Shown here: positions 1-60,162 of the stretch, piece after piece
How the letters are laid out: each line of letters starts with the position of its first letter
How positions within the stretch are numbered: the first letter of the stretch is position 1
Source of the DNA: Acidimicrobiaceae bacterium
Lineage (GTDB): Bacteria > Actinomycetota > Acidimicrobiia > Acidimicrobiales > Aldehydirespiratoraceae
Assembly: GCA_002729125.1 (NCBI GenBank)
Contig: PBTQ01000011.1
Span: 1 to 60,162, forward strand
Direction of reading: 5' to 3'
DNA length: 60,162 nt
Notes under the pieces: model-generated
The model's database searches: none
Told to the model about the DNA's origin: nothing
What the model saw: only the letters and a program-made list of their open reading frames with translations
Translations under genes and position numbers: made by a program

Positions 1-298
1 CCTCCTCCCATGGCGGGAGCTCGTCGGCCACCATGAACCGCTCACGGATGTCGTGCACGTGGGGCGACTGGTGGAGTCCGACCGACCCGCCCGCCGATCG
101 GAGTGACGCGGCGACGATACGGGCGACGGTGCCCTTGCCTGCGGTACCGACGACATGCACCGCCCGAACCCGGTCCTGTGGGTCGTCCAACCGAGCCAGC
201 AACTGCGCCGAGGCGAGCTGGGCCCGCACGCCACGAGGCGCGTCAGGCCGCACAAAGCCAAGGAGCCATTCCTCGACCGAGTCGGGATCGGGCGACAT
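1..298 (-). CDS. folC: Folylpolyglutamate synthase / dihydrofolate synthase, N-terminal part (gene runs off the window start)
   Basis: Own reverse-strand translation from ATG at 296-298: MSPDPDSVEEWLLGFVRPDAPRGVRAQLASAQLLARLDDPQDRVRAVHVVGTAGKGTVARIVAASLRSAGGSVGLHQSPHVHDIRERF... It carries the Mur-ligase/FolC P-loop GTxGKGT and an HxSPH motif. It is absent from the ORF track because no stop lies in the window. Confidence 0.8.
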   Translation of the reverse strand, partial: MSPDPDSVEEWLLGFVRPDAPRGVRAQLASAQLLARLDDPQDRVRAVHVVGTAGKGTVARIVAASLRSAGGSVGLHQSPHVHDIRERFMVADELPPWEE

Positions 299-439
299 CA
301 CTGCAAGACCACCCTTTCTGCTCCTTGCACACTGCGCTACCCTTGAATTCCGTCATACGGAACCGTTCCACCATACAGAACGGCCCTCGATGGTGGCTCG
401 TAGATCGCACTCGGTTCGAAGATGCAGGAGTAACGAACG

Positions 440-1645
440 ATGAAGGTGCTGCTCGCCGACGCTCTGCCCGACGCAGCGGTCGAACGACTCGAAGCCGCCG
501 GTGACGAGGTCACCCGCATGCCCGACCTCGACGCCGAGACCTTGCCGGAGCACATCGCCGACTTTGAGGTGTTGATCGTCCGCTCGACCAAGGTCACCGC
601 CGCTGCGCTCGACCAGGCCGACTCGCTCGGCCTCATCGTCCGGGCCGGGGCTGGAACCAACACGATCGACTGTGACCGAGCCGCTGAACTCGGCGTCTAT
701 GTGTGCAACGTGCCTGGCAAGAACGCACTTGCCGTCGCCGAGCTCACGATGGGGCTCCTCATCGCCATCGACCGCCATATCGCGACCGGCACCGCCGACC
801 TCCGGGCCGGAACCTGGAACAAAAAGGCGTACTCGAAGGCCGAGGGCCTCTTCGGCCGTCGCATGGGCATCATCGGTGTCGGCGACATCGGCATCGCAAC
901 GGCAGCCCGGGCAAGCGCATTCGGCATCGACGTCGTCGCCGTCGCCAAGCCCGGCCGCAGCGACCTCGCCGTCACCCGCGCCGAAGCAGCCGGGATCACG
1001 TTCGTCGACACGCTCGACGAGCTGCTCGCCACCAGCAACATCGTTTCGCTGCACGTGCCCGGCTCCGCCGACACCAAGGGCATGGTCGACATGGGGTTCC
1101 TCGCCAAGATGAGGGACGGCGCCTTACTGCTCAACACCAGTCGGGGCGACGTCGTCGACGAAGCGGCGCTGATCGCCGCCATGGACGACCGCGGCATGCG
1201 CGCCGGTCTCGACGTGTACGCGAACGAGCCCGGCTCCGGAACGGCCGAGTTCGACTCGACCCTCGCCAAGCACCCGAGTGTCGTCGGCACTCACCACGTA
1301 GGCGCCTCGACCAACCAAGCCCAGGCCGCCGTCGCCCACGGCACGATCGACACGGTTCAGGCGTACCGCGCCGGCGATCCGGTCAACTGTGTGAACCTCG
1401 ATCCGGTGCCGGTACGCGCAGCGACCCTCACGGTGCGTCATCACGATCGCGTCGGCGTGCTCGCCAACGTGCTTCAGATCCTTCGCAAGGAAGAGCTCAA
1501 CGTCTCGAACATGCAGAACCGGGTCTTCGCCGGATCGAAGGCCGCCGTCGCCTCGATCGACGTCGGGCATCTCCCCAGCGACAAAATCGTCGATGAGGTT
1601 CAGGCCCTTGAGGACGTCATCTACGTCTCCGTAACCCCCGCATGA
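440..1645 (+). CDS. serA: D-3-phosphoglycerate dehydrogenase (D-isomer 2-hydroxyacid dehydrogenase with C-terminal ACT domain)
   Basis: 401-aa ORF. NAD site GIIGVGDIG and a catalytic-region pattern (LHVPG...NTSRG...HHVGAST) are present. The C-terminal segment is ACT-like (LTVRHHDRVGVLANVLQILRKEELNVSNMQ). Confidence 0.88.
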   Translation: MKVLLADALPDAAVERLEAAGDEVTRMPDLDAETLPEHIADFEVLIVRSTKVTAAALDQADSLGLIVRAGAGTNTIDCDRAAELGVYVCNVPGKNALAVAELTMGLLIAIDRHIATGTADLRAGTWNKKAYSKAEGLFGRRMGIIGVGDIGIATAARASAFGIDVVAVAKPGRSDLAVTRAEAAGITFVDTLDELLATSNIVSLHVPGSADTKGMVDMGFLAKMRDGALLLNTSRGDVVDEAALIAAMDDRGMRAGLDVYANEPGSGTAEFDSTLAKHPSVVGTHHVGASTNQAQAAVAHGTIDTVQAYRAGDPVNCVNLDPVPVRAATLTVRHHDRVGVLANVLQILRKEELNVSNMQNRVFAGSKAAVASIDVGHLPSDKIVDEVQALEDVIYVSVTPA

Positions 1646-2886
1646 GCCGCGAACGGCTTTTCGGGCCTTTTGCTGGTTGGCTGATCCGGCCCGAGTGGGC
1701 GGCTCGTGTCATCGCCGGGGCCTACGACACCAAGAGCCCGGCCGAGCGCCGCGAGATCGTCTCCACCAATCCGTACAGCTACCTGGGCGTGACCCGATCA
1801 GCCGAGGACCTCGCACCGGGCGACGAAGCCGAGGAAGCCGAACTTCTTCGTCGCGGTGCCGGCACGCTGACCAACATCCTCGACGCCGACGCGTTCGCTC
1901 CGACCGACCACGCTGCGCTTTACGCCTACCGCCTTACCTACGCAGGCCACTCCCAACTGGGTGTTGTCGGGGCACTTGCCGTCGACGCATTCCGTGACGG
2001 ACGTGTCCTCACCCACGAAAACGTTCGCCCCAATCGGGCCAAGCTGCTCAGCGGCCATCTCCAGCAGGTGGGCGCCACCTCCTCACCGATCGCACTCACA
2101 CGCCGACCCGACCCAGCCGTTGCCGCAGTCCTCGCCGTCGCGACCGGACGTGAGCCGCAGGTCCACCACATCGTCGAAGAGGTCCTCCACGAGGTTTGGG
2201 TGCTCGACGAGCTCGAAAGCATCGCCATCGCCGAACTCCTCGCCGACGAACCGGTGTATGTCACCGATGGTCACCATCGCTCTGCGGCAGCAATCGCGGG
2301 CTCGATGGAGCGCGGCGAACCGGCCTTCCAGCGCACGCTCGCCGTGCTCTTCCCCTCCGATGCGCTGCGCGTCGAGGCGTTTCATCGTCGGATCCCCAAC
2401 ACCCTCGGCCGTGATCCGCACGCGCTCGAAGCACTGCTCGCCGATGTGGGTGATCTCACCGAAGTCGGCACGCTCGAGGAGGCCCGCCCCCAGCAGACTC
2501 GCGAAGTCGGCATCTACCACCAGGGCAATTGGTGGAAGCTCGTGCTGCCCGAGCCCGAGACCGACAGCCCAGTCGGCACGCTCGACGTCGAACTTCTCCG
2601 CACGAACGTAATCCGCGATCTGCTCGGCATCGACGAGCTCCAACCGGACTCGGGTGCCGATTATGTGCCGGCCCCAAACGGGATCGACGAAGTGGTGCGC
2701 CGCTGCGACGAGGACGGCTGCATCGGCTTTTTGATGTATGCGACGTCGATCGAAGAGCTGATGGCCGTCGCCGATGCCAACGAACTCATGCCCCCGAAGT
2801 CGAGCTATGTCGCGCCGAAGCCTCGCTCTGGAATCTTCCTCCGCGTGCTCGGCACTGGCGCGACCAGCCACCTCGAAGCGAGCTGA
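1642..2886 (+). CDS. DUF1015 family protein (function unknown)
   Basis: 414-aa ORF. The N-terminus (RLFGPFAGWLIRPEW...AGAYDT) and the YVTDGHHRSAAA motif are typical of DUF1015. Its ATG overlaps the serA stop (ATGA at 1642-1645). Confidence 0.8.
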   Translation: MSRERLFGPFAGWLIRPEWAARVIAGAYDTKSPAERREIVSTNPYSYLGVTRSAEDLAPGDEAEEAELLRRGAGTLTNILDADAFAPTDHAALYAYRLTYAGHSQLGVVGALAVDAFRDGRVLTHENVRPNRAKLLSGHLQQVGATSSPIALTRRPDPAVAAVLAVATGREPQVHHIVEEVLHEVWVLDELESIAIAELLADEPVYVTDGHHRSAAAIAGSMERGEPAFQRTLAVLFPSDALRVEAFHRRIPNTLGRDPHALEALLADVGDLTEVGTLEEARPQQTREVGIYHQGNWWKLVLPEPETDSPVGTLDVELLRTNVIRDLLGIDELQPDSGADYVPAPNGIDEVVRRCDEDGCIGFLMYATSIEELMAVADANELMPPKSSYVAPKPRSGIFLRVLGTGATSHLEAS

Positions 2887-2938
2887 ACGGGAACGTCGTC
2901 ATTTCCCGGCAACCGGGATCTCACAGACGATCACGGTG

Positions 2939-3823
2939 TTAGGCGAAGGCACCCTGCATACGCGCCGCGTTGAAGGTGTTCTCCATCAAGCAGCCGATGG
3001 TCATCGGGCCGGTACCCCCGGGCATCGGGGTGATAGCTCCAGCGACGGCCTGCACAGCGTCGAAGTCGACATCGCCCTGGATGCCGTCGGCGGTGCGGCT
3101 GATGCCCACGTCGAGGACAGCAGCGCCGGGCTTCACGAACTCCGCCGTGACGAGACCGGCCAGGCCCACTGCAGCGACGATGATGTCGGCCTCCCGGCAG
3201 ATCGCAGCAAGATCGCCCGAAAGGCTGTGGGCGAGCGTCGGCGTAGCATCGCAGCCCTTGCGGCCAAGCAGCAGAACCTGGGGCAACCCAACAAGCGTCG
3301 AGCGACCGATGACCACCGCCTTTTTGCCGGCTGTCTCGACGCCGTAGCGCTCCATCAGACGCATCACCCCAAGCGGCGTGCAGGGCACGTGACCGCGGCG
3401 ACCACGAAGGAGCCGGCCCATCGAGCGCTCGGTGAGGCCATCGACATCCTTCTCCGGCGGGAGCAGATCGAGAATCCGTTCAGCGTCGAGACCGTCGGGC
3501 AATGGCAACTGCACGAGGATGCCGTGCACCGCCGGGTCGTCGGCGAGGTCACGGACGGCCGCCTCCAGATCCGGCTGGCTGATGTCGCCGGGAAGCTCGA
3601 CGTGGCGCGACACCATGCCGGCCTCATCGGCCTTCTTGCGCTTGTTGCGGACATAGATCTGACTCGGCTTGTCGTCACCGACGAGCACCGTGGCAAGGCA
3701 CACGTGGGGGTTGCCGAGTGCCTCGATCCGGCCCTTCAAATCGACCACGAGTTCGTCGCGGAGTCGGTTGCCGTCCATGAGCACAGCACCACCCGGCGTG
3801 CGCTCCAGCTTCTCTTCAGCCAT
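2939..3823 (-). CDS. folD: Bifunctional 5,10-methylene-THF dehydrogenase / methenyl-THF cyclohydrolase
   Basis: Motifs LATVLVGDDKPSQIYVRNKRKKADEAG, HGILVQLPLP, VVIGRSTLVGLP and PMPGGTGPMTI. The ORF track extends to 3865. I trimmed to the internal ATG (MAEEKLE...) at 3823; either start is possible. Confidence 0.9.
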   Translation of the reverse strand: MAEEKLERTPGGAVLMDGNRLRDELVVDLKGRIEALGNPHVCLATVLVGDDKPSQIYVRNKRKKADEAGMVSRHVELPGDISQPDLEAAVRDLADDPAVHGILVQLPLPDGLDAERILDLLPPEKDVDGLTERSMGRLLRGRRGHVPCTPLGVMRLMERYGVETAGKKAVVIGRSTLVGLPQVLLLGRKGCDATPTLAHSLSGDLAAICREADIIVAAVGLAGLVTAEFVKPGAAVLDVGISRTADGIQGDVDFDAVQAVAGAITPMPGGTGPMTIGCLMENTFNAARMQGAFA

Positions 3824-3857
3824 TAACCAAAATCTACCCCGGAACACGTCCGCTGAG

Positions 3858-5105
3858 ATGGCCAAAAGCGACCACGCCCGATCGGGCGGCAGACGCAGGC
3901 GACGACGCCTATCGTCGCCCGTATGGGGGGGACCACTCGAAGGAATCAGGGTGCTCGATCTCAGTCAGGTGGTGGCTGGCCCGTTGGCCACCCAGATCCT
4001 GGCCGAGCAGGGGGCCGAGGTGATCAAGGTCGAACCGATCGGGGGCGAACTCACCCGCGTGACCGGGCCCGACCACATCCGGGGGCTTTACGCGAACTGC
4101 AACCGGGGCAAACGCTGTCTCGCCGTCGATCTTGCGACCCCGGACGGGGTCGAGATCGTGCTCGGCTTGGCGGAGCGCAGCGACGTCGTCGTGCAGAACT
4201 TCCGGCCAGGGGTGGTCGAACGGTTGGGCGTCGACTTCGACACCGTCGCTGTCCGCAACCCCGATGTCATCTACGGCTCGGTCTCTGGGTTCGGCACCGA
4301 TGGCCCCTACAGCCAGCGAGCCGTGCTCGATCCGGTGGTCCAGGGTCTCGTTGGCGTCGTGCATGGCCAAGTCAGCGAATCGCTTCCGTTTCCCGACCTG
4401 GTCCGCACCCTGGTCGCCGACAAGGCCACCGCCCACACGGTCGCTCAAACGATCACGGCCGCCCTCTTTGCCCGAGAGCGAGGGGCCGGGGGCCAACACA
4501 TCGAGCTGTCGATGCTCGACGCCACGCTCGCCTGGTTCTGGCCTGACGGCATGGCTGACCTCACCCATCACAAGGGTGAGATCGTGACCCACCGCCCGTG
4601 CGACCTATACCAACTCGTCGACACACTCGACGGACAACTCGTCTATTTTCTCGCCAGCCAGTCACAGTCGGAAGGCATGTGGAGGGCGCTCGGGCGCGAC
4701 GATCTCCTCGCCGACGAGAACTTTTGCAATCCGCGGCTCCTCACCCGTAACCGCGAAGCTGCCACCGAGGCGCAGGCCGCGATCCTGGCCGGGCTCGCCC
4801 GAATGACCACCGAGCAGGCGGTTGAGACTCTCGCCCAGCACAGCGTGCCCGCTGGGCCGGTACTGACTCGTGCGCAGGTGTTCGACGATCCGCAGGTGAT
4901 CCACAACGACCTCATCGTCGAGTGGAATCTCCCGAGCGGCGAGACCCTGCTTCAGGCGGGGCCACCGGGAAAGTTCTCGGCGACCCAACCCAAATTCCGC
5001 CCCTTCATAGGGGTCGTTGGGGAGCACACCGAGCAGATCCTGGCCGAACTGGGTCACGATGCCGCTGCGATCGCGAGTTTCCGGAAGGCCGGGGTCGTAA
5101 CCTGA
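3858..5105 (+). CDS. Family III CoA-transferase (CaiB/BaiF type)
   Basis: N-terminal signature LEGIRVLDLSQVVAGPLATQILAEQGAEVIKVEP ... GKRCLAVDL. The first ~63 codons of ORF 3669..5105 are antisense to folD, so the start is trimmed to ATG 3858. Confidence 0.85.
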   Translation: MAKSDHARSGGRRRRRRLSSPVWGGPLEGIRVLDLSQVVAGPLATQILAEQGAEVIKVEPIGGELTRVTGPDHIRGLYANCNRGKRCLAVDLATPDGVEIVLGLAERSDVVVQNFRPGVVERLGVDFDTVAVRNPDVIYGSVSGFGTDGPYSQRAVLDPVVQGLVGVVHGQVSESLPFPDLVRTLVADKATAHTVAQTITAALFARERGAGGQHIELSMLDATLAWFWPDGMADLTHHKGEIVTHRPCDLYQLVDTLDGQLVYFLASQSQSEGMWRALGRDDLLADENFCNPRLLTRNREAATEAQAAILAGLARMTTEQAVETLAQHSVPAGPVLTRAQVFDDPQVIHNDLIVEWNLPSGETLLQAGPPGKFSATQPKFRPFIGVVGEHTEQILAELGHDAAAIASFRKAGVVT

Positions 5106-5110
5106 CGGCC

Positions 5111-6724
5111 TTGTCTTACGATCTCTATCGCTGGCAACACGACGCCCTGATGGCCTGGCACCGATGCGGCCGCCGCGGGGTGATCGAGGCGGTCACCGGA
5201 TCGGGCAAGACCGACGTCGCCCTCACGGCGATCGACGATGCCGTGAGTCGCGGCTTATTCGCGCTGGTCATCGTGCCGTCGCGGGTCCTCATGGAACAGT
5301 GGTTCGGACGCCTCGGCCGGTGGATGCCCGATGCCGAGATCGGACGCCTGGGCGATGGCTTCCGCGACCGTCCGATCGACTGCGACGTCCTCATCACCAC
5401 CCGCCACTCAGCCGCCAGCCAGGTGCCACTTCCAACCTCGGACCGCGGCGGCATTCTCGTCGCCGACGAGTGCCACGGCTTCGGCGGTGCCGTACTCCGC
5501 AAGAGCCTGTTGCCCGAATACCAAGAGCGCCTCGGCCTCACCGCCACGCTCGAACGATCCGACGACGCCGTCGAGACAATCCTGTTGCCGTACTTCGGTG
5601 GCATCTGCTACCGCTACGACTTCGCCTCAGCGATCGCCGACGGCGTGTGCGCCCAGCCCCGCGTCGGCTTCATGGCGGTACCGCTAACCCATGAAGAGCG
5701 CACCCAATACGACGCCACCGAAGGACGTATCGTCGCCGCCCGTCGACAGCTCAAACAGATCAAGGGCATCCCCCACGAGCCATTTGGCGACTTCCTTGCT
5801 GCCGTCCACCACCTCGCCGCCAACGACGCTGGCCCCGACGGCCGGGCCGCCAACGACTACCTCAACGCGTTCTCGTCTCGTCGGGAAATCGTCGCGACGA
5901 GTTCGGCGAAGTACGAGGCGCTTGGCAAGTTCGCCGAGGCGATCAGATCCGCCGACGGTGCCCTGCTCTTCACCGAAACCGTCCGTGCCGCAAACCACGC
6001 GATCGTCCGTCTCGATCCGGTGGTCAATATTGAGATCATCACGGGCGACACCGGCCGCAGCGACCGCAGCATCATCCTCGAACAGTTGCGCGACGGAAAG
6101 CTTGATGCGGTGGCAGCCCCTCGGGTGCTCGACGAGGGGGTCGACGTTCCCAACGCAAACCTGGGGCTCGTTGTCTCGGCGAGCCGGACCCGCCGCCAGA
6201 TGATCCAGCGGATGGGTCGAATCCTGCGCCGCAAGCCGCTCGGTAGTGGCGCGCGTTTCGTCATTATCTTTGCCGCCGACACGCTGGAGGATCCCCAGTT
6301 CTCCGAGGATCGTGACGGCTTCTTGGAAGAGATCGAGGAGATCGCCGAATCATCTCGCATCTTCAAGCCGAACGAGTTCGATCACTTGGCCACCTTCCTC
6401 GACTATTCCGGGCCTGAGGTGCTCACCCAGCCCGAGACGGTGGGACCGTTCAAGCCGCCGGATCTGGCCCCCGACGAGATCACAGAGTGGACTGCGGAGG
6501 CCCAGCCGTACCTCGAGATGATCAGTCCGGAACTTCCCGAGATCACCAAGCCGAAGCAGGTGCGGGAGAAGCCTCGCCTGTCAACCGGTGAGCATCCGGT
6601 TGCACTGATTGCCGTCGGCACCCAATGGGCGTTGCGCTGTACCGGTTGTGAGGCGACGTCGAAGCCGCGGACCTATAAGTGGCAGGCGATGGACGATAAG
6701 GTCGAGTGCACCTGCGTGCGCTGA
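5111..6724 (+). CDS. Superfamily-2 DEAD/DEAH-type helicase (ResIII-like core) with C-terminal Cys-cluster extension
   Basis: Motif I AVTGSGKT, motif II VADECH, motif III LGLTATLER, motif VI QRMGRILRR. Start trimmed to TTG 5111, 5 nt after the upstream stop (CTG 5102 is an alternative). The tail ends ...LRCTGCEATSKPRTYKWQAMDDKVECTCVR. Confidence 0.8.
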   Translation: MSYDLYRWQHDALMAWHRCGRRGVIEAVTGSGKTDVALTAIDDAVSRGLFALVIVPSRVLMEQWFGRLGRWMPDAEIGRLGDGFRDRPIDCDVLITTRHSAASQVPLPTSDRGGILVADECHGFGGAVLRKSLLPEYQERLGLTATLERSDDAVETILLPYFGGICYRYDFASAIADGVCAQPRVGFMAVPLTHEERTQYDATEGRIVAARRQLKQIKGIPHEPFGDFLAAVHHLAANDAGPDGRAANDYLNAFSSRREIVATSSAKYEALGKFAEAIRSADGALLFTETVRAANHAIVRLDPVVNIEIITGDTGRSDRSIILEQLRDGKLDAVAAPRVLDEGVDVPNANLGLVVSASRTRRQMIQRMGRILRRKPLGSGARFVIIFAADTLEDPQFSEDRDGFLEEIEEIAESSRIFKPNEFDHLATFLDYSGPEVLTQPETVGPFKPPDLAPDEITEWTAEAQPYLEMISPELPEITKPKQVREKPRLSTGEHPVALIAVGTQWALRCTGCEATSKPRTYKWQAMDDKVECTCVR

Positions 6725-6781
6725 CCGAAGCGCAGCGACAGATGCGTGGGCTAGGCGATCCGTCCTAGGATCAGCCGCACC

Positions 6782-7210
6782 ATGGGGGCCTCACAGGAGA
6801 TCGCTGACGCAGCGGCTGCAGCAATGTTCGCTGAGGATCGCAACGCGCATGCGATGGGCATGATCGTGTCGGCGGTCGCCCCCGGGAGCGCCACGGTGGA
6901 GATGACGGTGCTCGAATCGATGGCCAACGGTCTCGATGTTTGTCACGGCGGCGTGGTGTTCGCACTCGCCGATACGGCGATGGCTTTTGCGTCCAATGCC
7001 CGAGGGGGCACTAACCTGGCGTCGAACGCCTCCATTGAGTGGCTTGCCCCAGCGGGGGGCGGCGATCGGTTAGTCGCCGAGGCGTCCGAGACCCATCACC
7101 AGGGCCGCACCGGGGTGTACGGCGTCGTGGTGTCGGGCCCCGATGGTGTCGTTGCGGTCTTTCACGGCAAGACGAAGCGCATCTCGGACGAAGGACCGGC
7201 CTCGCGATGA
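6782..7210 (+). CDS. paaI: Hydroxyphenylacetyl-CoA thioesterase (hotdog fold)
   Basis: 142-aa ORF with the PaaI/4HBT-type motif NGLDVCHGGVVFALADTAMAFA. It lies beside the paa operon. Confidence 0.82.
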   Translation: MGASQEIADAAAAAMFAEDRNAHAMGMIVSAVAPGSATVEMTVLESMANGLDVCHGGVVFALADTAMAFASNARGGTNLASNASIEWLAPAGGGDRLVAEASETHHQGRTGVYGVVVSGPDGVVAVFHGKTKRISDEGPASR

Positions 7211-7707
7211 GTGAGCGTCGCATCCGTGACCACGAGGTGGAGGACATCGCAGCCGAACGGATCGTTGAGCTCGGGCTGGATCCGCTGACGTTTCGGGCGA
7301 TGTTCGGCATCTTCCGGCTCGGTGGCCGAATGTTCAACGACCTTGAATCGACGATCCACAAGCCCGCTGGCTGGTCATTGGCGGGGTTCCGGGTGATGTT
7401 TCTGTTGTGGGTCGGCGGCCCGATGGAGTCCCACGAGATCGCTCGACTTGCGGGTTTGAGCAGGGCCGCGATCTCGAGCGCTGTCAATACGCTTGAGCGT
7501 GACGGGCTCGTCGACCGACGGCGTGAATCTGATGACCGCCGGGTCGTAACGGTCTATCTCACCGACGACGGTGCCGAGCGGCTCGAAGCCGCCTATCGGG
7601 CGCAGAACGCCCGGGAGGGTGTGCTCCTCGGCGGGTTGAATACCGATGAGCTCTCGACACTCACCGACTTGATGCGAAGAGTGTCGAGCACACGTATCGA
7701 CGACTGA
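7207..7707 (+). CDS. MarR family transcriptional regulator
   Basis: Winged-helix signature ISSAVNTLERDGLVDRRRESDDRRVVTVYLTDDGAERLE. Internal ATG 7207 overlaps the paaI stop (ATGA). The upstream part of ORF 7039..7707 is out of frame within paaI. Confidence 0.85.
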   Translation: MSERRIRDHEVEDIAAERIVELGLDPLTFRAMFGIFRLGGRMFNDLESTIHKPAGWSLAGFRVMFLLWVGGPMESHEIARLAGLSRAAISSAVNTLERDGLVDRRRESDDRRVVTVYLTDDGAERLEAAYRAQNAREGVLLGGLNTDELSTLTDLMRRVSSTRIDD

Positions 7708-8970
7708 TCAGACGACGCGCTGAGCCTTGCCCTGGCTGCGAGGCACGGCGAACGGCTCGGCGACCTTGACGGTAGCGGTGACCCCGATCATCGTCTTGAT
7801 GCGCTCACGAGCCTGAGCGGCCAGCGCAGCCCTGTCGGCAGCGGGGTCGAGCGCCTCGACCATGACCGTGAGCGTTGCCATCGCACCGTCGGTGCCCTTG
7901 TGCAGTTGGTAGTGGGCGGAGAGGCCGTCGACCTGCATGAGCTCAGCTTCGATCTGGCTCGGGTAGACGTTGACACCGCGGATGATCAACATGTCGTCGC
8001 TGCGGCCGGTGATCCGGGCGAGGCGCCGCATGGTGCGCGCCGTACCGGGCAACAGCGTGGTGATGTCGCGAGTGCGGTATCGGATGACGGGGAGCGCGTG
8101 CTTCGTGAGTGACGTGATGACGAGTTCGCCTTCTTCACCATCGGGCAGGACGTCGCCGGTCTCGGGATCGATGATCTCTGGGAAGAAATGGTCCTCCCAG
8201 ATGGTGAGGCCGTCCTTGGTCTCGACGCACTCCTGGGCGACGCCGGGGCCGATGACCTCAGAGAGGCCGTAGATGTCGACGGCATCGATCGCGAGCCGCT
8301 CTTCGATCTCGGTGCGCATGCCTTCGGTCCAGGGTTCGGCACCGAAGATGCCGACTTGGAGCGAGGTCGCGGCGGGATCGACACCGAGGCGCTCCATCTC
8401 CTCGATGAGGTTGAGACAGTACGACGGCGTGACCGTGATCAGGCGGGGTTGGAAGTCGGTGATGAGCTGGATCTGACGCTCGGTCTGGCCACCCCCGAAG
8501 GGCACGACGGTGCACCCCAGCTTCTCGCCGCCGTAGTGGGCACCGAGGCCGCCGGTGAACAGGCCGTAGCCGTAGGCGTTGTGGAGCAGGTCGCCGGGTC
8601 GACCCCCGGCGGCGAACAAAGAGCGCGCCATCACGATGGCCCAGGTGTCGATGTCGGCGGCGGTGTAGCCGACGACCGTCGGTTTGCCTGTCGTGCCCGA
8701 GGAGGCGTGGACCCGCACGAGATCCTCACGCGGCACGGCGAACATCCCGAACGGATACGCCTTGCGAAGGTCGTCCTTCACCAGGAACGGCAGCCGAGCG
8801 AGATCGTCGAGCGACGCGACATCGTCGGGATGCACGCTGGCGGCATCGAACGCCCGGGTGTAGTGGGCGATGTTGGCGTACGCGTTGTGAAGCGTGGACT
8901 GCAATCGCTCGGTTTGCAGGGTCCGGAGTTCGTCAATCGACGCCGTCTCGATGGGTTCGTAGCCGGCCAT
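7708..8970 (-). CDS. paaK: Phenylacetate-CoA ligase
   Basis: 420-aa ORF. PaaK-type N-terminus (IETASIDELRTLQTERL...LARLPFLVKDDLR) and AMP-binding motif VHASSGTTGKPTVVGYT. Confidence 0.92.
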   Translation of the reverse strand: MAGYEPIETASIDELRTLQTERLQSTLHNAYANIAHYTRAFDAASVHPDDVASLDDLARLPFLVKDDLRKAYPFGMFAVPREDLVRVHASSGTTGKPTVVGYTAADIDTWAIVMARSLFAAGGRPGDLLHNAYGYGLFTGGLGAHYGGEKLGCTVVPFGGGQTERQIQLITDFQPRLITVTPSYCLNLIEEMERLGVDPAATSLQVGIFGAEPWTEGMRTEIEERLAIDAVDIYGLSEVIGPGVAQECVETKDGLTIWEDHFFPEIIDPETGDVLPDGEEGELVITSLTKHALPVIRYRTRDITTLLPGTARTMRRLARITGRSDDMLIIRGVNVYPSQIEAELMQVDGLSAHYQLHKGTDGAMATLTVMVEALDPAADRAALAAQARERIKTMIGVTATVKVAEPFAVPRSQGKAQRVV

Positions 8971-8988
8971 GTCAGCTCCTGGGGTCGA

Positions 8989-10053
8989 TCAGACGTCGAA
9001 GTCGACCGAGACCGTACCGCTCGTGGGCGTTGCCTGACAGGTGAGAATAAATCCGGCGCTGGCCTCGCCGGGTAGGAGTCCGTAGGTGGCGGCCATCTTG
9101 ACCTCGCCCTCGGTGACCCGAGCCCGGCAGGTTGAACACACACCGGCCTGACACGCAAAGGGCACCTCGGGACGGGATCGCTGGATCGCATCGAGAACCG
9201 TGTCCACAGGCATCACGGAGAACGTGCTGGTGCGGCCGTCAAGCGTGACCTGGCCGGTAGCGATCGGCTCGATCGAATCATCGACCGGGCCACGAACCCG
9301 GCGGGGTGCTCGCCCGCCTTGCGCCGAGGTAAAACGTTCGGTGTGAATTTGGTCCGGTTGGAGGCCGAGACGGGTGTGGGCGTCGATGATCGTCTCGATC
9401 AAGCCCTCGGGGCCGCAGAGGAAGACATGATCGGGAGTAGCCGGGAACAGGCCTCGCTCCACACCGGCGAGGAACGACTGAACACTCGGACGGCCGTCGA
9501 GCAGGTCGAGTGCCTGCGGCTCACGAGTGAGCTGGCGCCACACCCGGAATCGGTCGAGGTACCGATTGCGGAGGTCCTCGATGTCGTCGAGCAGCATGAT
9601 GGACGACGTTGCCTTGTCGACCTGGAGCAGCGTGACGACAGAGTTCGGTTCGCTATCGAGGATCGTCGCAGCGATGGAGTAGATCGGTGTGATTCCGCTA
9701 CCGCCTGCGACCAGCGTGTACAGGCGAGCCGTCGGCGGATCGAGTTGGTGAGTGAAGCGCCCCATCGGCCCCATGGCCTCGACGGTGTCGCCGACGCGCA
9801 GGGCCGACGTGGCCCAGGTCGAGAACGCACCGCCATCAACGCGCTTGATCCCGACACGGAGCGCACCGTCAACCGGGCTGCAGATGGAATAACTGCGACG
9901 GATCTCGACCCCATCAATCTCGCGGCGGAAGGTCAGGTACTGGCCATGCTCGAATCCAAGTTCGGTATTGGGACACTCGAGCGTGACCAGAATCGACAAC
10001 GATGTGTCCCGTTCGATCTCAGTCACGTTCAGTGGGTGAAAGGCAACGGCCAT
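8989..10053 (-). CDS. paaE: Phenylacetyl-CoA epoxidase reductase subunit (FNR-like plus plant-type 2Fe-2S)
   Basis: RRSYSICS (FAD RxYS), VAGGSGITP (NAD) and C-terminal CQAGVCSTCRARV...C ferredoxin motif. Confidence 0.9.
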   Translation of the reverse strand: MAVAFHPLNVTEIERDTSLSILVTLECPNTELGFEHGQYLTFRREIDGVEIRRSYSICSPVDGALRVGIKRVDGGAFSTWATSALRVGDTVEAMGPMGRFTHQLDPPTARLYTLVAGGSGITPIYSIAATILDSEPNSVVTLLQVDKATSSIMLLDDIEDLRNRYLDRFRVWRQLTREPQALDLLDGRPSVQSFLAGVERGLFPATPDHVFLCGPEGLIETIIDAHTRLGLQPDQIHTERFTSAQGGRAPRRVRGPVDDSIEPIATGQVTLDGRTSTFSVMPVDTVLDAIQRSRPEVPFACQAGVCSTCRARVTEGEVKMAATYGLLPGEASAGFILTCQATPTSGTVSVDFDV

Positions 10054-10520
10054 CAGATCGCCTTAAACGACTCGAACGGCTGGCGACATGCCTCGCACAT
10101 GTGCAGTGCCTTGCATGCCGTGGCTCCAAACGCCGACGTGAGATGGGTGCGACGGGAGTTGCAGTGGGGGCACGCAACGGGAAAATCGAGGGCCACCGGG
10201 CCATCGGCGGCGGCACCTGGTGGCGCAATTCCGGCAGCGGTGAGCTTGGCTCGGCCCTCATCGGTGATGTCGTCGGTCGACCACGGCGGGCTCATCACGA
10301 ACTCGACGGATGGTTCGTACCCGGCGGCAACGACCGCAGCCTCGACGTCGGACCGGATCTGTTCGGTCGCCGGACAGCCCGTGTAGGTCGGTGTCAGCCG
10401 GACGTGGGCGGCGCGCCCGTCGATCTCGACCGAACGGACCATACCGAGGTCGCCGATGGTGACGTGAGGCAGCTCTGGGTCGTCAACCGCCCGCACGAGC
10501 AGGTCGATGATGCTCACCAT
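10053..10520 (-). CDS. paaD: Phenylacetyl-CoA epoxidase subunit PaaD (DUF59-type)
   Basis: VDDPELPHVTIGDLGMVRSVE motif and a C-terminal Cys cluster (CPHCNS...CKALHMCEAC). It sits between paaC and paaE. Confidence 0.85.
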   Translation of the reverse strand: MVSIIDLLVRAVDDPELPHVTIGDLGMVRSVEIDGRAAHVRLTPTYTGCPATEQIRSDVEAAVVAAGYEPSVEFVMSPPWSTDDITDEGRAKLTAAGIAPPGAAADGPVALDFPVACPHCNSRRTHLTSAFGATACKALHMCEACRQPFESFKAI

Positions 10521-11260
10521 GTCGCACCCGGATGCGCACGAGCGAGGTCCTGCATGACCTCAAGCATCGGCGCGAGGTGCTCGCTGTGATCGCCCTCAAG
10601 ACCGCCCGACCGAGTGGGTGGCTCGGGCGGCATGGTGAGCGTCGCCTCGACCACGGTTGCGCCGACGGCTGCTCTCCAGCCACCATCGAAGCGAGGCCCG
10701 ATGAGCCCTGCTGCGCGGAGGTCGTCTTCGTCGTCGGCGCCGAGCAGCTCACCGGCGAAGGGCCACATGGTGTCGAGGCCCGCCTGAGCCCGGCGGTGGC
10801 TTTCGTCCGTGCCATCGCCCAGACGGATCAGCCAGCCGGTGGAGTGCCGCAGATGAAAGCGCGTTTCGTTGACGGCGCGAGCAGCGAGAGCCGCCAACGT
10901 CTGATCGGTGCTGCTACACATCGATTCCCAATACAGAAGGGCAGCGTGGTCGTGCAGCACCTGCCGCACCATGGTGACGGCGAAATCGCCATTGGGTTGC
11001 TCGACGATCAAGGGGTTCCGGAAGTCGGCTGCGTCTCGGAAGTAGGCGAAATAGTCCTCGTCATGGCCAAGGCCTTCTAGCTCTCCGGCATAGGTGTAAA
11101 GGTGCCGGGCTTGCCCGAGGAGATCGAGGCTGATATTGGCCAACGCCATGTCCTCCTCCAGTTCGGGCGCGTGGGTGAGCCACTCGGCGAGTCGGTGGCT
11201 GAGGACGAGGATTCGGTCGGCCTGCCGCAGTACGTGCGTGAGGAGATCGGCAGGCATCAC
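10514..11260 (-). CDS. paaC: Phenylacetyl-CoA epoxidase structural subunit PaaC
   Basis: 248-aa ferritin-like protein in the canonical paaABCDE position. Its GTG start overlaps the paaB stop (GTGA). Confidence 0.85.
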   Translation of the reverse strand: MMPADLLTHVLRQADRILVLSHRLAEWLTHAPELEEDMALANISLDLLGQARHLYTYAGELEGLGHDEDYFAYFRDAADFRNPLIVEQPNGDFAVTMVRQVLHDHAALLYWESMCSSTDQTLAALAARAVNETRFHLRHSTGWLIRLGDGTDESHRRAQAGLDTMWPFAGELLGADDEDDLRAAGLIGPRFDGGWRAAVGATVVEATLTMPPEPPTRSGGLEGDHSEHLAPMLEVMQDLARAHPGATW

Positions 11261-11541
11261 ATGTGATCGACGTCCGCCGGCAGCTCGTAGCTGGTTGGGA
11301 AACGGTAGGCCTTGTCGGCGGCAGGTTCGAAGAGTTCAGCCTCGGCCGACGGATCAGATGCGACGATCTCGGCCGACGGTACGACCCAGAGGCTCACGCC
11401 TTCTTGACGGCGGGTGAAAAGATCCCGCGCGGCCTGCAGCGCCGTCTCGCCGTCGGCAGCGTGCACGGAACCGACGTGGGTGTGGCTAAGCCCGCGCCGC
11501 GCCCGGACGAACACCTCCCAGAGCGGCCAGGCATCACTCAC
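11257..11541 (-). CDS. paaB: Phenylacetyl-CoA epoxidase subunit PaaB
   Basis: C-terminal 94 aa of ORF 11257..12129: [45 protein letters not shown]... This is typical of PaaB. GTG 11541 overlaps the paaA stop (GTGA). Confidence 0.85.
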
Positions 11542-12467
11542 GCGACTCGTTCCCGCTGCTGTTGCTTCTCGGCGTAAGCCACCGCCGCCTCGCGGACCCA
11601 CTCGCCTTCGGTGTGAGCGTTGCGGCGCGTCGAGATGCGCAGATTCGGGATCTCGCCCTCGCCCTTGACCATCGTTGCGAACTCGGCCCAATCCGGCTCG
11701 CTGAAGTCGTACTGGCCCCGCTCCTCGTTCCACACAAGATCGGGATCGGGGACGGTGAGGCCGAGCAGCTCCACTTGCGGAACGGTGGCGGCGACGAACT
11801 GTTGGCGAAGTTCGTCGTTGGTGTAGCGCTTGATCCCCCACGCCATCGATCGGGCAGTATTGGGTGATTCGGTGTCGGGCGGGCCGAACATCATGATGCT
11901 CGGCCACCACCACCGATCGAGGGCCCGTTGGGCCATCGCCTTTTGCTCGGGCGTTCCTTCCGAGAGCGTGAGCATGATTTGGTAGCCCTGGCGCTGATGA
12001 AAGCTCTCTTCCTTGCAGATCCGCACCATCGCCCGGCCGTAGGGCCCGTAGGAGCAACGGCAGAGCGGAACCTGGTTGGCGATCGCTGCGCCGTCGACAA
12101 GCCATCCGATCGCGCCGACGTCGGCCCACTCGGGCGTCGCGTAGTTGAAGATGGAGGAGTACTTCTGCGTCTTGTTGTGGAGGCGGTCGAGGAGTTCAGC
12201 CCGGTCGACGCCGAGGCTCTCGGCCGCTCCGTAGAGGTACATGCCGTGGCCGGCCTCGTCTTGCACCTTTGCGGTGAGGATTGCCTTGCGGTGGAGCGAC
12301 GGCGCCCGGGCGATCCACTCCCCTTCAGGCTGCATGCCGATGATCTCACTGTGCGCATGCTGTGCGATCTGACGCACGAGCGTCTTGCGATAGTCGTCGG
12401 GCATCCAGTCGTCGGGCTCGATCCGTTCGTCGGCGTCGATGAGTGCGTCGAACTGTGCTTGGCTCAC
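11538..12467 (-). CDS. paaA: Phenylacetyl-CoA epoxidase catalytic subunit PaaA (di-iron)
   Basis: [29 protein letters not shown] and [11 protein letters not shown] di-iron ligand regions. Start trimmed to GTG 12467, which overlaps the paaZ stop (GTGA). Confidence 0.92.
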
Positions 12468-14482
12468 GCGGGCTCCTTTTGCGCGACCATGGTCAAGACG
12501 TCGTAGCTGGCAAGCACGTTGTCGTCCTGATCGATGACCTTGGTGTCCCACCGGACCTCGCCGTAGCCGGCGCCCGCCCGGAGGGACTTCTGCTTACAGG
12601 TGAAGATGACCCGGATCTCGGTCCCCGGGTAGGTCGGTGTAGCGAACCGGAGGTTGTCGACGCCGTAGTTGGCCAGTACGGGGCCCGGGTCGGGCCACAC
12701 GAAGAGGCCGGCCGCCATCGAAAGCACCAGATAGCCATGGGCGACCCGGCCTTCGAAGATCGGACTGGCTTTCGCGGCCTCGTCGTCCATGTGGGCGTAG
12801 AAGAGATCGCCGGTGAAGTGGGCGAAGTGCTCGATGTCTTCGAGCGTGATCACCCTGGGTTCCGTGTCGAGACAGTCGCCGACCTCGAGTTCGTCGAAGA
12901 ACAGAGTGAACGGATGGCCGTTGTGGCGGCGAGCAGCACCATTGACCCACTCGCCCGTGACAGCGGTGATGAGATCGGGCGAGCCCTGCACGGCGGTGCG
13001 CTGCATGTGATGCAACACCGAGCGAACGCCACCAAGTTCTTCGCCACCACCCGCTCGACCGGGTCCACCGTGGACAAGTTGAGGAAGTGGTGAGCCATGG
13101 CCGGTCGACGCAGCGGCGGATGTTGCGTCGATGGTGTGGACCCGGCCGTGGAACGGCGCGATCCCGAGGGTGATCCTGGCGGTCTCGTCGGTGTCGGGCC
13201 CGAAAACGGAGGCAACAAGACTGCCGCGCCCCTTGGCGACGAGCGCAACAGCATCATCGAGGCCCTGATAGCCGAAGAGGGTCGACACGGGGCCGAACGC
13301 CTCGACTATGTGCGCCGCCGATTTGGCCGGATCGTCGGCGCGCAACAGCATCGGCGCCATGAACGCACCCCGTTCGGTGTCGAGTCCAGAGAGTTCCGGC
13401 GCGAACACCGTGCGGGCCCCGACGCTGGCAACGGCAGCGTGGACGTCGGCTCGCTGATCCAGACTGACAAGGGCCCCCATGTCGGTGGCGTCGTCGGCGG
13501 GGTGGCCGACCGTGATCGCCTCCAGTCGGGTGACCAGGGCGTCGCTGACGGCGTCAAGGCGCCCGTCAGGCACGATCACCCGGCGGATGGCAGTGCACTT
13601 CTGACCGGCCTTGGCGACCATTTCGCTGACGACGGCATCGCAGAACGATTCGAACTCGGCCGTTTCGGGCCCAGCCGAAGGCGCGAGAACGGCGGCGTTG
13701 AGTGAGTCGGCCTCGGCGGAAAAGCGCACCCCGCGTTCGAGAACGGCGGGGATCGTGCGAAGTGACTGGGCCGTCGCCGCCGAGCCGGTGAAGGCGAGAC
13801 TGTCCTGCTCGTCGAGCACGTCGAAGATCGGGGTGATGTCGCCCGCGACGAACTGCAACGAGCCTTCCGGGAGGAGACCGGAGGCGAGGATGGTCCGTAC
13901 CGCCGCCTCGGCGACGTAGGCCGTAGGTGTGGCCGGCTTGGTGATCGTCGGAACGCCGGCGAGGAACGCCGACGCGAACTTTTCGAGCATCCCCCACGCG
14001 GGGAAGTTGAAAGCGTTGATCTGGACGGCTACTCCGGTGCGAGAAACGTTGATGTGCCTGGCGACGAAGCTGCCGTCGCGGCTCAGTGACTGGACGTCAC
14101 CGTCGGGCCAGACCGTGCTGTTGGGGAGCTCGCGACGGCCGATGCCCGAGTAGGCGAGAAGCGAGCCCGCACCGCCGTCGATGTCGATCGCTGCGTCGGC
14201 TCGGGTGGCTCCGGAACGGTGACTCAAGGAGTACAGCTCACTGGTGTCGTCCAGGAGGAGCTTGCCGACGGTCCTCAGGATTGCGGCCCGATCGTGGAAG
14301 GTGAGCGCCCGCAGGGCTGGGCCGCCGACGTTGCGCGCATGGTCGTGTGCAGCTACCAAGTCGAGTCCGCCGGCGCCGACGACACCGATCGTTTCGCCGG
14401 TTATCGCATCGGCGACGGGTCGACCACCCGAGCCTGTGTGCCAGCGACCTGCGATGTGGCTCTCGAACGTGCGCATAATCAA
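12464..14482 (-). CDS. paaZ: Bifunctional oxepin-CoA hydrolase / 3-oxo-5,6-dehydrosuberyl-CoA semialdehyde dehydrogenase
   Basis: 672-aa ORF with an N-terminal aldehyde-dehydrogenase domain and a C-terminal MaoC hotdog domain ([19 protein letters not shown]...[10 protein letters not shown]). TTG start. It heads the paa operon. Confidence 0.9.
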
Positions 14483-14499
14483 CTCACCCGGTGAAGGAG

Positions 14500-14519
14500 A
14501 TGGTCAAGGCTTTGACCAT
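14500..14519. promoter_or_regulatory. Candidate operator: 20-bp palindrome ATGGTCAAGGCTTTGACCAT upstream of paaZ
   Basis: Perfect 8-bp arms (ATGGTCAA / TTGACCAT) lie 17 nt upstream of the paaZ start. A 17/20-identical copy occurs at 22122-22141. Confidence 0.45.
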
Positions 14520-14596
14520 ATCAATTGTGACGGGTTACGGGTCGGCGCACAGCGCCGGGTCCCGGAAGGGGCTGCCGACGGCGTGAGCGCCGGAGA

Positions 14597-15379
14597 TCAG
14601 TCGGCGTGAAGGTCGGCGCTGCCGAGGTAGGCAGCGATCACGTTTGGATCCTTCTGGACCTCTGCCGGGGTGCCCTCGGCGATCTTCTCGCCGAAGTCGA
14701 GCACCATGATGCGGTCGGCGATGTCCATGACGAGCCCCATGTCGTGCTCGACCATGATCATCGAGATACCGAGCTCTCGGCGGATATCGAGGATGAAGCG
14801 GGCCATGTCCTCGGTCTCTTCGAGGTTCATGCCGGCCACCGGTTCGTCGAGCAACAACAGCTCTGGCTCCATGGCGAGGGCCCGGCCGAGCTCAACCCGC
14901 TTCTGGAATCCGTACGGAAGCAGGGCGACGGGGTGCTTGCGCCACTCCTGGATCTCAAGGAAGTCGATGATGTCCTCGACTCGGCGGCGGTTCGCCATCT
15001 CCTCCGCTTTGGCCTTGCCACGCCAGATCATGCCGTCGAACCAGTTCTGGGTCATGCGCACGTGCCGCCCGGTGAGCAGGTTGTCGACCACCGTCATCTG
15101 CGGGAAAAGCTCGATGTTCTGGAAGGTTCGGGCGATGCCCATAGCGGCGACGTTGTCGGGCCGGGCGCCCATGATCGACGAGCCCTTCCAGCGGATGTCA
15201 CCCTCTTGGGGGCGATACACCTGGCTGATGGTGTTGAAGATCGAGGTCTTGCCGGCACCGTTCGGGCCGATGATCGAGAACAGCTCGCCGGGGTTCACGT
15301 GGAAGGCCACGTTGCTGATGGCGGTCACACCGCCGAACCGCAGCGTGATGTCTTCGACTTCGAGGATGGGATCAGTCAT
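14597..15379 (-). CDS. livG: Branched-chain-amino-acid-type ABC transporter ATP-binding protein (LivG-like)
   Basis: Walker A GPNGAGKTS, signature LPYGFQKRVELGRAL, Walker B LLLLDEP. Confidence 0.9.
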   Translation of the reverse strand: MTDPILEVEDITLRFGGVTAISNVAFHVNPGELFSIIGPNGAGKTSIFNTISQVYRPQEGDIRWKGSSIMGARPDNVAAMGIARTFQNIELFPQMTVVDNLLTGRHVRMTQNWFDGMIWRGKAKAEEMANRRRVEDIIDFLEIQEWRKHPVALLPYGFQKRVELGRALAMEPELLLLDEPVAGMNLEETEDMARFILDIRRELGISMIMVEHDMGLVMDIADRIMVLDFGEKIAEGTPAEVQKDPNVIAAYLGSADLHAD

Positions 15380-15396
15380 CGTGCTGTCTCCTCAGC

Positions 15397-16191
15397 TCAG
15401 GACAACCAGCGCTTGCGGCGCTTGTAGTGCTTGACGTCGCGGAACGACTTCCGTTCGCCGCCCTCGCCGTGCAGACCCAGGTAGAACTCCTGAACGTCCT
15501 CGTCGCCAAGCAGCTTCTGGGCCTCGCCGTCCATGACGACCTTGCCCGTTTCGAGGATGTAGCCGTGCTTGGCGATCGAAAGCGCCATCATGGCGTTCTG
15601 CTCGATCAGCAAGACTGACACGCCCTGCTTGTTGATGTCGACGATGATGTCGCGAATCTGTTCGATCAGCATCGGTGCGAGACCGAGTGACGGTTCGTCG
15701 AGAATGAGAAGTTCGGGGTCGGACATGAGTGCACGTCCGATGGCGAGCATCTGTTGCTCGCCGCCCGACAAGTAGCCAGCGGTCTGCTTTCGCCGCTCGG
15801 CCAAGATGGGGAAGAGATCCATGACCCGGTCGTAGGACTCGGCGGTCTTGGCCTTGTCCTGCACTGTGAAGCCGCCCGTCGCGAGGTTTTCGTCCACGGT
15901 GAGCTCGGCGAAGACTCGCCGGCCTTCCATCACCTGAGTGATTCCCGACTCCACGATCTCGGAGGGCTTTGCGTGGGTGATGTCCTTGCCCTTCCACGTG
16001 ATCGAGCCCTTGGTGGCTTCGCCCTCGTGGACATCGAGTAGGCCAGAGACGGCCCGAACGGTGGTGGTCTTGCCGGCACCGTTGGCGCCCAGGAGGGCGA
16101 CGATGTCGCCTTCGGGTACTTCGATGGACAAGCCGCGCAGGACGAGGATCACTTCGTTGTAGACGACCTCGAGATTCGCGATTTCGAGCAA
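15397..16191 (-). CDS. livF: Branched-chain-amino-acid-type ABC transporter ATP-binding protein (LivF-like)
   Basis: Walker A GANGAGKTT, signature LSGGEQQMLAIGRAL, Walker B LLILDEPS. TTG start. Confidence 0.9.
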   Translation of the reverse strand: MLEIANLEVVYNEVILVLRGLSIEVPEGDIVALLGANGAGKTTTVRAVSGLLDVHEGEATKGSITWKGKDITHAKPSEIVESGITQVMEGRRVFAELTVDENLATGGFTVQDKAKTAESYDRVMDLFPILAERRKQTAGYLSGGEQQMLAIGRALMSDPELLILDEPSLGLAPMLIEQIRDIIVDINKQGVSVLLIEQNAMMALSIAKHGYILETGKVVMDGEAQKLLGDEDVQEFYLGLHGEGGERKSFRDVKHYKRRKRWLS

Positions 16192-16241
16192 GAGACGTTC
16201 CTTGTTCGGGCGGGGATGCGGGTGGGTGAAATGACGATCGA

Positions 16242-16276
16242 CAGGCGGGGTGACACCGAGGGTGCCGCCCCGCCTG
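16242..16276 (-). promoter_or_regulatory. Intercistronic stem-loop between the binding-protein gene and livF
   Basis: CAGGCGGGG...CCCCGCCTG forms a perfect 9-bp outer stem. Inner pairing continues (GACACC/GGTGCC, one mismatch), giving about 16 bp around a GAG loop. No U-tract follows on the transcribed strand. Confidence 0.5.
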
Positions 16277-16327
16277 CTCGATCAATGGATCACGACGTCG
16301 AGCGACGTGACCCCAGTCGCTTCAGGC

Positions 16328-17740
16328 TCAGGAAGCCTTGAAGCAGGGTTCGTACTCCCAGGCAGCAGCCGTCGGGGAGACATAGTCACCCTCGAGGAGG
16401 GTGAAGCCACGGTTGGCGTCGTCGTCGGAGACGGTGCCGTCCGGGGTGAAGGCGGCTAGATCGACGTCGTACAGGTAGGTGCCACGAACGATCGCATCGT
16501 TCGCCTCCACGCCCCAGTTCTGGTTCGGAGCGAGACCCTGCAGGTCGACGGTGATCTCGTTGGCCGAGGCCACCATGCCGGCGCGGGTGATGTCGCCGTT
16601 GTCGATCGCGTTCTCGATCACCTGCTGGGCGATGAGACCTTCGATCCAGCTGACGATGTAGACGTCGTCGGCGATGTTGTCGGGGGCGTACTCACGCATG
16701 GTGGCGATGAGGTCCTGCATACCGGGCGAGTCACCGATACCCCAGAGCGTGGTGTAGGTGCTGTGGGTGTAGGAGGCGTCGAACACCTCGGCGAGGCCGG
16801 TACCCAGGAGGGCCGGGTTCCATGCCGGGCTGTTACCGGCCCACTGACCGGTGTAGCCTGCAGAAGCAGCGCCACCGACGAGCTCGGCGGTCTGGCCCGG
16901 ACCGGTGGTCAGCCACACGAAGTCAGCGCCGGACTCGGCGATGCCGGTGACAACCGGCGTCTGGTCAGCACCAGGGATGACCGCCGCCTCACCGTCGTAG
17001 ACGATTTCGAGGCCGAGCGCTTCCGCAGCGATCTTGGCGCCGATGGCACCGTCCTGGCCGTAGTCACCCGGGAACGAGGCGATGGCCATCTTGTTGCCAT
17101 AGGTCTCGCTCATGTAAGTGACACCGTTCATGGCCTCGATGCAGTAGTTGGCCTGCACCTCGAGCACATTCTGGCCGATCGTCGGATCGGTCCAACCCGA
17201 GTACCAGCTCAGCGGAATTGCCACAAGATCATCATCGACAAGCGCTTCAGCGATCGACGCCGTGTGCGGCGAACCAGTCGAGTTGGTCAGCATGACGACC
17301 GACTCATCGCCGTCACCGGAAAAGGCGTCGTAGTTCTCGAGATGGGTCGGCACGTCGTAGGCGTTATCGAGCACGACCGGCTCGACGGTCCAGCCGTTGT
17401 ACCCACCCTGATCGTTGTAACGATCCCAGAACACCAGCTGACCTTCGACGATCACCGTGGTGAGCGCAGCGAAGGTGCCGGATAGATCAGCGTTGAGACC
17501 GACGCGGATGACCTTGTTCTCGGCGTCGACACCAGCACCGGTGAGCATCTCACCGACGGTATCGGCCGTGTCATCACCGGCGTCCGCCGCGTCATCGTCG
17601 GAACCGGAATCCGAACCGGAATCCGAGTCGGTCGAGGCCGCGTCGCTGCCACTGTCGCTGCTGTCCTCATCGTCACCGCAGGCAGCGGCAACGAGCGAGA
17701 ACGCCAGCAACAGCGCAAGGAAAAGGCGCAGTTGCTTCAT
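16328..17740 (-). CDS. ABC transporter substrate-binding lipoprotein (LivJ/K-type, ligand unknown)
   Basis: Lipoprotein signal MKQLRLFLALLLAFSLVAAAC followed by a ~45-aa D/S-rich linker and a type-I periplasmic binding fold. ATG 17740 has GGAGGA 7 nt upstream; the ORF track start is 17755. Confidence 0.9.
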   Translation of the reverse strand: MKQLRLFLALLLAFSLVAAACGDDEDSSDSGSDAASTDSDSGSDSGSDDDAADAGDDTADTVGEMLTGAGVDAENKVIRVGLNADLSGTFAALTTVIVEGQLVFWDRYNDQGGYNGWTVEPVVLDNAYDVPTHLENYDAFSGDGDESVVMLTNSTGSPHTASIAEALVDDDLVAIPLSWYSGWTDPTIGQNVLEVQANYCIEAMNGVTYMSETYGNKMAIASFPGDYGQDGAIGAKIAAEALGLEIVYDGEAAVIPGADQTPVVTGIAESGADFVWLTTGPGQTAELVGGAASAGYTGQWAGNSPAWNPALLGTGLAEVFDASYTHSTYTTLWGIGDSPGMQDLIATMREYAPDNIADDVYIVSWIEGLIAQQVIENAIDNGDITRAGMVASANEITVDLQGLAPNQNWGVEANDAIVRGTYLYDVDLAAFTPDGTVSDDDANRGFTLLEGDYVSPTAAAWEYEPCFKAS

Positions 17741-17827
17741 GGGGTTTTCCTCCATTTTGTTGGACTCACGATCCCTGATGGGACCGAGATCTGTTGTGGT
17801 TGACGAACGATTGTGGGCAAAAGCCGC

Positions 17828-19120
17828 TCAGTAGCTGAACGGCCAGCGCTTCCAGTAGTTGCGGATCTTGACCCAAATGCCGTACATGCCGAGCGGTTCG
17901 AAGATCAAGAACACGATGATCAAGACACCGAAGAGGACGATGTTCCAGTCGAACACGGAAAGTGTCCAGCCGGGAGTCACCGTCGAGGTGTTGATGAAGC
18001 CGAGGTCGTCGCCTTCGGTGAGGATGGTGTCGCCGACAACACCGGTGACACCGGACTCCTGGTCCGACAGCCACTTGGTGGCCTCCTCCACGAACTTCGG
18101 CATCATGTACACCAGGAAGGCACCCACGATGGCGCCTGACGTGGTGCCGGCGCCGCCGATCAAGAGGATGGCGATGAACTCCACGGACAAGAACAGACCG
18201 AAGTCGGTGGCCAGGGTCTGACCGGAGAGGCCGACGAACAGCGCACCCGCCACGCCGGCGAAGAAGGAGCTGATGGCAAAGGCCTGAACCTTGTAGCGGA
18301 ATTCTGCGATACCCATGACCTCAGCGGCGATGTCGCGATCGCGGATCGCCTGCCAGGCCCGGCCGGTGCGGGTGCGGATGAGGTTCTTGGCGAGGAGGGT
18401 GAAGCCGATCGCGAGGACGAGGTACAGCAGGTAGCGCTTGCCCTCTTCGGCGATGTCAAACCACAGCCAGCGGCCGTCGTCGGACATGTTGATGAGCGGG
18501 TCCTCTTCTTTCCAGAGGCGGATGTCTAGCTCCGGGGCCTTGCGTCCAAGGGCCGGTGGACCGGCGATCTTGGCTCCCCAGGTGGTGTTGCCGAGGTGGA
18601 TGCCGAGGAAGACGAGGCCGAGTGTCACGATCGCGAGATAGAGACCTCGGAGTTTCACCGCTACCGGTGAGACGAGGATGCCGATGAGGGCAGCGGCGAC
18701 GCCAGCACCGGGCAGCCACACCCAGATCGGGAGGCTGTGACCCCAGGTGGTGCTGCCCGAGGCGCTGCCAAGGTAGGTGGCGGTGCACGCACCAACCCCC
18801 ATGAAGAAGGCGTGGCCGAGTGAGACCTGGCCGGCCACACCGCTGAGCAGGTTGAGGCCGTGGGCGGCGATGATCAGCATCAGCACCTTTGTGGTGGCAC
18901 GGATCCACTCGCCGTCGCCGAGGAAGCGGAACAGCGGGAGACCGTCGCCGATCAGCGGCAGCCAGCTGAGTCCGGGGATGTCATCGTTGAAAACGGGGAT
19001 CGAGAACGGCAGCAGGAAGAGCTGGACGATGAAGAAGGCCATGAGCGCCTTCTGCGTCCAGGTTGGCAAGATCTGGGTCTCGGATTCGTAGGAGGTATAG
19101 AGGTTGGGTCGCTTGTACAT
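17828..19120 (-). CDS. livM: Branched-chain-amino-acid-type ABC transporter permease (LivM-like)
   Basis: 430-aa polytopic membrane ORF in the canonical position between the livH-like and binding-protein genes. Confidence 0.88.
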   Translation of the reverse strand: MYKRPNLYTSYESETQILPTWTQKALMAFFIVQLFLLPFSIPVFNDDIPGLSWLPLIGDGLPLFRFLGDGEWIRATTKVLMLIIAAHGLNLLSGVAGQVSLGHAFFMGVGACTATYLGSASGSTTWGHSLPIWVWLPGAGVAAALIGILVSPVAVKLRGLYLAIVTLGLVFLGIHLGNTTWGAKIAGPPALGRKAPELDIRLWKEEDPLINMSDDGRWLWFDIAEEGKRYLLYLVLAIGFTLLAKNLIRTRTGRAWQAIRDRDIAAEVMGIAEFRYKVQAFAISSFFAGVAGALFVGLSGQTLATDFGLFLSVEFIAILLIGGAGTTSGAIVGAFLVYMMPKFVEEATKWLSDQESGVTGVVGDTILTEGDDLGFINTSTVTPGWTLSVFDWNIVLFGVLIIVFLIFEPLGMYGIWVKIRNYWKRWPFSY

Positions 19121-19135
19121 GAGATCAGTCTCCCC

Positions 19136-20200
19136 TCAGACCCGGCGGATCTCGGGTGTGCCGAACAGGCCGTAGGGCCGGACGAGCAGGCCGATCATCA
19201 TGACGACGTAGGGGACGATGACGGGATAGCCAGCGCCGAGGATGTCGATCTCGCCAGCAGCGTATTGACCGGCGAAGATCTCGGCGGCGCCGACGATCAG
19301 ACCGCCCAGCAGGGCACCGGTTGCAGAGTCAAGACCGCCGAGGATCACGGCCGGCAACGCCCGGAAAGCGATGTTGGCCGTCTCATTGTCGACCGCCAGC
19401 GACTGTTTCACCGGCGGCTGGGTGGCGAACACACCGCCGATCATGGCGAGCACTGCACCGGCGGCCCAGGCAATGGCGAACACTCGGCCCACATTGATGC
19501 CCTGGGCCATGGCGGCTTCCTGGTCGAAGGCCACAGCCCGCATCGCGATACCGAGGCGGCTTCGGTAGAAGATGAAGACCGCCACGAAGGCGATCGCCGC
19601 AGTGACCATCGCAGCGATGATCGAGTAATTGATGGTCTCCTTGCCGACCTGGAATCCGTCGATGCCCCAGGGAACTTTGACGTTGCGGAACTCGACCTTC
19701 ACCGTGTCGTTGTTGAACACGCGTAGTGCAATTTCGAGCCCGAGTGTGATCACCGCCACTGAGAACAGCGGCTGACCGACCATCGGACGGATCGTCAGGC
19801 GCTCGATCACCAAGCCGAGAATGGCGGCGAAGACCATGGCGAGAACGAGGCTCACGCCCCAGTGGAACCAGTCCGGGCCAGGAAGGCTGTTGATTGGGTT
19901 GTCGATCGTGGTGAACGGGATGTGGTCGTCGGCCACGGCGAAGGACAAGAACAACGCGCCCGACACCGCGAGGGCGCCTTGGGCGAAGTTGATGGTCTGC
20001 GTGGCCTTGAAGATGAGCACGAAGCCGAGCGCCACGATGGCGTAGGTCGAGCCCATCCCGAGTGATCGCATCCATGTCGCGAAGAAGATCTCCGGATCGT
20101 TGAAGAGCTGCATGATCAAGAAGATCGTGATCGGGACCATGATCCCGAACAAGAACATCAAGGCAGGCTCCTTTCGGAGCTTCAACAGGAAGTTGTTCAC
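19136..20200 (-). CDS. livH: Branched-chain-amino-acid-type ABC transporter permease (LivH-like)
   Basis: 354-aa polytopic membrane ORF with LivH-type segments (INFAQGA..., LPAVILGGLDS). It overlaps the upstream ligase stop by 4 nt. Confidence 0.88.
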   Translation of the reverse strand: MNNFLLKLRKEPALMFLFGIMVPITIFLIMQLFNDPEIFFATWMRSLGMGSTYAIVALGFVLIFKATQTINFAQGALAVSGALFLSFAVADDHIPFTTIDNPINSLPGPDWFHWGVSLVLAMVFAAILGLVIERLTIRPMVGQPLFSVAVITLGLEIALRVFNNDTVKVEFRNVKVPWGIDGFQVGKETINYSIIAAMVTAAIAFVAVFIFYRSRLGIAMRAVAFDQEAAMAQGINVGRVFAIAWAAGAVLAMIGGVFATQPPVKQSLAVDNETANIAFRALPAVILGGLDSATGALLGGLIVGAAEIFAGQYAAGEIDILGAGYPVIVPYVVMMIGLLVRPYGLFGTPEIRRV

Positions 20201-22065
20201 GCGTACATGTCCTCGATCAGGACACCGAACATCTCGTCCATTGCACTCCGCTTGAGCTTCTGCGTGGCGGTAAGTTCGCCGTCCTCGTGGTCGAGTTCCT
20301 TCGGAATCATGCGGAACTTCCGCACGTTCTCAACGCGGGCGAACTTCTCGTTGGTCTCGTTGATGACACCTTGGATCAGCTCGATAACTTCCGGCTTCTC
20401 AGTGAGATCGCGGTAGGTCGTGTAAGGGATGTTGTTGCGCAACGCCCAGTCACCGACGGTCTCTAACTCGATACCGATCAGGGCCGAGAGGAACTTGCGG
20501 CCATCGCCGATCACCATCGCTTCCTTGACGAACATCGACGTCTTCAACGAATTCTCGATCTCCGACGGCGAGATGTTCTTGCCGCCCGAGGTGATGATGA
20601 TGTGCTTGATGCGGTCGATGATCTTGACGTGAGTGCCATCAACCCACTCACCGACATCGCCGGTCATAAGCCAGCCGTCCTCGGTTAACGATTCCGCAGT
20701 CTTGTCGGGCTTGTTCCAGTAGCCGACGAACACCCCGGGGTGCTTGGTCTGGATCTCGCCAGTCTCGGGGTCGAGACGCAGCCCGATTTCGGCATAGGGC
20801 TCGCCGACGGTGCCGAGCTTGAGGCGGCCGGCGAAGTTGCAGGTAGCGACGGCGGAGTTCTCGGTCATGCCGTAGAGCTCGAAGACGGGCACACCGATGC
20901 CCATGAAGAACTCGAGAACCTCGGGGGCGATGGCCGCCGCACCGGACGCGGAGTAGCGGCAGCGGCGAAGGCCGATGCGCTCCTTGACCGCCCGGAAGAC
21001 CAGCGGCTCTCCGATCCACGACAACACCCGGCTCTTGACAGTATGGTCCCCGCCGTTGCCGACCTTCTCCTTGCCGATCGTGCGAGCCAGGCGGATCCCG
21101 AAATCGAAGAGTGCCTTCTTGAAACGTGTGGCGTCGTTGCCGCGGATGTAGACGCCAGCGTGCAGGCGCTCCCAGATGCGCGGCACTGCGAAGAACACGG
21201 TCGGCTGGATTTCGCGAAGGTTCAACGTCACCGTGTCGATCGATTCGGCGAAATTGAGCGACGGACCGGCCGCACACATGGTCCAAGTCGAGAAGATCCG
21301 CTCGGCGACGTGGCATAGCGGGAGGTAGGTGAGAATGAGGTCGTCGGGACCCGGGCTCTTGCCGTCAGGCACGCGATCGGTTTCGTTGATGATCTTCTCC
21401 ATCGCAAACGCGGCGTTTGCGTTGGAGAGCATGGCGCCCTTTGGCGGACCGGTGGTGCCCGAGGTGTAGACGAGCGTCATGATGTCGTCTGGCGTGGCTT
21501 CTGACATCAGCTTCTCGACAGCACCGGGGTTGACCTCGCGATGCTGACGCCCAAGCTCGAGGAAGTCGTCCCAGAACATGAGGCGTCCGTCGGTGTAGTC
21601 ACCGAAACCACGTGGCTCGGAGTAGAGAATGCGCTGTATCGCGCTGCCGGCCTGGGGGTCGATCTCGAGAACCTTGTCGGCCTGCTCCTGGTCCTCGGCG
21701 AAGTAGACCTTCGGTGTGCAGTCGCCGACCAGGTACTCAACCTCGGCGGACGGATTGGTCGGGTACAGCCCGACCGTTATGCCTCGCACGGCGACCGTGG
21801 CGAGATCGAGGATGATCCACTCGGGGTTGTCCTCGGAGTGGATGGCGACCCGATCCCCCACCTCGAGGCCGGAGGCGAGCAAGCCGTGGGCCGCAATCTC
21901 GATCAGGTCCCACGTCTGTGCCCAGTTGTACTCCTGCCAGATGCCGAAGTCCTTCTCGCGCATCGCGACCTTGCCTGGCGTGTTGAGCGCCCAGTTCCGT
22001 GCGAGTGACGCGACGGTCTTCGTTCCCGTCGTCGTCAAGGACAAGCCCTCGATCGTTGCAGCCAT
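20197..22065 (-). CDS. AMP-dependent acyl-CoA synthetase (long-chain-fatty-acid-CoA-ligase-like, ABC-transporter-associated)
   Basis: AMP-binding motif YTSGTTGPPKGAML and a C-terminal GWLMTGD...IIITSGGKNISP pattern. Start trimmed to ATG 22065, preceded by GGGGGAAG; the ORF track start is TTG 22101. Confidence 0.9.
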   Translation of the reverse strand: MAATIEGLSLTTTGTKTVASLARNWALNTPGKVAMREKDFGIWQEYNWAQTWDLIEIAAHGLLASGLEVGDRVAIHSEDNPEWIILDLATVAVRGITVGLYPTNPSAEVEYLVGDCTPKVYFAEDQEQADKVLEIDPQAGSAIQRILYSEPRGFGDYTDGRLMFWDDFLELGRQHREVNPGAVEKLMSEATPDDIMTLVYTSGTTGPPKGAMLSNANAAFAMEKIINETDRVPDGKSPGPDDLILTYLPLCHVAERIFSTWTMCAAGPSLNFAESIDTVTLNLREIQPTVFFAVPRIWERLHAGVYIRGNDATRFKKALFDFGIRLARTIGKEKVGNGGDHTVKSRVLSWIGEPLVFRAVKERIGLRRCRYSASGAAAIAPEVLEFFMGIGVPVFELYGMTENSAVATCNFAGRLKLGTVGEPYAEIGLRLDPETGEIQTKHPGVFVGYWNKPDKTAESLTEDGWLMTGDVGEWVDGTHVKIIDRIKHIIITSGGKNISPSEIENSLKTSMFVKEAMVIGDGRKFLSALIGIELETVGDWALRNNIPYTTYRDLTEKPEVIELIQGVINETNEKFARVENVRKFRMIPKELDHEDGELTATQKLKRSAMDEMFGVLIEDMYA

Positions 22066-22121
22066 GCGTGCTTCCCCCCGGTCGACGTAGGCGTGGCGCA
22101 ATCTAGGTGTTGCGGTCGTCG

Positions 22122-22141
22122 ATGGTCAAGACTTTGATCAG
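22122..22141. promoter_or_regulatory. Candidate operator: ATGGTCAAGACTTTGATCAG upstream of the acyl-CoA synthetase/ABC operon
   Basis: 17/20 identical to the palindrome at 14500-14519. It lies 56 nt upstream of ATG 22065. Confidence 0.4.
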
Positions 22142-22281
22142 TTAAGCCTTTGGCTAATTCCAGGCGATTTCTTCCTACAAAACGGGTGCAGGGTGGCCCG
22201 TCCGGAGGAGTGGGCAACCTCACCCAGTTATTGCGGCCGTTCGAGAGCCGCGACCCGCTGGAGCTGCCGACGGTGACCGGG

Positions 22282-23012
22282 TTATTCATTCATCGCGTAA
22301 GGCACGATCGTGCGGTTGTCCCAGAGCACTACCTGGCCGGTTTGCCAACGGACCCGGACCCGGAACTCGGCCCGGGTCTAATGGGCGTAGAGAAACGAAA
22401 GGAGGGCATCGCTCTCTTCGCGTGTGGGCTCTTCGATCCGGGTAACGAACGCCGGATTGACGTACAGCGCCCGACGACCACTGCGTGGGTGGATCTGCGC
22501 GACCGGGTGCGTCGCTGCTGTCGACGGACCCTCCTCTGTTCCTGGTAGACGTGCGTAGCGGTGAGTTCGGAAACCCACGCCTGGAGACGCAGTGACAGCC
22601 GGTCGAAGGCAAGCGCCGTATTCGCAAACCGCGTGTCACTCCCAATCGGCGACAACTCGCATGCATGCAGGATCGACAGGGCAGCAGGGGGCGAGGTGAA
22701 GGAGATGTCGCAGCACCAGAACTTGCCGCCGAAGGTCTCCGTGTCGTCGGGCTCCTTGATCACCTGAAGGATCGCAGGGTGTTCGGGGATGGCGTCGATG
22801 AACGGGTGCACGTAAGGGTCCCCGAACGACTCGCCGACACGAACGTAGTCGGCTACCGAGAACTCGCCTTGTCCAGACACCGCGAGGACGTGGTGCTCGT
22901 CGACCAGGTCCTGCAGCGCGCCGAGTTTGGCATCGTCGGTCTCGGCCAAGAGGACGCCGTCGATACGGGCGCCGAGCGGCGCAGCGAGCGGCGTGACGGT
23001 CCAGTCGTTCAC
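22282..23012 (-). pseudogene. TauD/TfdA-family dioxygenase-like pseudogene (one frameshift plus one in-frame TAG)
   Basis: ORF 22329..23012 gives the N-terminal half (...GGKFWCCDISF...SDTRFANT...LTATHVYQE). ORF 22378..22578, in another frame, gives ...THPVAQIHPRSGRRALYVNPAFVTRIE...LSFLYAH. After TAG 22378-22380 the same frame continues TRAEFRVRVRWQTGQVVLWDNRTIVPYAMNE to TAA 22282-22284. The frame switch is near 22530-22545. Confidence 0.7.
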
Positions 23013-23355
23013 GCCCTGTCCTTAGCCCGGCGCTTCGTTGCGGCGCAGGCGATCTTGAAGCAGGTAAAGCCGGCGATGGTTGCGGTCACGGCGTCAGTGC
23101 ACCCGGCCCTGACACATCATGCAAGGCTCAGAACACATTGCGACCTCCACGGAGGCGCGCATCGAGACGCTATGCCGGGAATGGTCGTCCGTTCTCGCAG
23201 CGCGTGCCGCACGATCAGCCAGACTCTGCAGCGATGCGCATCACCGACGACATAAGCACGGTCCTCGACTTAGCTGATTCGGAGAAGCAACAGTCCGTCG
23301 GCAGTTCCGGTCGCCGCAGTGGGCGCAGTCCACGCTGTGCTGCCACTGTAATCCA

Positions 23356-24552
23356 GTGGTAACACTTCCCCTCCCCTTCCCCACGCGCGACGCAGTCGAG
23401 AGCTGGGTTGACGACCATCTCGGCCACCTCTTCGATGGTCCGACGATCGGCTCTCCTGCCTTTCGAGGTGGCCAACGGTCCGCCGATGCGGCCCTCGCTG
23501 CGTTCGATGTTCGCAGGTACGCCGCGACCCGCAACGAGGTCGCCCCGATCGAGCGCCGCGGCGCTTCCCGTCTCTCGCCCTACATCCGCCATGGGTTGCT
23601 GCCGCTGCCCGAGGTCTGGAGGGCCGTCGCCGGCGGACCCAACCGCGATGTGGAGAAGTTTCGCGACGAGTTGCTGTGGCAGGAGTACAGCCGCCACTGG
23701 TACGCCCGCCTGGGCCGAGCCACCGCCGATCCGGTCCGCAACGCCCCAACCGACGTCCGGCCTGGCGACGGGTGGGATCGCATGCTGCCATGCTTAAATG
23801 CCGTGGTCGGTGAGCTCGAGCAGGACGGCTGGCTCGTCAACCAGACGCGCATGTGGCTGGCAGGCGACTGGACCGTGCGCCACGGTCAGGACTGGCGTCG
23901 AGGCGAAGATCGTTTCTTTCGCCATCTGCTCGACGGCTCCCGAGCTGCAAACCGACTCGGCTGGCAGTGGACCACCGGCGTTGGCTCGAACAAGCCCTAT
24001 GGCTTCAGCCGCTGGCAGGTCGAGAAGCGGGCGCCGGGGCTCTGTCATCGGTGTCCGCACCGTGATGCCTGCCCGATCGACGACTGGCCCGACGAGCCGT
24101 CGTTCGACTCGGTCGACTGGCCTGCAGAAGTCGACCTCACCGGCCCGGACGAGATCGTCACCCACGCAGCGCCCGACACCGTTTGGCTAACCGCAGAGTC
24201 GCTGGGCACGGCCGACCCTGCCCTCTCGCTCAACCCGGGCCTGCCGGTGGCTTTCGTCTTCGACGAGCCCCTGCTCGCCCGGCTGCGCCTCGACAGCAAG
24301 CGACTGGTGTTTCTCACCGAGACGCTCGCTGAACTCGCCGAGGATCACGATCTGGAGCTTCGACTCGGCGACCCGGTCGAGGAACTCGCCGGGTGCAGCC
24401 TTGCCGTCACTCATGCCCCCGTGCCCGGCTTTGCTGATCGAGCATCGGCGATCCGCCCCGTTGAAGTTCACCCCTGGCCGTGGCTTCGACAGCCTCGGAC
24501 GGGTTCGGTGCGGTCCTTCAGCGCATGGCGCAAGAAGGCCGATCGGCGATGA
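23356..24552 (+). CDS. Photolyase/cryptochrome-family protein with reversed domain order (FAD-binding helical domain first, alpha/beta domain last)
   Basis: The N-terminal region carries SRLSPYIRHGLL, ELLWQEYSRHW, DGWLVNQTRMWLAGDW, LLDGSRAANRLGWQWTTG and Cys motif LPCLN...GLCHRCPHRDACP. The C-terminal ~125 aa read VWLTAESLGTADPAL...PVAFVFDEPLL...RLVFLTETLAEL...VRSFSAWRKKA, like a photolyase N-terminal domain. GTG start. Confidence 0.75.
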   Translation: MVTLPLPFPTRDAVESWVDDHLGHLFDGPTIGSPAFRGGQRSADAALAAFDVRRYAATRNEVAPIERRGASRLSPYIRHGLLPLPEVWRAVAGGPNRDVEKFRDELLWQEYSRHWYARLGRATADPVRNAPTDVRPGDGWDRMLPCLNAVVGELEQDGWLVNQTRMWLAGDWTVRHGQDWRRGEDRFFRHLLDGSRAANRLGWQWTTGVGSNKPYGFSRWQVEKRAPGLCHRCPHRDACPIDDWPDEPSFDSVDWPAEVDLTGPDEIVTHAAPDTVWLTAESLGTADPALSLNPGLPVAFVFDEPLLARLRLDSKRLVFLTETLAELAEDHDLELRLGDPVEELAGCSLAVTHAPVPGFADRASAIRPVEVHPWPWLRQPRTGSVRSFSAWRKKADRR

Positions 24553-24923
24553 GCGTAGGTCCCGGCGACGTCAAGATCTGCGCCTCCTGCGGACGAGCGA
24601 TGGCCTGGCGCAAGGCGTGGGCGAAGAACTGGGACGACGTCCGCTACTGCTCGAACGCCTGCCGTAGTCGCAAGTTGAAAGCGGTCGACCACGACCTCGA
24701 AGCCGCCATCCTTCGCCTGCTCTCTCAGCGGTCGGGCGGGGCCACGATCTGTCCGAACGAAGCGGCCAAGGTCGTCGAACCCGACGACTGGCGAGCGCTG
24801 ATGGAACCCGCCCGGTCTGCAGCCCGGCGACTCGTGGCCTCAGGCGACGTCGTGATCACGCAACAGGGGGCGATCGTCGACCCATCGTTCGCCAAGGGTC
24901 CGATCAGGGTCCGGCGAGCATGA
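24549..24923 (+). CDS. DUF2256 zinc-ribbon fused to a DUF3253 domain protein
   Basis: KICASCGRAMAWRKAWAKNWDDVRYCSNACRSRK is the DUF2256 pattern. ATICPNEAAKVV...WRALMEPARSAARRLVASGDVVITQQGAIVDPSFAKGPIRVR is the DUF3253 pattern. ATG 24549 overlaps the upstream stop (ATGA). Confidence 0.72.
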   Translation: MSVGPGDVKICASCGRAMAWRKAWAKNWDDVRYCSNACRSRKLKAVDHDLEAAILRLLSQRSGGATICPNEAAKVVEPDDWRALMEPARSAARRLVASGDVVITQQGAIVDPSFAKGPIRVRRA

Positions 24924-25138
24924 GCGACACCGACCTCGGACTCGACGGCGAGACGCACCTCGACGACGACGCCAACAATCGGGTGCACCACCACGCACGG
25001 GTCGGGGACGAACACCCGCAGGGGTCCGATGGTTCGTTCACGACGCTGTGCGGACTCCGGATCACGCCGCGCCCCGACGCCGGAAAATTCCCGTGCTGTC
25101 CAATGTGTGCACATGTCATGGGCCGCCCCTGTCGGTGA
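24920..25138 (+). CDS. Small Cys-rich protein, DUF3039-like zinc ribbon
   Basis: 72-aa ORF with high third-position GC. The C-terminal part TLCGLRITPRPDAGKFPCCPMCAHV resembles the actinobacterial DUF3039 pattern (CGxxxxPxRDPxxFPxCPxC). ATG overlaps the upstream stop (ATGA). Confidence 0.55.
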   Translation: MSDTDLGLDGETHLDDDANNRVHHHARVGDEHPQGSDGSFTTLCGLRITPRPDAGKFPCCPMCAHVMGRPCR

Positions 25139-25322
25139 GCAGCCCGGCGACCGTGAACAGTGCGCACAAACCCGCATCGCAGAGCAGACGCCCGGGAGTC
25201 GGCTCCGCTCCGTCGCGACGGAACATGCGCTCCAGACCGTTCCGTGGGATGAGATCGGGCTTGTCGCTCACGGCCCGAACCGCACCGCCGCACCACCGAT
25301 GCCAGAGGAGCAGCGAGGCGAA

Positions 25323-26147
25323 CTAGCGCTCGACGAGGTCCGTGGTCTCGGGCTGGCAGACGGGGCACCACCAGACATTGCGCCCGTCGGCATTCGCCGT
25401 TTCGATCGGCTCGGCGCAACGACGACATGGCGCGCCGGTGCGCTTGTAGACGTAGAGCCGGTCACCGCGTTTGAGCTCGCGGGGCGATTCAACGCCCATC
25501 TCGTCGGGCAGAACGGTCACGATCTTACCCATCTTCTCGCCGTCCTTCAGTGCGACCACCGACCGGCGCCAGATGTCGTCGACCGCCCAACGCTCAAGGG
25601 ACTTGGCAACGGTCAACGGTTGGATCCCAGCGAGGAATAACAGCTCGGACCGATACACGTTGCCAATTCCGGCGACAACCTTCTGGTCGAGCAACGCAGC
25701 CCCGATCGAGATAGACCGGCGGCTGAGTCGGCGCTCGAGCTCGTCGGCTCCATCGGTGGGATCGAGGATCGGGTCCGGGCCGAGTCGAGCTCGGAGATCG
25801 TCCTCTTCCTCTGGGGTGATGAGCTCGCACGCAGTCGGGCCCGCGAGGTGCAGATGATCGGTTTCGGTCTCCATGACGAGCCGAGCGTTGGGCGACGGCT
25901 CCGGCGCCGGCAGCGACCGCATCCGGAACTTGCCGAACAATCCGAGATGCACGTGCAGGATGTCACCCTCGTCGAACCGATAGAAGAGGTGCTTTCCGAA
26001 CGCTTCAATGCCGGTAATGGTCTGGCCGTTCAGGGTCGAAGCGCCGTCGGCGAAGCGTCCCTGTGGCGATGACGTCCGGACCGGCTTGCCGCGGAAGCGC
26101 CGTCCCTGCAGCCGAGCGGCCCGATGAAGAACGTGTCCTTCCGGCAT
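25323..26147 (-). CDS. nei: Endonuclease VIII-like / formamidopyrimidine-DNA glycosylase family (Nei-type)
   Basis: N-terminal MPEGHVLHR (catalytic Pro2-Glu3), H2TH region, and a C-terminal zinc finger CRRCAEPIETANADGRNVWWCPVCQ. Confidence 0.9.
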   Translation of the reverse strand: MPEGHVLHRAARLQGRRFRGKPVRTSSPQGRFADGASTLNGQTITGIEAFGKHLFYRFDEGDILHVHLGLFGKFRMRSLPAPEPSPNARLVMETETDHLHLAGPTACELITPEEEDDLRARLGPDPILDPTDGADELERRLSRRSISIGAALLDQKVVAGIGNVYRSELLFLAGIQPLTVAKSLERWAVDDIWRRSVVALKDGEKMGKIVTVLPDEMGVESPRELKRGDRLYVYKRTGAPCRRCAEPIETANADGRNVWWCPVCQPETTDLVER

Positions 26148-26150
26148 GGA

Positions 26151-26831
26151 TCAGCCGAAGGCACTGCTGGGAAGATCGGCCACGTCACCATCGATTGCCT
26201 CGGCGATCACCTTGGCGACCGTTTCCGGCGACAACCCTTCGGGCATCCTTGGCGCCTGACCCTCGATGGCACGATCGGCGAGCCCGGTCTCGGTGTGAGG
26301 CGGCCGGGCGTCGATCACCCGCACCTTAGCTCTCCGCGCCTCGCGGGCGAGGGCTTCGTCGAACGAGGCCACCGCTGCCTTCGACGCGCCGTAGGCGGCC
26401 ATGCCGGGCAGGTTCCGCTCGGCGATCACACCGGAGATGTTGACGATCACGCCGCCTGGGCGGAGGTGCGCGAGCGCAGCCTTGGCGAGGGCGATCGGCA
26501 CGAACGTGTTAGTGAGGAACAACTCTTCCATCGTGTCGAGCGACAGATCGACGACGTTGCCGAACGCCACGACACCGATGGCGTTCACGACCACGTCGAG
26601 TCCCCCGCCGTGATCGACGGCGGCGTCGACGGCGACGTCAGCGTTGCGGGGGTCCCGAAGGTCGAGGGCAAGACGCACGGCGGCGACAGGCACGCCGCCG
26701 AGCCGGTCGGCATTTCGGGCGACAAGGGTCAAGACGTCACCTCGAGCAGCGAGCTCGGAGGCGATCGCAGCGCCAAGCCCGCCAGAACCACCGGCGATCA
26801 AGACGGAACGAGGGTGAGAGATCTCGGACAC
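26151..26831 (-). CDS. Short-chain dehydrogenase/reductase (SDR)
   Basis: LIAGGSGGLGAAIA (TGxxxGxG-like) and YGASKAAV (YxxxK). Its stop lies 3 nt upstream of the nei start. Confidence 0.85.
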   Translation of the reverse strand: MSEISHPRSVLIAGGSGGLGAAIASELAARGDVLTLVARNADRLGGVPVAAVRLALDLRDPRNADVAVDAAVDHGGGLDVVVNAIGVVAFGNVVDLSLDTMEELFLTNTFVPIALAKAALAHLRPGGVIVNISGVIAERNLPGMAAYGASKAAVASFDEALAREARRAKVRVIDARPPHTETGLADRAIEGQAPRMPEGLSPETVAKVIAEAIDGDVADLPSSAFG

Positions 26832-26961
26832 GTGAGTACTACGGGGCTGCGAGCGTGCCCGGATTCAGCCAGCGTGCGTCCTGGCCGTCGGCAAACAGCG
26901 CCGATACCCAGGGTTCGACGCCACGGTTCACCGCGGCCGCCGGCGGACCTGCGAACCTTGG

Positions 26962-27321
26962 ATGATGGCTTCTCGCACTCGTGCTGCCCGCTATGCCAAG
27001 CGTCGCAAGAACCGCATGGCCAAGCGCGACCACGATCTTACTGACGACCAGTGGGCTGACTTGCAGGAGGCCTGGAACGGCTGCGCGTATTGCGGCGCCA
27101 CCGGCGTGCCCATGCAAAAGGACACGGTTCTCGCGATCTCGCGAGGCGGTCGCTACACGATCGACAACGTCGTGCCCGCCTGTCGGTCGTGCAACGCGAG
27201 CAAATGCAACGACGAGGTCACCGGTTGGATGCGACGCAAGAAACTCGACGAGAAACGCTTCCTGGTCCAGCAGTACGAGATCCGCAAGGAGCTCGAAGGG
27301 CACGCCGCCGACCCTTCGTAG
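26962..27321 (+). CDS. Small HNH endonuclease
   Basis: 119 aa. CAYCG...DTVLAISRGGRYTIDNVVPACRSCNASK (HNH/CxxC...CxxC pattern) with a basic N-terminus. Confidence 0.8.
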   Translation: MMASRTRAARYAKRRKNRMAKRDHDLTDDQWADLQEAWNGCAYCGATGVPMQKDTVLAISRGGRYTIDNVVPACRSCNASKCNDEVTGWMRRKKLDEKRFLVQQYEIRKELEGHAADPS

Positions 27322-27334
27322 ACTCCACATCCAG

Positions 27335-28414
27335 ATGTCCAAGTCCACCCGCCTCATCACGATCAATCCGACGTCGATCGATGACGCACTCGTTACCGAG
27401 GCGGGCGCCGCACTCGCGGACGGGAAGCTCGTGGCGATCCCGACCGAGACGGTCTACGGCCTCGGCTGCAACGGACTTGATCCCGACGCGATCGCCGGGG
27501 TCTTCGAGGCCAAGGGCCGACCGGCATCTGATCCACTGATCGTCCACGTCGACGGTGTCGCCATGGCCGAAACGCTGATTGAAGGCGGCCTTCCCGCCGT
27601 CGCCGCCCGGCTTGCGGCCGCGTTCTGGCCCGGACCCCTCACGATGGTTCTGCCCAAGACCCAGATCGTGCCCGATGCGATCACCAGCAGTGGCCCGACC
27701 GTGGGCGTCCGGTGTCCGGCGCACCCGGTCGCCCGGGCCCTGATCACTGCGTCCGGCGTGCCCGTCGCCGCGCCGAGCGCCAACCGGTTCGGGCGCATCA
27801 GCCCGACCACGGCGGCACACGTCGTCGAAGAACTCGGTGACCGGATCGACCTAATCGTCGACGCCGGCCCAGCCGATTACGGAGTCGAATCCACAGTGGT
27901 CACGTTCGAGGGCGATGACGCCGTGATCCTTCGCCATGGAGCACTCACCGCCGAAGCCCTCGCCGCCCATGTCACTGTGCGCGAGGTCGAAGAGGCCGAA
28001 ACCGAAGCCCGAGCTGCGGCGCCCGGCCATGACATTCGGCACTACTCCCCGCGGACACCGGCGATCGCCACAACGACGACCCCCGGCGATGCGGCGGAGG
28101 GCGACATTGTCTACGTCGCGTACGAAGACCGTGAGATCTCCCTTCCCAGCGGATGGAGCTTCTTCTCCCTCGGCAACCGATCCGACCTCGAACTCGTCGC
28201 CCGAGACCTCTACGCGAACCTGCGGCGTCTCGACGCCGCCGCCCACGACCTGATCGTCATCGAACTCGCCGGCGCCGGCGGTATCGGTCGAGCGATCGAC
28301 GATCGGCTCATCCGAGCGGCGTCAGGGAACGTGACGACGACGGCCGCCGCACTCGCCGAAGCCGTGGCTGAGATGCGTCAGGCGAAACCGCCATCCGCCC
28401 CTCGGCGGCGGTGA
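27335..28414 (+). CDS. tsaC: L-threonylcarbamoyladenylate synthase, long Sua5/YwlC form
   Basis: LVAIPTETVYGLGCNGLD...FEAKGRPASDPLIVHV...PGPLTMVLP...VGVRCPAHPVA...APSANRFGRISPT plus a C-terminal Sua5 domain. Start trimmed to ATG 27335 within ORF 26981..28414. Confidence 0.9.
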   Translation: MSKSTRLITINPTSIDDALVTEAGAALADGKLVAIPTETVYGLGCNGLDPDAIAGVFEAKGRPASDPLIVHVDGVAMAETLIEGGLPAVAARLAAAFWPGPLTMVLPKTQIVPDAITSSGPTVGVRCPAHPVARALITASGVPVAAPSANRFGRISPTTAAHVVEELGDRIDLIVDAGPADYGVESTVVTFEGDDAVILRHGALTAEALAAHVTVREVEEAETEARAAAPGHDIRHYSPRTPAIATTTTPGDAAEGDIVYVAYEDREISLPSGWSFFSLGNRSDLELVARDLYANLRRLDAAAHDLIVIELAGAGGIGRAIDDRLIRAASGNVTTTAAALAEAVAEMRQAKPPSAPRRR

Positions 28415-28446
28415 CGGGCTCAGACCTCGAGCGGTAGAGTCGCCGC

Positions 28447-29139
28447 ATGCGTCGTGCTGAGAAAGCCGATCGGATCGGAGAGATCCTCGACGACCTCTAC
28501 CCAAAGCCGCCGATCCCACTCGACCACACCGACCCGTACACCCTGACGGTCGCCGTTGCGCTCTCGGCGCAAACCACCGACAAGAAGGTCAACGAAGTCA
28601 CTCCGGCCCTGTTCGCCCAGGCGAACACGCCCGAGAAGATGGCCGAACTCTCCCCCGAGGAGATCCTGGGGTACATCAAGCAGGTCGGCCTGGCGCCAAC
28701 CAAGGCCAAGAACCTCTCGACGATGGCCCACCAGATCCTCGATGCCGGCGGCGAGATCATCCCCGACTGGGACTTTCTGGAGTCACTCGCCGGCGTCGGT
28801 CACAAGACAGCCGGCGTCGTCATGGCCCAATCGTTCGGCGTGCCGTCGTTTCCGGTCGACACCCACATCCACCGACTCGCCTACCGCTGGGGCTTGTCTG
28901 ACGGCACGACCGTCGAGCGCACCGAGCGCGATCTCAAAGCAGTATTTCCGGAGGACACCTGGAACCGTCGTCACCTCCAGATCATCTTCTTCGGGCGTGA
29001 GTATTGTCCGGCGCGTAATCACGATCTGGCAGCCTGCGAAATCTGCTCGTGGGCGGCCACCAAGAAGCAGATCGCCCTCGAGGCGAAGGCAACACCGAAG
29101 AAACTCTCGGTCGCCAAGACGTCCACCTCTCGGGGCTGA
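28447..29139 (+). CDS. nth: Endonuclease III
   Basis: HhH-GPD motif LAGVGHKTAGVVM...PVDTHIHRL and a C-terminal 4Fe-4S cluster loop CPARNHDLAACEICS. Confidence 0.92.
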   Translation: MRRAEKADRIGEILDDLYPKPPIPLDHTDPYTLTVAVALSAQTTDKKVNEVTPALFAQANTPEKMAELSPEEILGYIKQVGLAPTKAKNLSTMAHQILDAGGEIIPDWDFLESLAGVGHKTAGVVMAQSFGVPSFPVDTHIHRLAYRWGLSDGTTVERTERDLKAVFPEDTWNRRHLQIIFFGREYCPARNHDLAACEICSWAATKKQIALEAKATPKKLSVAKTSTSRG

Positions 29140-29141
29140 AC

Positions 29142-29951
29142 GTGGACTCGATCCGCCTCGCCTCCTGGAACCTGTGGTGGCGCCACGGCGAACTTCCCGC
29201 TCGAGAGCCCGCGATCCTCTCGGCATTGCGACGCCTCAACGTAGACGTCATCGGGCTCCAGGAAGTCTGTTCCCGCGAGCCCGACCAACCTGCGTGGCTT
29301 CGTGACGAACTGGGCGTCGACGTCGTCGCGTCCCCCGACGGCGCCGACGATCAACACACGATCGTGAACGCGATTGCGTCACGCTGGCCGATCATCGAGT
29401 CGGACTGGCGGTGGCTCGATGTCGGGGACATGCCGAAGCACCGAACCGTTCTGTGGGCACAGGTCGACACGCCCATCGGTCCGTGGGATGTCTTCACCAC
29501 CCATCTCTCGCACGGCTTCGATCAGAGCGCGCTGCGTTCGCGTCAACTTGACGAGATCGCCGCATGGATCGATGAGCGACGACGAGCCAATGGTGGGGCG
29601 CTCCTTCCGCCCGTCCTCGTCGGCGATCTCAACGCCGTGCCGGACAGCGACGAGATCCGTCGCCTCACCGGCCGGTCGGCGCCGGCTGTGCCAGGCCTCG
29701 TGTTGAGCGACTGCTGGGAACACGTCGGCACCGGCGATGGCGCCACGTACTCGGCTTCCAACCCGCACGTCACGAACTCGGCGTGGCCCGAACGCCGTCT
29801 CGACTATGTGATGGTCTCGTGGCCCCGCCAGCGACCCAACGGCAACCCGATGGCAACACATCGCTTCGGGCTCGAACCGGTCGACGACGTCATCGCCTCC
29901 GACCACTGGGGCGTCGCGGTCGACCTCACGGTCGCACCACCGAGCGGGTGA
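29142..29951 (+). CDS. Endonuclease/exonuclease/phosphatase (EEP, ExoIII-fold) family protein
   Basis: IRLASWNLWW...DVIGLQEV...GDLNAVPDSDE...ASDHWGV. Start trimmed to GTG 29142, 2 nt after the nth stop (CTG 29136 is an alternative). Confidence 0.8.
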   Translation: MDSIRLASWNLWWRHGELPAREPAILSALRRLNVDVIGLQEVCSREPDQPAWLRDELGVDVVASPDGADDQHTIVNAIASRWPIIESDWRWLDVGDMPKHRTVLWAQVDTPIGPWDVFTTHLSHGFDQSALRSRQLDEIAAWIDERRRANGGALLPPVLVGDLNAVPDSDEIRRLTGRSAPAVPGLVLSDCWEHVGTGDGATYSASNPHVTNSAWPERRLDYVMVSWPRQRPNGNPMATHRFGLEPVDDVIASDHWGVAVDLTVAPPSG

Positions 29952-30013
29952 CGAGTCGCGACATCACCGCGATCAACGGCCCGCGCGTGTCGACGTTCTC
30001 GGCCCAGACGGCA

Positions 30014-31273
30014 TCACCCGTCGGATGACGAAGCCTCCGCTGCCGCCCGACTCTCGAGCAGAGCGTGCACGGCCGCCGCGTTCTGGGCGTCACGAGCAAG
30101 CAGACGAGCGATCGTTTCGCCATCGACCCCGAGTTCCCCAAGGACAGCGGCAGAATCCTCGCCGAGCCGCGGTGCGTGCTTCGCCGGAAAGGTCTCGGCG
30201 GTTTCCCGCACTCCGCCGAACGGGACAGGTGGGCGCGCGATCCGCATCGGCCCGCCATCGGGATGCTTGGTCTCGATGATCGCCCCGAGGTGACGGACCT
30301 GCTCATCATCGAAGACCTCGTCGAGCGTGTTGACCCGAGCCACGGGGACACCGAACGCGTCGAGCGTGGCACACACCTCGGCGACGGGAACGTCGGCGAT
30401 CAAGGCGTTCACCTCGGCCACGAGTTCGTCGATGTTGGCCTCGCGGCGGGCGGGTGTCGCGAAACGCGGGTCGGTGTGAAGCGACGCTTCCCGCCAGATC
30501 GAGAACAGTTCGAGCGCACCATCGCTCACGAGAATGATCGACACCGGGCCATCGGCGGCCTGAAACGTGGGGAACCAGTCGGCCAGTTCACCGGGACCAT
30601 TGCTCACGCCGTCGCCGACATAGGTGCGTGACCACATCACGTCGGGCCACTGGTAGCTCAACGCCGATTCGAGCATGGTGATCGGCAGGTACTGACCCCG
30701 TCCCGTGCGGGCTCGTTCCAACAGCGCAGCGGTGACCGCTTGAGCGGTGGTGAGGGCGGTCACCTTGTCGAAGATGATCATGCGGACGTTCTCCGGATAT
30801 TCGCCACCCTGTGCTGCGGCCGTGCCGGCGGTCGCCTGAATGAGCGGGTCGAACACCCGTCGGTTCTCGTACGGCCCGGTGCCGTACCCGGTGATCGAGG
30901 CATGGACGAGTTCTGGCCGGATCGCGGACAGGGCTTCGTGGCCGAGCCCCATGCGATCAAGGACACCGGGTCGGTAGTTATCGATGAGCGCGTCGGCGGT
31001 TCGCACGAGATCGAGGAAGATCGCTCGTTCCTCGTCGACCTTCAGGTCGAGACACACCGATTTCTTGTTGCGGTTGACCGTGGCGAACATCGCCGCCATA
31101 CCGTTCCGGGCCGGTCCGAGGAACCGTGCTGTATCACCGGTGAGCGGCGGCTCGATCTTGAGGACCTCGGCGCCTTGATCGGCCAGGGTCACCGCCGCCA
31201 TCGGGCCAGAGACCGTCGTCGTCAGCTCCAGGATCCGGTAGCCGTCGAGCGGCCCCCTTCGTCTCTCCCCCAT
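30014..31273 (-). CDS. Family III CoA-transferase (CaiB/BaiF type), second copy
   Basis: LDGYRILELTTTVSGPMAAVTLADQGAEVLKIEPP...NRNKKSVCLDLK. Confidence 0.85.
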   Translation of the reverse strand: MGERRRGPLDGYRILELTTTVSGPMAAVTLADQGAEVLKIEPPLTGDTARFLGPARNGMAAMFATVNRNKKSVCLDLKVDEERAIFLDLVRTADALIDNYRPGVLDRMGLGHEALSAIRPELVHASITGYGTGPYENRRVFDPLIQATAGTAAAQGGEYPENVRMIIFDKVTALTTAQAVTAALLERARTGRGQYLPITMLESALSYQWPDVMWSRTYVGDGVSNGPGELADWFPTFQAADGPVSIILVSDGALELFSIWREASLHTDPRFATPARREANIDELVAEVNALIADVPVAEVCATLDAFGVPVARVNTLDEVFDDEQVRHLGAIIETKHPDGGPMRIARPPVPFGGVRETAETFPAKHAPRLGEDSAAVLGELGVDGETIARLLARDAQNAAAVHALLESRAAAEASSSDG

Positions 31274-31315
31274 GGCGCGACCGTAGTGCGGATCAGCCGA
31301 GGCGTCCCGGGGGAC

Positions 31316-31999
31316 TCAGGTGCAAGCGTCGATCCAATCGATCTCGAACGTGAACTCGCCGTCGATCCCATCCGCGAGGATCACCCCGATCTGAGTCGCC
31401 TGATCGGGGTCGAAAGGTTCTGACGTGACGAGGTTGCCGAAGACGCGGGGCTCCATGCCGGTGAGCGGCACGACCACCACTTCCCAGTCACCGCCGACGG
31501 CGGGGATCGGGTTGTAGTGCGTGACACGGGTCGAGGCGTCGTCGTCGGCAAGGAATTCATAGGCCCGGCCGTCGGTGCGGATTCGAAGTTCGAGTTCCGT
31601 CGCCCCGGCCAGCGAGCCGTCGACTAGGCCGCGGATCGACGAAAATCCGCCACCAACGGTGACGATCGTGCCGCTCCACTTGAGGCGGCTCGAATCGATC
31701 ACACCACTGGCATCGGACCGGCCGCCCATGACGCCGTCGTTGACGATGAACCAGTTCGGTTCGTCGAAGTCGGCGATCCGCACACAACGGTCCGAGACCG
31801 TCGAGGCCGGTGACTCGCTGGTGGACGACGACGGTGCGGTTGTCGTAGGAGCCGACGTGGTGGACGGCAGGGCGGTCGGACGCGTCGTCGTTGACGGGCT
31901 GCTGGCCGACTCGATGTCGCGGTCGGACGTGGCCGCCAAGTTCCCGCCGCAGGCGGCGGCAACCACAGCGACGGAGGCGATGGCGAGGTGAAGGCGCAC
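31316..31999 (-). CDS. CIA30-domain lipoprotein (NADH:ubiquinone oxidoreductase intermediate-associated protein 30-like)
   Basis: Trimmed to GTG 31999. Signal/lipobox VRLHLAIASVAVVAAACGG, an S/T/P-rich linker, then FIVNDGVMGGRSD...KWSGTIVTVGGGFSSIR, typical of the CIA30 family. Confidence 0.7.
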   Translation of the reverse strand: MRLHLAIASVAVVAAACGGNLAATSDRDIESASSPSTTTRPTALPSTTSAPTTTAPSSSTSESPASTVSDRCVRIADFDEPNWFIVNDGVMGGRSDASGVIDSSRLKWSGTIVTVGGGFSSIRGLVDGSLAGATELELRIRTDGRAYEFLADDDASTRVTHYNPIPAVGGDWEVVVVPLTGMEPRVFGNLVTSEPFDPDQATQIGVILADGIDGEFTFEIDWIDACT

Positions 32000-32084
32000 A
32001 GGTGCAGTCTGATCGGCTGGCGGCCACTGTTCGCACTCGGGCGCCCGACGGCGCCCACCACGCCAGCACCGGCCGAGGGATTGA

Positions 32085-33299
32085 CTACTCGATCCGCATC
32101 CCCGAAATGGCACGGCTGACCACGAGCTGCTGGATCTGCTCGGTGCCTTCGAAGATGTCGTGGATCTTGGCGTCGCGGTGCCATCGCTCCACCGGGTACT
32201 CCCGGGTGTAGCCGTAGCCACCGAGGACCTGGATCGCACGCTCGGTGGTCCACGTGGCGACCCGGCCGGCCTTGAGCTTGGCCATCGAGCCCTCGGCGTT
32301 CTTGAACGAACGCTGTTTGCCGAGCCAGGCGGCCTTCCAAATGAGGGCGCGGGTGGCCTCCACCTCGGTGGCCATGTCGGCGAGCATGAACGCGATGCCC
32401 TGGTTCATGATGATCGGCTTGCCGAACGCGTGGCGCTCCTTGGCGTACTCGGTTGCGTATTCCGTGGCGGCACGGGCGATGCCCAGAGCCTGAGCACCGA
32501 CGGCCGGCCGGGTGGCCTCGAAAGTCTGCATGGCGGCCTGGGCGTTGCCCTTCTCACCCCGACGGACCTTGGCGAGCCGCTCGTCGAGCTTCTCCTTGCC
32601 GCCGAGGAGGCAGTGGCCAGGAACGCGCACATCGTCGAGGACGACCTCGGCGGTGTGGCTGGCCTTGATGCCGTGCTTCTTGTACTTCTGTCCCTGGGTG
32701 AGACCAGCGGTGCCGGGCGGAACGATGAAGCTGGCGTGACCCTTCGAGCCAAGTTCGGAGTCGACGACGGCGACAACGACGTGGATATCGGCCATGCCAC
32801 CGTTGGTGATCCAGGCCTTCGTGCCGTTGAGGACCCATTCGTCTTTCGCCTCGTCGTACTTGGCGGAGAGTCGGTAGCCGTTGACGTCGGACCCAGCGTC
32901 TGGCTCAGAGGCAGCGAACGCACCCGTGTTGATCTTGGAGCCGTCGCCGTAGCACTGCGGCACCCACTCCATGACCTGCTCTGGGGTGCCGGAGGCAGCG
33001 ATACCGGCGGCGGCAAGACCGGAACCCATAATCGCCATGCCGATACCGGCGTCACCCCAGAATATCTCCTCGATCGCCATGACCATGGAAATGCCGGTGG
33101 GGTCGTTCATCATCATTTCAGCCATGAACTCCCAGCTGTAAAGCCCGATCTCGGCGGCCTGCTCGACGATTGGCCACGGGAACTCTTCTCGTTCGTCCCA
33201 CTCTTCGGCGTTGGGACGCATGACATCAACCGCAAACTCGTGCAGCCACTTCTGCAGGGTGAGTTGGTCTTCGCTCAGCGCAAGGGAGAAATCGGCCAT
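32085..33299 (-). CDS. Acyl-CoA dehydrogenase
   Basis: 404 aa. ACAD N/M/C domain pattern (GAFAASEPDAGSD...KAWITNG...GGYGYTREYPVERWHRDAKI..IFEGT). Confidence 0.9.
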   Translation of the reverse strand: MADFSLALSEDQLTLQKWLHEFAVDVMRPNAEEWDEREEFPWPIVEQAAEIGLYSWEFMAEMMMNDPTGISMVMAIEEIFWGDAGIGMAIMGSGLAAAGIAASGTPEQVMEWVPQCYGDGSKINTGAFAASEPDAGSDVNGYRLSAKYDEAKDEWVLNGTKAWITNGGMADIHVVVAVVDSELGSKGHASFIVPPGTAGLTQGQKYKKHGIKASHTAEVVLDDVRVPGHCLLGGKEKLDERLAKVRRGEKGNAQAAMQTFEATRPAVGAQALGIARAATEYATEYAKERHAFGKPIIMNQGIAFMLADMATEVEATRALIWKAAWLGKQRSFKNAEGSMAKLKAGRVATWTTERAIQVLGGYGYTREYPVERWHRDAKIHDIFEGTEQIQQLVVSRAISGMRIE

Positions 33300-33329
33300 C
33301 GTAGGCTCCTCTGTGCAATTCGGCTAAGG

Positions 33330-33347
33330 GGTTACTGATCAGTAACC
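33330..33347. promoter_or_regulatory. Perfect 18-bp palindrome GGTTACTGATCAGTAACC upstream of the acyl-CoA dehydrogenase gene
   Basis: Self-complementary over all 18 nt. It lies 30 nt upstream of the ATG at 33299, in a 170-nt intergenic region. Confidence 0.4.
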
Positions 33348-33469
33348 GCTTCCACCGTACCCGTCGGCCGCGACAGGGCCAACTCTGCGGGTCGGGACCT
33401 CTCGATCTCCGATGTTGCTCTGACTCGCCCGCCGCACTGCCCATAGGGCCGTATCGGAGCGCTGCGGCG

Positions 33470-34203
33470 CTACAGAACCCAGCCAAGCAACAGCTGGAGC
33501 GCACCGGCAGTAACCGCAGCCGAAAAAAGACCGTCGAGGAGCCGAGCGTCGGCTTGACGCGTCCACCGCGACCCGATTCGGGTTCCGATGATCACGCCGA
33601 TAACGCCGACGATCATCATTCCGGCGTGCTCTGACCAGGCGAGACCGGCAGTGCCAAAGACGACGATCTTCGCCAAATGGTTGAACACCTGGGCGAAGCG
33701 AAGGTGGCAACGAAGGCGGGATGGTCACGAGTCGCGGCCTTGAACGCCGGTGACATCAGAGGGCCCGTCGCCCCGATCGCTGGCTGCAGAAGGCCGTCCA
33801 GGGCGCCGACCAAGGCGAAGCGGTTACCGCGCCCGGGCGCCCGCGCCAGCCAACTTGTCGCCGCGGGCCACCACACCGCGACGAGTGTGAACACGCCGAT
33901 CATAGCCCTGCTCCCGTCCTCCGGGATTCCCTCGGCGAGCAGGTAACCGACGACCGTCACCGGAAGCACGGGTGCAAGGTACGGGCGCAACACCTCCCAG
34001 TTGGCCTCGCTGCGCAACGTCACGGCCCGGGTCGAATTGGCGAACAACTGGATCACGGCGGGGACAGGCACCGCTACGAGCGGATCGACGAACTGGAGAA
34101 TGATGATCAGCAGGATCATCCCACCGCCCGCACCGACCGCGGCCGTGATCGCCGACGTCACCACAGCCACGAGCAGCAGGATGAGGAGTTCAACCTCGGA
34201 CAC
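33470..34203 (-). pseudogene. TauE/SafE (DUF81) family membrane transporter, frameshifted
   Basis: ORFs 33616..34290 and 33470..33688 are consecutive parts of one polytopic protein (...AITAAVGAGGGMILLIIIL... then ...QVFNHLAKIVVFGTAGLAW...IGTRIGSRW). The frame changes near 33689-33700. Start trimmed to GTG 34203. This could also be an assembly error. Confidence 0.6.
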
Positions 34204-34307
34204 GACTTGTATCGTACTTGTCTTGCACTCGGTCAGGCCGGGCCTCTCGCCCGGCTCAGAGCGGATCACGCCTTCGGGATGCCACCACACCGATATCCTC
34301 GGCGATC

Positions 34308-36899
34308 ATGAGCGACTCCCGGATCCCCGACAAGCCCGACCTCGCCGGCCTCGAGGACAAGTGGGACGCCGTATGGGACGACACGGGCATCTATCACTTC
34401 GACGCAACAAAGACGCGTGACGAGGTCTTCGCGATAGACACCCCGCCGCCCACAGTCTCGGGCTCACTCCACGTCGGGCATGTCTTCAGCTACACCCACA
34501 CCGACACGATCGCCCGGTATCAACGCATGGCCGGTAGCGAAGTCTTCTACCCAATGGGGTGGGACGACAACGGCCTGCCCACCGAACGCCGTGTTCAGAA
34601 CTACTTCGGTGTCCGCTGCGACCCGTCGCTTCCCTTCGACCCCGACTTCGCCGCCCCCGACGATGCCGGCGACCCCAAGGCCATCGGCAAGCGTCCGACC
34701 ATCGCCGTCAGCCGCCCCAACTTCATCGAACTGTGCGTCCAGCTCACGGTGGAAGACGAGAAGGCCTTCGAGGGGCTGTTCCGTCGCCTCGGGCTGTCGG
34801 TCGACTGGACCCGCACCTACGAGACGATCAACGACCACTGCCGGCGCATCAGCCAGCTGGCGTTCCTCGACAACCTGAACGCCGGTCAGGCGTACCAGAT
34901 CGAGGCGCCGTCGCTGTGGGATGTCACCTTCCAGACCGCCGTCGCCCAGGCCGAACTCGAGGACAAGGAGATGCCGGGCGCTTACCACAAGCTCCGCTTC
35001 GCCGGCGTCGGCGACACCCCCGACATCTGGATCGACACCACCCGCCCCGAACTCGTCCCGGCGTGTGTCGCCCTCGTCGCCCACCCCGACGACGAGCGCT
35101 ACCAGCCCTACTTCGGCGGCACCGTCTCGTCCCCGCTGTTCCGCGTTGAGGTCCCCGTCGTCACTCACGAGCTTGCCCAGCCCGACAAGGGCACCGGCAT
35201 TGCCATGATCTGCACCTTCGGCGACACCACCGACGTCACCTGGTGGCGGGAACTCGACCTGCCGGTCCGCACGGTCATCCAGCGCGATGGCAAGTTCGCA
35301 GCCGAAACGCCCGACTGGATTCCGGAAGGCGGCGCCACCGAGGCCTACCAGCGCCTCGCCGGTCTGCGCTCGAAAAACGCCCAGGACGAGATTGCCGCGA
35401 TGCTCGCCGAAGCGGGCGAGATGGACGGCGACCCTCGCCCGATCACCCACCCTGTCAAGTTCTTCGAAAAGGGCGACAAGCCACTCGAGATCGTCAGCTC
35501 CCGTCAGTGGTACATCCGAAATGGCGGCCGCGGCGACGACCTGCGCCAGGCACTCATCGACCGTGGCGACGAGATGAACTGGGTCCCGAGCTACATGCAG
35601 ACCCGGTACACCTCCTGGATCGAAGGCCTCAACGGCGATTGGCTAATCAGCCGTCAGCGCTTCTTCGGCGTCCCGATCCCGCTCTGGTATCCGCTCGACG
35701 CAACGGGTGAGCCGGTCTGGGGTCAGCCGCTGGTCCCGTCCGAGGATCAGCTCCCGATCGACCCGTCGACCGACGTCCCCGGCGGGTACGACGAGGCGCA
35801 GCGCGGCCAAGCCGACGGCTTCATGGGCGAACCCGACATCATGGATACCTGGGCGACGTCGTCGCTCACGCCGCAGATCGCCACCGGCTGGCGAACCGAC
35901 GAGGATCTCTACGCCCGCACATTCCCGATGGACGTCCGCCCACAGGCGCACGACATCATTCGTACCTGGCTGTTCTCGACCGTTGTTCGGGCGCACTTCG
36001 ATGCCGACACCATCCCGTGGAAGAACTGCGCGCTCAGCGGCTGGATCCTCGATCCCGATCGCAAAAAGATGTCGAAGTCGAAGGGCAACGTCGTCGTCCC
36101 CACCGAATTGCTCGAGCAATACGGCTCCGACGCCGTTCGCTACTGGGCATCGTCGGGACGCCCCGGAACCGACACGGCGTTCGACGAAGGTCAGATGAAG
36201 ATCGGTCGACGCCTCTCGATCAAATTGCTCAACGCCAGCAAGTTCGTCCTCGGCTTCGGCGACACGAGCGAGGGCATCGACTCGGGCAAGGTCACCGATG
36301 CCATCGACCGGTCGATGCTCGACCGCCTTGGCGATCTCGTCGACGAGGCGACCACGGCGTTCGACGGCTTCGACTACGCCCGATCACTCGAACGCACCGA
36401 GTCGTTCTTCTGGTGGTTCACCGACAACTACATGGAGCTGGTCAAGGCCCGCGCCTACGGCGAGTACGGCGACGATCGCGCTGCATCGGCTCACCACGCC
36501 CTGCGCATGGCGCTGTCGACGCTGCATCGGCTTCTCGCCCCATTCCTCCCCTTTGTCACCGAAGAGGTCTGGAGCTGGTGGCAGGACGGCTCGATCCATC
36601 GCGCCGCATGGCCCACCGCCGCTGAGCTGCGCGAGCCGGCCGCCGGTACCGGCAGCGCTGCCTGTGATGTCGCCACCAACGCCCTCGTGATCGTGCGCCG
36701 GGAGAAGAGCGAAGCGAAGCGCAAGCTCCGTACCGCTGTCCTCGAGGCGACGTTCTCCGGGCCGGCGGGCGAACTCGCCCTGCTCGATCAGGTGATCGAC
36801 GACGTCAAGGCCGCCGGCGTGATCCACGCGGTCAACCCTCACGATGAGGGCACCAAGCTCAGCGTCGCCGTCGAACTCGAGCCGGAAGAAACGGCCTAA
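34308..36899 (+). CDS. valS: Valine-tRNA ligase
   Basis: PPPTVSGSLHVGHVFSY (HIGH region) and KMSKSKGN (KMSKS). 863 aa from ATG 34308; the ORF track starts at 34218. Confidence 0.95.
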   Translation: MSDSRIPDKPDLAGLEDKWDAVWDDTGIYHFDATKTRDEVFAIDTPPPTVSGSLHVGHVFSYTHTDTIARYQRMAGSEVFYPMGWDDNGLPTERRVQNYFGVRCDPSLPFDPDFAAPDDAGDPKAIGKRPTIAVSRPNFIELCVQLTVEDEKAFEGLFRRLGLSVDWTRTYETINDHCRRISQLAFLDNLNAGQAYQIEAPSLWDVTFQTAVAQAELEDKEMPGAYHKLRFAGVGDTPDIWIDTTRPELVPACVALVAHPDDERYQPYFGGTVSSPLFRVEVPVVTHELAQPDKGTGIAMICTFGDTTDVTWWRELDLPVRTVIQRDGKFAAETPDWIPEGGATEAYQRLAGLRSKNAQDEIAAMLAEAGEMDGDPRPITHPVKFFEKGDKPLEIVSSRQWYIRNGGRGDDLRQALIDRGDEMNWVPSYMQTRYTSWIEGLNGDWLISRQRFFGVPIPLWYPLDATGEPVWGQPLVPSEDQLPIDPSTDVPGGYDEAQRGQADGFMGEPDIMDTWATSSLTPQIATGWRTDEDLYARTFPMDVRPQAHDIIRTWLFSTVVRAHFDADTIPWKNCALSGWILDPDRKKMSKSKGNVVVPTELLEQYGSDAVRYWASSGRPGTDTAFDEGQMKIGRRLSIKLLNASKFVLGFGDTSEGIDSGKVTDAIDRSMLDRLGDLVDEATTAFDGFDYARSLERTESFFWWFTDNYMELVKARAYGEYGDDRAASAHHALRMALSTLHRLLAPFLPFVTEEVWSWWQDGSIHRAAWPTAAELREPAAGTGSAACDVATNALVIVRREKSEAKRKLRTAVLEATFSGPAGELALLDQVIDDVKAAGVIHAVNPHDEGTKLSVAVELEPEETA

Positions 36900-36901
36900 T
36901 C

Positions 36902-37465
36902 ATGGCGGTCGGTGACCGCAACCGCTGGAACGGCAAGTGGGCCGAGACGGGCCGGGGCACCTCCCACGGCTCGGCACTCGCCGACCTCGTGCACCCATGG
37001 CTGCCCCCGTCAGGGTCGCTGCTCGACATTGCGGGCGGCGGTTCGAGTGACTCGCTGCACTTCGCACGGCTCGGTCTCGACGTGACCGTCGCCGACGTGA
37101 GCGACGTCGGGCTGATCCAGGCCACGCAGCGTTGCCTCGCCGAGGACATCATGATCTCGACCATCGAAATAGATCTCGAAACCGAGCCGCTCCCCACGGG
37201 GCTCTGGGAGGTCATTACCGTGGCAAACTACCTCCAGCGCGACCTGTTCGAGTCACTCATCGACCATCTCGCCGAGTACGGCGTGATCGGCGTGGTGATC
37301 GCCACCGAGACCAACCTCGAACGCAACGAGAAACCGAGTCGTAGTTTTCTCCTCGACAGCGGTGAACTGCCAGCCCTCGTCCCGGGGGTGGAGACCCTGC
37401 ACTTCTCCGAGTCCTGGCGCGACAACGGCCGCCACGAGGCCCATTTCGTCGGGCGGCGCCGATGA
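36902..37465 (+). CDS. Class I SAM-dependent methyltransferase (TehB-like size)
   Basis: SAM motif I LLDIAGGGSSDSLHFARLG.DVTVADVS. 187 aa. It starts 2 nt after the valS stop. Confidence 0.78.
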   Translation: MAVGDRNRWNGKWAETGRGTSHGSALADLVHPWLPPSGSLLDIAGGGSSDSLHFARLGLDVTVADVSDVGLIQATQRCLAEDIMISTIEIDLETEPLPTGLWEVITVANYLQRDLFESLIDHLAEYGVIGVVIATETNLERNEKPSRSFLLDSGELPALVPGVETLHFSESWRDNGRHEAHFVGRRR

Positions 37466-37466
37466 T

Positions 37467-38279
37467 CTAGATCGGGTCCTGGTCCCAGAGGTGGGTTTGG
37501 GGCGGGTCACCGTAGAGCAGTTCGGCAGGCGACTTTTTGTCGATGTTGCCGATCAACCCGCGGTAGATCCCAAGCCCACACATCTGGCGCAGTTTTGGAC
37601 TGAAGGTCGCCATCCGCTCGGGTGGGATGCCGAGTTGCTGGTTCTCTTGCTGGCGGATGAAGCCGGCGCAGTAGTTCATCGCGATGCCGGTTCGCCAGCC
37701 GTCGGTGGTGTTGGCGCCGCCTCCGTGCCAGAGGCTGCCGGTCCAGATCAGTACATCACCGCGAGCCATCTCGGCCGGGATCGACTCGGCCTCGACCGCC
37801 TCGCGGTATTTGGGCGTCTTCCAGTGGTGACTGCCCGGGACGAGACGGGTTGCGCCATTGGCATCGGTGAAGTCGGTGAGCGCCCACATCGTGTTGCACA
37901 CCGTCGGGAAGTGGGGCTTGGCAATGCGCATCATCTGATCATCGGCGTGGATCGGTTGCGCCGCCTCGCCCGGCCCAATCGAGACCGACGCAAGTGACGA
38001 GATCAGGAACCCTTCACCGAGCACCCCTTCGATGACCGACGCGATCGCCGGGTGGACGGGCACCTCGGGCCACGGCCCCTCGTGGACGAGGAGGTTAAAC
38101 ACCCGTTTGGTGCTCGCGCCCTCGAAGGTGTTCGCCGACGGCGAGATGCCGAGCCAGCCTTCAAGGTCGTGCAACGCCGCCTCGAGTTCGTCGATGAGCC
38201 GGGGGTCGATCGCCTGTTCGACAATCGTCCAGCCGACATCGTCGAGACGTTCGACGTGTTCCTGCACACTCACACCCAT
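37467..38279 (-). CDS. Phytanoyl-CoA dioxygenase (PhyH) family Fe(II)/2OG oxygenase
   Basis: ...QPIHADDQ... (HxD), TRLVPGSHHW, and LWHGGGANTTD (distal His, Arg/Thr region). Start trimmed to ATG 38279; the ORF track start is 38360. Confidence 0.78.
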   Translation of the reverse strand: MGVSVQEHVERLDDVGWTIVEQAIDPRLIDELEAALHDLEGWLGISPSANTFEGASTKRVFNLLVHEGPWPEVPVHPAIASVIEGVLGEGFLISSLASVSIGPGEAAQPIHADDQMMRIAKPHFPTVCNTMWALTDFTDANGATRLVPGSHHWKTPKYREAVEAESIPAEMARGDVLIWTGSLWHGGGANTTDGWRTGIAMNYCAGFIRQQENQQLGIPPERMATFSPKLRQMCGLGIYRGLIGNIDKKSPAELLYGDPPQTHLWDQDPI

Positions 38280-38397
38280 GCCTCGAGGGTAGCCAGCCAA
38301 TCGATCTTGAGTGGACGAATCGACGTCATCACACGCGTCTGCGCTCGGACAAGCCGACACCTGCCGCGAACCACACGTGAGCTGTCAGACTACGTCG

Positions 38398-39420
38398 GTG
38401 ATCGATCTCCGCTCTGACACTGTCACCCGCCCGACTGCTGCGATGAAGCAGGCCATGGTCGACGCCCCGCTTGGCGACGACGTGTTCGGAGACGATCCCA
38501 CCGTGCAGCGCCTTGAGGCGATGGTGGCCGAGCGACTGAACAAGGAGGCGGCAGTCTTCGTCACGAGCGGCACCCAGTCGAACCTGCTCGCGCTGATGAG
38601 CCACTGTGGACGAGGCGACGGGTACATCGTCGGCAACCAGGCCCACTGCTACGGCTGGGAGGGCGGTGGCGCTGCCGTGCTCGGCAGCATCCAGCCTCAG
38701 GTTGTGCCAATGCTGGCCGATGGGCTCCCCGACCCCACCGCCATCGCCGCAGCGGTGAAGCCCGAAGATCCACACTTCGCCCGCACCAAGGTCGTCTGTC
38801 TCGAGAACACCAAGGACGGCATCGTCCAGTCGATCGCCCGCATGGAGGAAGCCACGGACACTGCCCGAGCGCACGGCCTCGCCACCCACCTCGACGGTGC
38901 CCGCATGTGGAACGCCGCCGTGGCGCTCGGCGTCGACGGCGCCACGCTCACCGCTCCATTCGACACGGTGTCGTTGTGTCTCTCGAAGGGGCTCGGGACA
39001 CCGATGGGTTCGGTGCTCAGCGGGCCGGCCGCTCTGATCGGCGAAGCCCGCAAGTACCGCAAGATGCTCGGTGGGGGTCTCCGCCAGGTTGGCATGGTCG
39101 CTGCGGCCGGAATTTATGCGCTGGACCACCATGTCGACCGCCTCGCCGACGACCATGCGAACGCGGCCGCACTGGCCGAGGCGCTTAGCGCGATCGACGG
39201 CATCGAGATCCGGGCGCAGAACACCAACATGGTGTTCTGTTCGGCGGGTCAGGTCGACCCGGCCGCGCTGACCGAGGCGATGGAAGCCGCCGGTGTGCTG
39301 GCGCTCTGGTACTCGACTCCCGATGGCACGACCGAGACTCGACTTGTCACCCATTTCGACGTGTCGACCGGCGATCTCGGACTGGTGGCGAACGCCGTTG
39401 AGCAGGCCCTCGCCTCCTGA
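38398..39420 (+). CDS. ltaE: Low-specificity L-threonine aldolase (PLP-dependent)
   Basis: IDLRSDTVTRPT...MVDAPLGDDVFGDDPTV..LE...FVTSGTQSNL...SLCLSKGLGTPMGS (PLP Lys). Start trimmed to GTG 38398. Confidence 0.85.
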   Translation: MIDLRSDTVTRPTAAMKQAMVDAPLGDDVFGDDPTVQRLEAMVAERLNKEAAVFVTSGTQSNLLALMSHCGRGDGYIVGNQAHCYGWEGGGAAVLGSIQPQVVPMLADGLPDPTAIAAAVKPEDPHFARTKVVCLENTKDGIVQSIARMEEATDTARAHGLATHLDGARMWNAAVALGVDGATLTAPFDTVSLCLSKGLGTPMGSVLSGPAALIGEARKYRKMLGGGLRQVGMVAAAGIYALDHHVDRLADDHANAAALAEALSAIDGIEIRAQNTNMVFCSAGQVDPAALTEAMEAAGVLALWYSTPDGTTETRLVTHFDVSTGDLGLVANAVEQALAS

Positions 39421-40524
39421 TCAGACCAGGCCCGCCAACCGATAGGCACCTTCGAGATCCTCGTGGTTGGTGTAGCACCCCTTGAAGCGTCGCTCGCCCG
39501 AGAAGCCGGTTCGGCCGTGGAAACAGCGCCAGTTGTCGAACACGAGGACGCGGCCGGGTTGCCACGGGTGCACGAGCGCCCGTGCCGAATCGTTGAACAC
39601 CGCCCGGAAGCCGTTGTAGGCGTCGATCACGTCGTCGACGAGGCCGCTATCCGGGAGTACCGGCGAGCGGTCGTAGTTGTTGAACGACACCTGCACGAGC
39701 TTGCCGTGCTCATCGACCCGCAGCGGTGGGCGTTCGGCAACGAGATGCACGCCGGGCTCGACATAGTGCGCGGTGACGGCAAAGCGGGTGAGGAGGTCGG
39801 CCGCCTCCGGGTTCTGGGCTTGGAAGTCGCGAGCGGCGGCGAAACCATCGACCAGCACTGAGGCTCCGCCCTCGCCCGTCTTGAGTTGCTGGGCGAACAC
39901 GATCGTGCCGGGGCCGTCGTGGCTGTAGGTGCCGTCGGTGTGCACGTCGAGGGCGAACGACTCGTAGGCGGAATCCTGATGTTCGAACGAGCCGGAATTC
40001 ATGTTCCAGATCGTGCCGAAGATCGATGCACGCGGGTAGCCGATGCGTTCGGCAAGGCGAATAGTGGACTCCTCGCCGAGTTCCGCGCCGTCGAAGGCCG
40101 CCCAACCGAAACGTCGGAGATGGTCGAGCGCCTCGATCCATGCAACGTCGTCGTCGAGCACACCGAAGTCGAACCAGGTTGCCTCGGACGGCGAGTCCCA
40201 CAGATCAAGGCCAGCCGGGAGGGCAAAACCGGAGCCGGTACGAGGCCAAAGCGACCGCCGACTCGACGCAACCACCAGCAGACGATCGAGATCGTGACCG
40301 GTGCGAACGCCATCGCTCCAGTCGACGGTGAACCAGGCCCCATCGACGCACACCGCAGTCGGTGCAATCTGCGGGTCGATCCCGAATGTGTCGGTGAGGC
40401 GCTGCTTGGAGTCAGGGTTGAGACTGTCGATGTCGTCGCCGTGGTCGCGAAGCCATCGTCCGGGGATGACGTGCTCACCGAGCACCACCGAACGATCCGA
40501 AATCGAGACAGCGAGGGCGCCCAT
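39421..40524 (-). CDS. Gamma-butyrobetaine / trimethyllysine hydroxylase-like Fe(II)/2OG dioxygenase (DUF971-like N-terminus plus TauD fold)
   Basis: N-terminus ...IPGRWLRDHG...QRL...FTVDWSDG is DUF971-like but lacks the zinc Cys residues. The catalytic part has LDVHTDGTY (HxD) and FDNWRCFHGRTGF (distal His, Arg). Start trimmed to ATG 40524. Confidence 0.75.
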   Translation of the reverse strand: MGALAVSISDRSVVLGEHVIPGRWLRDHGDDIDSLNPDSKQRLTDTFGIDPQIAPTAVCVDGAWFTVDWSDGVRTGHDLDRLLVVASSRRSLWPRTGSGFALPAGLDLWDSPSEATWFDFGVLDDDVAWIEALDHLRRFGWAAFDGAELGEESTIRLAERIGYPRASIFGTIWNMNSGSFEHQDSAYESFALDVHTDGTYSHDGPGTIVFAQQLKTGEGGASVLVDGFAAARDFQAQNPEAADLLTRFAVTAHYVEPGVHLVAERPPLRVDEHGKLVQVSFNNYDRSPVLPDSGLVDDVIDAYNGFRAVFNDSARALVHPWQPGRVLVFDNWRCFHGRTGFSGERRFKGCYTNHEDLEGAYRLAGLV

Positions 40525-40541
40525 TGACCCAGTGTGCCCGA

Positions 40542-42089
40542 TCAGCGCAGGATGCGGACCTTGCCGTACACGGTCCCGTAGAGGATCCGACCGTCGTCGT
40601 CGACGGTCACGCCGGCACCGAGGGTGTTGAACTTCGAGCCGCCGAGCACGTAGTGGAACGCCGACTCGCCAGTGGTCCAGTTCAGCGCCTCGATGGTCCA
40701 CATTCCGTCTCGGGAGCCGCACGTATAGACGAGGTCGGACGCCTGAGCGACAAACGGCACCGAGTTCGGCGACGACACGTCGTTGTTGACCCACGCCTCC
40801 TCAAGTCGACGCTCAACAGGATTCCACTCGTACTTGTGTAAGCCATGGGGCTTGTACTCGGGCTTGTGGCCGAGCATGAAGCACAACAGGCGTTTTCCGC
40901 GCACCGGAATGCCGTCGGGAAGCATCGCCGGCTCGTTGTTGACGGTCATCGCCCCGTAGCCGCTGACCGTGATCGACTGCTCCGTTTGGATGGCCTGCAG
41001 GTCGGGGTCGCCCATGTTGGCGGGGCCGAGACCGGCGATGCGACGCGACGGCGCACCAGGCAACTGCTCCCAGCCATCGGGGATCTCGTCGCGCCAGGCG
41101 TAGGTGATGTTGACGACCTCGTCGCCGTCACCGAACACGACGAAGTGATCCTCGTCAGGCCCGAAGCCCATGAGCGCCGGGGTGGTGCCGCTGCCGTTCT
41201 GGGCGCCGTTGCGGTAAGGGAAGCTCCAGGCGAGGTCGGCTTCGTCGATGCTCAGCCGTTCACCGTCCCAGACCACCTTGTGGTGGTGGTCGCACGATGA
41301 CAGGTAAATGCTGTTGTCGTCGTCGACACACGTGCTGGTGCGCACCCAGCCGAAGCCAGTGTGGCCGTAGTCCTCGGCTTTCGCCGCGCAATATGTAGCG
41401 GCACCTTCCGCGCCGCCCTGGATCTGGATCGCCCGGTACTCGCTAAAGTCGCGCTTCAACAGCACCACCCACCCGTGATCGGTGGTCATCACGAGCCAAC
41501 CGTCAAAGGTGATGTTGATGCCAACGAAGAAGCCTTCGATGTGATCGGGCTTATACCAGCGATCCCGTTCGACAATGGCGGAGGCCGGGTCGGTTGGATC
41601 GCTGTCGACATAGGCGACAGCGTGATCCTTGCGACCGAGGAAGAAGGTGTTGTCGCAGTCGATCAGGGCGTACACGCCGTCGAGGCCGGTCATGTACTTC
41701 AGCGAGAGTCCGATGGCGTGCTCGATCGCCTCCCAGCCCTCCTTATCGTCGAGGCCCCGAAGGTTTTCCTCGAGCTCGACCTGCGGTGTCTTTCCCTCGC
41801 CGCCGGCGATCACATGTTCGGCCAGGATCTCGAGCGTGTCGTAGTCGAGTTTGTTGATCGTTTGACGACCGTTGCTCCAGATCACCCGACGGCCATCCGG
41901 GTACGGGCCCGAGATCATGCAACCGAAGTGGCACGGGGTGAGCCAGGTGTACTGCACGCTGTCGGCATTGAGGACTTCGGAAGGTCCTTCAGGGCCGGCC
42001 CACGGCACATTGTCCTGCTGGTCGCTCCGGCCGTGGGCCATGGCGTTGCCCGACGGGGCGAGGAAGGGATTGACCGGAGGTTGCTGCAT
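40542..42089 (-). CDS. Hypothetical 516-aa soluble protein, no recognisable family
   Basis: Long ORF with high third-position GC. It starts at ATG 42089, 10 nt after the upstream stop. No signal peptide or TM segment. The sequence is rich in short DG/W-containing strand-like segments. I cannot assign any motif. Confidence 0.7.
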   Translation of the reverse strand: MQQPPVNPFLAPSGNAMAHGRSDQQDNVPWAGPEGPSEVLNADSVQYTWLTPCHFGCMISGPYPDGRRVIWSNGRQTINKLDYDTLEILAEHVIAGGEGKTPQVELEENLRGLDDKEGWEAIEHAIGLSLKYMTGLDGVYALIDCDNTFFLGRKDHAVAYVDSDPTDPASAIVERDRWYKPDHIEGFFVGINITFDGWLVMTTDHGWVVLLKRDFSEYRAIQIQGGAEGAATYCAAKAEDYGHTGFGWVRTSTCVDDDNSIYLSSCDHHHKVVWDGERLSIDEADLAWSFPYRNGAQNGSGTTPALMGFGPDEDHFVVFGDGDEVVNITYAWRDEIPDGWEQLPGAPSRRIAGLGPANMGDPDLQAIQTEQSITVSGYGAMTVNNEPAMLPDGIPVRGKRLLCFMLGHKPEYKPHGLHKYEWNPVERRLEEAWVNNDVSSPNSVPFVAQASDLVYTCGSRDGMWTIEALNWTTGESAFHYVLGGSKFNTLGAGVTVDDDGRILYGTVYGKVRILR

Positions 42090-42099
42090 CACGATCCGT

Positions 42100-42864
42100 T
42101 CAGGCGGCGAAGGGCTCGGTGACGAAACCGACCCGGTGGACAACTCGGCGGCTGGTGAAGTCGGCCATGGCGATGCGCTGGGTGCTGCGATTGTCCCAGA
42201 TGACGACATCGCCCTCCTCCCACCGATGCCGGTAAGCGAAGTCGGGGCAGGCAAGGTGCTCGAAGAGCATCGCGAGAATAGCCTCGGACTCGATCGGTGG
42301 CAGGTTGACGATTCCCCGCGCAAAGGTCTCGTTGACGAAAAGGCACGGACGCCCGCTCACCGGGTGATGCCGGATGACCGGGTGCTCGGCGGCAACGCCC
42401 GGTGCGATCTCGTGTCGGACCCACCGGTTGGCCAGCAGGGTGCGCATGCCATTGGAGAGGGCGTCGTGGGCGGCCTCGGTGTCGAGCCACACCGTGTCGC
42501 CACCGACGTCGGGCCTCATCCGCATCACGAGCGTCGCACCCGACGACGCGGTGCCGGTGAAGGTCTCGTCCGCGCGCCAGCGATCGGCCTTGTAGCCCTC
42601 GGCGCTATCGAAGACGCAGACAAGGTCGGAGTCCTCGTGACGGGGGTTCTGGGGCTGAGGAGGCTCGGCGTCGCCAAAGACGGTGGCGAGGGCGATGTGC
42701 TGTTCGATGGATGGATCAGCGCCAGGCAGCACGAGGACCTTGTGGTCGACGAGCGCGTCTTGCAGGGCCTGGTGACTGGCTTCGTCGAGCAGTTCGTCGA
42801 ACGGTGTGTCGATCCGGGCGGCGAAATATCCGCTGAGTGGGGTCAGGGTGAGGGTGGTGGTCAT
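42100..42864 (-). CDS. TauD/TfdA-fold protein lacking both iron-binding histidines
   Basis: The alignment with E. coli TauD is recalled from memory. DRWRADETF corresponds to WHTDVTF (His to Arg, Asp kept). VIWDNRSTQRIA corresponds to IWDNRVTQHYA (His to Arg). GGDTVW and HPVIRHHPVSGRPCLFVN are conserved. ATG overlaps the marR stop (ATGA). Confidence 0.75.
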   Translation of the reverse strand: MTTTLTLTPLSGYFAARIDTPFDELLDEASHQALQDALVDHKVLVLPGADPSIEQHIALATVFGDAEPPQPQNPRHEDSDLVCVFDSAEGYKADRWRADETFTGTASSGATLVMRMRPDVGGDTVWLDTEAAHDALSNGMRTLLANRWVRHEIAPGVAAEHPVIRHHPVSGRPCLFVNETFARGIVNLPPIESEAILAMLFEHLACPDFAYRHRWEEGDVVIWDNRSTQRIAMADFTSRRVVHRVGFVTEPFAA

Positions 42865-43334
42865 GCGTGGACGCCGAGCGGGTTGGCCACGAAACCGGCC
42901 GACGTCGGTAGACCGGCGGCTCGTTCGAGGGCGATGACGAGGTCGCGCACATGGATGCCGACGTCGTCGAGGTCGAGGTCACCGACGGCGGCGGCGGTGG
43001 CGGCGGTCAGGCGGGTGATGACTGCGTCGTGGAGTCGACGGCCGTCTCCGGACAGCACGATGAGCTTGCCGCGGCCGTCGGTCGGATCGGGTCGGCGCTT
43101 GATGAGGCCTGCCGATTCCAGCCGACCCAAGGTGGCGGTGAGACCACCGGAGGTCTGCACGGCGAACCGGGCGACATCGCTCGGCCGAGCCGTGCGCTCC
43201 GGCGCGTGCACAAGGTAGGCCAGCACTCGGATCTCGGCGGGCGTGGTGGCGGCATCGGCACAGATGTCGGTTGTCATCGAGTCGGTGAGCCGACCGAGAC
43301 GGCCCAGCAAGAAGGTGAGGGTCAGAGGATCCAC
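42861..43334 (-). CDS. MarR family transcriptional regulator
   Basis: ...LTATLGRLESAGLIKRRPDPTDGRGKLIVLSGDGRRL (wing motif). GTG start. It is the first gene of a four-gene same-strand cluster. Confidence 0.85.
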   Translation of the reverse strand: MDPLTLTFLLGRLGRLTDSMTTDICADAATTPAEIRVLAYLVHAPERTARPSDVARFAVQTSGGLTATLGRLESAGLIKRRPDPTDGRGKLIVLSGDGRRLHDAVITRLTAATAAAVGDLDLDDVGIHVRDLVIALERAAGLPTSAGFVANPLGVHA

Positions 43335-43348
43335 CTCGAGAAAACTAC

Positions 43349-43372
43349 CTTGCTACAAAGCTTTGTGGCAAG
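43349..43372. promoter_or_regulatory. Candidate MarR operator: 24-bp near-perfect palindrome CTTGCTACAAAGCTTTGTGGCAAG
   Basis: 11 of 12 arm positions are complementary around a central AAGCTT. It lies 14 nt upstream of the marR GTG (43334), in the divergent intergenic region toward the SRPBCC gene. Confidence 0.5.
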
Positions 43373-43435
43373 TGAGCGGGTCGCTCGGGGGACCGGTGCC
43401 GCATCCGGCAAACATCGTGCCCTCGTATCACTGGC

Positions 43436-43879
43436 ATGGCTCGCTACTCGACCACCGTCCACTCCGAGCGACCCGCTTCCGTCGCATTTACCTTCGTCGC
43501 CGATCTCTCGAACCTGCCCCAGTGGGATCAGGGGGTGCAAAGGGTGAGCCAGATCCGAGGCGATGGCCTTGGCGCCGAGTCGGCCTATGAGGTGGTGTTG
43601 TCGAGTGCGGGCAACACCCGACTCCTGTACGAAATGACCGAGTTCGATCGTGAGGCCCTGACCGCCACGCTCGTCGCAACCCACAGCTGGTTCCGATCGA
43701 TCGACACGATCAGCGCCACGGGCAACGACGACGGCTCCGACGTCACCTACGACGCGGCCCTCGAACTCCGAGGCCCACTCGCCCTCCTCGACCCCCTCCT
43801 AGGGCTCGTCTTCAAACGCATCGGAGACAAGGCCGCCACCGGTCTCATCGGGGCCCTCGACGGAGCGGCAGTCGCATGA
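43436..43879 (+). CDS. SRPBCC (polyketide cyclase/dehydrase-like) family protein
   Basis: 147 aa. The N-terminal pattern ...V.SERPASVAFTFVADLSNLPQWD is typical of SRPBCC/START-like proteins. Confidence 0.72.
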   Translation: MARYSTTVHSERPASVAFTFVADLSNLPQWDQGVQRVSQIRGDGLGAESAYEVVLSSAGNTRLLYEMTEFDREALTATLVATHSWFRSIDTISATGNDDGSDVTYDAALELRGPLALLDPLLGLVFKRIGDKAATGLIGALDGAAVA

Positions 43880-44859
43880 ACGCAAAGCTGCTCGATCGGG
43901 TACTCGAGGCTCCAATCGCTCCGAGTTTCACCCGCATCGGCGCTGTCATCCGTTCTCGTACCGAGAGCTGGACCGACCTCGACGACTACGACCTCTCCGG
44001 GCGCACCGTCTTGCTTACCGGCGCCACATCGGGCCTCGGCCTTGCCGCAGCCCACCGCCTCGCCGGGCTCGGCGCCACCCTGCTCGTGGTCGGCCGCAAT
44101 CCGGCCAAGACCGACGCCGCCTGCGCAGCCCTCCCCTCCCCGACCGGCGCAACCCACACTCCCCTGTGCGCCGACCTCGGCGATCTGGCCGCTGTCACGG
44201 CGCTCGCCGACACGGTGATCGGCTCGCACAGCGACCTCGACACCCTCATCCACAACGCCGGCGCACTCAGCGCCGAACGCAACGAAAACACCGGCGGCAT
44301 CGAGATCACCGTGGCCTCCCAGGTGCTCGGGCCGTTCCTGCTCACCGCTCGACTCCTACCAACGCTGCGGTCCAACGGCCCTGCCCGCGTCTTGACCATG
44401 TCATCGGGCGGCATGTATTCCGCCGGCCTCACGGTCGACCGACTCCAAATGAGGGACCCTGGTTCAGCCGACCCCTACCGGGGAGCCGAGCAGTACGCCC
44501 GGGCCAAGCGGGCCCAGGTGACCCTCACCGAGATCTGGGCCGAGAGGTTCGCCACCAGCGGTGTGTGCTTCCATTCACTCCACCCGGGCTGGGCTGACAC
44601 GCCGGGAGTCGAAAAGGCATTGCCCACCTTCCGCAAGATCGTCGGGCCACTGCTGCGCTCACCGGCAGAGGGAGCCGACACACTCGTCTGGCTCACGGCC
44701 GACGACACGGTGTTCGTAGAGAACGGCCTGTTCTGGCACGACCGGGCACCGCGCACGATCCACCGTCTCCCTCAGACCAGACGCAGCGACACGCCCGAGC
44801 GGCGTGCCGACCTGTGGGACTGGTGTGTCACTCAGACCGGAGTCGACCCCGAGGTCTGA
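43876..44859 (+). CDS. SDR family oxidoreductase (retinol-dehydrogenase-like)
   Basis: VLLTGATSGLGLAAA (TGxxxGxG), NAG, and YARAKRA (YxxxK). ATG overlaps the upstream stop (ATGA). Confidence 0.85.
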   Translation: MNAKLLDRVLEAPIAPSFTRIGAVIRSRTESWTDLDDYDLSGRTVLLTGATSGLGLAAAHRLAGLGATLLVVGRNPAKTDAACAALPSPTGATHTPLCADLGDLAAVTALADTVIGSHSDLDTLIHNAGALSAERNENTGGIEITVASQVLGPFLLTARLLPTLRSNGPARVLTMSSGGMYSAGLTVDRLQMRDPGSADPYRGAEQYARAKRAQVTLTEIWAERFATSGVCFHSLHPGWADTPGVEKALPTFRKIVGPLLRSPAEGADTLVWLTADDTVFVENGLFWHDRAPRTIHRLPQTRRSDTPERRADLWDWCVTQTGVDPEV

Positions 44860-45551
44860 TTCGGGACGGACCGCACACGGATCCAATCCACGTCAACCTG
44901 AACCTCGTAGGCCGCGAGGCCCTCGGTGACCGGTTGACGAGTCGGGCTCCCGTCGGCCAGCCGGAACCGACCGTTGTGTTTCGGACACTCGAGTTCGTCA
45001 CCGACGACGGCACCGTCGGGTCGACCGCGAGCATGACGCACGATCCGGCGAACCATCGCAGGCACGCTGGTGAGGCCGAAGAGGTTGACGCCCCACGCCC
45101 GAACGTCGATCGGTCGGGGGAAGATGGTCTCCGCGTCGCGTCCGACGACGATCGTGTCGCTGTGGTGGCGAACGTGCGACCACCGCCACACCGTGGGTTC
45201 GCGCAACAACATGAACGAGGCGGGGAAACACGCCAGTTCGTTGAGCCATGAGGTGCGAAACGCAGTGCCGTGGCCACATTCGTGCCAGCGGGGATCGGCT
45301 GCGACGCCGCACAGAGCGGCGTAGACGACGACGGCCGGGACCGCCCACCGCGAACCGAGCGCAATCCATGCCCAACTTCCCGCACCGACGAGCAACGCAA
45401 GCCAGAGCCCGACATCGATGCCGGCGCGGAGATCAGACCGTTGATGGAGTTCGGCAAGCCGAGCTGGGTCGATAAGCGAGCGGTACCACTCGGCGTCAGC
45501 GAGGCCTCGTTCGATGGCGCGCTGCGACTCGGGCCCGATGAGTGAGTAGTC
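44832..45551 (-). pseudogene. Chimeric remnant: membrane fatty-acid-desaturase N-terminal two thirds fused in frame to a Rieske-protein C-terminal fragment
   Basis: DYSLIGPESQRAIERGLADAEWY...HECGHG (His box 1)...WSHVRHHSDT (His box 2)...VRRIVRHARGR, then abruptly ...GDELECPKHNGRFRLADGSP...YEVQVDVDWIRV (Rieske CPxH half). There is no third His box. No ATG/GTG/TTG start lies at the expected N-terminus. The 3' end overlaps the convergent SDR by 28 nt. Confidence 0.5.
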
Positions 45552-45568
45552 CCGAGTCGGCGCCGCTA

Positions 45569-46435
45569 TCAGTCGATGATCTCCCGGAGCAGCTGCATGC
45601 GAGGCCTCACGACCTCCTCGAGGAGCGCAGGCCGTTCGCCGGGGGATGCGAGTGCGGCTTCTCCCCACAGAGCGCGACCGACCATGAAGCCCGACCCTCC
45701 GGCCTTCACCGCAACCTCCACCTGCCGCAGGTACGTGTCGAATGAACCTCCGCCCGACAGCAGCACCCACGGCATCGTGGCGATCTCCGAGATCGTGCGA
45801 CATGCGGCGAACCAGTGATCGTTGTCGGGATCGGACGGGTCGACCGGGAACGGCAGCTTGAGCAGATCGGGACTCATCGCCGCAAAGCGCTGAGCGGTCT
45901 CGAGCACCAGCTTCGGACGGAGCGACGGGTCGTCGAGTTGGTAGAACAGCGGCTCGAGCACAACGGGGATACCGACCCGGTTGCACTCGGCGACCACCTC
46001 GCGACCGACCTGCTCTTGGGCCTCAGCCAACGGGCGGTCGGGCCGGTATGGCAGCAGCAGCTTGGCGCACGAGGCGCCGCTGGCCTTCGCCTGATCGACC
46101 GACCAGCCGTCGAGGAGTTCGGTCGGACCCTTCTCCGGGTCGCCCAGGTAGCCCTGCGCCTCGAGCGCAGCGGTGAAGCCAATCGTCGCCGGCTTGGCGC
46201 CGGAGTCGATGAGCTGCGGGATCGAGTACTCGGGTTCGAGCATGACGCCGGTGGCGTCGGGTGCAATCGCCCGAACCATCTGATCTTTGAGATCGGTGAT
46301 CTCCTGCGCCGTCAACGAATCGGGATCGTCGGGGCGCACGAACGCCCGCAGCGAGTCGCGATGATCGATGGCGAAGACGCCGAAACGGCGCTTGTCGTTG
46401 GTGAGTTCATCGAGCATGAACGAAAGGTCGCTCAT
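45569..46435 (-). CDS. DeoC/LacD-type (beta/alpha)8 aldolase, Cgl0159-like; probable IolJ-equivalent in inositol catabolism
   Basis: 288 aa from ATG 46435 within ORF 45569..47002: MSDLSFMLDELTNDKRRFGVFAIDHRDSL...CAKLLLPY...LLKLPFP...VLLSGG. It is the last gene of the iol operon. The function is inferred from context. Confidence 0.65.
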   Translation of the reverse strand: MSDLSFMLDELTNDKRRFGVFAIDHRDSLRAFVRPDDPDSLTAQEITDLKDQMVRAIAPDATGVMLEPEYSIPQLIDSGAKPATIGFTAALEAQGYLGDPEKGPTELLDGWSVDQAKASGASCAKLLLPYRPDRPLAEAQEQVGREVVAECNRVGIPVVLEPLFYQLDDPSLRPKLVLETAQRFAAMSPDLLKLPFPVDPSDPDNDHWFAACRTISEIATMPWVLLSGGGSFDTYLRQVEVAVKAGGSGFMVGRALWGEAALASPGERPALLEEVVRPRMQLLREIID

Positions 46436-46436
46436 G

Positions 46437-47273
46437 TCAGGGCCGTACCTTGGGGAGCTCCCAGCCGAACTTGTCCCAGTCCTCTTCGATCCACGTGTAG
46501 GCGTCGTGGAAGCACGGTGGGGTGACGCGTTCGCCGTCGACGAGTTCGCCCGCCAGATAGTTGAGAAAGAACATGTGGCTCCCGGGCGCAGCCGCCGTGG
46601 AATGGAAGCCCTTGGTGACGATGGCGCAATCGCCGTCGCCGGCAGTGAGGACTTCGTCGAAGTCCTCATCGGTCCGCCAGTTACGGTGCATGCAGAAGCC
46701 GTCGGACGGGTCGAGACGGAAGTAATACGTCTCCTCCAGATACGGTGATCCGTCGAAACCGTCGTGGCAGTGCGGCGGCCAACCCGACCACGAACCACGC
46801 GGCACATAGACCTCGTAGAGAATGAGGCGCTCGGCATCGATCGGCGGCGCGAGCACATGATTGACCTGGCGGTAGGCGGCACCACCCCCGCGAAGCTCAC
46901 TGGACATGTCGGCCGGTTCGAGGATACGCGCCGGGTAGCGGCCCTCGGCCGGTGCCGAACCGATGGCGAACTCGAATGCTTCGTCGGTGGCGACGATCTC
47001 AATCGCGACGCCGGGTGGGGCGTAGGCGATGCGGGGCATCTCCTCGAACACCGAGGTGCGGGACAGGGTGGTCTCGATGTCGCCGACCTTCACAGTGGCC
47101 GAGCCGCTGATCGGCACGACCGCGGTCTCCTGGTCGGCGAGCAGGTGGTCGTGGCGGTCGACCGAGTTCAGGCCGACGACGGCGAAGCTGAGATAGGTCC
47201 ACCCCGCCGACTCGGGCGTGATCTCCATCTGGACAGTCTTCGACCGGTCGGGCGTGAAGAGGTGTTCGTTCAT
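46437..47273 (-). CDS. iolB: 5-deoxy-glucuronate isomerase
   Basis: 278 aa from ATG 47273: ...GWTYLSFAVV...YEVYVPRGSWSGWPPHCHDG...YLEETYYFR (cupin IolB signature). Confidence 0.9.
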   Translation of the reverse strand: MNEHLFTPDRSKTVQMEITPESAGWTYLSFAVVGLNSVDRHDHLLADQETAVVPISGSATVKVGDIETTLSRTSVFEEMPRIAYAPPGVAIEIVATDEAFEFAIGSAPAEGRYPARILEPADMSSELRGGGAAYRQVNHVLAPPIDAERLILYEVYVPRGSWSGWPPHCHDGFDGSPYLEETYYFRLDPSDGFCMHRNWRTDEDFDEVLTAGDGDCAIVTKGFHSTAAAPGSHMFFLNYLAGELVDGERVTPPCFHDAYTWIEEDWDKFGWELPKVRP

Positions 47274-48277
47274 CAGATGATCTCCGTGATCAGGACAGGA
47301 CGGCCTTCGTCCATCGCGCGCTTGGCGGCCATGCCGATGACGAGCGGGGCCCGACCGTCGGCACCGCTGACCGGTGTTGGGGTGCCGTTCTCGACGGCGG
47401 CGACGAATGCCTCCCACTGATCGAGATAGCTGGCGGTGTAGCGCTCGAGGAAGAAGTTCTGGAGTGGGGGCTGGCGATAGCCCCCGGCGGTGGCCACGAG
47501 AGCGTTGGTGTCGTGGTGGTTGTTCGACTGGGCCATGCCGCTGCTGCCGAAGGCCTCGACCCGCTGGTCGTAGCCGTAGACGGCACGACGACTAATGTCG
47601 ATCGTGGTGAGGCAGCCGTTCTCGTGGGTGAGGACGATGACGGCGGTGTCGACATCGCCGGCCTGCCCGATCGCCGGATCGACCCGTACGCGGCCGAGGG
47701 CGTAGACCGACTCAACCTCGCTGCCGGTCACGTAGCGGGCCATGTCGAAATCGTGGATTGCCATGTCGTTGAAGATGCCGCCCGAGACTTCGATGTAGGC
47801 GATCGGCGGCGGGGCCGGGTCACGGCTGGTGATGTTGACGACCTCGACATCACCAATCGCGCCATCGGCGACGGCATCCGCAACTGCCTTGTGGGACGGA
47901 TCGAACCGGCGGTTGAAGCCGATGTGCAACGACACGCCGGCGGCCTCGACCGCTGCGAGCGCGCGGTCGACTTCGGCGACATCGAGGCTGATCGGCTTTT
48001 CGCAGAAGATCGCCCGACCGGCTTCGGCCGCTGCGATCATGACGTCGACGTGGGTGTCGGTGGAGGTGCAGATCGCGACTGCGTCGGCGTCGATCGCCAG
48101 TGCAGCTGCGAGGTCGGTGGCGACGGGAACGTCGAGTTCGGCACCGACGTTCTCGGCCGCTTCAGCGACGACGTCGAACACGCCGACGACCTCGGCGCCG
48201 GCGACCCGACGGTGAAGATAGGCAGCGTGCATGGAACCGATACGGCCACAGCCGAGCACAATGAAACGAACAGTCAT
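47273..48277 (-). CDS. iolG: myo-Inositol 2-dehydrogenase (Gfo/Idh/MocA family)
   Basis: VRFIVLGCGRIGSMHA, FCEKPISL, GFNRRFDPSH, and DMAIHDFDMARYV. Confidence 0.85.
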   Translation of the reverse strand: MTVRFIVLGCGRIGSMHAAYLHRRVAGAEVVGVFDVVAEAAENVGAELDVPVATDLAAALAIDADAVAICTSTDTHVDVMIAAAEAGRAIFCEKPISLDVAEVDRALAAVEAAGVSLHIGFNRRFDPSHKAVADAVADGAIGDVEVVNITSRDPAPPPIAYIEVSGGIFNDMAIHDFDMARYVTGSEVESVYALGRVRVDPAIGQAGDVDTAVIVLTHENGCLTTIDISRRAVYGYDQRVEAFGSSGMAQSNNHHDTNALVATAGGYRQPPLQNFFLERYTASYLDQWEAFVAAVENGTPTPVSGADGRAPLVIGMAAKRAMDEGRPVLITEII

Positions 48278-48596
48278 AGCGAAACTCCGTCTTTGTCGAT
48301 GGGAAATGGACTAGCGAATACAGCGCCGGTTTGACCGGCAAGTCAACACCGGTGGCGATGCCGTCGGCTGCAGCCGACGCAGCAGCGGCCTCGACCGAGT
48401 CGAGGAAGTCACGCATCTCGACGCGGTAGGTGTCGAGGAACGGCGAGAACCAGTCGTCGCCGATGGCTCCGGCAACCACGCCGTCGGCCCGAACCGCGGC
48501 CCGGAGAAGGTCAGCAGCGACGACATTGCCGCTCTCCGCCGTGACCTCGACCGAGACCTCATAGCCGGTGGCGATGTCGTCAAAGTCGAAGCTCAT
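48162..48596 (-). CDS. Small ORF between iolD and iolG, possibly a Gfo/Idh/MocA C-terminal fragment; 3' end uncertain
   Basis: ATG 48596 lies 4 nt after the iolD stop. The first ~100 codons have high third-position GC (MSFDFDDIATGYEVSVEV...GDDWFSPFLDTYRVEMRDFLDSVE...). The frame has no stop until 48162, which is 115 nt inside iolG, and codon quality collapses after about 48300. Confidence 0.3.
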   Translation of the reverse strand: MSFDFDDIATGYEVSVEVTAESGNVVAADLLRAAVRADGVVAGAIGDDWFSPFLDTYRVEMRDFLDSVEAAAASAAADGIATGVDLPVKPALYSLVHFPSTKTEFRYDCSFHCARLWPYRFHARCLSSPSGRRRRGRRRVRRRR

Positions 48597-48600
48597 GGCG

Positions 48601-50454
48601 CTACCAACCTGCTCGCTGATCAGCCTTGCCCTCGTCGAGTTCGGCTCGGGCCTGACGCACCGATTTGTATGCCGACACCTCAGGCACACCGACCTCCCAC
48701 CATGAGCCACCCTCGGTCCACGAATTCTGGTGTGTCTGGAGGGCGATGACTGTTGTGCGGTCGGCTTCCTTGGCCCGCTTCCAGGCGGCCTCGAGTTCAT
48801 CGATCGTCGACACGGTCTCGGCGTTGCAACCCATCGCGGCGGCGTGGGTAGCGAAGTCGACCCGTACCTCCTCGACGATCTTGGAGTCGGCGAGCAGGTT
48901 GTTGAAGGGGGCACCGCCCTGGTTGACCTGCAGCCGATTGATGACGGCGAAGCCGCCGTTGTCGCAGACGATGACGATCATCTTGTGGCCCGACAGCACT
49001 GAGCTGTAGAGGTCGCTGTTCATCATCAGGTACGAACCATCACCCACGAAGACAGTGACGTCTTTGTCAGGCAACGCCATCGATGCGCCCCAACCACCGG
49101 AGATCTCGTAGCCCATGCACGAGAAGCCGTACTCGCAGTCGAAGCTGTTGAGCGCTTTTTGCCGCCAACCATTGTTGACCTCACCCGGGAAACCGCCGGC
49201 GGCAGCCAGGGCGAAATCGTCGGAGCCGGCCAACCGGTCGACGACGCCGACGACTTGGGCGTAACTCGGAAGTTCATCCCCGTTGGCATCAGGAGCGGCG
49301 ATCTTGTCGATGTAGGCGTGGTACTGCGACACCTCGGCCGATGCCGTGTCGCTCCATGACTCGGGCGCTCGATAGTGCCCGATGCGACCAGTCAGGTCGG
49401 TGAGCGCTTCGCGAGCGTCGCCGACGACCGGGAGGGCCAGGTGTTTAGTGGCGTCCCAGCGGGCCGTGTTGATGCCGACGATCTTGACGTCGGCATTCTT
49501 AAAAACGGTCCACGAGCCGGTCGTGAAATCCTCGAGTCGGGTGCCGACCGCCACGACGACGTCGGCCTCGGCGGCCAGATTGTTGGCTGCCTCGCAACCG
49601 GTGACACCGATCGGACCGGCGTACATCGGGTGCGAAGCAAGAAGCGATGCCTTGCCGGCGACCGTCTCAACGACGGGGATGTTGTGGGTCTCGGCGAAGG
49701 CGGCAAGTTCGGCTTCGGCAAAGGAGTAGTGCACCCCGCCACCGGCGATGACAAGCGGCTTTTCGGAGTGCTCGATCGCAGCAGCGGCCGAATCGAGTTG
49801 ATGGATGTCGGCCCGCTGGCGGGTCAGACGGTGGATCTGCTCGTCGAAGAAGCGAACCGGGAAGTCGTAGGCCGCGGCAGCGACGTCCTGAGGCAGTCCG
49901 ATGAAGGCCGGGCCGCAGTCGGCAGGGTCGAGCATCGTCTGCACCGCGTGGGGCAGTGACGACACCACCTGCTCGGGCTTCATGATGCGATCCCAGTACC
50001 GGCTGACCGAACGGAACGCATCGTTGACCGTCGTCGACGGCTCACCGAAGTGCTCGACCTGCTGCAGCACCGGATCGGGCAGACGGCTGGCGAAGGTATC
50101 GCCGGCAATCAACAGCAACGGGATGCGGTTGGAGTGCGCCACACCGGCGGCGGTGACCATATTCGTCGCGCCGGGACCGACCGATGAGGTCGCCACCATG
50201 ATCTGGCGACGACGTACCGTCTTCGCATAGGCGGTGGCCGCGAGCGCCATACCCTGCTCGTTTTGTCCCCGCCAGGTCGGTAGCTCGTCTTGATGCTGCT
50301 CGAGCGCGTGACCCAGGCAGGTGACGTTGCCGTGACCGAAGATCGCAAACACCCCCGGGAACAGCGGGGCGATGCTGCCGTCGGGCATCACGGACTTCTG
50401 GGCGATGAGGTACCTGACGATGGCGTCGGCCGTTGTGAGTCGGGTCGTCTCCAT
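48601..50454 (-). CDS. iolD: 3D-(3,5/4)-trihydroxycyclohexane-1,2-dione acylhydrolase (ThDP-dependent)
   Basis: 617 aa with ThDP enzyme architecture. The ThDP-binding motif is GDGSYLMMNSDLYSSV...N. The N-terminus is IolD-type: TRLTTADAIVRYL. Confidence 0.92.
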   Translation of the reverse strand: METTRLTTADAIVRYLIAQKSVMPDGSIAPLFPGVFAIFGHGNVTCLGHALEQHQDELPTWRGQNEQGMALAATAYAKTVRRRQIMVATSSVGPGATNMVTAAGVAHSNRIPLLLIAGDTFASRLPDPVLQQVEHFGEPSTTVNDAFRSVSRYWDRIMKPEQVVSSLPHAVQTMLDPADCGPAFIGLPQDVAAAAYDFPVRFFDEQIHRLTRQRADIHQLDSAAAAIEHSEKPLVIAGGGVHYSFAEAELAAFAETHNIPVVETVAGKASLLASHPMYAGPIGVTGCEAANNLAAEADVVVAVGTRLEDFTTGSWTVFKNADVKIVGINTARWDATKHLALPVVGDAREALTDLTGRIGHYRAPESWSDTASAEVSQYHAYIDKIAAPDANGDELPSYAQVVGVVDRLAGSDDFALAAAGGFPGEVNNGWRQKALNSFDCEYGFSCMGYEISGGWGASMALPDKDVTVFVGDGSYLMMNSDLYSSVLSGHKMIVIVCDNGGFAVINRLQVNQGGAPFNNLLADSKIVEEVRVDFATHAAAMGCNAETVSTIDELEAAWKRAKEADRTTVIALQTHQNSWTEGGSWWEVGVPEVSAYKSVRQARAELDEGKADQRAGW

Positions 50455-50487
50455 GATTTCTCCTGATTCAGTTCCAGGTGGCTCGAA

Positions 50488-51675
50488 TCAGCCGCGCGGG
50501 CTCAACCGCTCGACGGTTTCCCACTTCTCGGACTTCCACGAGCGCAGCATCGCGTCCTGAACGCTGACGTAGTCGATCGCCTCAGCGAAGCCAGGCGTGT
50601 GCTGGCGGCCGTTCGCAACCGATGACAGATATTCGAACTCCTCAATGACCTTGAGGTCCTCGTACCCGATCGGGTTGGCGTCACCCGGCACAAAGTGGCC
50701 GTGATACGGGAAGCGGTCGCCGGAGTAGACGGTCTTGTAGCCGAGTTCGGGCTCGGAGGCGCGAAATAACTTCAACTCGTTCATCGTCTCGAGGTTCCAC
50801 ATCAGCGATCCCTTCGTGCCGTACACCTCGAAAGCGCACTGGCTCTGCGGACCCATGATCGAGCGGCTCGACTCGAACACGCCACGGGCACCGTTCTCGA
50901 ACACGCACATCGCGCCGAAGTAGTCCTCGTTCTCGACCGTGCCGGTCGGGTCACCGGGCTTGCCGACGTCGTAGTGGGTGCCGCCCGGTTTGGGCAGCGG
51001 ACGCTTAGGGATCTGGATGTGGCCCATACCGACGACCTTCTCGATGCCGCCGATCAGCATGTGGGCGAGGTCGACCGCATGGCTGAGGATGTCCGACGAC
51101 ACGCCGTGGCCGGCCTCGTCGAGCATGAAGCGCCACGAGAGCAGACCCATCGGATCGGCGCCGTACATCGAGAAGAAGCGACCCTGGTAGTTGGTGATCT
51201 CGCCGAGTTCACCGGCGTCGATCAGCTGCTTGGCGTACTGCACCAGCGGCGCCCGTCGGTAGTTGTAGCCGACACCCGTGATCACGCCGGCTGCGCGCGT
51301 GGCAGCTTCGATGCGAACGGTCTGCTCGGGTGTGCCGCCTACCGGCTTCTCGCAGAACACGTGCTTGCCCGCTTCGGCGGCAGCGATCGCGATCGGCTCG
51401 TGCAGCATGTTCGGCGCGCAGATCACGACGACGTCGATGTCGTCGTTGGCGATCAGGTCGTTCCAGTCGACGGAGCCATGACCAAAGCCGAAATCGGCGA
51501 CGGCTTGATCGACCCGCGACGCTATGTTGTCGCTGATCATCACCAGTTCAGCGTCGAACTCGCGCTCAGGAAACAAGGTCGGGATTCGCAGGATTGATCG
51601 GGTATGGGCCTGGCCCATCCAACCGAAGCCGACGACGCCGACCCGGATCTTCTTGCGTGCACTCACGAGGAACAT
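50488..51675 (-). CDS. Gfo/Idh/MocA family oxidoreductase (second copy in the iol operon)
   Basis: KIRVGVVGFGWMGQAH, FCEKPVG, GYNYRRAP, and SDILSHAVDLAHMLIG. Start is ATG 51675 (GTG 51666, overlapping the upstream stop as GTGA, is equally plausible). The remainder of ORF 50488..52500 is an out-of-frame shadow. Confidence 0.85.
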   Translation of the reverse strand: MFLVSARKKIRVGVVGFGWMGQAHTRSILRIPTLFPEREFDAELVMISDNIASRVDQAVADFGFGHGSVDWNDLIANDDIDVVVICAPNMLHEPIAIAAAEAGKHVFCEKPVGGTPEQTVRIEAATRAAGVITGVGYNYRRAPLVQYAKQLIDAGELGEITNYQGRFFSMYGADPMGLLSWRFMLDEAGHGVSSDILSHAVDLAHMLIGGIEKVVGMGHIQIPKRPLPKPGGTHYDVGKPGDPTGTVENEDYFGAMCVFENGARGVFESSRSIMGPQSQCAFEVYGTKGSLMWNLETMNELKLFRASEPELGYKTVYSGDRFPYHGHFVPGDANPIGYEDLKVIEEFEYLSSVANGRQHTPGFAEAIDYVSVQDAMLRSWKSEKWETVERLSPRG

Positions 51676-52604
51676 CTCTCTAGAACTTCGTAGACATGGG
51701 GATTGACACAGTCGACGGGACGCTCGCCGGTTAGGACCTGGCGGGCGTTCTCGATCGCGCCGGTGTACATCCGCACCCGGCCTTTGTCGGTTGCCGAGGC
51801 GATGTGCGGGGTGACCACAACATTGTGGCGGTTGAGGAGCGTGTGCCCGGGGTCGAGCGGCTCGGGGGCGGTGACGTCGAGGCCGGCGGCGTACACCTTG
51901 CCGGAGTCGAGCGCATCGACCAGTGCCTGCGTATCGATCACACCGCCCCGGGCCGCATTGACGATGATGACACCGTCCTGCATTCGGGCGAACGCTGCCG
52001 CGTCGAGCAGGTTCCGGGTCTCGTCCGTGAGCGGGGTGTGCATCGTGATGATCCGGCTCTCGGTCAGGACCGTGTCGAGATCGACCTGTTCGTGTTCGGC
52101 GACCTCCACATAGGGGTCGCAGACGATGACGCTCATATCCATCGCCGCGCACATGCGGGCGACCCGACTGCCGATCCGGCCATGACCGACCACCCCGATG
52201 GTGGCACCGCTCAACTCGATGCCCTCGTGCGCTGCGTAGAAGTCCTGCCGACCAGCCCGCAGGCGGGAGACATTGTTGGCGGTGAACTTGGACGCCGCCA
52301 TGAGCAGGCTCATCGTGTGCTCGGCGGTCGAAATCGACGGCGCGTCGGGTGTGTTGCACACGACGACACCTTGCGCTGCGGCGGCATCGAGATCGACGGT
52401 GTCGAAGCCGATGCCCGACCGCGAGATCACCTTGAGCATCGCTCCCTTGGCGATGCGTTCGGCGGGCCACGGCGATGCGCCTGCGATCGCCGCTCGACAT
52501 GTCGGAAGCTCGGCGTCGTCTGGGCCGACGACCTCCCAGTCGGGGCCGAAGAGTTCGTCGAATCCGGGTGGAAGCGGGCGATCGATGAAAATGCGTTCAG
52601 GCAT
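51663..52604 (-). CDS. D-isomer-specific 2-hydroxyacid dehydrogenase (glyoxylate/hydroxypyruvate-reductase-like)
   Basis: GVVGHGRIGSRVA (NAD site), NAARGG, and TPHIASAT catalytic-His region. Confidence 0.85.
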   Translation of the reverse strand: MPERIFIDRPLPPGFDELFGPDWEVVGPDDAELPTCRAAIAGASPWPAERIAKGAMLKVISRSGIGFDTVDLDAAAAQGVVVCNTPDAPSISTAEHTMSLLMAASKFTANNVSRLRAGRQDFYAAHEGIELSGATIGVVGHGRIGSRVARMCAAMDMSVIVCDPYVEVAEHEQVDLDTVLTESRIITMHTPLTDETRNLLDAAAFARMQDGVIIVNAARGGVIDTQALVDALDSGKVYAAGLDVTAPEPLDPGHTLLNRHNVVVTPHIASATDKGRVRMYTGAIENARQVLTGERPVDCVNPHVYEVLERCSS

Positions 52605-52625
52605 GGGTGTTCTCTCGTGGAGCCG

Positions 52626-53579
52626 TCATCGGGAGTCGCGCTCCTGAAGGAAGGCATCGACCTCGGGACCGGTCGGCATGTCGTCGGCACACATCATGCG
52701 ACCGGCGACGATGGCGCCTGCGGCATTGCCGTACCTAACGGTGTCGGGCAGTGACCAGCCCTCGAGGAGGCCGTGGCAGAACGCGCCGCCGAAGGCATCG
52801 CCCGATCCGAGGCCACAGACGACCTCGACTGGGTAGGGCGAGAGCCGTTGGCGTAACTGTGGGGTGGCAACCATGACGCCGTCGCCCCCGAGCTTCACGA
52901 TCGCAGCGTCGAGGCCTCGATCGAGCATGCGGTCGGCCGCCTCGTCGGGATCGTCAGTGCCGATTGCGACCTCGCATTCCTTGCGGTTGCCGATGGCGAT
53001 GGTGACGTGGTCGAGCATCGGCGAGATCGCCGCATGGGCCTGCTCCTCGCTGTCCCAAAACATCGGACGCCAGTCGAGATCGAGCACGGTGTGATGCTTC
53101 CGATGGCGACGCTGCAACAGTTCGGTGACGCTCTTGCGGCTGTGGTTGAACGCGAACCGGCTCGCCGGGATCCAGAAGATGCGCGCCGCGTCGACCGCGT
53201 CGAGAAGCTGTGGTGTGGTCTCGATCTCCATGTCAGGAGCAGCAGGCTCTCGATAGAAGATGATCGTTGGGTCTTCTGGTGGGTCGAGTTCGGCGAATGC
53301 CAGCGGTGTTTTCAATGTCGGATGGGTCGCGACGAAGCGCGGGTCGACGTTGAAGGTGTTCCGCAGTGCGTCAGCGACGTACCGGCCGAACTGGTCGTCG
53401 CCGACGCGTGTCGCAAGGGCGACGGTGTGGCCGTAACGGGCGGTGGCGACGGCGACGTTCGTGGCCGTTCCGCCGATGGACTTCCGGAAGGTCGTGACGT
53501 CGGACATCGTCACGCCGGTTTGTTCGGCGTAGAGGTCAACGCTCACCCTTCCGATCGAGAGAAGATCGAGCGACGACAT
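52626..53579 (-). CDS. iolC: 5-dehydro-2-deoxygluconokinase (PfkB family)
   Basis: LDLLSIGRVSVDLY...GGTATNVAV...and C-terminal GLGSGDAFGGAF (PfkB motif 2). It sits in the iol operon. Confidence 0.87.
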   Translation of the reverse strand: MSSLDLLSIGRVSVDLYAEQTGVTMSDVTTFRKSIGGTATNVAVATARYGHTVALATRVGDDQFGRYVADALRNTFNVDPRFVATHPTLKTPLAFAELDPPEDPTIIFYREPAAPDMEIETTPQLLDAVDAARIFWIPASRFAFNHSRKSVTELLQRRHRKHHTVLDLDWRPMFWDSEEQAHAAISPMLDHVTIAIGNRKECEVAIGTDDPDEAADRMLDRGLDAAIVKLGGDGVMVATPQLRQRLSPYPVEVVCGLGSGDAFGGAFCHGLLEGWSLPDTVRYGNAAGAIVAGRMMCADDMPTGPEVDAFLQERDSR

Positions 53580-53695
53580 CGACGATCAGCCTCCTTGACC
53601 CTGCAGGTCGATCTCGGTCGAGTGGGGCCACGGCTCCCGGTGACGGGTGCCTCGGGTGGCCTCCTGGGCCGTGCGGAGCGTCGGCGGGATCCAGT

Positions 53696-54625
53696 TCACG
53701 AGGCCTTGTGACCTGCGGTGAACTCCGCACTAATAGCACGGAGGTATTCGATGCTCCGGAGAACATCGACCTTGGGGCCTTCACCCGGCGCCGGTTCGCC
53801 GTCGGTGATGGCCGCGTCCTGTTCGAGCACGTACCAGCCGTCGTAGCCGCTGCGTTCGAGGTCGGTGACGACCTCGGCGACCGGCACATCGCCATCGCCC
53901 ATCGGGCAGAACATGCCGTTTTGCACACCCTGCATGATCGACTGCTCGCCACGAAGGACCGGTGCGGCGAGGTCGAGGCGCACATCCTTGAGGTGGACAT
54001 GCGCAATGCGATCACGGGCATCGGCGAGGAACTCGACGGGGTCGTAACCGCCGATCATGAGGTGGCCCATATCGAAGGTCCAGCCGACCCGGCTGCGTTC
54101 GAGCACGTTCTTCACGTCGCTCGGTCGCTCGATCATCGTGCCGAGATGGGGGTGGATCGCCTGCGACATGCCATGGGCGGCGACGACCTCTTCGATCTCA
54201 TCGAGCATCGCCGCAGCGTAATCCCAGGCCGCCGAACCGATCTCCACGCGGGGCGCCCAGTCGAAGCTGGTGACCATCGACGTGATGAACAGGTGGCCGC
54301 CCGCTCCTCCCATCAGCGCTGCGGCCCGTTCGGCGGCGGCAAGGCTGGCATCGCGCTGGGCAGGGTCGTGGAGCACGACCGGAACGAAGCCGCCAATCAT
54401 TTTGAGGTCAAAGCGCGCACACAACTCGCGCAATTCGCCGGGGTCGATCGGGAGATAGCCGTCGGAACCGAGTTCGGTGGCGACAAACCCAAGTTCCTGC
54501 ATCTCGGACAGCACACGTTCGACCGGGAGTTCCAGACCCCAGCCGGGGACCTCGCAAACACCCCAACTGACGGGTGCTCCGGCAACCCGCTGGAAGAAAC
54601 TGCTCAAACCCGACCCCGAGGACAA
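53696..54625 (-). CDS. iolE: Inosose dehydratase-like sugar-phosphate isomerase/epimerase (xylose-isomerase-like TIM barrel)
   Basis: ...GAPVSWGVCEV...HPHLGTMIE...HVHLKDV... It is the first gene of the iol operon. TTG start at 54625. Confidence 0.78.
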   Translation of the reverse strand: MSSGSGLSSFFQRVAGAPVSWGVCEVPGWGLELPVERVLSEMQELGFVATELGSDGYLPIDPGELRELCARFDLKMIGGFVPVVLHDPAQRDASLAAAERAAALMGGAGGHLFITSMVTSFDWAPRVEIGSAAWDYAAAMLDEIEEVVAAHGMSQAIHPHLGTMIERPSDVKNVLERSRVGWTFDMGHLMIGGYDPVEFLADARDRIAHVHLKDVRLDLAAPVLRGEQSIMQGVQNGMFCPMGDGDVPVAEVVTDLERSGYDGWYVLEQDAAITDGEPAPGEGPKVDVLRSIEYLRAISAEFTAGHKAS

Positions 54626-54640
54626 CGTTTTGCCCCGACG

Positions 54641-54664
54641 CGCAATTGCGTTAGAGCGCTCTAA
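54641..54664. promoter_or_regulatory. Two abutting perfect palindromes (CGCAATTGCG and TTAGAGCGCTCTAA): candidate LacI-family operator
   Basis: They lie in the 112-nt divergent region between iolE (start 54625) and the LacI-family gene (start 54738). The 14-bp palindrome has the central CG typical of LacI/GalR operators. Confidence 0.5.
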
Positions 54665-54737
54665 ATCTTACGGTGACCCCCGTACTTGTCAAGCCCAACG
54701 ACGGTGAGCGACGCTTTCGCAAGGGGGAGCCGACGAG

Positions 54738-55736
54738 ATGAGTCGTCCGACGATGGAGACCGTGGCCGAACGTGCCGGGGTTTCTCGCGCTCTCGTGAGC
54801 CTGGTGATGAACAACTCGTCAAAGGTCAGCGACGCCAAGCGCGAGGCGGTGCTGCACGCAGCAGAGCAGCTCGGGTACCGGCCGAACCTCCACGCCCGCA
54901 ACCTCGCCCAGGCTCGCACTAAGACGCTGGGCATGATCATCAACGACATCCACAACCCATTCTTTGCCGAGGTCGTGTACGGGGTTGAGGCCGCCGCCGA
55001 CGACTACGGCTTCGACGTGTTGATCCTCAACGGTGGGCGCGACGCCGAAAAGGAGCGGCGGGCCGTCGAAACCCATCTGCAGTTCCAAGTCGAGGCGTTG
55101 ATCCTCGTCGGCCCCAAGCTCGACGATGACGACATCGTCCGAGCGTCTGCGGTGGTACCGACCGTGGTGGTGGCATCCGGCCGCGACAACCCTGGAGCCG
55201 ACACGATCACCACCGACGACGAGCGCGGCACCGCCCTCGCGGTCCGGCACCTCGTCGAACTCGGCCACACCGACATCGTCCACATTGACGGAGCCGCCAA
55301 CATCTCCTCACGCGCCCGGTCGCGCGGCTATGAGAACGCCATGCGCTCGCTCGGGCTCGAGCCGCGAACCCTGCGAGGTGGCGACGACGAAGCAGATGCC
55401 GAGAGCGCAATCGTCAAGCTCGCCGAGACCGATTCGATGCCCACCGCAATTTTTGCCTTCAACGACCTCGTCGCCGCCGGCGCGCTCAGCACCCTCGAAG
55501 CGGCAGGGCTGCGGGTTCCCGACGACGTATCCGTCGTCGGTTACGACAACACGTTCATCGCCGAGCTCAACCACATGTCGCTCACGACGGTCAATCAGCC
55601 GCGACATCAGATGGGTCAACTGGCGATCCGGACGGTCCTAGAGCGCATCGAGGACGACCGCACCGAGCCCACTCGTATCGACCTCGCACCGACCCTGTCG
55701 GTGCGGCGATCGACGGCGCCGCCCCGAAAGGCCTGA
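54738..55736 (+). CDS. LacI family transcriptional regulator (probable iol repressor)
   Basis: HTH MSRPTMETVAERAGVSRALVSLVMN plus a periplasmic-binding-protein-like effector domain. It is divergent from the iol operon. Confidence 0.9.
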   Translation: MSRPTMETVAERAGVSRALVSLVMNNSSKVSDAKREAVLHAAEQLGYRPNLHARNLAQARTKTLGMIINDIHNPFFAEVVYGVEAAADDYGFDVLILNGGRDAEKERRAVETHLQFQVEALILVGPKLDDDDIVRASAVVPTVVVASGRDNPGADTITTDDERGTALAVRHLVELGHTDIVHIDGAANISSRARSRGYENAMRSLGLEPRTLRGGDDEADAESAIVKLAETDSMPTAIFAFNDLVAAGALSTLEAAGLRVPDDVSVVGYDNTFIAELNHMSLTTVNQPRHQMGQLAIRTVLERIEDDRTEPTRIDLAPTLSVRRSTAPPRKA

Positions 55737-55737
55737 C

Positions 55738-56223
55738 ATGACGGAGCGAATCCGCATCGGCATCGTCGGCGACATCGGCAGCCACTTCCTCTACCTCGCC
55801 CGATGGTTCTTTGGCGAGGTCTCATCGGTCGACTGCCTCTCGCGCTCGTTCATCGAGCGCGCCGACCGACCCGACGGTCGCCCCTACGAGCGCGGTGAGG
55901 ACTCGGCGCTGATCACCCTCGAGTTCACCTCCGGCGCCTATGCCACCGTGCAGTCGGTGCGCGGCGTGAAGGTCGGCGAGTCCGGCCCAGCCGCCGAACT
56001 GCCGATCCCCGACGACATCTGGAACGGTGCTCGCCGCGACAATGTGCACGACAGGTACCGCGACATCTTCCGCGGATCAGGCGCGATGATCGGCGACTTC
56101 GTCCACGCCGTCCGCACCCGCCGCCCTTGCGATCCCGACTTCGCCGAAGGCCTCCGCATCCAGCAACTGTGCGACGCTGCGGACGAAAGCGCCGCTGCCA
56201 GCGGAGTTCGACTGTCCGTGTGA
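55738..56223 (+). CDS. Miniaturised Gfo/Idh/MocA-derived ORF (internally deleted; possible gene remnant)
   Basis: MTERIRIGIVG (start of the Rossmann domain) is joined directly to DIGSHFLYLARWFFGE (the motif normally ~170 aa downstream). Then come ALITLEFTSGAYATVQS and a C-terminal FVHAVRTRRPCDPDFAEGLRIQQLCDAADESA. Total length is 161 aa. Confidence 0.5.
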   Translation: MTERIRIGIVGDIGSHFLYLARWFFGEVSSVDCLSRSFIERADRPDGRPYERGEDSALITLEFTSGAYATVQSVRGVKVGESGPAAELPIPDDIWNGARRDNVHDRYRDIFRGSGAMIGDFVHAVRTRRPCDPDFAEGLRIQQLCDAADESAAASGVRLSV

Positions 56224-56882
56224 GTGCCCGCATCGCACTCGAAGCAGCGCTCACTCTCGCAGCAGTCGCCTGTGGCATCGATGACCCACTGACGGCCGTT
56301 GACTGGGTGGTGATTGGTGTCGCCGCCGATTGCTGCAGCCTCGAGCCTGCCTTCGGCACCGGTGTCGCCGTTATCCACGGCGACCAGGTGCTGGTCGTCA
56401 CGACGGCTCACACGGTCGCTGGCTCCGATGAGGTGAGCCTGCGCCAACCCTTGGGCCTTGCGGTCCCCGCCGAGGTCGTCGCCTTCGACCCCGATCGTGA
56501 CGTCGCCGTGATCCGAGCCAACGAGATGAGGTACGGGCGGCCGATGAGCGAGCCCTCGACGGGCGCCGCAGCGACCGCCGTGGCGTGGAGTCCCGACGTC
56601 GGCCTCGAATCCTTCGACACCACGATCACCCACCTCCTTCGAGTGACGCTCGAGGACATCTACATCGAGGATGTCGTCGAGCGGCGCGCATTCGAGTTCG
56701 ACGGTGCGATCACCGCCGGCGATTCAGGTGCGCCGATCTTCTGCGAGACCGGCGACGTGCTCGGGATCGTCTACGCACGCAGCCGTGAACGTAATGCGGG
56801 CTTTCCGTCGTCGACGCCGGAAATCCGGCCAGTGCTGGATTCCGTCACCGATTCCCGCGCCGACACCGGCCGCTGCATCTAG
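56220..56882 (+). CDS. Trypsin-like (S1) serine protease lipoprotein
   Basis: Start trimmed to GTG 56220 (GTGA overlap with the upstream stop). Lipobox ALTLAAVACG. Catalytic motifs TTAHTV (His), DVAVI (Asp) and GDSGAP (Ser). Confidence 0.75.
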   Translation: MSARIALEAALTLAAVACGIDDPLTAVDWVVIGVAADCCSLEPAFGTGVAVIHGDQVLVVTTAHTVAGSDEVSLRQPLGLAVPAEVVAFDPDRDVAVIRANEMRYGRPMSEPSTGAAATAVAWSPDVGLESFDTTITHLLRVTLEDIYIEDVVERRAFEFDGAITAGDSGAPIFCETGDVLGIVYARSRERNAGFPSSTPEIRPVLDSVTDSRADTGRCI

Positions 56883-56893
56883 CCTCCGATCCC

Positions 56894-57835
56894 ATGATCC
56901 TGGGTTTCGACGTCGGCGGAACGAACGCACGGGCATTGCTCATCGAGCCGGAGACCGGCGACATCATCGACCGCGACCGCGAGTCGAGCGCCGGCACCGG
57001 TCCTGTCCTGCTCGAAACGCTCGTCCGGATGATCGACCGGATGACACGAAACCACCAGGGTGAGCTCGAGGGCATCGGTCTCGGCGTGGCAGGCCTCGCC
57101 CATCGCTCGGGGGTCATCCACTACTCCCCCAACCTTCCGGATCTCGTCGAGTACCCGTTGGGCACCGAACTCGCCGGCCGAACCGGCCGCGACGTGACCG
57201 TCATGAACGACGCGACCGCCGCCACCTGGGCCGAGGGCAAGCTCGGCGCCGGGCGGGGCAGCGACGATTACATGCTCATCACCCTCGGCACCGGTATCGG
57301 CAGCGGTTTCGTCTGTGGAGGCCGGTTGATCCATGGCCACAACGGCTTCGCCGGCGAGTCGGGGCACATGGTCGTCGACGCGAACGGCCCGACCCACCAC
57401 ACCGGCCAGCGGGGTCCCTGGGAGTACTACTCGTCGGGCACGGCGCTCGGCCAGATCGGACGCTCGCAAGCCCAGATCGGCCTCTTCCCTTCCGCGCTCA
57501 GTCTGGCCGGGTCGGTCGCAGCGATCACCGGCTTCACGGTCGCCGAAGCGTTGAACCGAGGCGACAAGGAAGCCAAGCGCATCTTCGAAGGCTTTTGCCG
57601 ACAGGTGGCGGTCGGTCTCGCCAACCTCGTCATGATCTTCGACCCGGAGCGCATCATCCTGGGCGGGGGGCTCACCGACGTCGGCGAACCACTCCGGGCA
57701 GGAACGAAGTACTGGCTCGACGAACTCACACTCGGTGCCCGGTACCGACCCGAGGTCGAGATCGTGATGGCCCAACTCGGCGACGACGCCGGCGCACTCG
57801 GCGCCGCGCTCTGGAGCCGAGAAGCCGCCAACTAG
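56894..57835 (+). CDS. ROK family sugar kinase (glucokinase-like)
   Basis: ILGFDVGGTNAR (ATP site), ITLGTGIGSGFV, and GHNGFAGESGHM...H...G (ROK zinc region, partly His-type). Confidence 0.85.
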   Translation: MILGFDVGGTNARALLIEPETGDIIDRDRESSAGTGPVLLETLVRMIDRMTRNHQGELEGIGLGVAGLAHRSGVIHYSPNLPDLVEYPLGTELAGRTGRDVTVMNDATAATWAEGKLGAGRGSDDYMLITLGTGIGSGFVCGGRLIHGHNGFAGESGHMVVDANGPTHHTGQRGPWEYYSSGTALGQIGRSQAQIGLFPSALSLAGSVAAITGFTVAEALNRGDKEAKRIFEGFCRQVAVGLANLVMIFDPERIILGGGLTDVGEPLRAGTKYWLDELTLGARYRPEVEIVMAQLGDDAGALGAALWSREAAN

Positions 57836-58950
57836 GTCTCGGCCTGGATCGGCGGGACCACCAACTCAACTGCGACGAGCAGGGCGCCTGCCACCACGAG
57901 CAGCCCGCCGCCGACCCACCCGAGCATGGCGTACTCACCACCGACGACCAGCACACCGGCAACGAGTGGGCCCAGCGCTCGCCCGAAGGCCATGGCGGCC
58001 TGGGCGTCGCCGGCACGTTCGGTCGGGAACCGGGACCGCTCGGCGAGCAGGGTGTACGAGCCGGGCACCGCCATCCAGAACGCGGCGCCCCAGACACAGA
58101 GCACGAACCACAGCACCGCCGACTGGTCGGCCTGGGTCGAGATCACCGCACAGACCCCGGTGAGCGCGAAGTAGCCACCGGCGAAGCGTCGATGACCGCG
58201 GAAGCGAGCCGCCGGGATGCTGACCAATGCGTTCGCCGAAAAGGCCAACGAGATCACAAGCGCACTCATTCCGTAGCGGTCGGCGGCGATCGCGCCCATA
58301 AAGACGAATACGGCCGAGCCACCAAACGTGGCGATGGTCAGGGCCGCGATGACGACCAACGCAGCCCGAACAGCGCGATTGCGACCGGTGGGTGTGCGGT
58401 CGGGCACGACGATGGCGGGCACCCAAACGAGCGGTACGAGCGAGACGCCGGCGAGCACGAGGAACACCGCACGGACTTCGCTGAGCTCGAGTAGCACGCC
58501 GATGATCGGCGCCGACACGACGGCAGTGAGTGGCCCGACCGTGGTGATGTCGCCCGTCCGCTCATCGTCACCGAAGACCTGTGAGTAGGCGAGCCAGGTT
58601 AGGACACCGAGAGCGAGGCCCGAGACCGATCTCGTCACGACCAACACGACGAACGAGCTGACGAGCGCCGCCACGACATTGGCCGCCGACAGTGTCACGA
58701 GCGCGACGACGAAGAGGCGCCGGGACGGGTCGACGACTCGCCCCGCTGTCCACGAGCCAACCACGAACGAGCCGAGCTGGGCGGCCGAGAACAGCGCTGC
58801 GGTTCCGGTGGAGACCTCGAACTCCGTCGCGAGCGGGGCGAGGACGAGTGGGGTGGCGGAGAAGGTCGCCATTGCCACGGCCATCGCGGCGACGAGACCG
58901 ATCTCGGTGTGCAGGCGAAGCGCGTTGAGAAGCCGGAATGGGACCTGCAC
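57832..58950 (-). CDS. MFS transporter
   Basis: 372-aa polytopic ORF with about 12 hydrophobic segments and an MFS-like loop ([10 protein letters not shown]). It overlaps the convergent ROK gene end by 4 nt. Confidence 0.8.
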
Positions 58951-59019
58951 GACGTCACCTTACGCCCGTCCGCGGAACCACGATCGGAGTTAGCCACCGG
59001 ACCAACTAGATTCTCTGCC

Positions 59020-60162
59020 ATGCCTGATCTCCGCAGTCAGACCACCACCCAGGGACGCAACCAAGCCGGTGCCCGAGCGCTCTGGCGTGCCACCGGCATG
59101 ACCGACGACGACTTCCACAAGCCGATCATCGCCGTGTCGAACTCGTTCACCCAGTTCGTACCCGGCCACGTCCACCTCAAGGATCTCGGGCAGCTCGTGT
59201 GCCGCGAGATCGAAGCCGCCGGCGGGGTGGCGAAAGAGTTCAACACCATTGCGGTCGACGACGGCATCGCCATGGGGCACGACGGCATGCTCTACAGCCT
59301 CCCGAGCCGCGATCTCATCGCCGACTCGGTCGAGTACATGGTCAACGCCCACTGCGCCGACGCGCTGGTGTGCATCTCCAACTGCGACAAGATCACGCCT
59401 GGCATGTTGATGGCGGCAATGCGCCTCAACATCCCGACGATCTTCGTCACCGGCGGACCGATGGAGGCCGGGAAGACTAAGCTCGCCGGTGTCGAGGTCA
59501 AGCTCGACCTCATCGACCCGATGATCAAGGCCGGCGACACGTCCGTCAGCGACGAGGACGTGCAGGAGATGGAGCGCTCCGCCTGCCCGACCTGTGGGTC
59601 GTGTTCGGGCATGTTCACCGCCAACTCGATGAACTGCCTCGCAGAGGCGCTCGGTCTGGCGCTGCCGGGCAACGGCACCGTCGTCGCCACGCACAGCGAT
59701 CGCGAGCGGCTTTTCCTTCAGGCCGGTCGCCAGATCGTCGATCTCGCCACGCGGTACTACGAGAAAGAGGACGACTCGGTCCTCCCCCGCTCGATCTGCA
59801 CCAAGGAGGCGTTCGAGAACGCAATGACCCTCGACATCGCAATGGGCGGCTCCACCAACACCGTGCTGCACATTCTCGCTGCCGCCCGCGAGGCGCACGT
59901 CGACTTCACGATGGCCGACATCGATCGACTCAGCCGGCCCTCCCCCGCCATCTGCAAGGTCGCGCCCGCCGCCGACACGTACCACATCGAAGACGTCCAC
60001 CGAGCCGGCGGCATCATGGGCATCCTCGGAGAGCTCGACCGGGCCGGACTCCTCCACACCGAGCAGCCCACCGTCCACGCCCCAACGATGGCCGCCGCCC
60101 TCGACGAATGGGACATCATGCGCGACCCGTCGTCGGAAGTGCAGGAGTTCTACCGGGCCGGA
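59020..60162 (+). CDS. ilvD: Dihydroxy-acid dehydratase, N-terminal ~380 aa (runs off the window end)
   Basis: Own translation from ATG 59020: [57 protein letters not shown]...[23 protein letters not shown]...[12 protein letters not shown]...GGPMEAG. It is not in the ORF track because no stop lies in the window. Confidence 0.92.

Follow-up and report, generated by a model that had tools for sequence, protein, structure and literature searches.

Photolyases are usually seen as single-protein repair systems, one protein working with one photon, and the locus described here raises the question of why a photolyase gene should be translationally coupled to two small genes. Within the window, by which we mean the whole stretch of 60,162 nucleotides analysed, three plus-strand open reading frames (g1, g2 and g3; Table 1) were found just where the initial annotation had placed a coupled three-gene unit, and both of the overlaps it described are present, as an ATGA shared by the g1 stop and the g2 start (24549-24552) and by the g2 stop and the g3 start (24920-24923). 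Overlaps of the ATGA type occur frequently in operons of high GC content; they stand for coupling, yet are unremarkable by themselves. The three reading frames are taken as more than chance ORFs because they have homologues and start in a manner consistent with the N-termini of these, with third-position bias in addition for g2 and g3. Geometrically, the trio is set off by one divergent and one convergent gene, the latter encoding a Nei/Fpg-family glycosylase (25323-26147, minus strand); a second photolyase gene was not found in the 60-kb window.

Co-transcription, which the initial annotation had proposed to check, agrees with a metatranscriptome contig of 1111 nt and ~92% identity that covers 24175-25149, hence the 3' end of g1 together with g2, g3 and both junctions; the contig derives from a 92%-identical relative, could reflect contaminating DNA and, like the other contigs, carries no strand information. 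Contigs of 151 nt from RNA runs that match in full (99+% band) are located in each of g1, g2 and g3. Based on the common strand, the ATGA overlaps and the RNA-derived contig over the junctions, the three genes form a single operon with translational coupling. As a whole, the locus is best explained as an operon of three genes for photoreactivation in a marine actinobacterium of Acidimicrobiia type, an explanation that we consider rather probable.

Table 1. Features of the operon and its immediate surroundings (positions in the window)
Feature	Position	Strand	Description
Candidate -10-like hexamer CACTGT	23344..23349	+	7 nt upstream of g1 GTG; low confidence
g1	23356..24552	+	GTG start, 398 aa; NewPHL/SPL-class photolyase, Fe-S subgroup (Ac-like)
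g1 catalytic all-α FAD/lesion-binding domain	23356..24105	+	~residues 1-250
g1 putative [4Fe-4S] ligands	C146 23791-23793; C230 24043-24045; C233 24052-24054; C239 24070-24072	+	
g1 C-terminal Z-domain	24148..24549	+	residues 265-398, α/β, like antenna-binding N-terminal domain of canonical photolyases
g2	24549..24923	+	ATG start, 124 aa, pI 9.7; DUF2256-DUF3253 fusion protein
g2 DUF2256 zinc ribbon	24573..24668	+	C11-x2-C14-x19-C34-x3-C38, TRASH clan
g2 DUF3253 domain	24690..24917	+	Pfam 94 bits; PDB 2NS0 match E 2.7e-23
g3	24920..25138	+	ATG start, 72 aa; acidic N-half, Cys-rich C-half
g3-to-glycosylase spacer	25139..25322	.	operon end by geometry

The sequence around the operon offers few signals of its own. 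Upstream of g1 there is no apparent Shine-Dalgarno-like sequence, and a [TC]AnnnT hexamer is located at -12 to -7 of the start codon in 9 of 24 relatives having g1 as first gene, a count that stands without a shuffled-sequence expectation beside it; in two further relatives (L006, L058) the hexamer is shifted by one base. The corresponding CACTGT suggests, as a motif argument of low confidence, that the g1 mRNA may be leaderless. It is contained in an inverted repeat, CCACTG-N5-CAGTGG (23343-23359), which overlaps the g1 start codon; considered as an operator, the repeat is not called a regulatory site because only a 93%-identical locus (L010) has it too. Scans of 22900-25500 for consensus (sigma-70) promoters and terminators found nothing, and the spacer between g3 and the nei-type gene has no terminator-like site and folds no better than its shuffles (z = -0.11).

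The identity of g1 is the firmest element of the locus. Its matches in Pfam, NCBIfam and the PDB are confined to the photolyase helical domain, with FAD_binding_7 as the only Pfam match (residues 104-214) and an alignment of residues 32-213 to residues 171-361 of the Thermus class I photolyase (PDB; E 2e-15). The AF2 model (pLDDT 91.4, pTM 0.91) matches photolyase helical domains over ~240 aligned columns in Foldseek and contains a confident C-terminal α/β domain. The protein has 4660 homologues, and in an alignment of 21 sequences E105, W108, N162, R165, M166, D193, A198, N199, G202, W203 and W205 are invariant. Included in this set are the counterparts of the residues used by E. coli photolyase in binding the cyclobutane pyrimidine dimer (CPD), E105, W108, N162, M166 and W205 for E274, W277, N341, M345 and W384, and in binding FAD, R165, D193, A198, N199 and G202 for R344, D372, A377, N378 and G381 (E. 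coli residues as given in PMC8476157). Also invariant are C146, C230, C233 and C239, whose spacing of 84/3/6 is that of C155/C239/C242/C248 in RfSPL from Rhodococcus fascians (Xu et al. 2021, PMC8476157); g1 thus has the four-Cys arrangement that distinguishes SPL subgroup Ac/C, whereas the mainly alphaproteobacterial SPL subgroup A lacks the four Cys, according to that paper.

Comparison with the known enzymes places g1 further. With RfSPL, a member of SPL subgroup Ac, it has in common a length of ~400 aa without N-terminal α/β domain, the pattern C-x83-C-x2-C-x5-C, a C-terminal extension of ~150 aa and an actinobacterial origin, and the published residue positions give a constant offset of -9 (R165/D193/A198/G202 in g1 vs R174/D202/A207/G211). 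Unlike RfSPL, g1 comes from a marine genome of Acidimicrobiia type, and its translation is coupled to that of two small genes; a word search of Xu et al. found an operon mentioned only for SPL with FeS-BCP (PMC8476157). The NewPHLs studied by Emmerich et al. 2020 (DsNewPHL, MmNewPHL; PMC7736829) show the same reversed bilobal organization as g1, catalytic domain first and Z-domain last, and differ from it in being alphaproteobacterial. The FeS-BCPs (PhrB, CryB; DPRP, PF04244) resemble the g1 family in having four Cys in the catalytic domain for a [4Fe-4S] cluster, which is putative in g1; unlike g1, they exhibit the canonical domain order with an N-terminal DPRP, a lumazine antenna, (6-4) specificity and a gap of 12 residues from the third to the fourth Cys. 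Assignment of g1 as FeS-BCP (prokaryotic 6-4 photolyase) was rejected on absence of the N-terminal DPRP domain, for which g1 gave no match at E <= 1 and true FeS-BCPs at related loci score 161-259 bits.

The assignment of g1 as NewPHL/SPL-class photolyase of the Fe-S subgroup is therefore well supported. The initial annotation had called it permuted photolyase-like and had regarded all three proteins as domains of unknown function. Reversal of the domain order stands, but the class, including its topology, has already been published and characterised biochemically, as FAD- and Fe-S-containing and active in CPD repair on single-stranded DNA (ssDNA; PMC8476157; PMC7736829), with NewPHL described as a CPD photolyase specific for ssDNA (PMC7736829). 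By homology to RfSPL, DsNewPHL and MmNewPHL, g1 is predicted to split CPDs in a light-dependent, FAD-requiring reaction (blue/near-UV) and with preference for ssDNA. As we infer from the conserved residues, the N-terminal all-α domain would bind both FAD and the pyrimidine dimer, and the four Cys would hold an iron-sulfur cluster.

Emmerich et al. (PMC7736829) predicted the Z-domain of NewPHL to seal the FAD site and to resemble the antenna-binding domain, and reported for it one conserved Trp and a GFF motif. In the g1 family, residues 265-398 are conserved among homologues, with W277, W374, W376 and a PVPGF motif (G358-F359) in place of GFF as invariant features. Modelled alone with AF2 (pLDDT 86), the Z-domain finds its best PDB matches in CRY1, class II CPD photolyase and CRY2 (~127 aligned columns, TMq 0.54-0.60, probability 1.0). 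Because sequence searches gave no signal, the proposed homology to the antenna domain derives from predicted structure alone: the Z-domain profile returned from the PDB only a chance match to a tRNA CCA-adding enzyme (E 0.14), and a comparison with the N-domains of five canonical photolyases by hhalign reached a probability of only 3%. The confident structure prediction nevertheless corroborates the published proposal that the Z-domain may be the counterpart of the antenna domain at the opposite end of the protein, where it would pack on the flavin site and so replace the usual N-terminal antenna domain.

The question then shifts to g2 and g3. To our knowledge, a function has not been put to the test for any DUF2256 protein, and our literature search on DUF2256, DUF3253 and DUF3039 (names, Pfam/InterPro numbers) retrieved no functional study and no reported photolyase link. 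Reading g2 as a DUF2256-DUF3253 fusion proved correct, with both domains above their Pfam gathering scores (57.5 bits vs 25 for DUF2256; 94 bits vs 22.1 for DUF3253) and the motif quoted for it (KICASCGR..WRKAW..W..VRYCS..CR) present; the architecture is one already named by NCBI, and the homologues of g2 number in the thousands. DUF2256 (PF10013) is a member of the TRASH clan (CL0175; PMC4047054), along with zf-FCS, MYND, HIT, YacG/DUF329 and ribosomal L24e. Common to g2 and DUF2256 are the C-x2-C-x19-C-x3-C ribbon and the YCS..C signature; the four Cys of g2 are invariant in 22 sequences, and residues 1-45 carry a net charge of +7 and three conserved Trp. Residues 46-122 align end to end with PDB 2NS0, a hypothetical protein from Rhodococcus sp. 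RHA1, and the two have the motifs ICPS(E/D) and GPIR(I/V)R in common; 2NS0, unlike g2, is a stand-alone DUF3253 domain (PF11625).

Gene neighbourhoods connect the DUF2256-type genes to photolyases. Neighbour counts were taken from tblastn and phmmer, for the crude high-GC gene caller had failed to call g1 at 9 of the 80 loci. Adjacent to NewPHL and co-directional with it, g2 occurs in 22 of 80 genome loci, downstream in 8 and upstream in 14, and the g1-g2 pair is kept in two gene orders and in at least three genomic contexts, among them an ilvC/serA context with a 4-nt overlap. In the neighbourhoods of 80 metagenome loci found with g2, the photolyase superfamily constitutes by far the largest neighbour cluster (29 genes vs 8 in the next). 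A photolyase neighbours ~40% of the fusion loci and 65% of the DUF2256-only loci (13/20), compared to none of seven stand-alone DUF3253 genes. FeS-BCPs, which often share operons with SPL and, in our data, with DUF2256-type genes, lie beside 7 of the 20 DUF2256-only genes (tblastn), in line with the initial annotation, which had named DUF2256 genes as frequent neighbours of FeS-BCP-type photolyase genes; one locus (L128) has FeS-BCP, g2 and NewPHL in a row. The expectation of an Fe-S-dependent enzyme as the specific partner did not survive: besides NewPHL and FeS-BCP (Pfam DPRP), the direct neighbours of DUF2256-type genes include DASH photolyases, above their NCBIfam cutoff, and class II-like photolyases, for which the class II NCBIfam model is the best match, below cutoff; a class I-like photolyase, again by a best NCBIfam match below cutoff, is one gene away. 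The link is thus with photolyases in general. It is also not obligatory, because ~70% of close NewPHL loci lack g2 within 6 kb and about half of the well-flanked g2 loci lack a photolyase nearby. Conservation of synteny is accordingly partial: the g1-g2 pair recurs, yet in ~28% of close NewPHL loci, and g3 accompanies it in no more than a single narrow clade.

The third gene is of a different kind. Full-length homologues, conserved at 72 aa, number 25, and the family is very rare, with ~24 clusters among 1.84 billion representatives. Its conserved signature of H23-H24-H25, C44, C59, C60, C63 and C71 is invariant in 23 aligned sequences; the N-half has a net charge of -8. Differences from relatives are distributed over codon positions 1/2/3 as 11/10/33, a bias as in g2, and on such sequence grounds g3 is a genuine small protein that purifying selection maintains. 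The synteny of the trio is kept in L002, L005, L011, L091 and L145, with the position of g3 after g2 conserved in six loci; more distant relatives are found in unrelated gene contexts. The top-scoring "relative" of the exhaustive search, P0266 (1724 aa, 13 stretches), was set aside as a repeat protein matching only the acidic DEDAND segment. While the DUF2256 and DUF3253 labels hold in profile searches, the label "DUF3039-like" is confirmed in part: the quoted motif (LCG...FPCCPMC) is present and 22 of the 25 family members match the DUF3039 model at E <= 1 (best E 6.9e-6), but g3 itself scores below the cutoffs of both DUF3039 (18.1 bits vs 22.7; E 0.0022; profile positions 27-53 only) and zf-HC3 (18.9 bits vs 25). 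With DUF3039 (PF11238; SCO2947/ML1016 actinobacterial signature protein) and zf-HC3 (PF16827), g3 has in common a zinc-knuckle core, (A/T)LCG ... P(V/C)CP.C, preceded by a His-containing segment; in contrast to DUF3039, the g3 family is shorter and very rare, and its members carry an HHH triad, a CC pair and one additional C-terminal Cys. This points to g3 as a remote, sub-threshold relative of DUF3039 rather than a member.

The partner role that we propose for g2 and g3 is drawn from gene association. Termination-reinitiation at the two ATGA overlaps would provide for translation of g2 and g3, and the three proteins would therefore be made together; their physical cooperation may follow. In this arrangement g2 might serve as a nucleic-acid-binding accessory of photolyases, for example by binding to damaged or unwound DNA or to the enzyme itself, and g3, with its acidic tail, might be a lineage-specific His/Cys protein that binds zinc and modulates g2 or the complex. 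DUF2256 would be the photolyase-linked module and DUF3253 an add-on, fused mainly in actinobacterial-type high-GC genomes. A helper function of the DUF2256 family for photolyases is plausible from these genomic patterns. The broader proposal, that DUF2256 ribbons, whether or not they are joined to DUF3253, represent widespread unrecognised photolyase partners and that g3 tunes the partner in one marine actinobacterial clade, is tentative, and we hold it to be possible rather than likely. Counting against the partner model, RfSPL and two NewPHLs were each able to repair DNA in vitro on their own (PMC8476157; PMC7736829).

Instead of assisting the enzyme, g2 could be a transcription factor, with a zinc ribbon joined to a winged-helix-like domain, through which light or DNA damage controls the operon; g3 would be its modulator or anti-factor. 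The basic character of g2 and the helix-turn-helix-like secondary-structure pattern of its DUF3253 part are suitable for such a function; operons often encode their own small regulators, DNA mimicry by the acidic tail of g3 would be conceivable, and the MerR-type genes upstream of DUF2256 in L162 and L173 suggest light-regulated clusters. However, it is DUF2256 alone (~40 aa, no HTH) that tracks the photolyases (13/20) and not stand-alone DUF3253 (0/7). The gene pair, moreover, is always co-directional and mostly <30 nt apart or overlapping, which fits stoichiometric co-production, and a conserved operator-like palindrome was not found beyond the closest relative of the window. A regulatory role is thus considered unlikely. 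Less likely again is that g2, g3 or both are metal/redox helpers, involved in zinc or Fe-S delivery, protection or electron transfer for the oxygen-labile cluster of NewPHL/FeS-BCP. Metal sensing and trafficking were the functions originally proposed for the TRASH clan (PMC4047054), three His and five Cys are conserved in g3, the partners encountered most often are the two photolyase classes with Fe-S, and the cluster of RfSPL is reported to be prone to oxidation (PMC8476157); nonetheless, the DASH and class II-like enzymes encoded adjacently and the class I-like one encoded one gene away are without Fe-S cluster, and the four Cys of DUF2256 resemble a structural zinc site.

Adjacency could in principle be historical hitch-hiking without shared function, g2 and g3 being unrelated small genes that came to lie downstream of a photolyase gene, as might be read from an association that is partial in both directions and from g3 relatives that occur elsewhere. 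Both gene orders, at least three contexts, at least four photolyase classes as adjacent genes with a fifth (class I-like) one gene off, and the recurrence of overlapping or near-overlapping junctions render this quite improbable, the more so as chance adjacency would amount to roughly 0.1% (our own estimate from one to three photolyase genes per few thousand, with no computed control). That g3 is a chance ORF in DNA of 65% GC, as its shortness, the sub-threshold Pfam matches and several overlapping minus-strand ORFs might be taken to indicate, is scarcely credible given its 25 same-length homologues with invariant His and Cys, its g2-like third-position bias, its retained place after g2 and its coverage by RNA-run contigs.

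The partner role of the zinc-ribbon protein, the reading preferred here, bears on a puzzle: in vitro, NewPHL and DASH enzymes repair only single-stranded DNA. A basic, Trp-rich partner might bind or open the damaged duplex and so give these ssDNA-specific enzymes access to chromosomal lesions; alternatively, a partner of the g2 type might recruit several classes of photolyase or regulate them. The reversed-domain NewPHL/SPL class and the DUF2256-DUF3253 fusion architecture are already known, and were g2 and g3 unrelated passengers, the locus would be merely another NewPHL gene of a marine actinobacterium. A small zinc-ribbon gene that adjoins photolyase genes of four classes or more, upstream or downstream and in many cases with overlapping frames, is a candidate for a cofactor protein or a dedicated regulator and, if true, would provide the first functional handle on the DUF2256, DUF3253 and DUF3039-like families.

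Three forward-strand ORFs occupy 23356-25138, with coordinates and ATGA stop/start overlaps just as the initial annotation had described, and comprise a NewPHL/SPL-class photolyase gene (g1), a DUF2256-DUF3253 fusion gene (g2) and a gene for a 72-aa His/Cys protein (g3). Because the TauD-family and nei flanks both lie on the minus strand, the three-gene unit is bounded by geometry alone. At the window's 65% G+C, long ORFs are weak evidence by themselves; the frames of all three genes are backed by homologues of matching N-termini and lengths, and g2 differs from its relatives mostly at third codon positions (28/24/55 at positions 1/2/3). The TauD-family gene, whose minus-strand ORF matches profile positions 2-204 of 267 before an Arg-rich tail, looks frameshifted, as a pseudogene or by assembly error.

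Coordinates of the operon and neighbouring features in the window
Feature	Position	Strand	Remark
TauD-family ORF, upstream neighbour of g1	22329-23012	minus	
Remaining C-terminal part of TauD	22378-22578		other frame
Perfect inverted repeat	23343-23359		CCACTG-TAATC-CAGTGG, overlaps g1 start codon
g1	23356-24552	+	GTG start, 398 aa
g1/g2 overlap	24549-24552		ATGA
g2	24549-24923	+	124 aa
g2/g3 overlap	24920-24923		ATGA
g3	24920-25138	+	72 aa
DNA-repair-rich neighbourhood	25323-29139		
Fpg/Nei-family glycosylase gene (nei), downstream neighbour of g3	25323-26147	minus	
HNH endonuclease gene	26962-27321		
Sua5/TsaC gene	about 27341-28414		
HhH-GPD (Nth-like) glycosylase gene	28447-29139		

The operon sequence is present in seawater metagenomes, and parts of it occur in three RNA runs. 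A single 1111-nt contig from a metatranscriptome, at about 92% identity, spans 24175-25149 and hence the 3' end of g1, the whole of g2 and g3 and both overlaps; 151-nt contigs from the two other runs lie within g1, g2 and g3 in the 99+% identity band, with no differences listed. The RNA contigs fit co-transcription, one of them crossing both junctions, but they are strandless and DNA carry-over is possible. That g2 and g3 would be translated from the message of g1 by coupled translation is well supported. Scans around the operon (22900-25500) detected neither a sigma-70-type promoter nor an intrinsic terminator. Positions -12 to -7 relative to the start codon of g1 hold a [TC]AnnnT hexamer in the relatives closest to the window, where no ribosome-binding site is obvious; this hints, with low confidence, at a leaderless g1 message. 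The inverted repeat at the start codon is shared with a 93% identical locus (L010; CCACTGTGATCCAGTGG) but absent from the more remote relatives.

g1 adds a member to an already characterised class, the published SPL/NewPHL photolyases. Its photolyase match is restricted to the FAD-binding helical domain (Pfam FAD_binding_7, residues 104-214); only the C-terminal halves of NCBIfam photolyase models match, far under their cutoffs, and phmmer aligns residues 32-213 with residues 171-361 of Thermus class I photolyase. Across an alignment of 21 homologues (58-84% identity), E105, W108, N162, M166, W205, R165, D193, A198, N199 and G202 are invariant, these being the equivalents of E. coli substrate and FAD residues given in the text of Xu et al. 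(PMC8476157), whose named residues of Rhodococcus fascians SPL (RfSPL) map onto g1 at a constant offset of -9. Likewise invariant are C146, C230, C233 and C239, spaced exactly as C155/C239/C242/C248 of RfSPL. Because the active-site and FAD residues are invariant and the four cysteines have the RfSPL spacing, g1 is assigned from its sequence, with high confidence, to the Fe-S subgroup. It would be a flavin and iron-sulfur photolyase splitting cyclobutane dimers by light, a prediction that is well supported, probably in single-stranded DNA; for two NewPHLs, CPD repair on single-stranded DNA only is described in the text of Emmerich et al. (PMC7736829).

The description of g1 as a permuted photolyase is correct, but the bilobal architecture with reversed domain order is already published in that source, where a figure legend likens the first 125 residues of the C-terminal alpha/beta Z-domain to the antenna-binding domain (PMC7736829). 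The AF2 model of g1 (pLDDT 91.4, pTM 0.91) has a beta-alpha-beta C-terminal domain. Modelled alone (pLDDT 86), the Z-domain best matches cryptochrome 1, class II CPD photolyase and CRY2 in the PDB (about 127 columns, TMq 0.54-0.60, probability 1.0); these are whole chains listed without target coordinates, on which the modelled domain would be placed at the antenna-type domain. Sequence-profile comparisons with the PDB and canonical photolyase N-domains gave no signal for this likeness, and no NewPHL structure is among the PDB matches to the g1 model.

The initial annotation's fusion assignment for g2 holds, the Pfam thresholds of DUF2256 and DUF3253 both being exceeded. This is a known architecture, named 'DUF2256 and DUF3253 domain-containing protein' by NCBI, and common, with both domains present in all 120 of the g2 matches listed, out of 4099. 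The DUF2256 part, of the TRASH clan alongside zf-FCS, MYND, HIT, YacG/DUF329 and L24e (PMC4047054), has invariant cysteines (C-x2-C-x19-C-x3-C), three Trp and a strongly basic character (net +7 over 45 residues); the uncharacterised Rhodococcus protein of PDB 2NS0 matches the DUF3253 part from end to end.

Among 80 metagenome loci fetched with the g2 alignment (53 fusion, 20 DUF2256-only, 7 DUF3253-only), the photolyase superfamily is by far the largest neighbour cluster, with 29 genes against 8 in the next. A photolyase neighbour accompanies about 20-21 of the 53 fusion loci, 13 of the 20 DUF2256-only loci and none of the 7 DUF3253-only loci; the link is carried by DUF2256, not DUF3253. Where at least 1.3 kb is present on both sides (26 fusion loci), a photolyase-like gene lies within about 1.8 kb in 13 and directly adjacent in 11. 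Thirteen fusion loci adjoin NewPHL and four FeS-BCP, the prokaryotic (6-4) photolyases, which bears out the initial annotation's statement that DUF2256 genes often neighbour FeS-BCP genes; at L128 1490-4615, FeS-BCP, fusion and NewPHL are consecutive and co-directional, separated by about 5 to 24 nt. The association takes in photolyases generally: further neighbours are a DASH cryptochrome, a class II-like photolyase that carries a fused FAD oxidoreductase and, at a distance of one gene, a class I-like photolyase. At L127 527-2980 and L142 509-2989, a class II-like photolyase and a domain resembling an FAD-dependent amine oxidase or desaturase are parts of one ORF (about 815 aa), with a g2-type fusion gene about 20 nt downstream. 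At L162 631-1617 and L173, a MerR-family HTH gene directly precedes a stand-alone DUF2256 gene, followed at L162 by a photolyase-superfamily gene, reminiscent of light-inducible MerR/LitR-controlled clusters.

Seen from the photolyase, conserved synteny is borne out in part. Among 80 genome loci of g1 relatives (57-93% identity; mostly Acidimicrobiia MAGs, some Klenkia, Euzebya, Microthrix and others), the fusion adjoins NewPHL on the same strand in 22, 8 downstream as in the window and 14 upstream; it lies close on the opposite strand at L040, and a DUF2256-only gene is immediately upstream at L037. The link is not obligatory: g2 is absent from most close NewPHL loci, and some copies of it occur on their own. 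In a separate clade the order is ilvC, g2, NewPHL, serA, and g2 overlaps g1 by 4 nt. Other recurrent NewPHL neighbours, judged by eye from cluster representatives except for FeS-BCP (6 loci), include a large opposite-strand DEAD/DEAH-type helicase (8 loci), an NhaA-type-antiporter-like membrane protein (by sequence, 7 loci) and a 168-aa protein resembling anti-sigma-factor kinase (6 loci). At L064 4989-5855 a rhodopsin-like gene with seven helices by sequence pattern (RYVDWLLTVPLLL), another light-related neighbour, is directly upstream of NewPHL on the same strand.

From the basic charge, high Trp content and zinc stabilisation of g2, and from its repeated coupling to photolyase genes, we infer that it may serve as a photolyase accessory, binding nucleic acid or the enzyme. 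Alternatively, g2 might regulate the operon. A helper role of g2 and g3 towards the Fe-S cluster, in metal or redox handling, is weakened by neighbours of the DASH, class II-like and class I-like types. Hitch-hiking would explain the adjacency without function, but, with each genome holding one to three photolyase genes, chance adjacency is estimated, rather than computed, at near 0.1%.

The accessory reading of g2 would extend to g3 as a zinc-binding addition specific to its clade, with an acidic tail that may engage basic g2. The family is rare: g3 has 25 homologues of essentially equal length (61-94% identity), and 1.84 billion cluster representatives, searched exhaustively with HMMER, gave only 25 matches, one of them spurious. 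In the family signature an N-half of acidic character precedes an invariant HHH triad, followed by LCG, by PCCP.C and by PC at the terminus, with five conserved Cys in all. A spurious ORF is opposed by the homologues and by differences from the L091 counterpart that are mostly third-position (11/10/33). Of the label 'DUF3039-like', remote kinship stands and membership does not, because g3 is below threshold (18.1 against 22.7 bits) yet 22/25 family members match weakly (best E 6.9e-6); g3 is also under the zf-HC3 threshold. It occurs in 3/80 NewPHL loci (L002, L005, L011), always immediately after g2, and more distant relatives have unrelated contexts. L091, a 269-kb contig, has the window's order g1, g2, g3, nei, SDR, HNH, sua5, and after g3 the gene order of the whole repair-rich neighbourhood is the same. 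On this long-read contig (2439-3630) the g1 orthologue is in two frames, broken near residue 290, with g2 and g3 intact; the break is either a sequencing frameshift or a sign that the photolyase gene is decaying while its partners are kept.

Neither the recurrent DUF2256-photolyase coupling nor the g3 family is described in the word-searched text of Xu et al. and Emmerich et al. or in the other literature searched. The coupling is not a demonstrated system but a testable lead.
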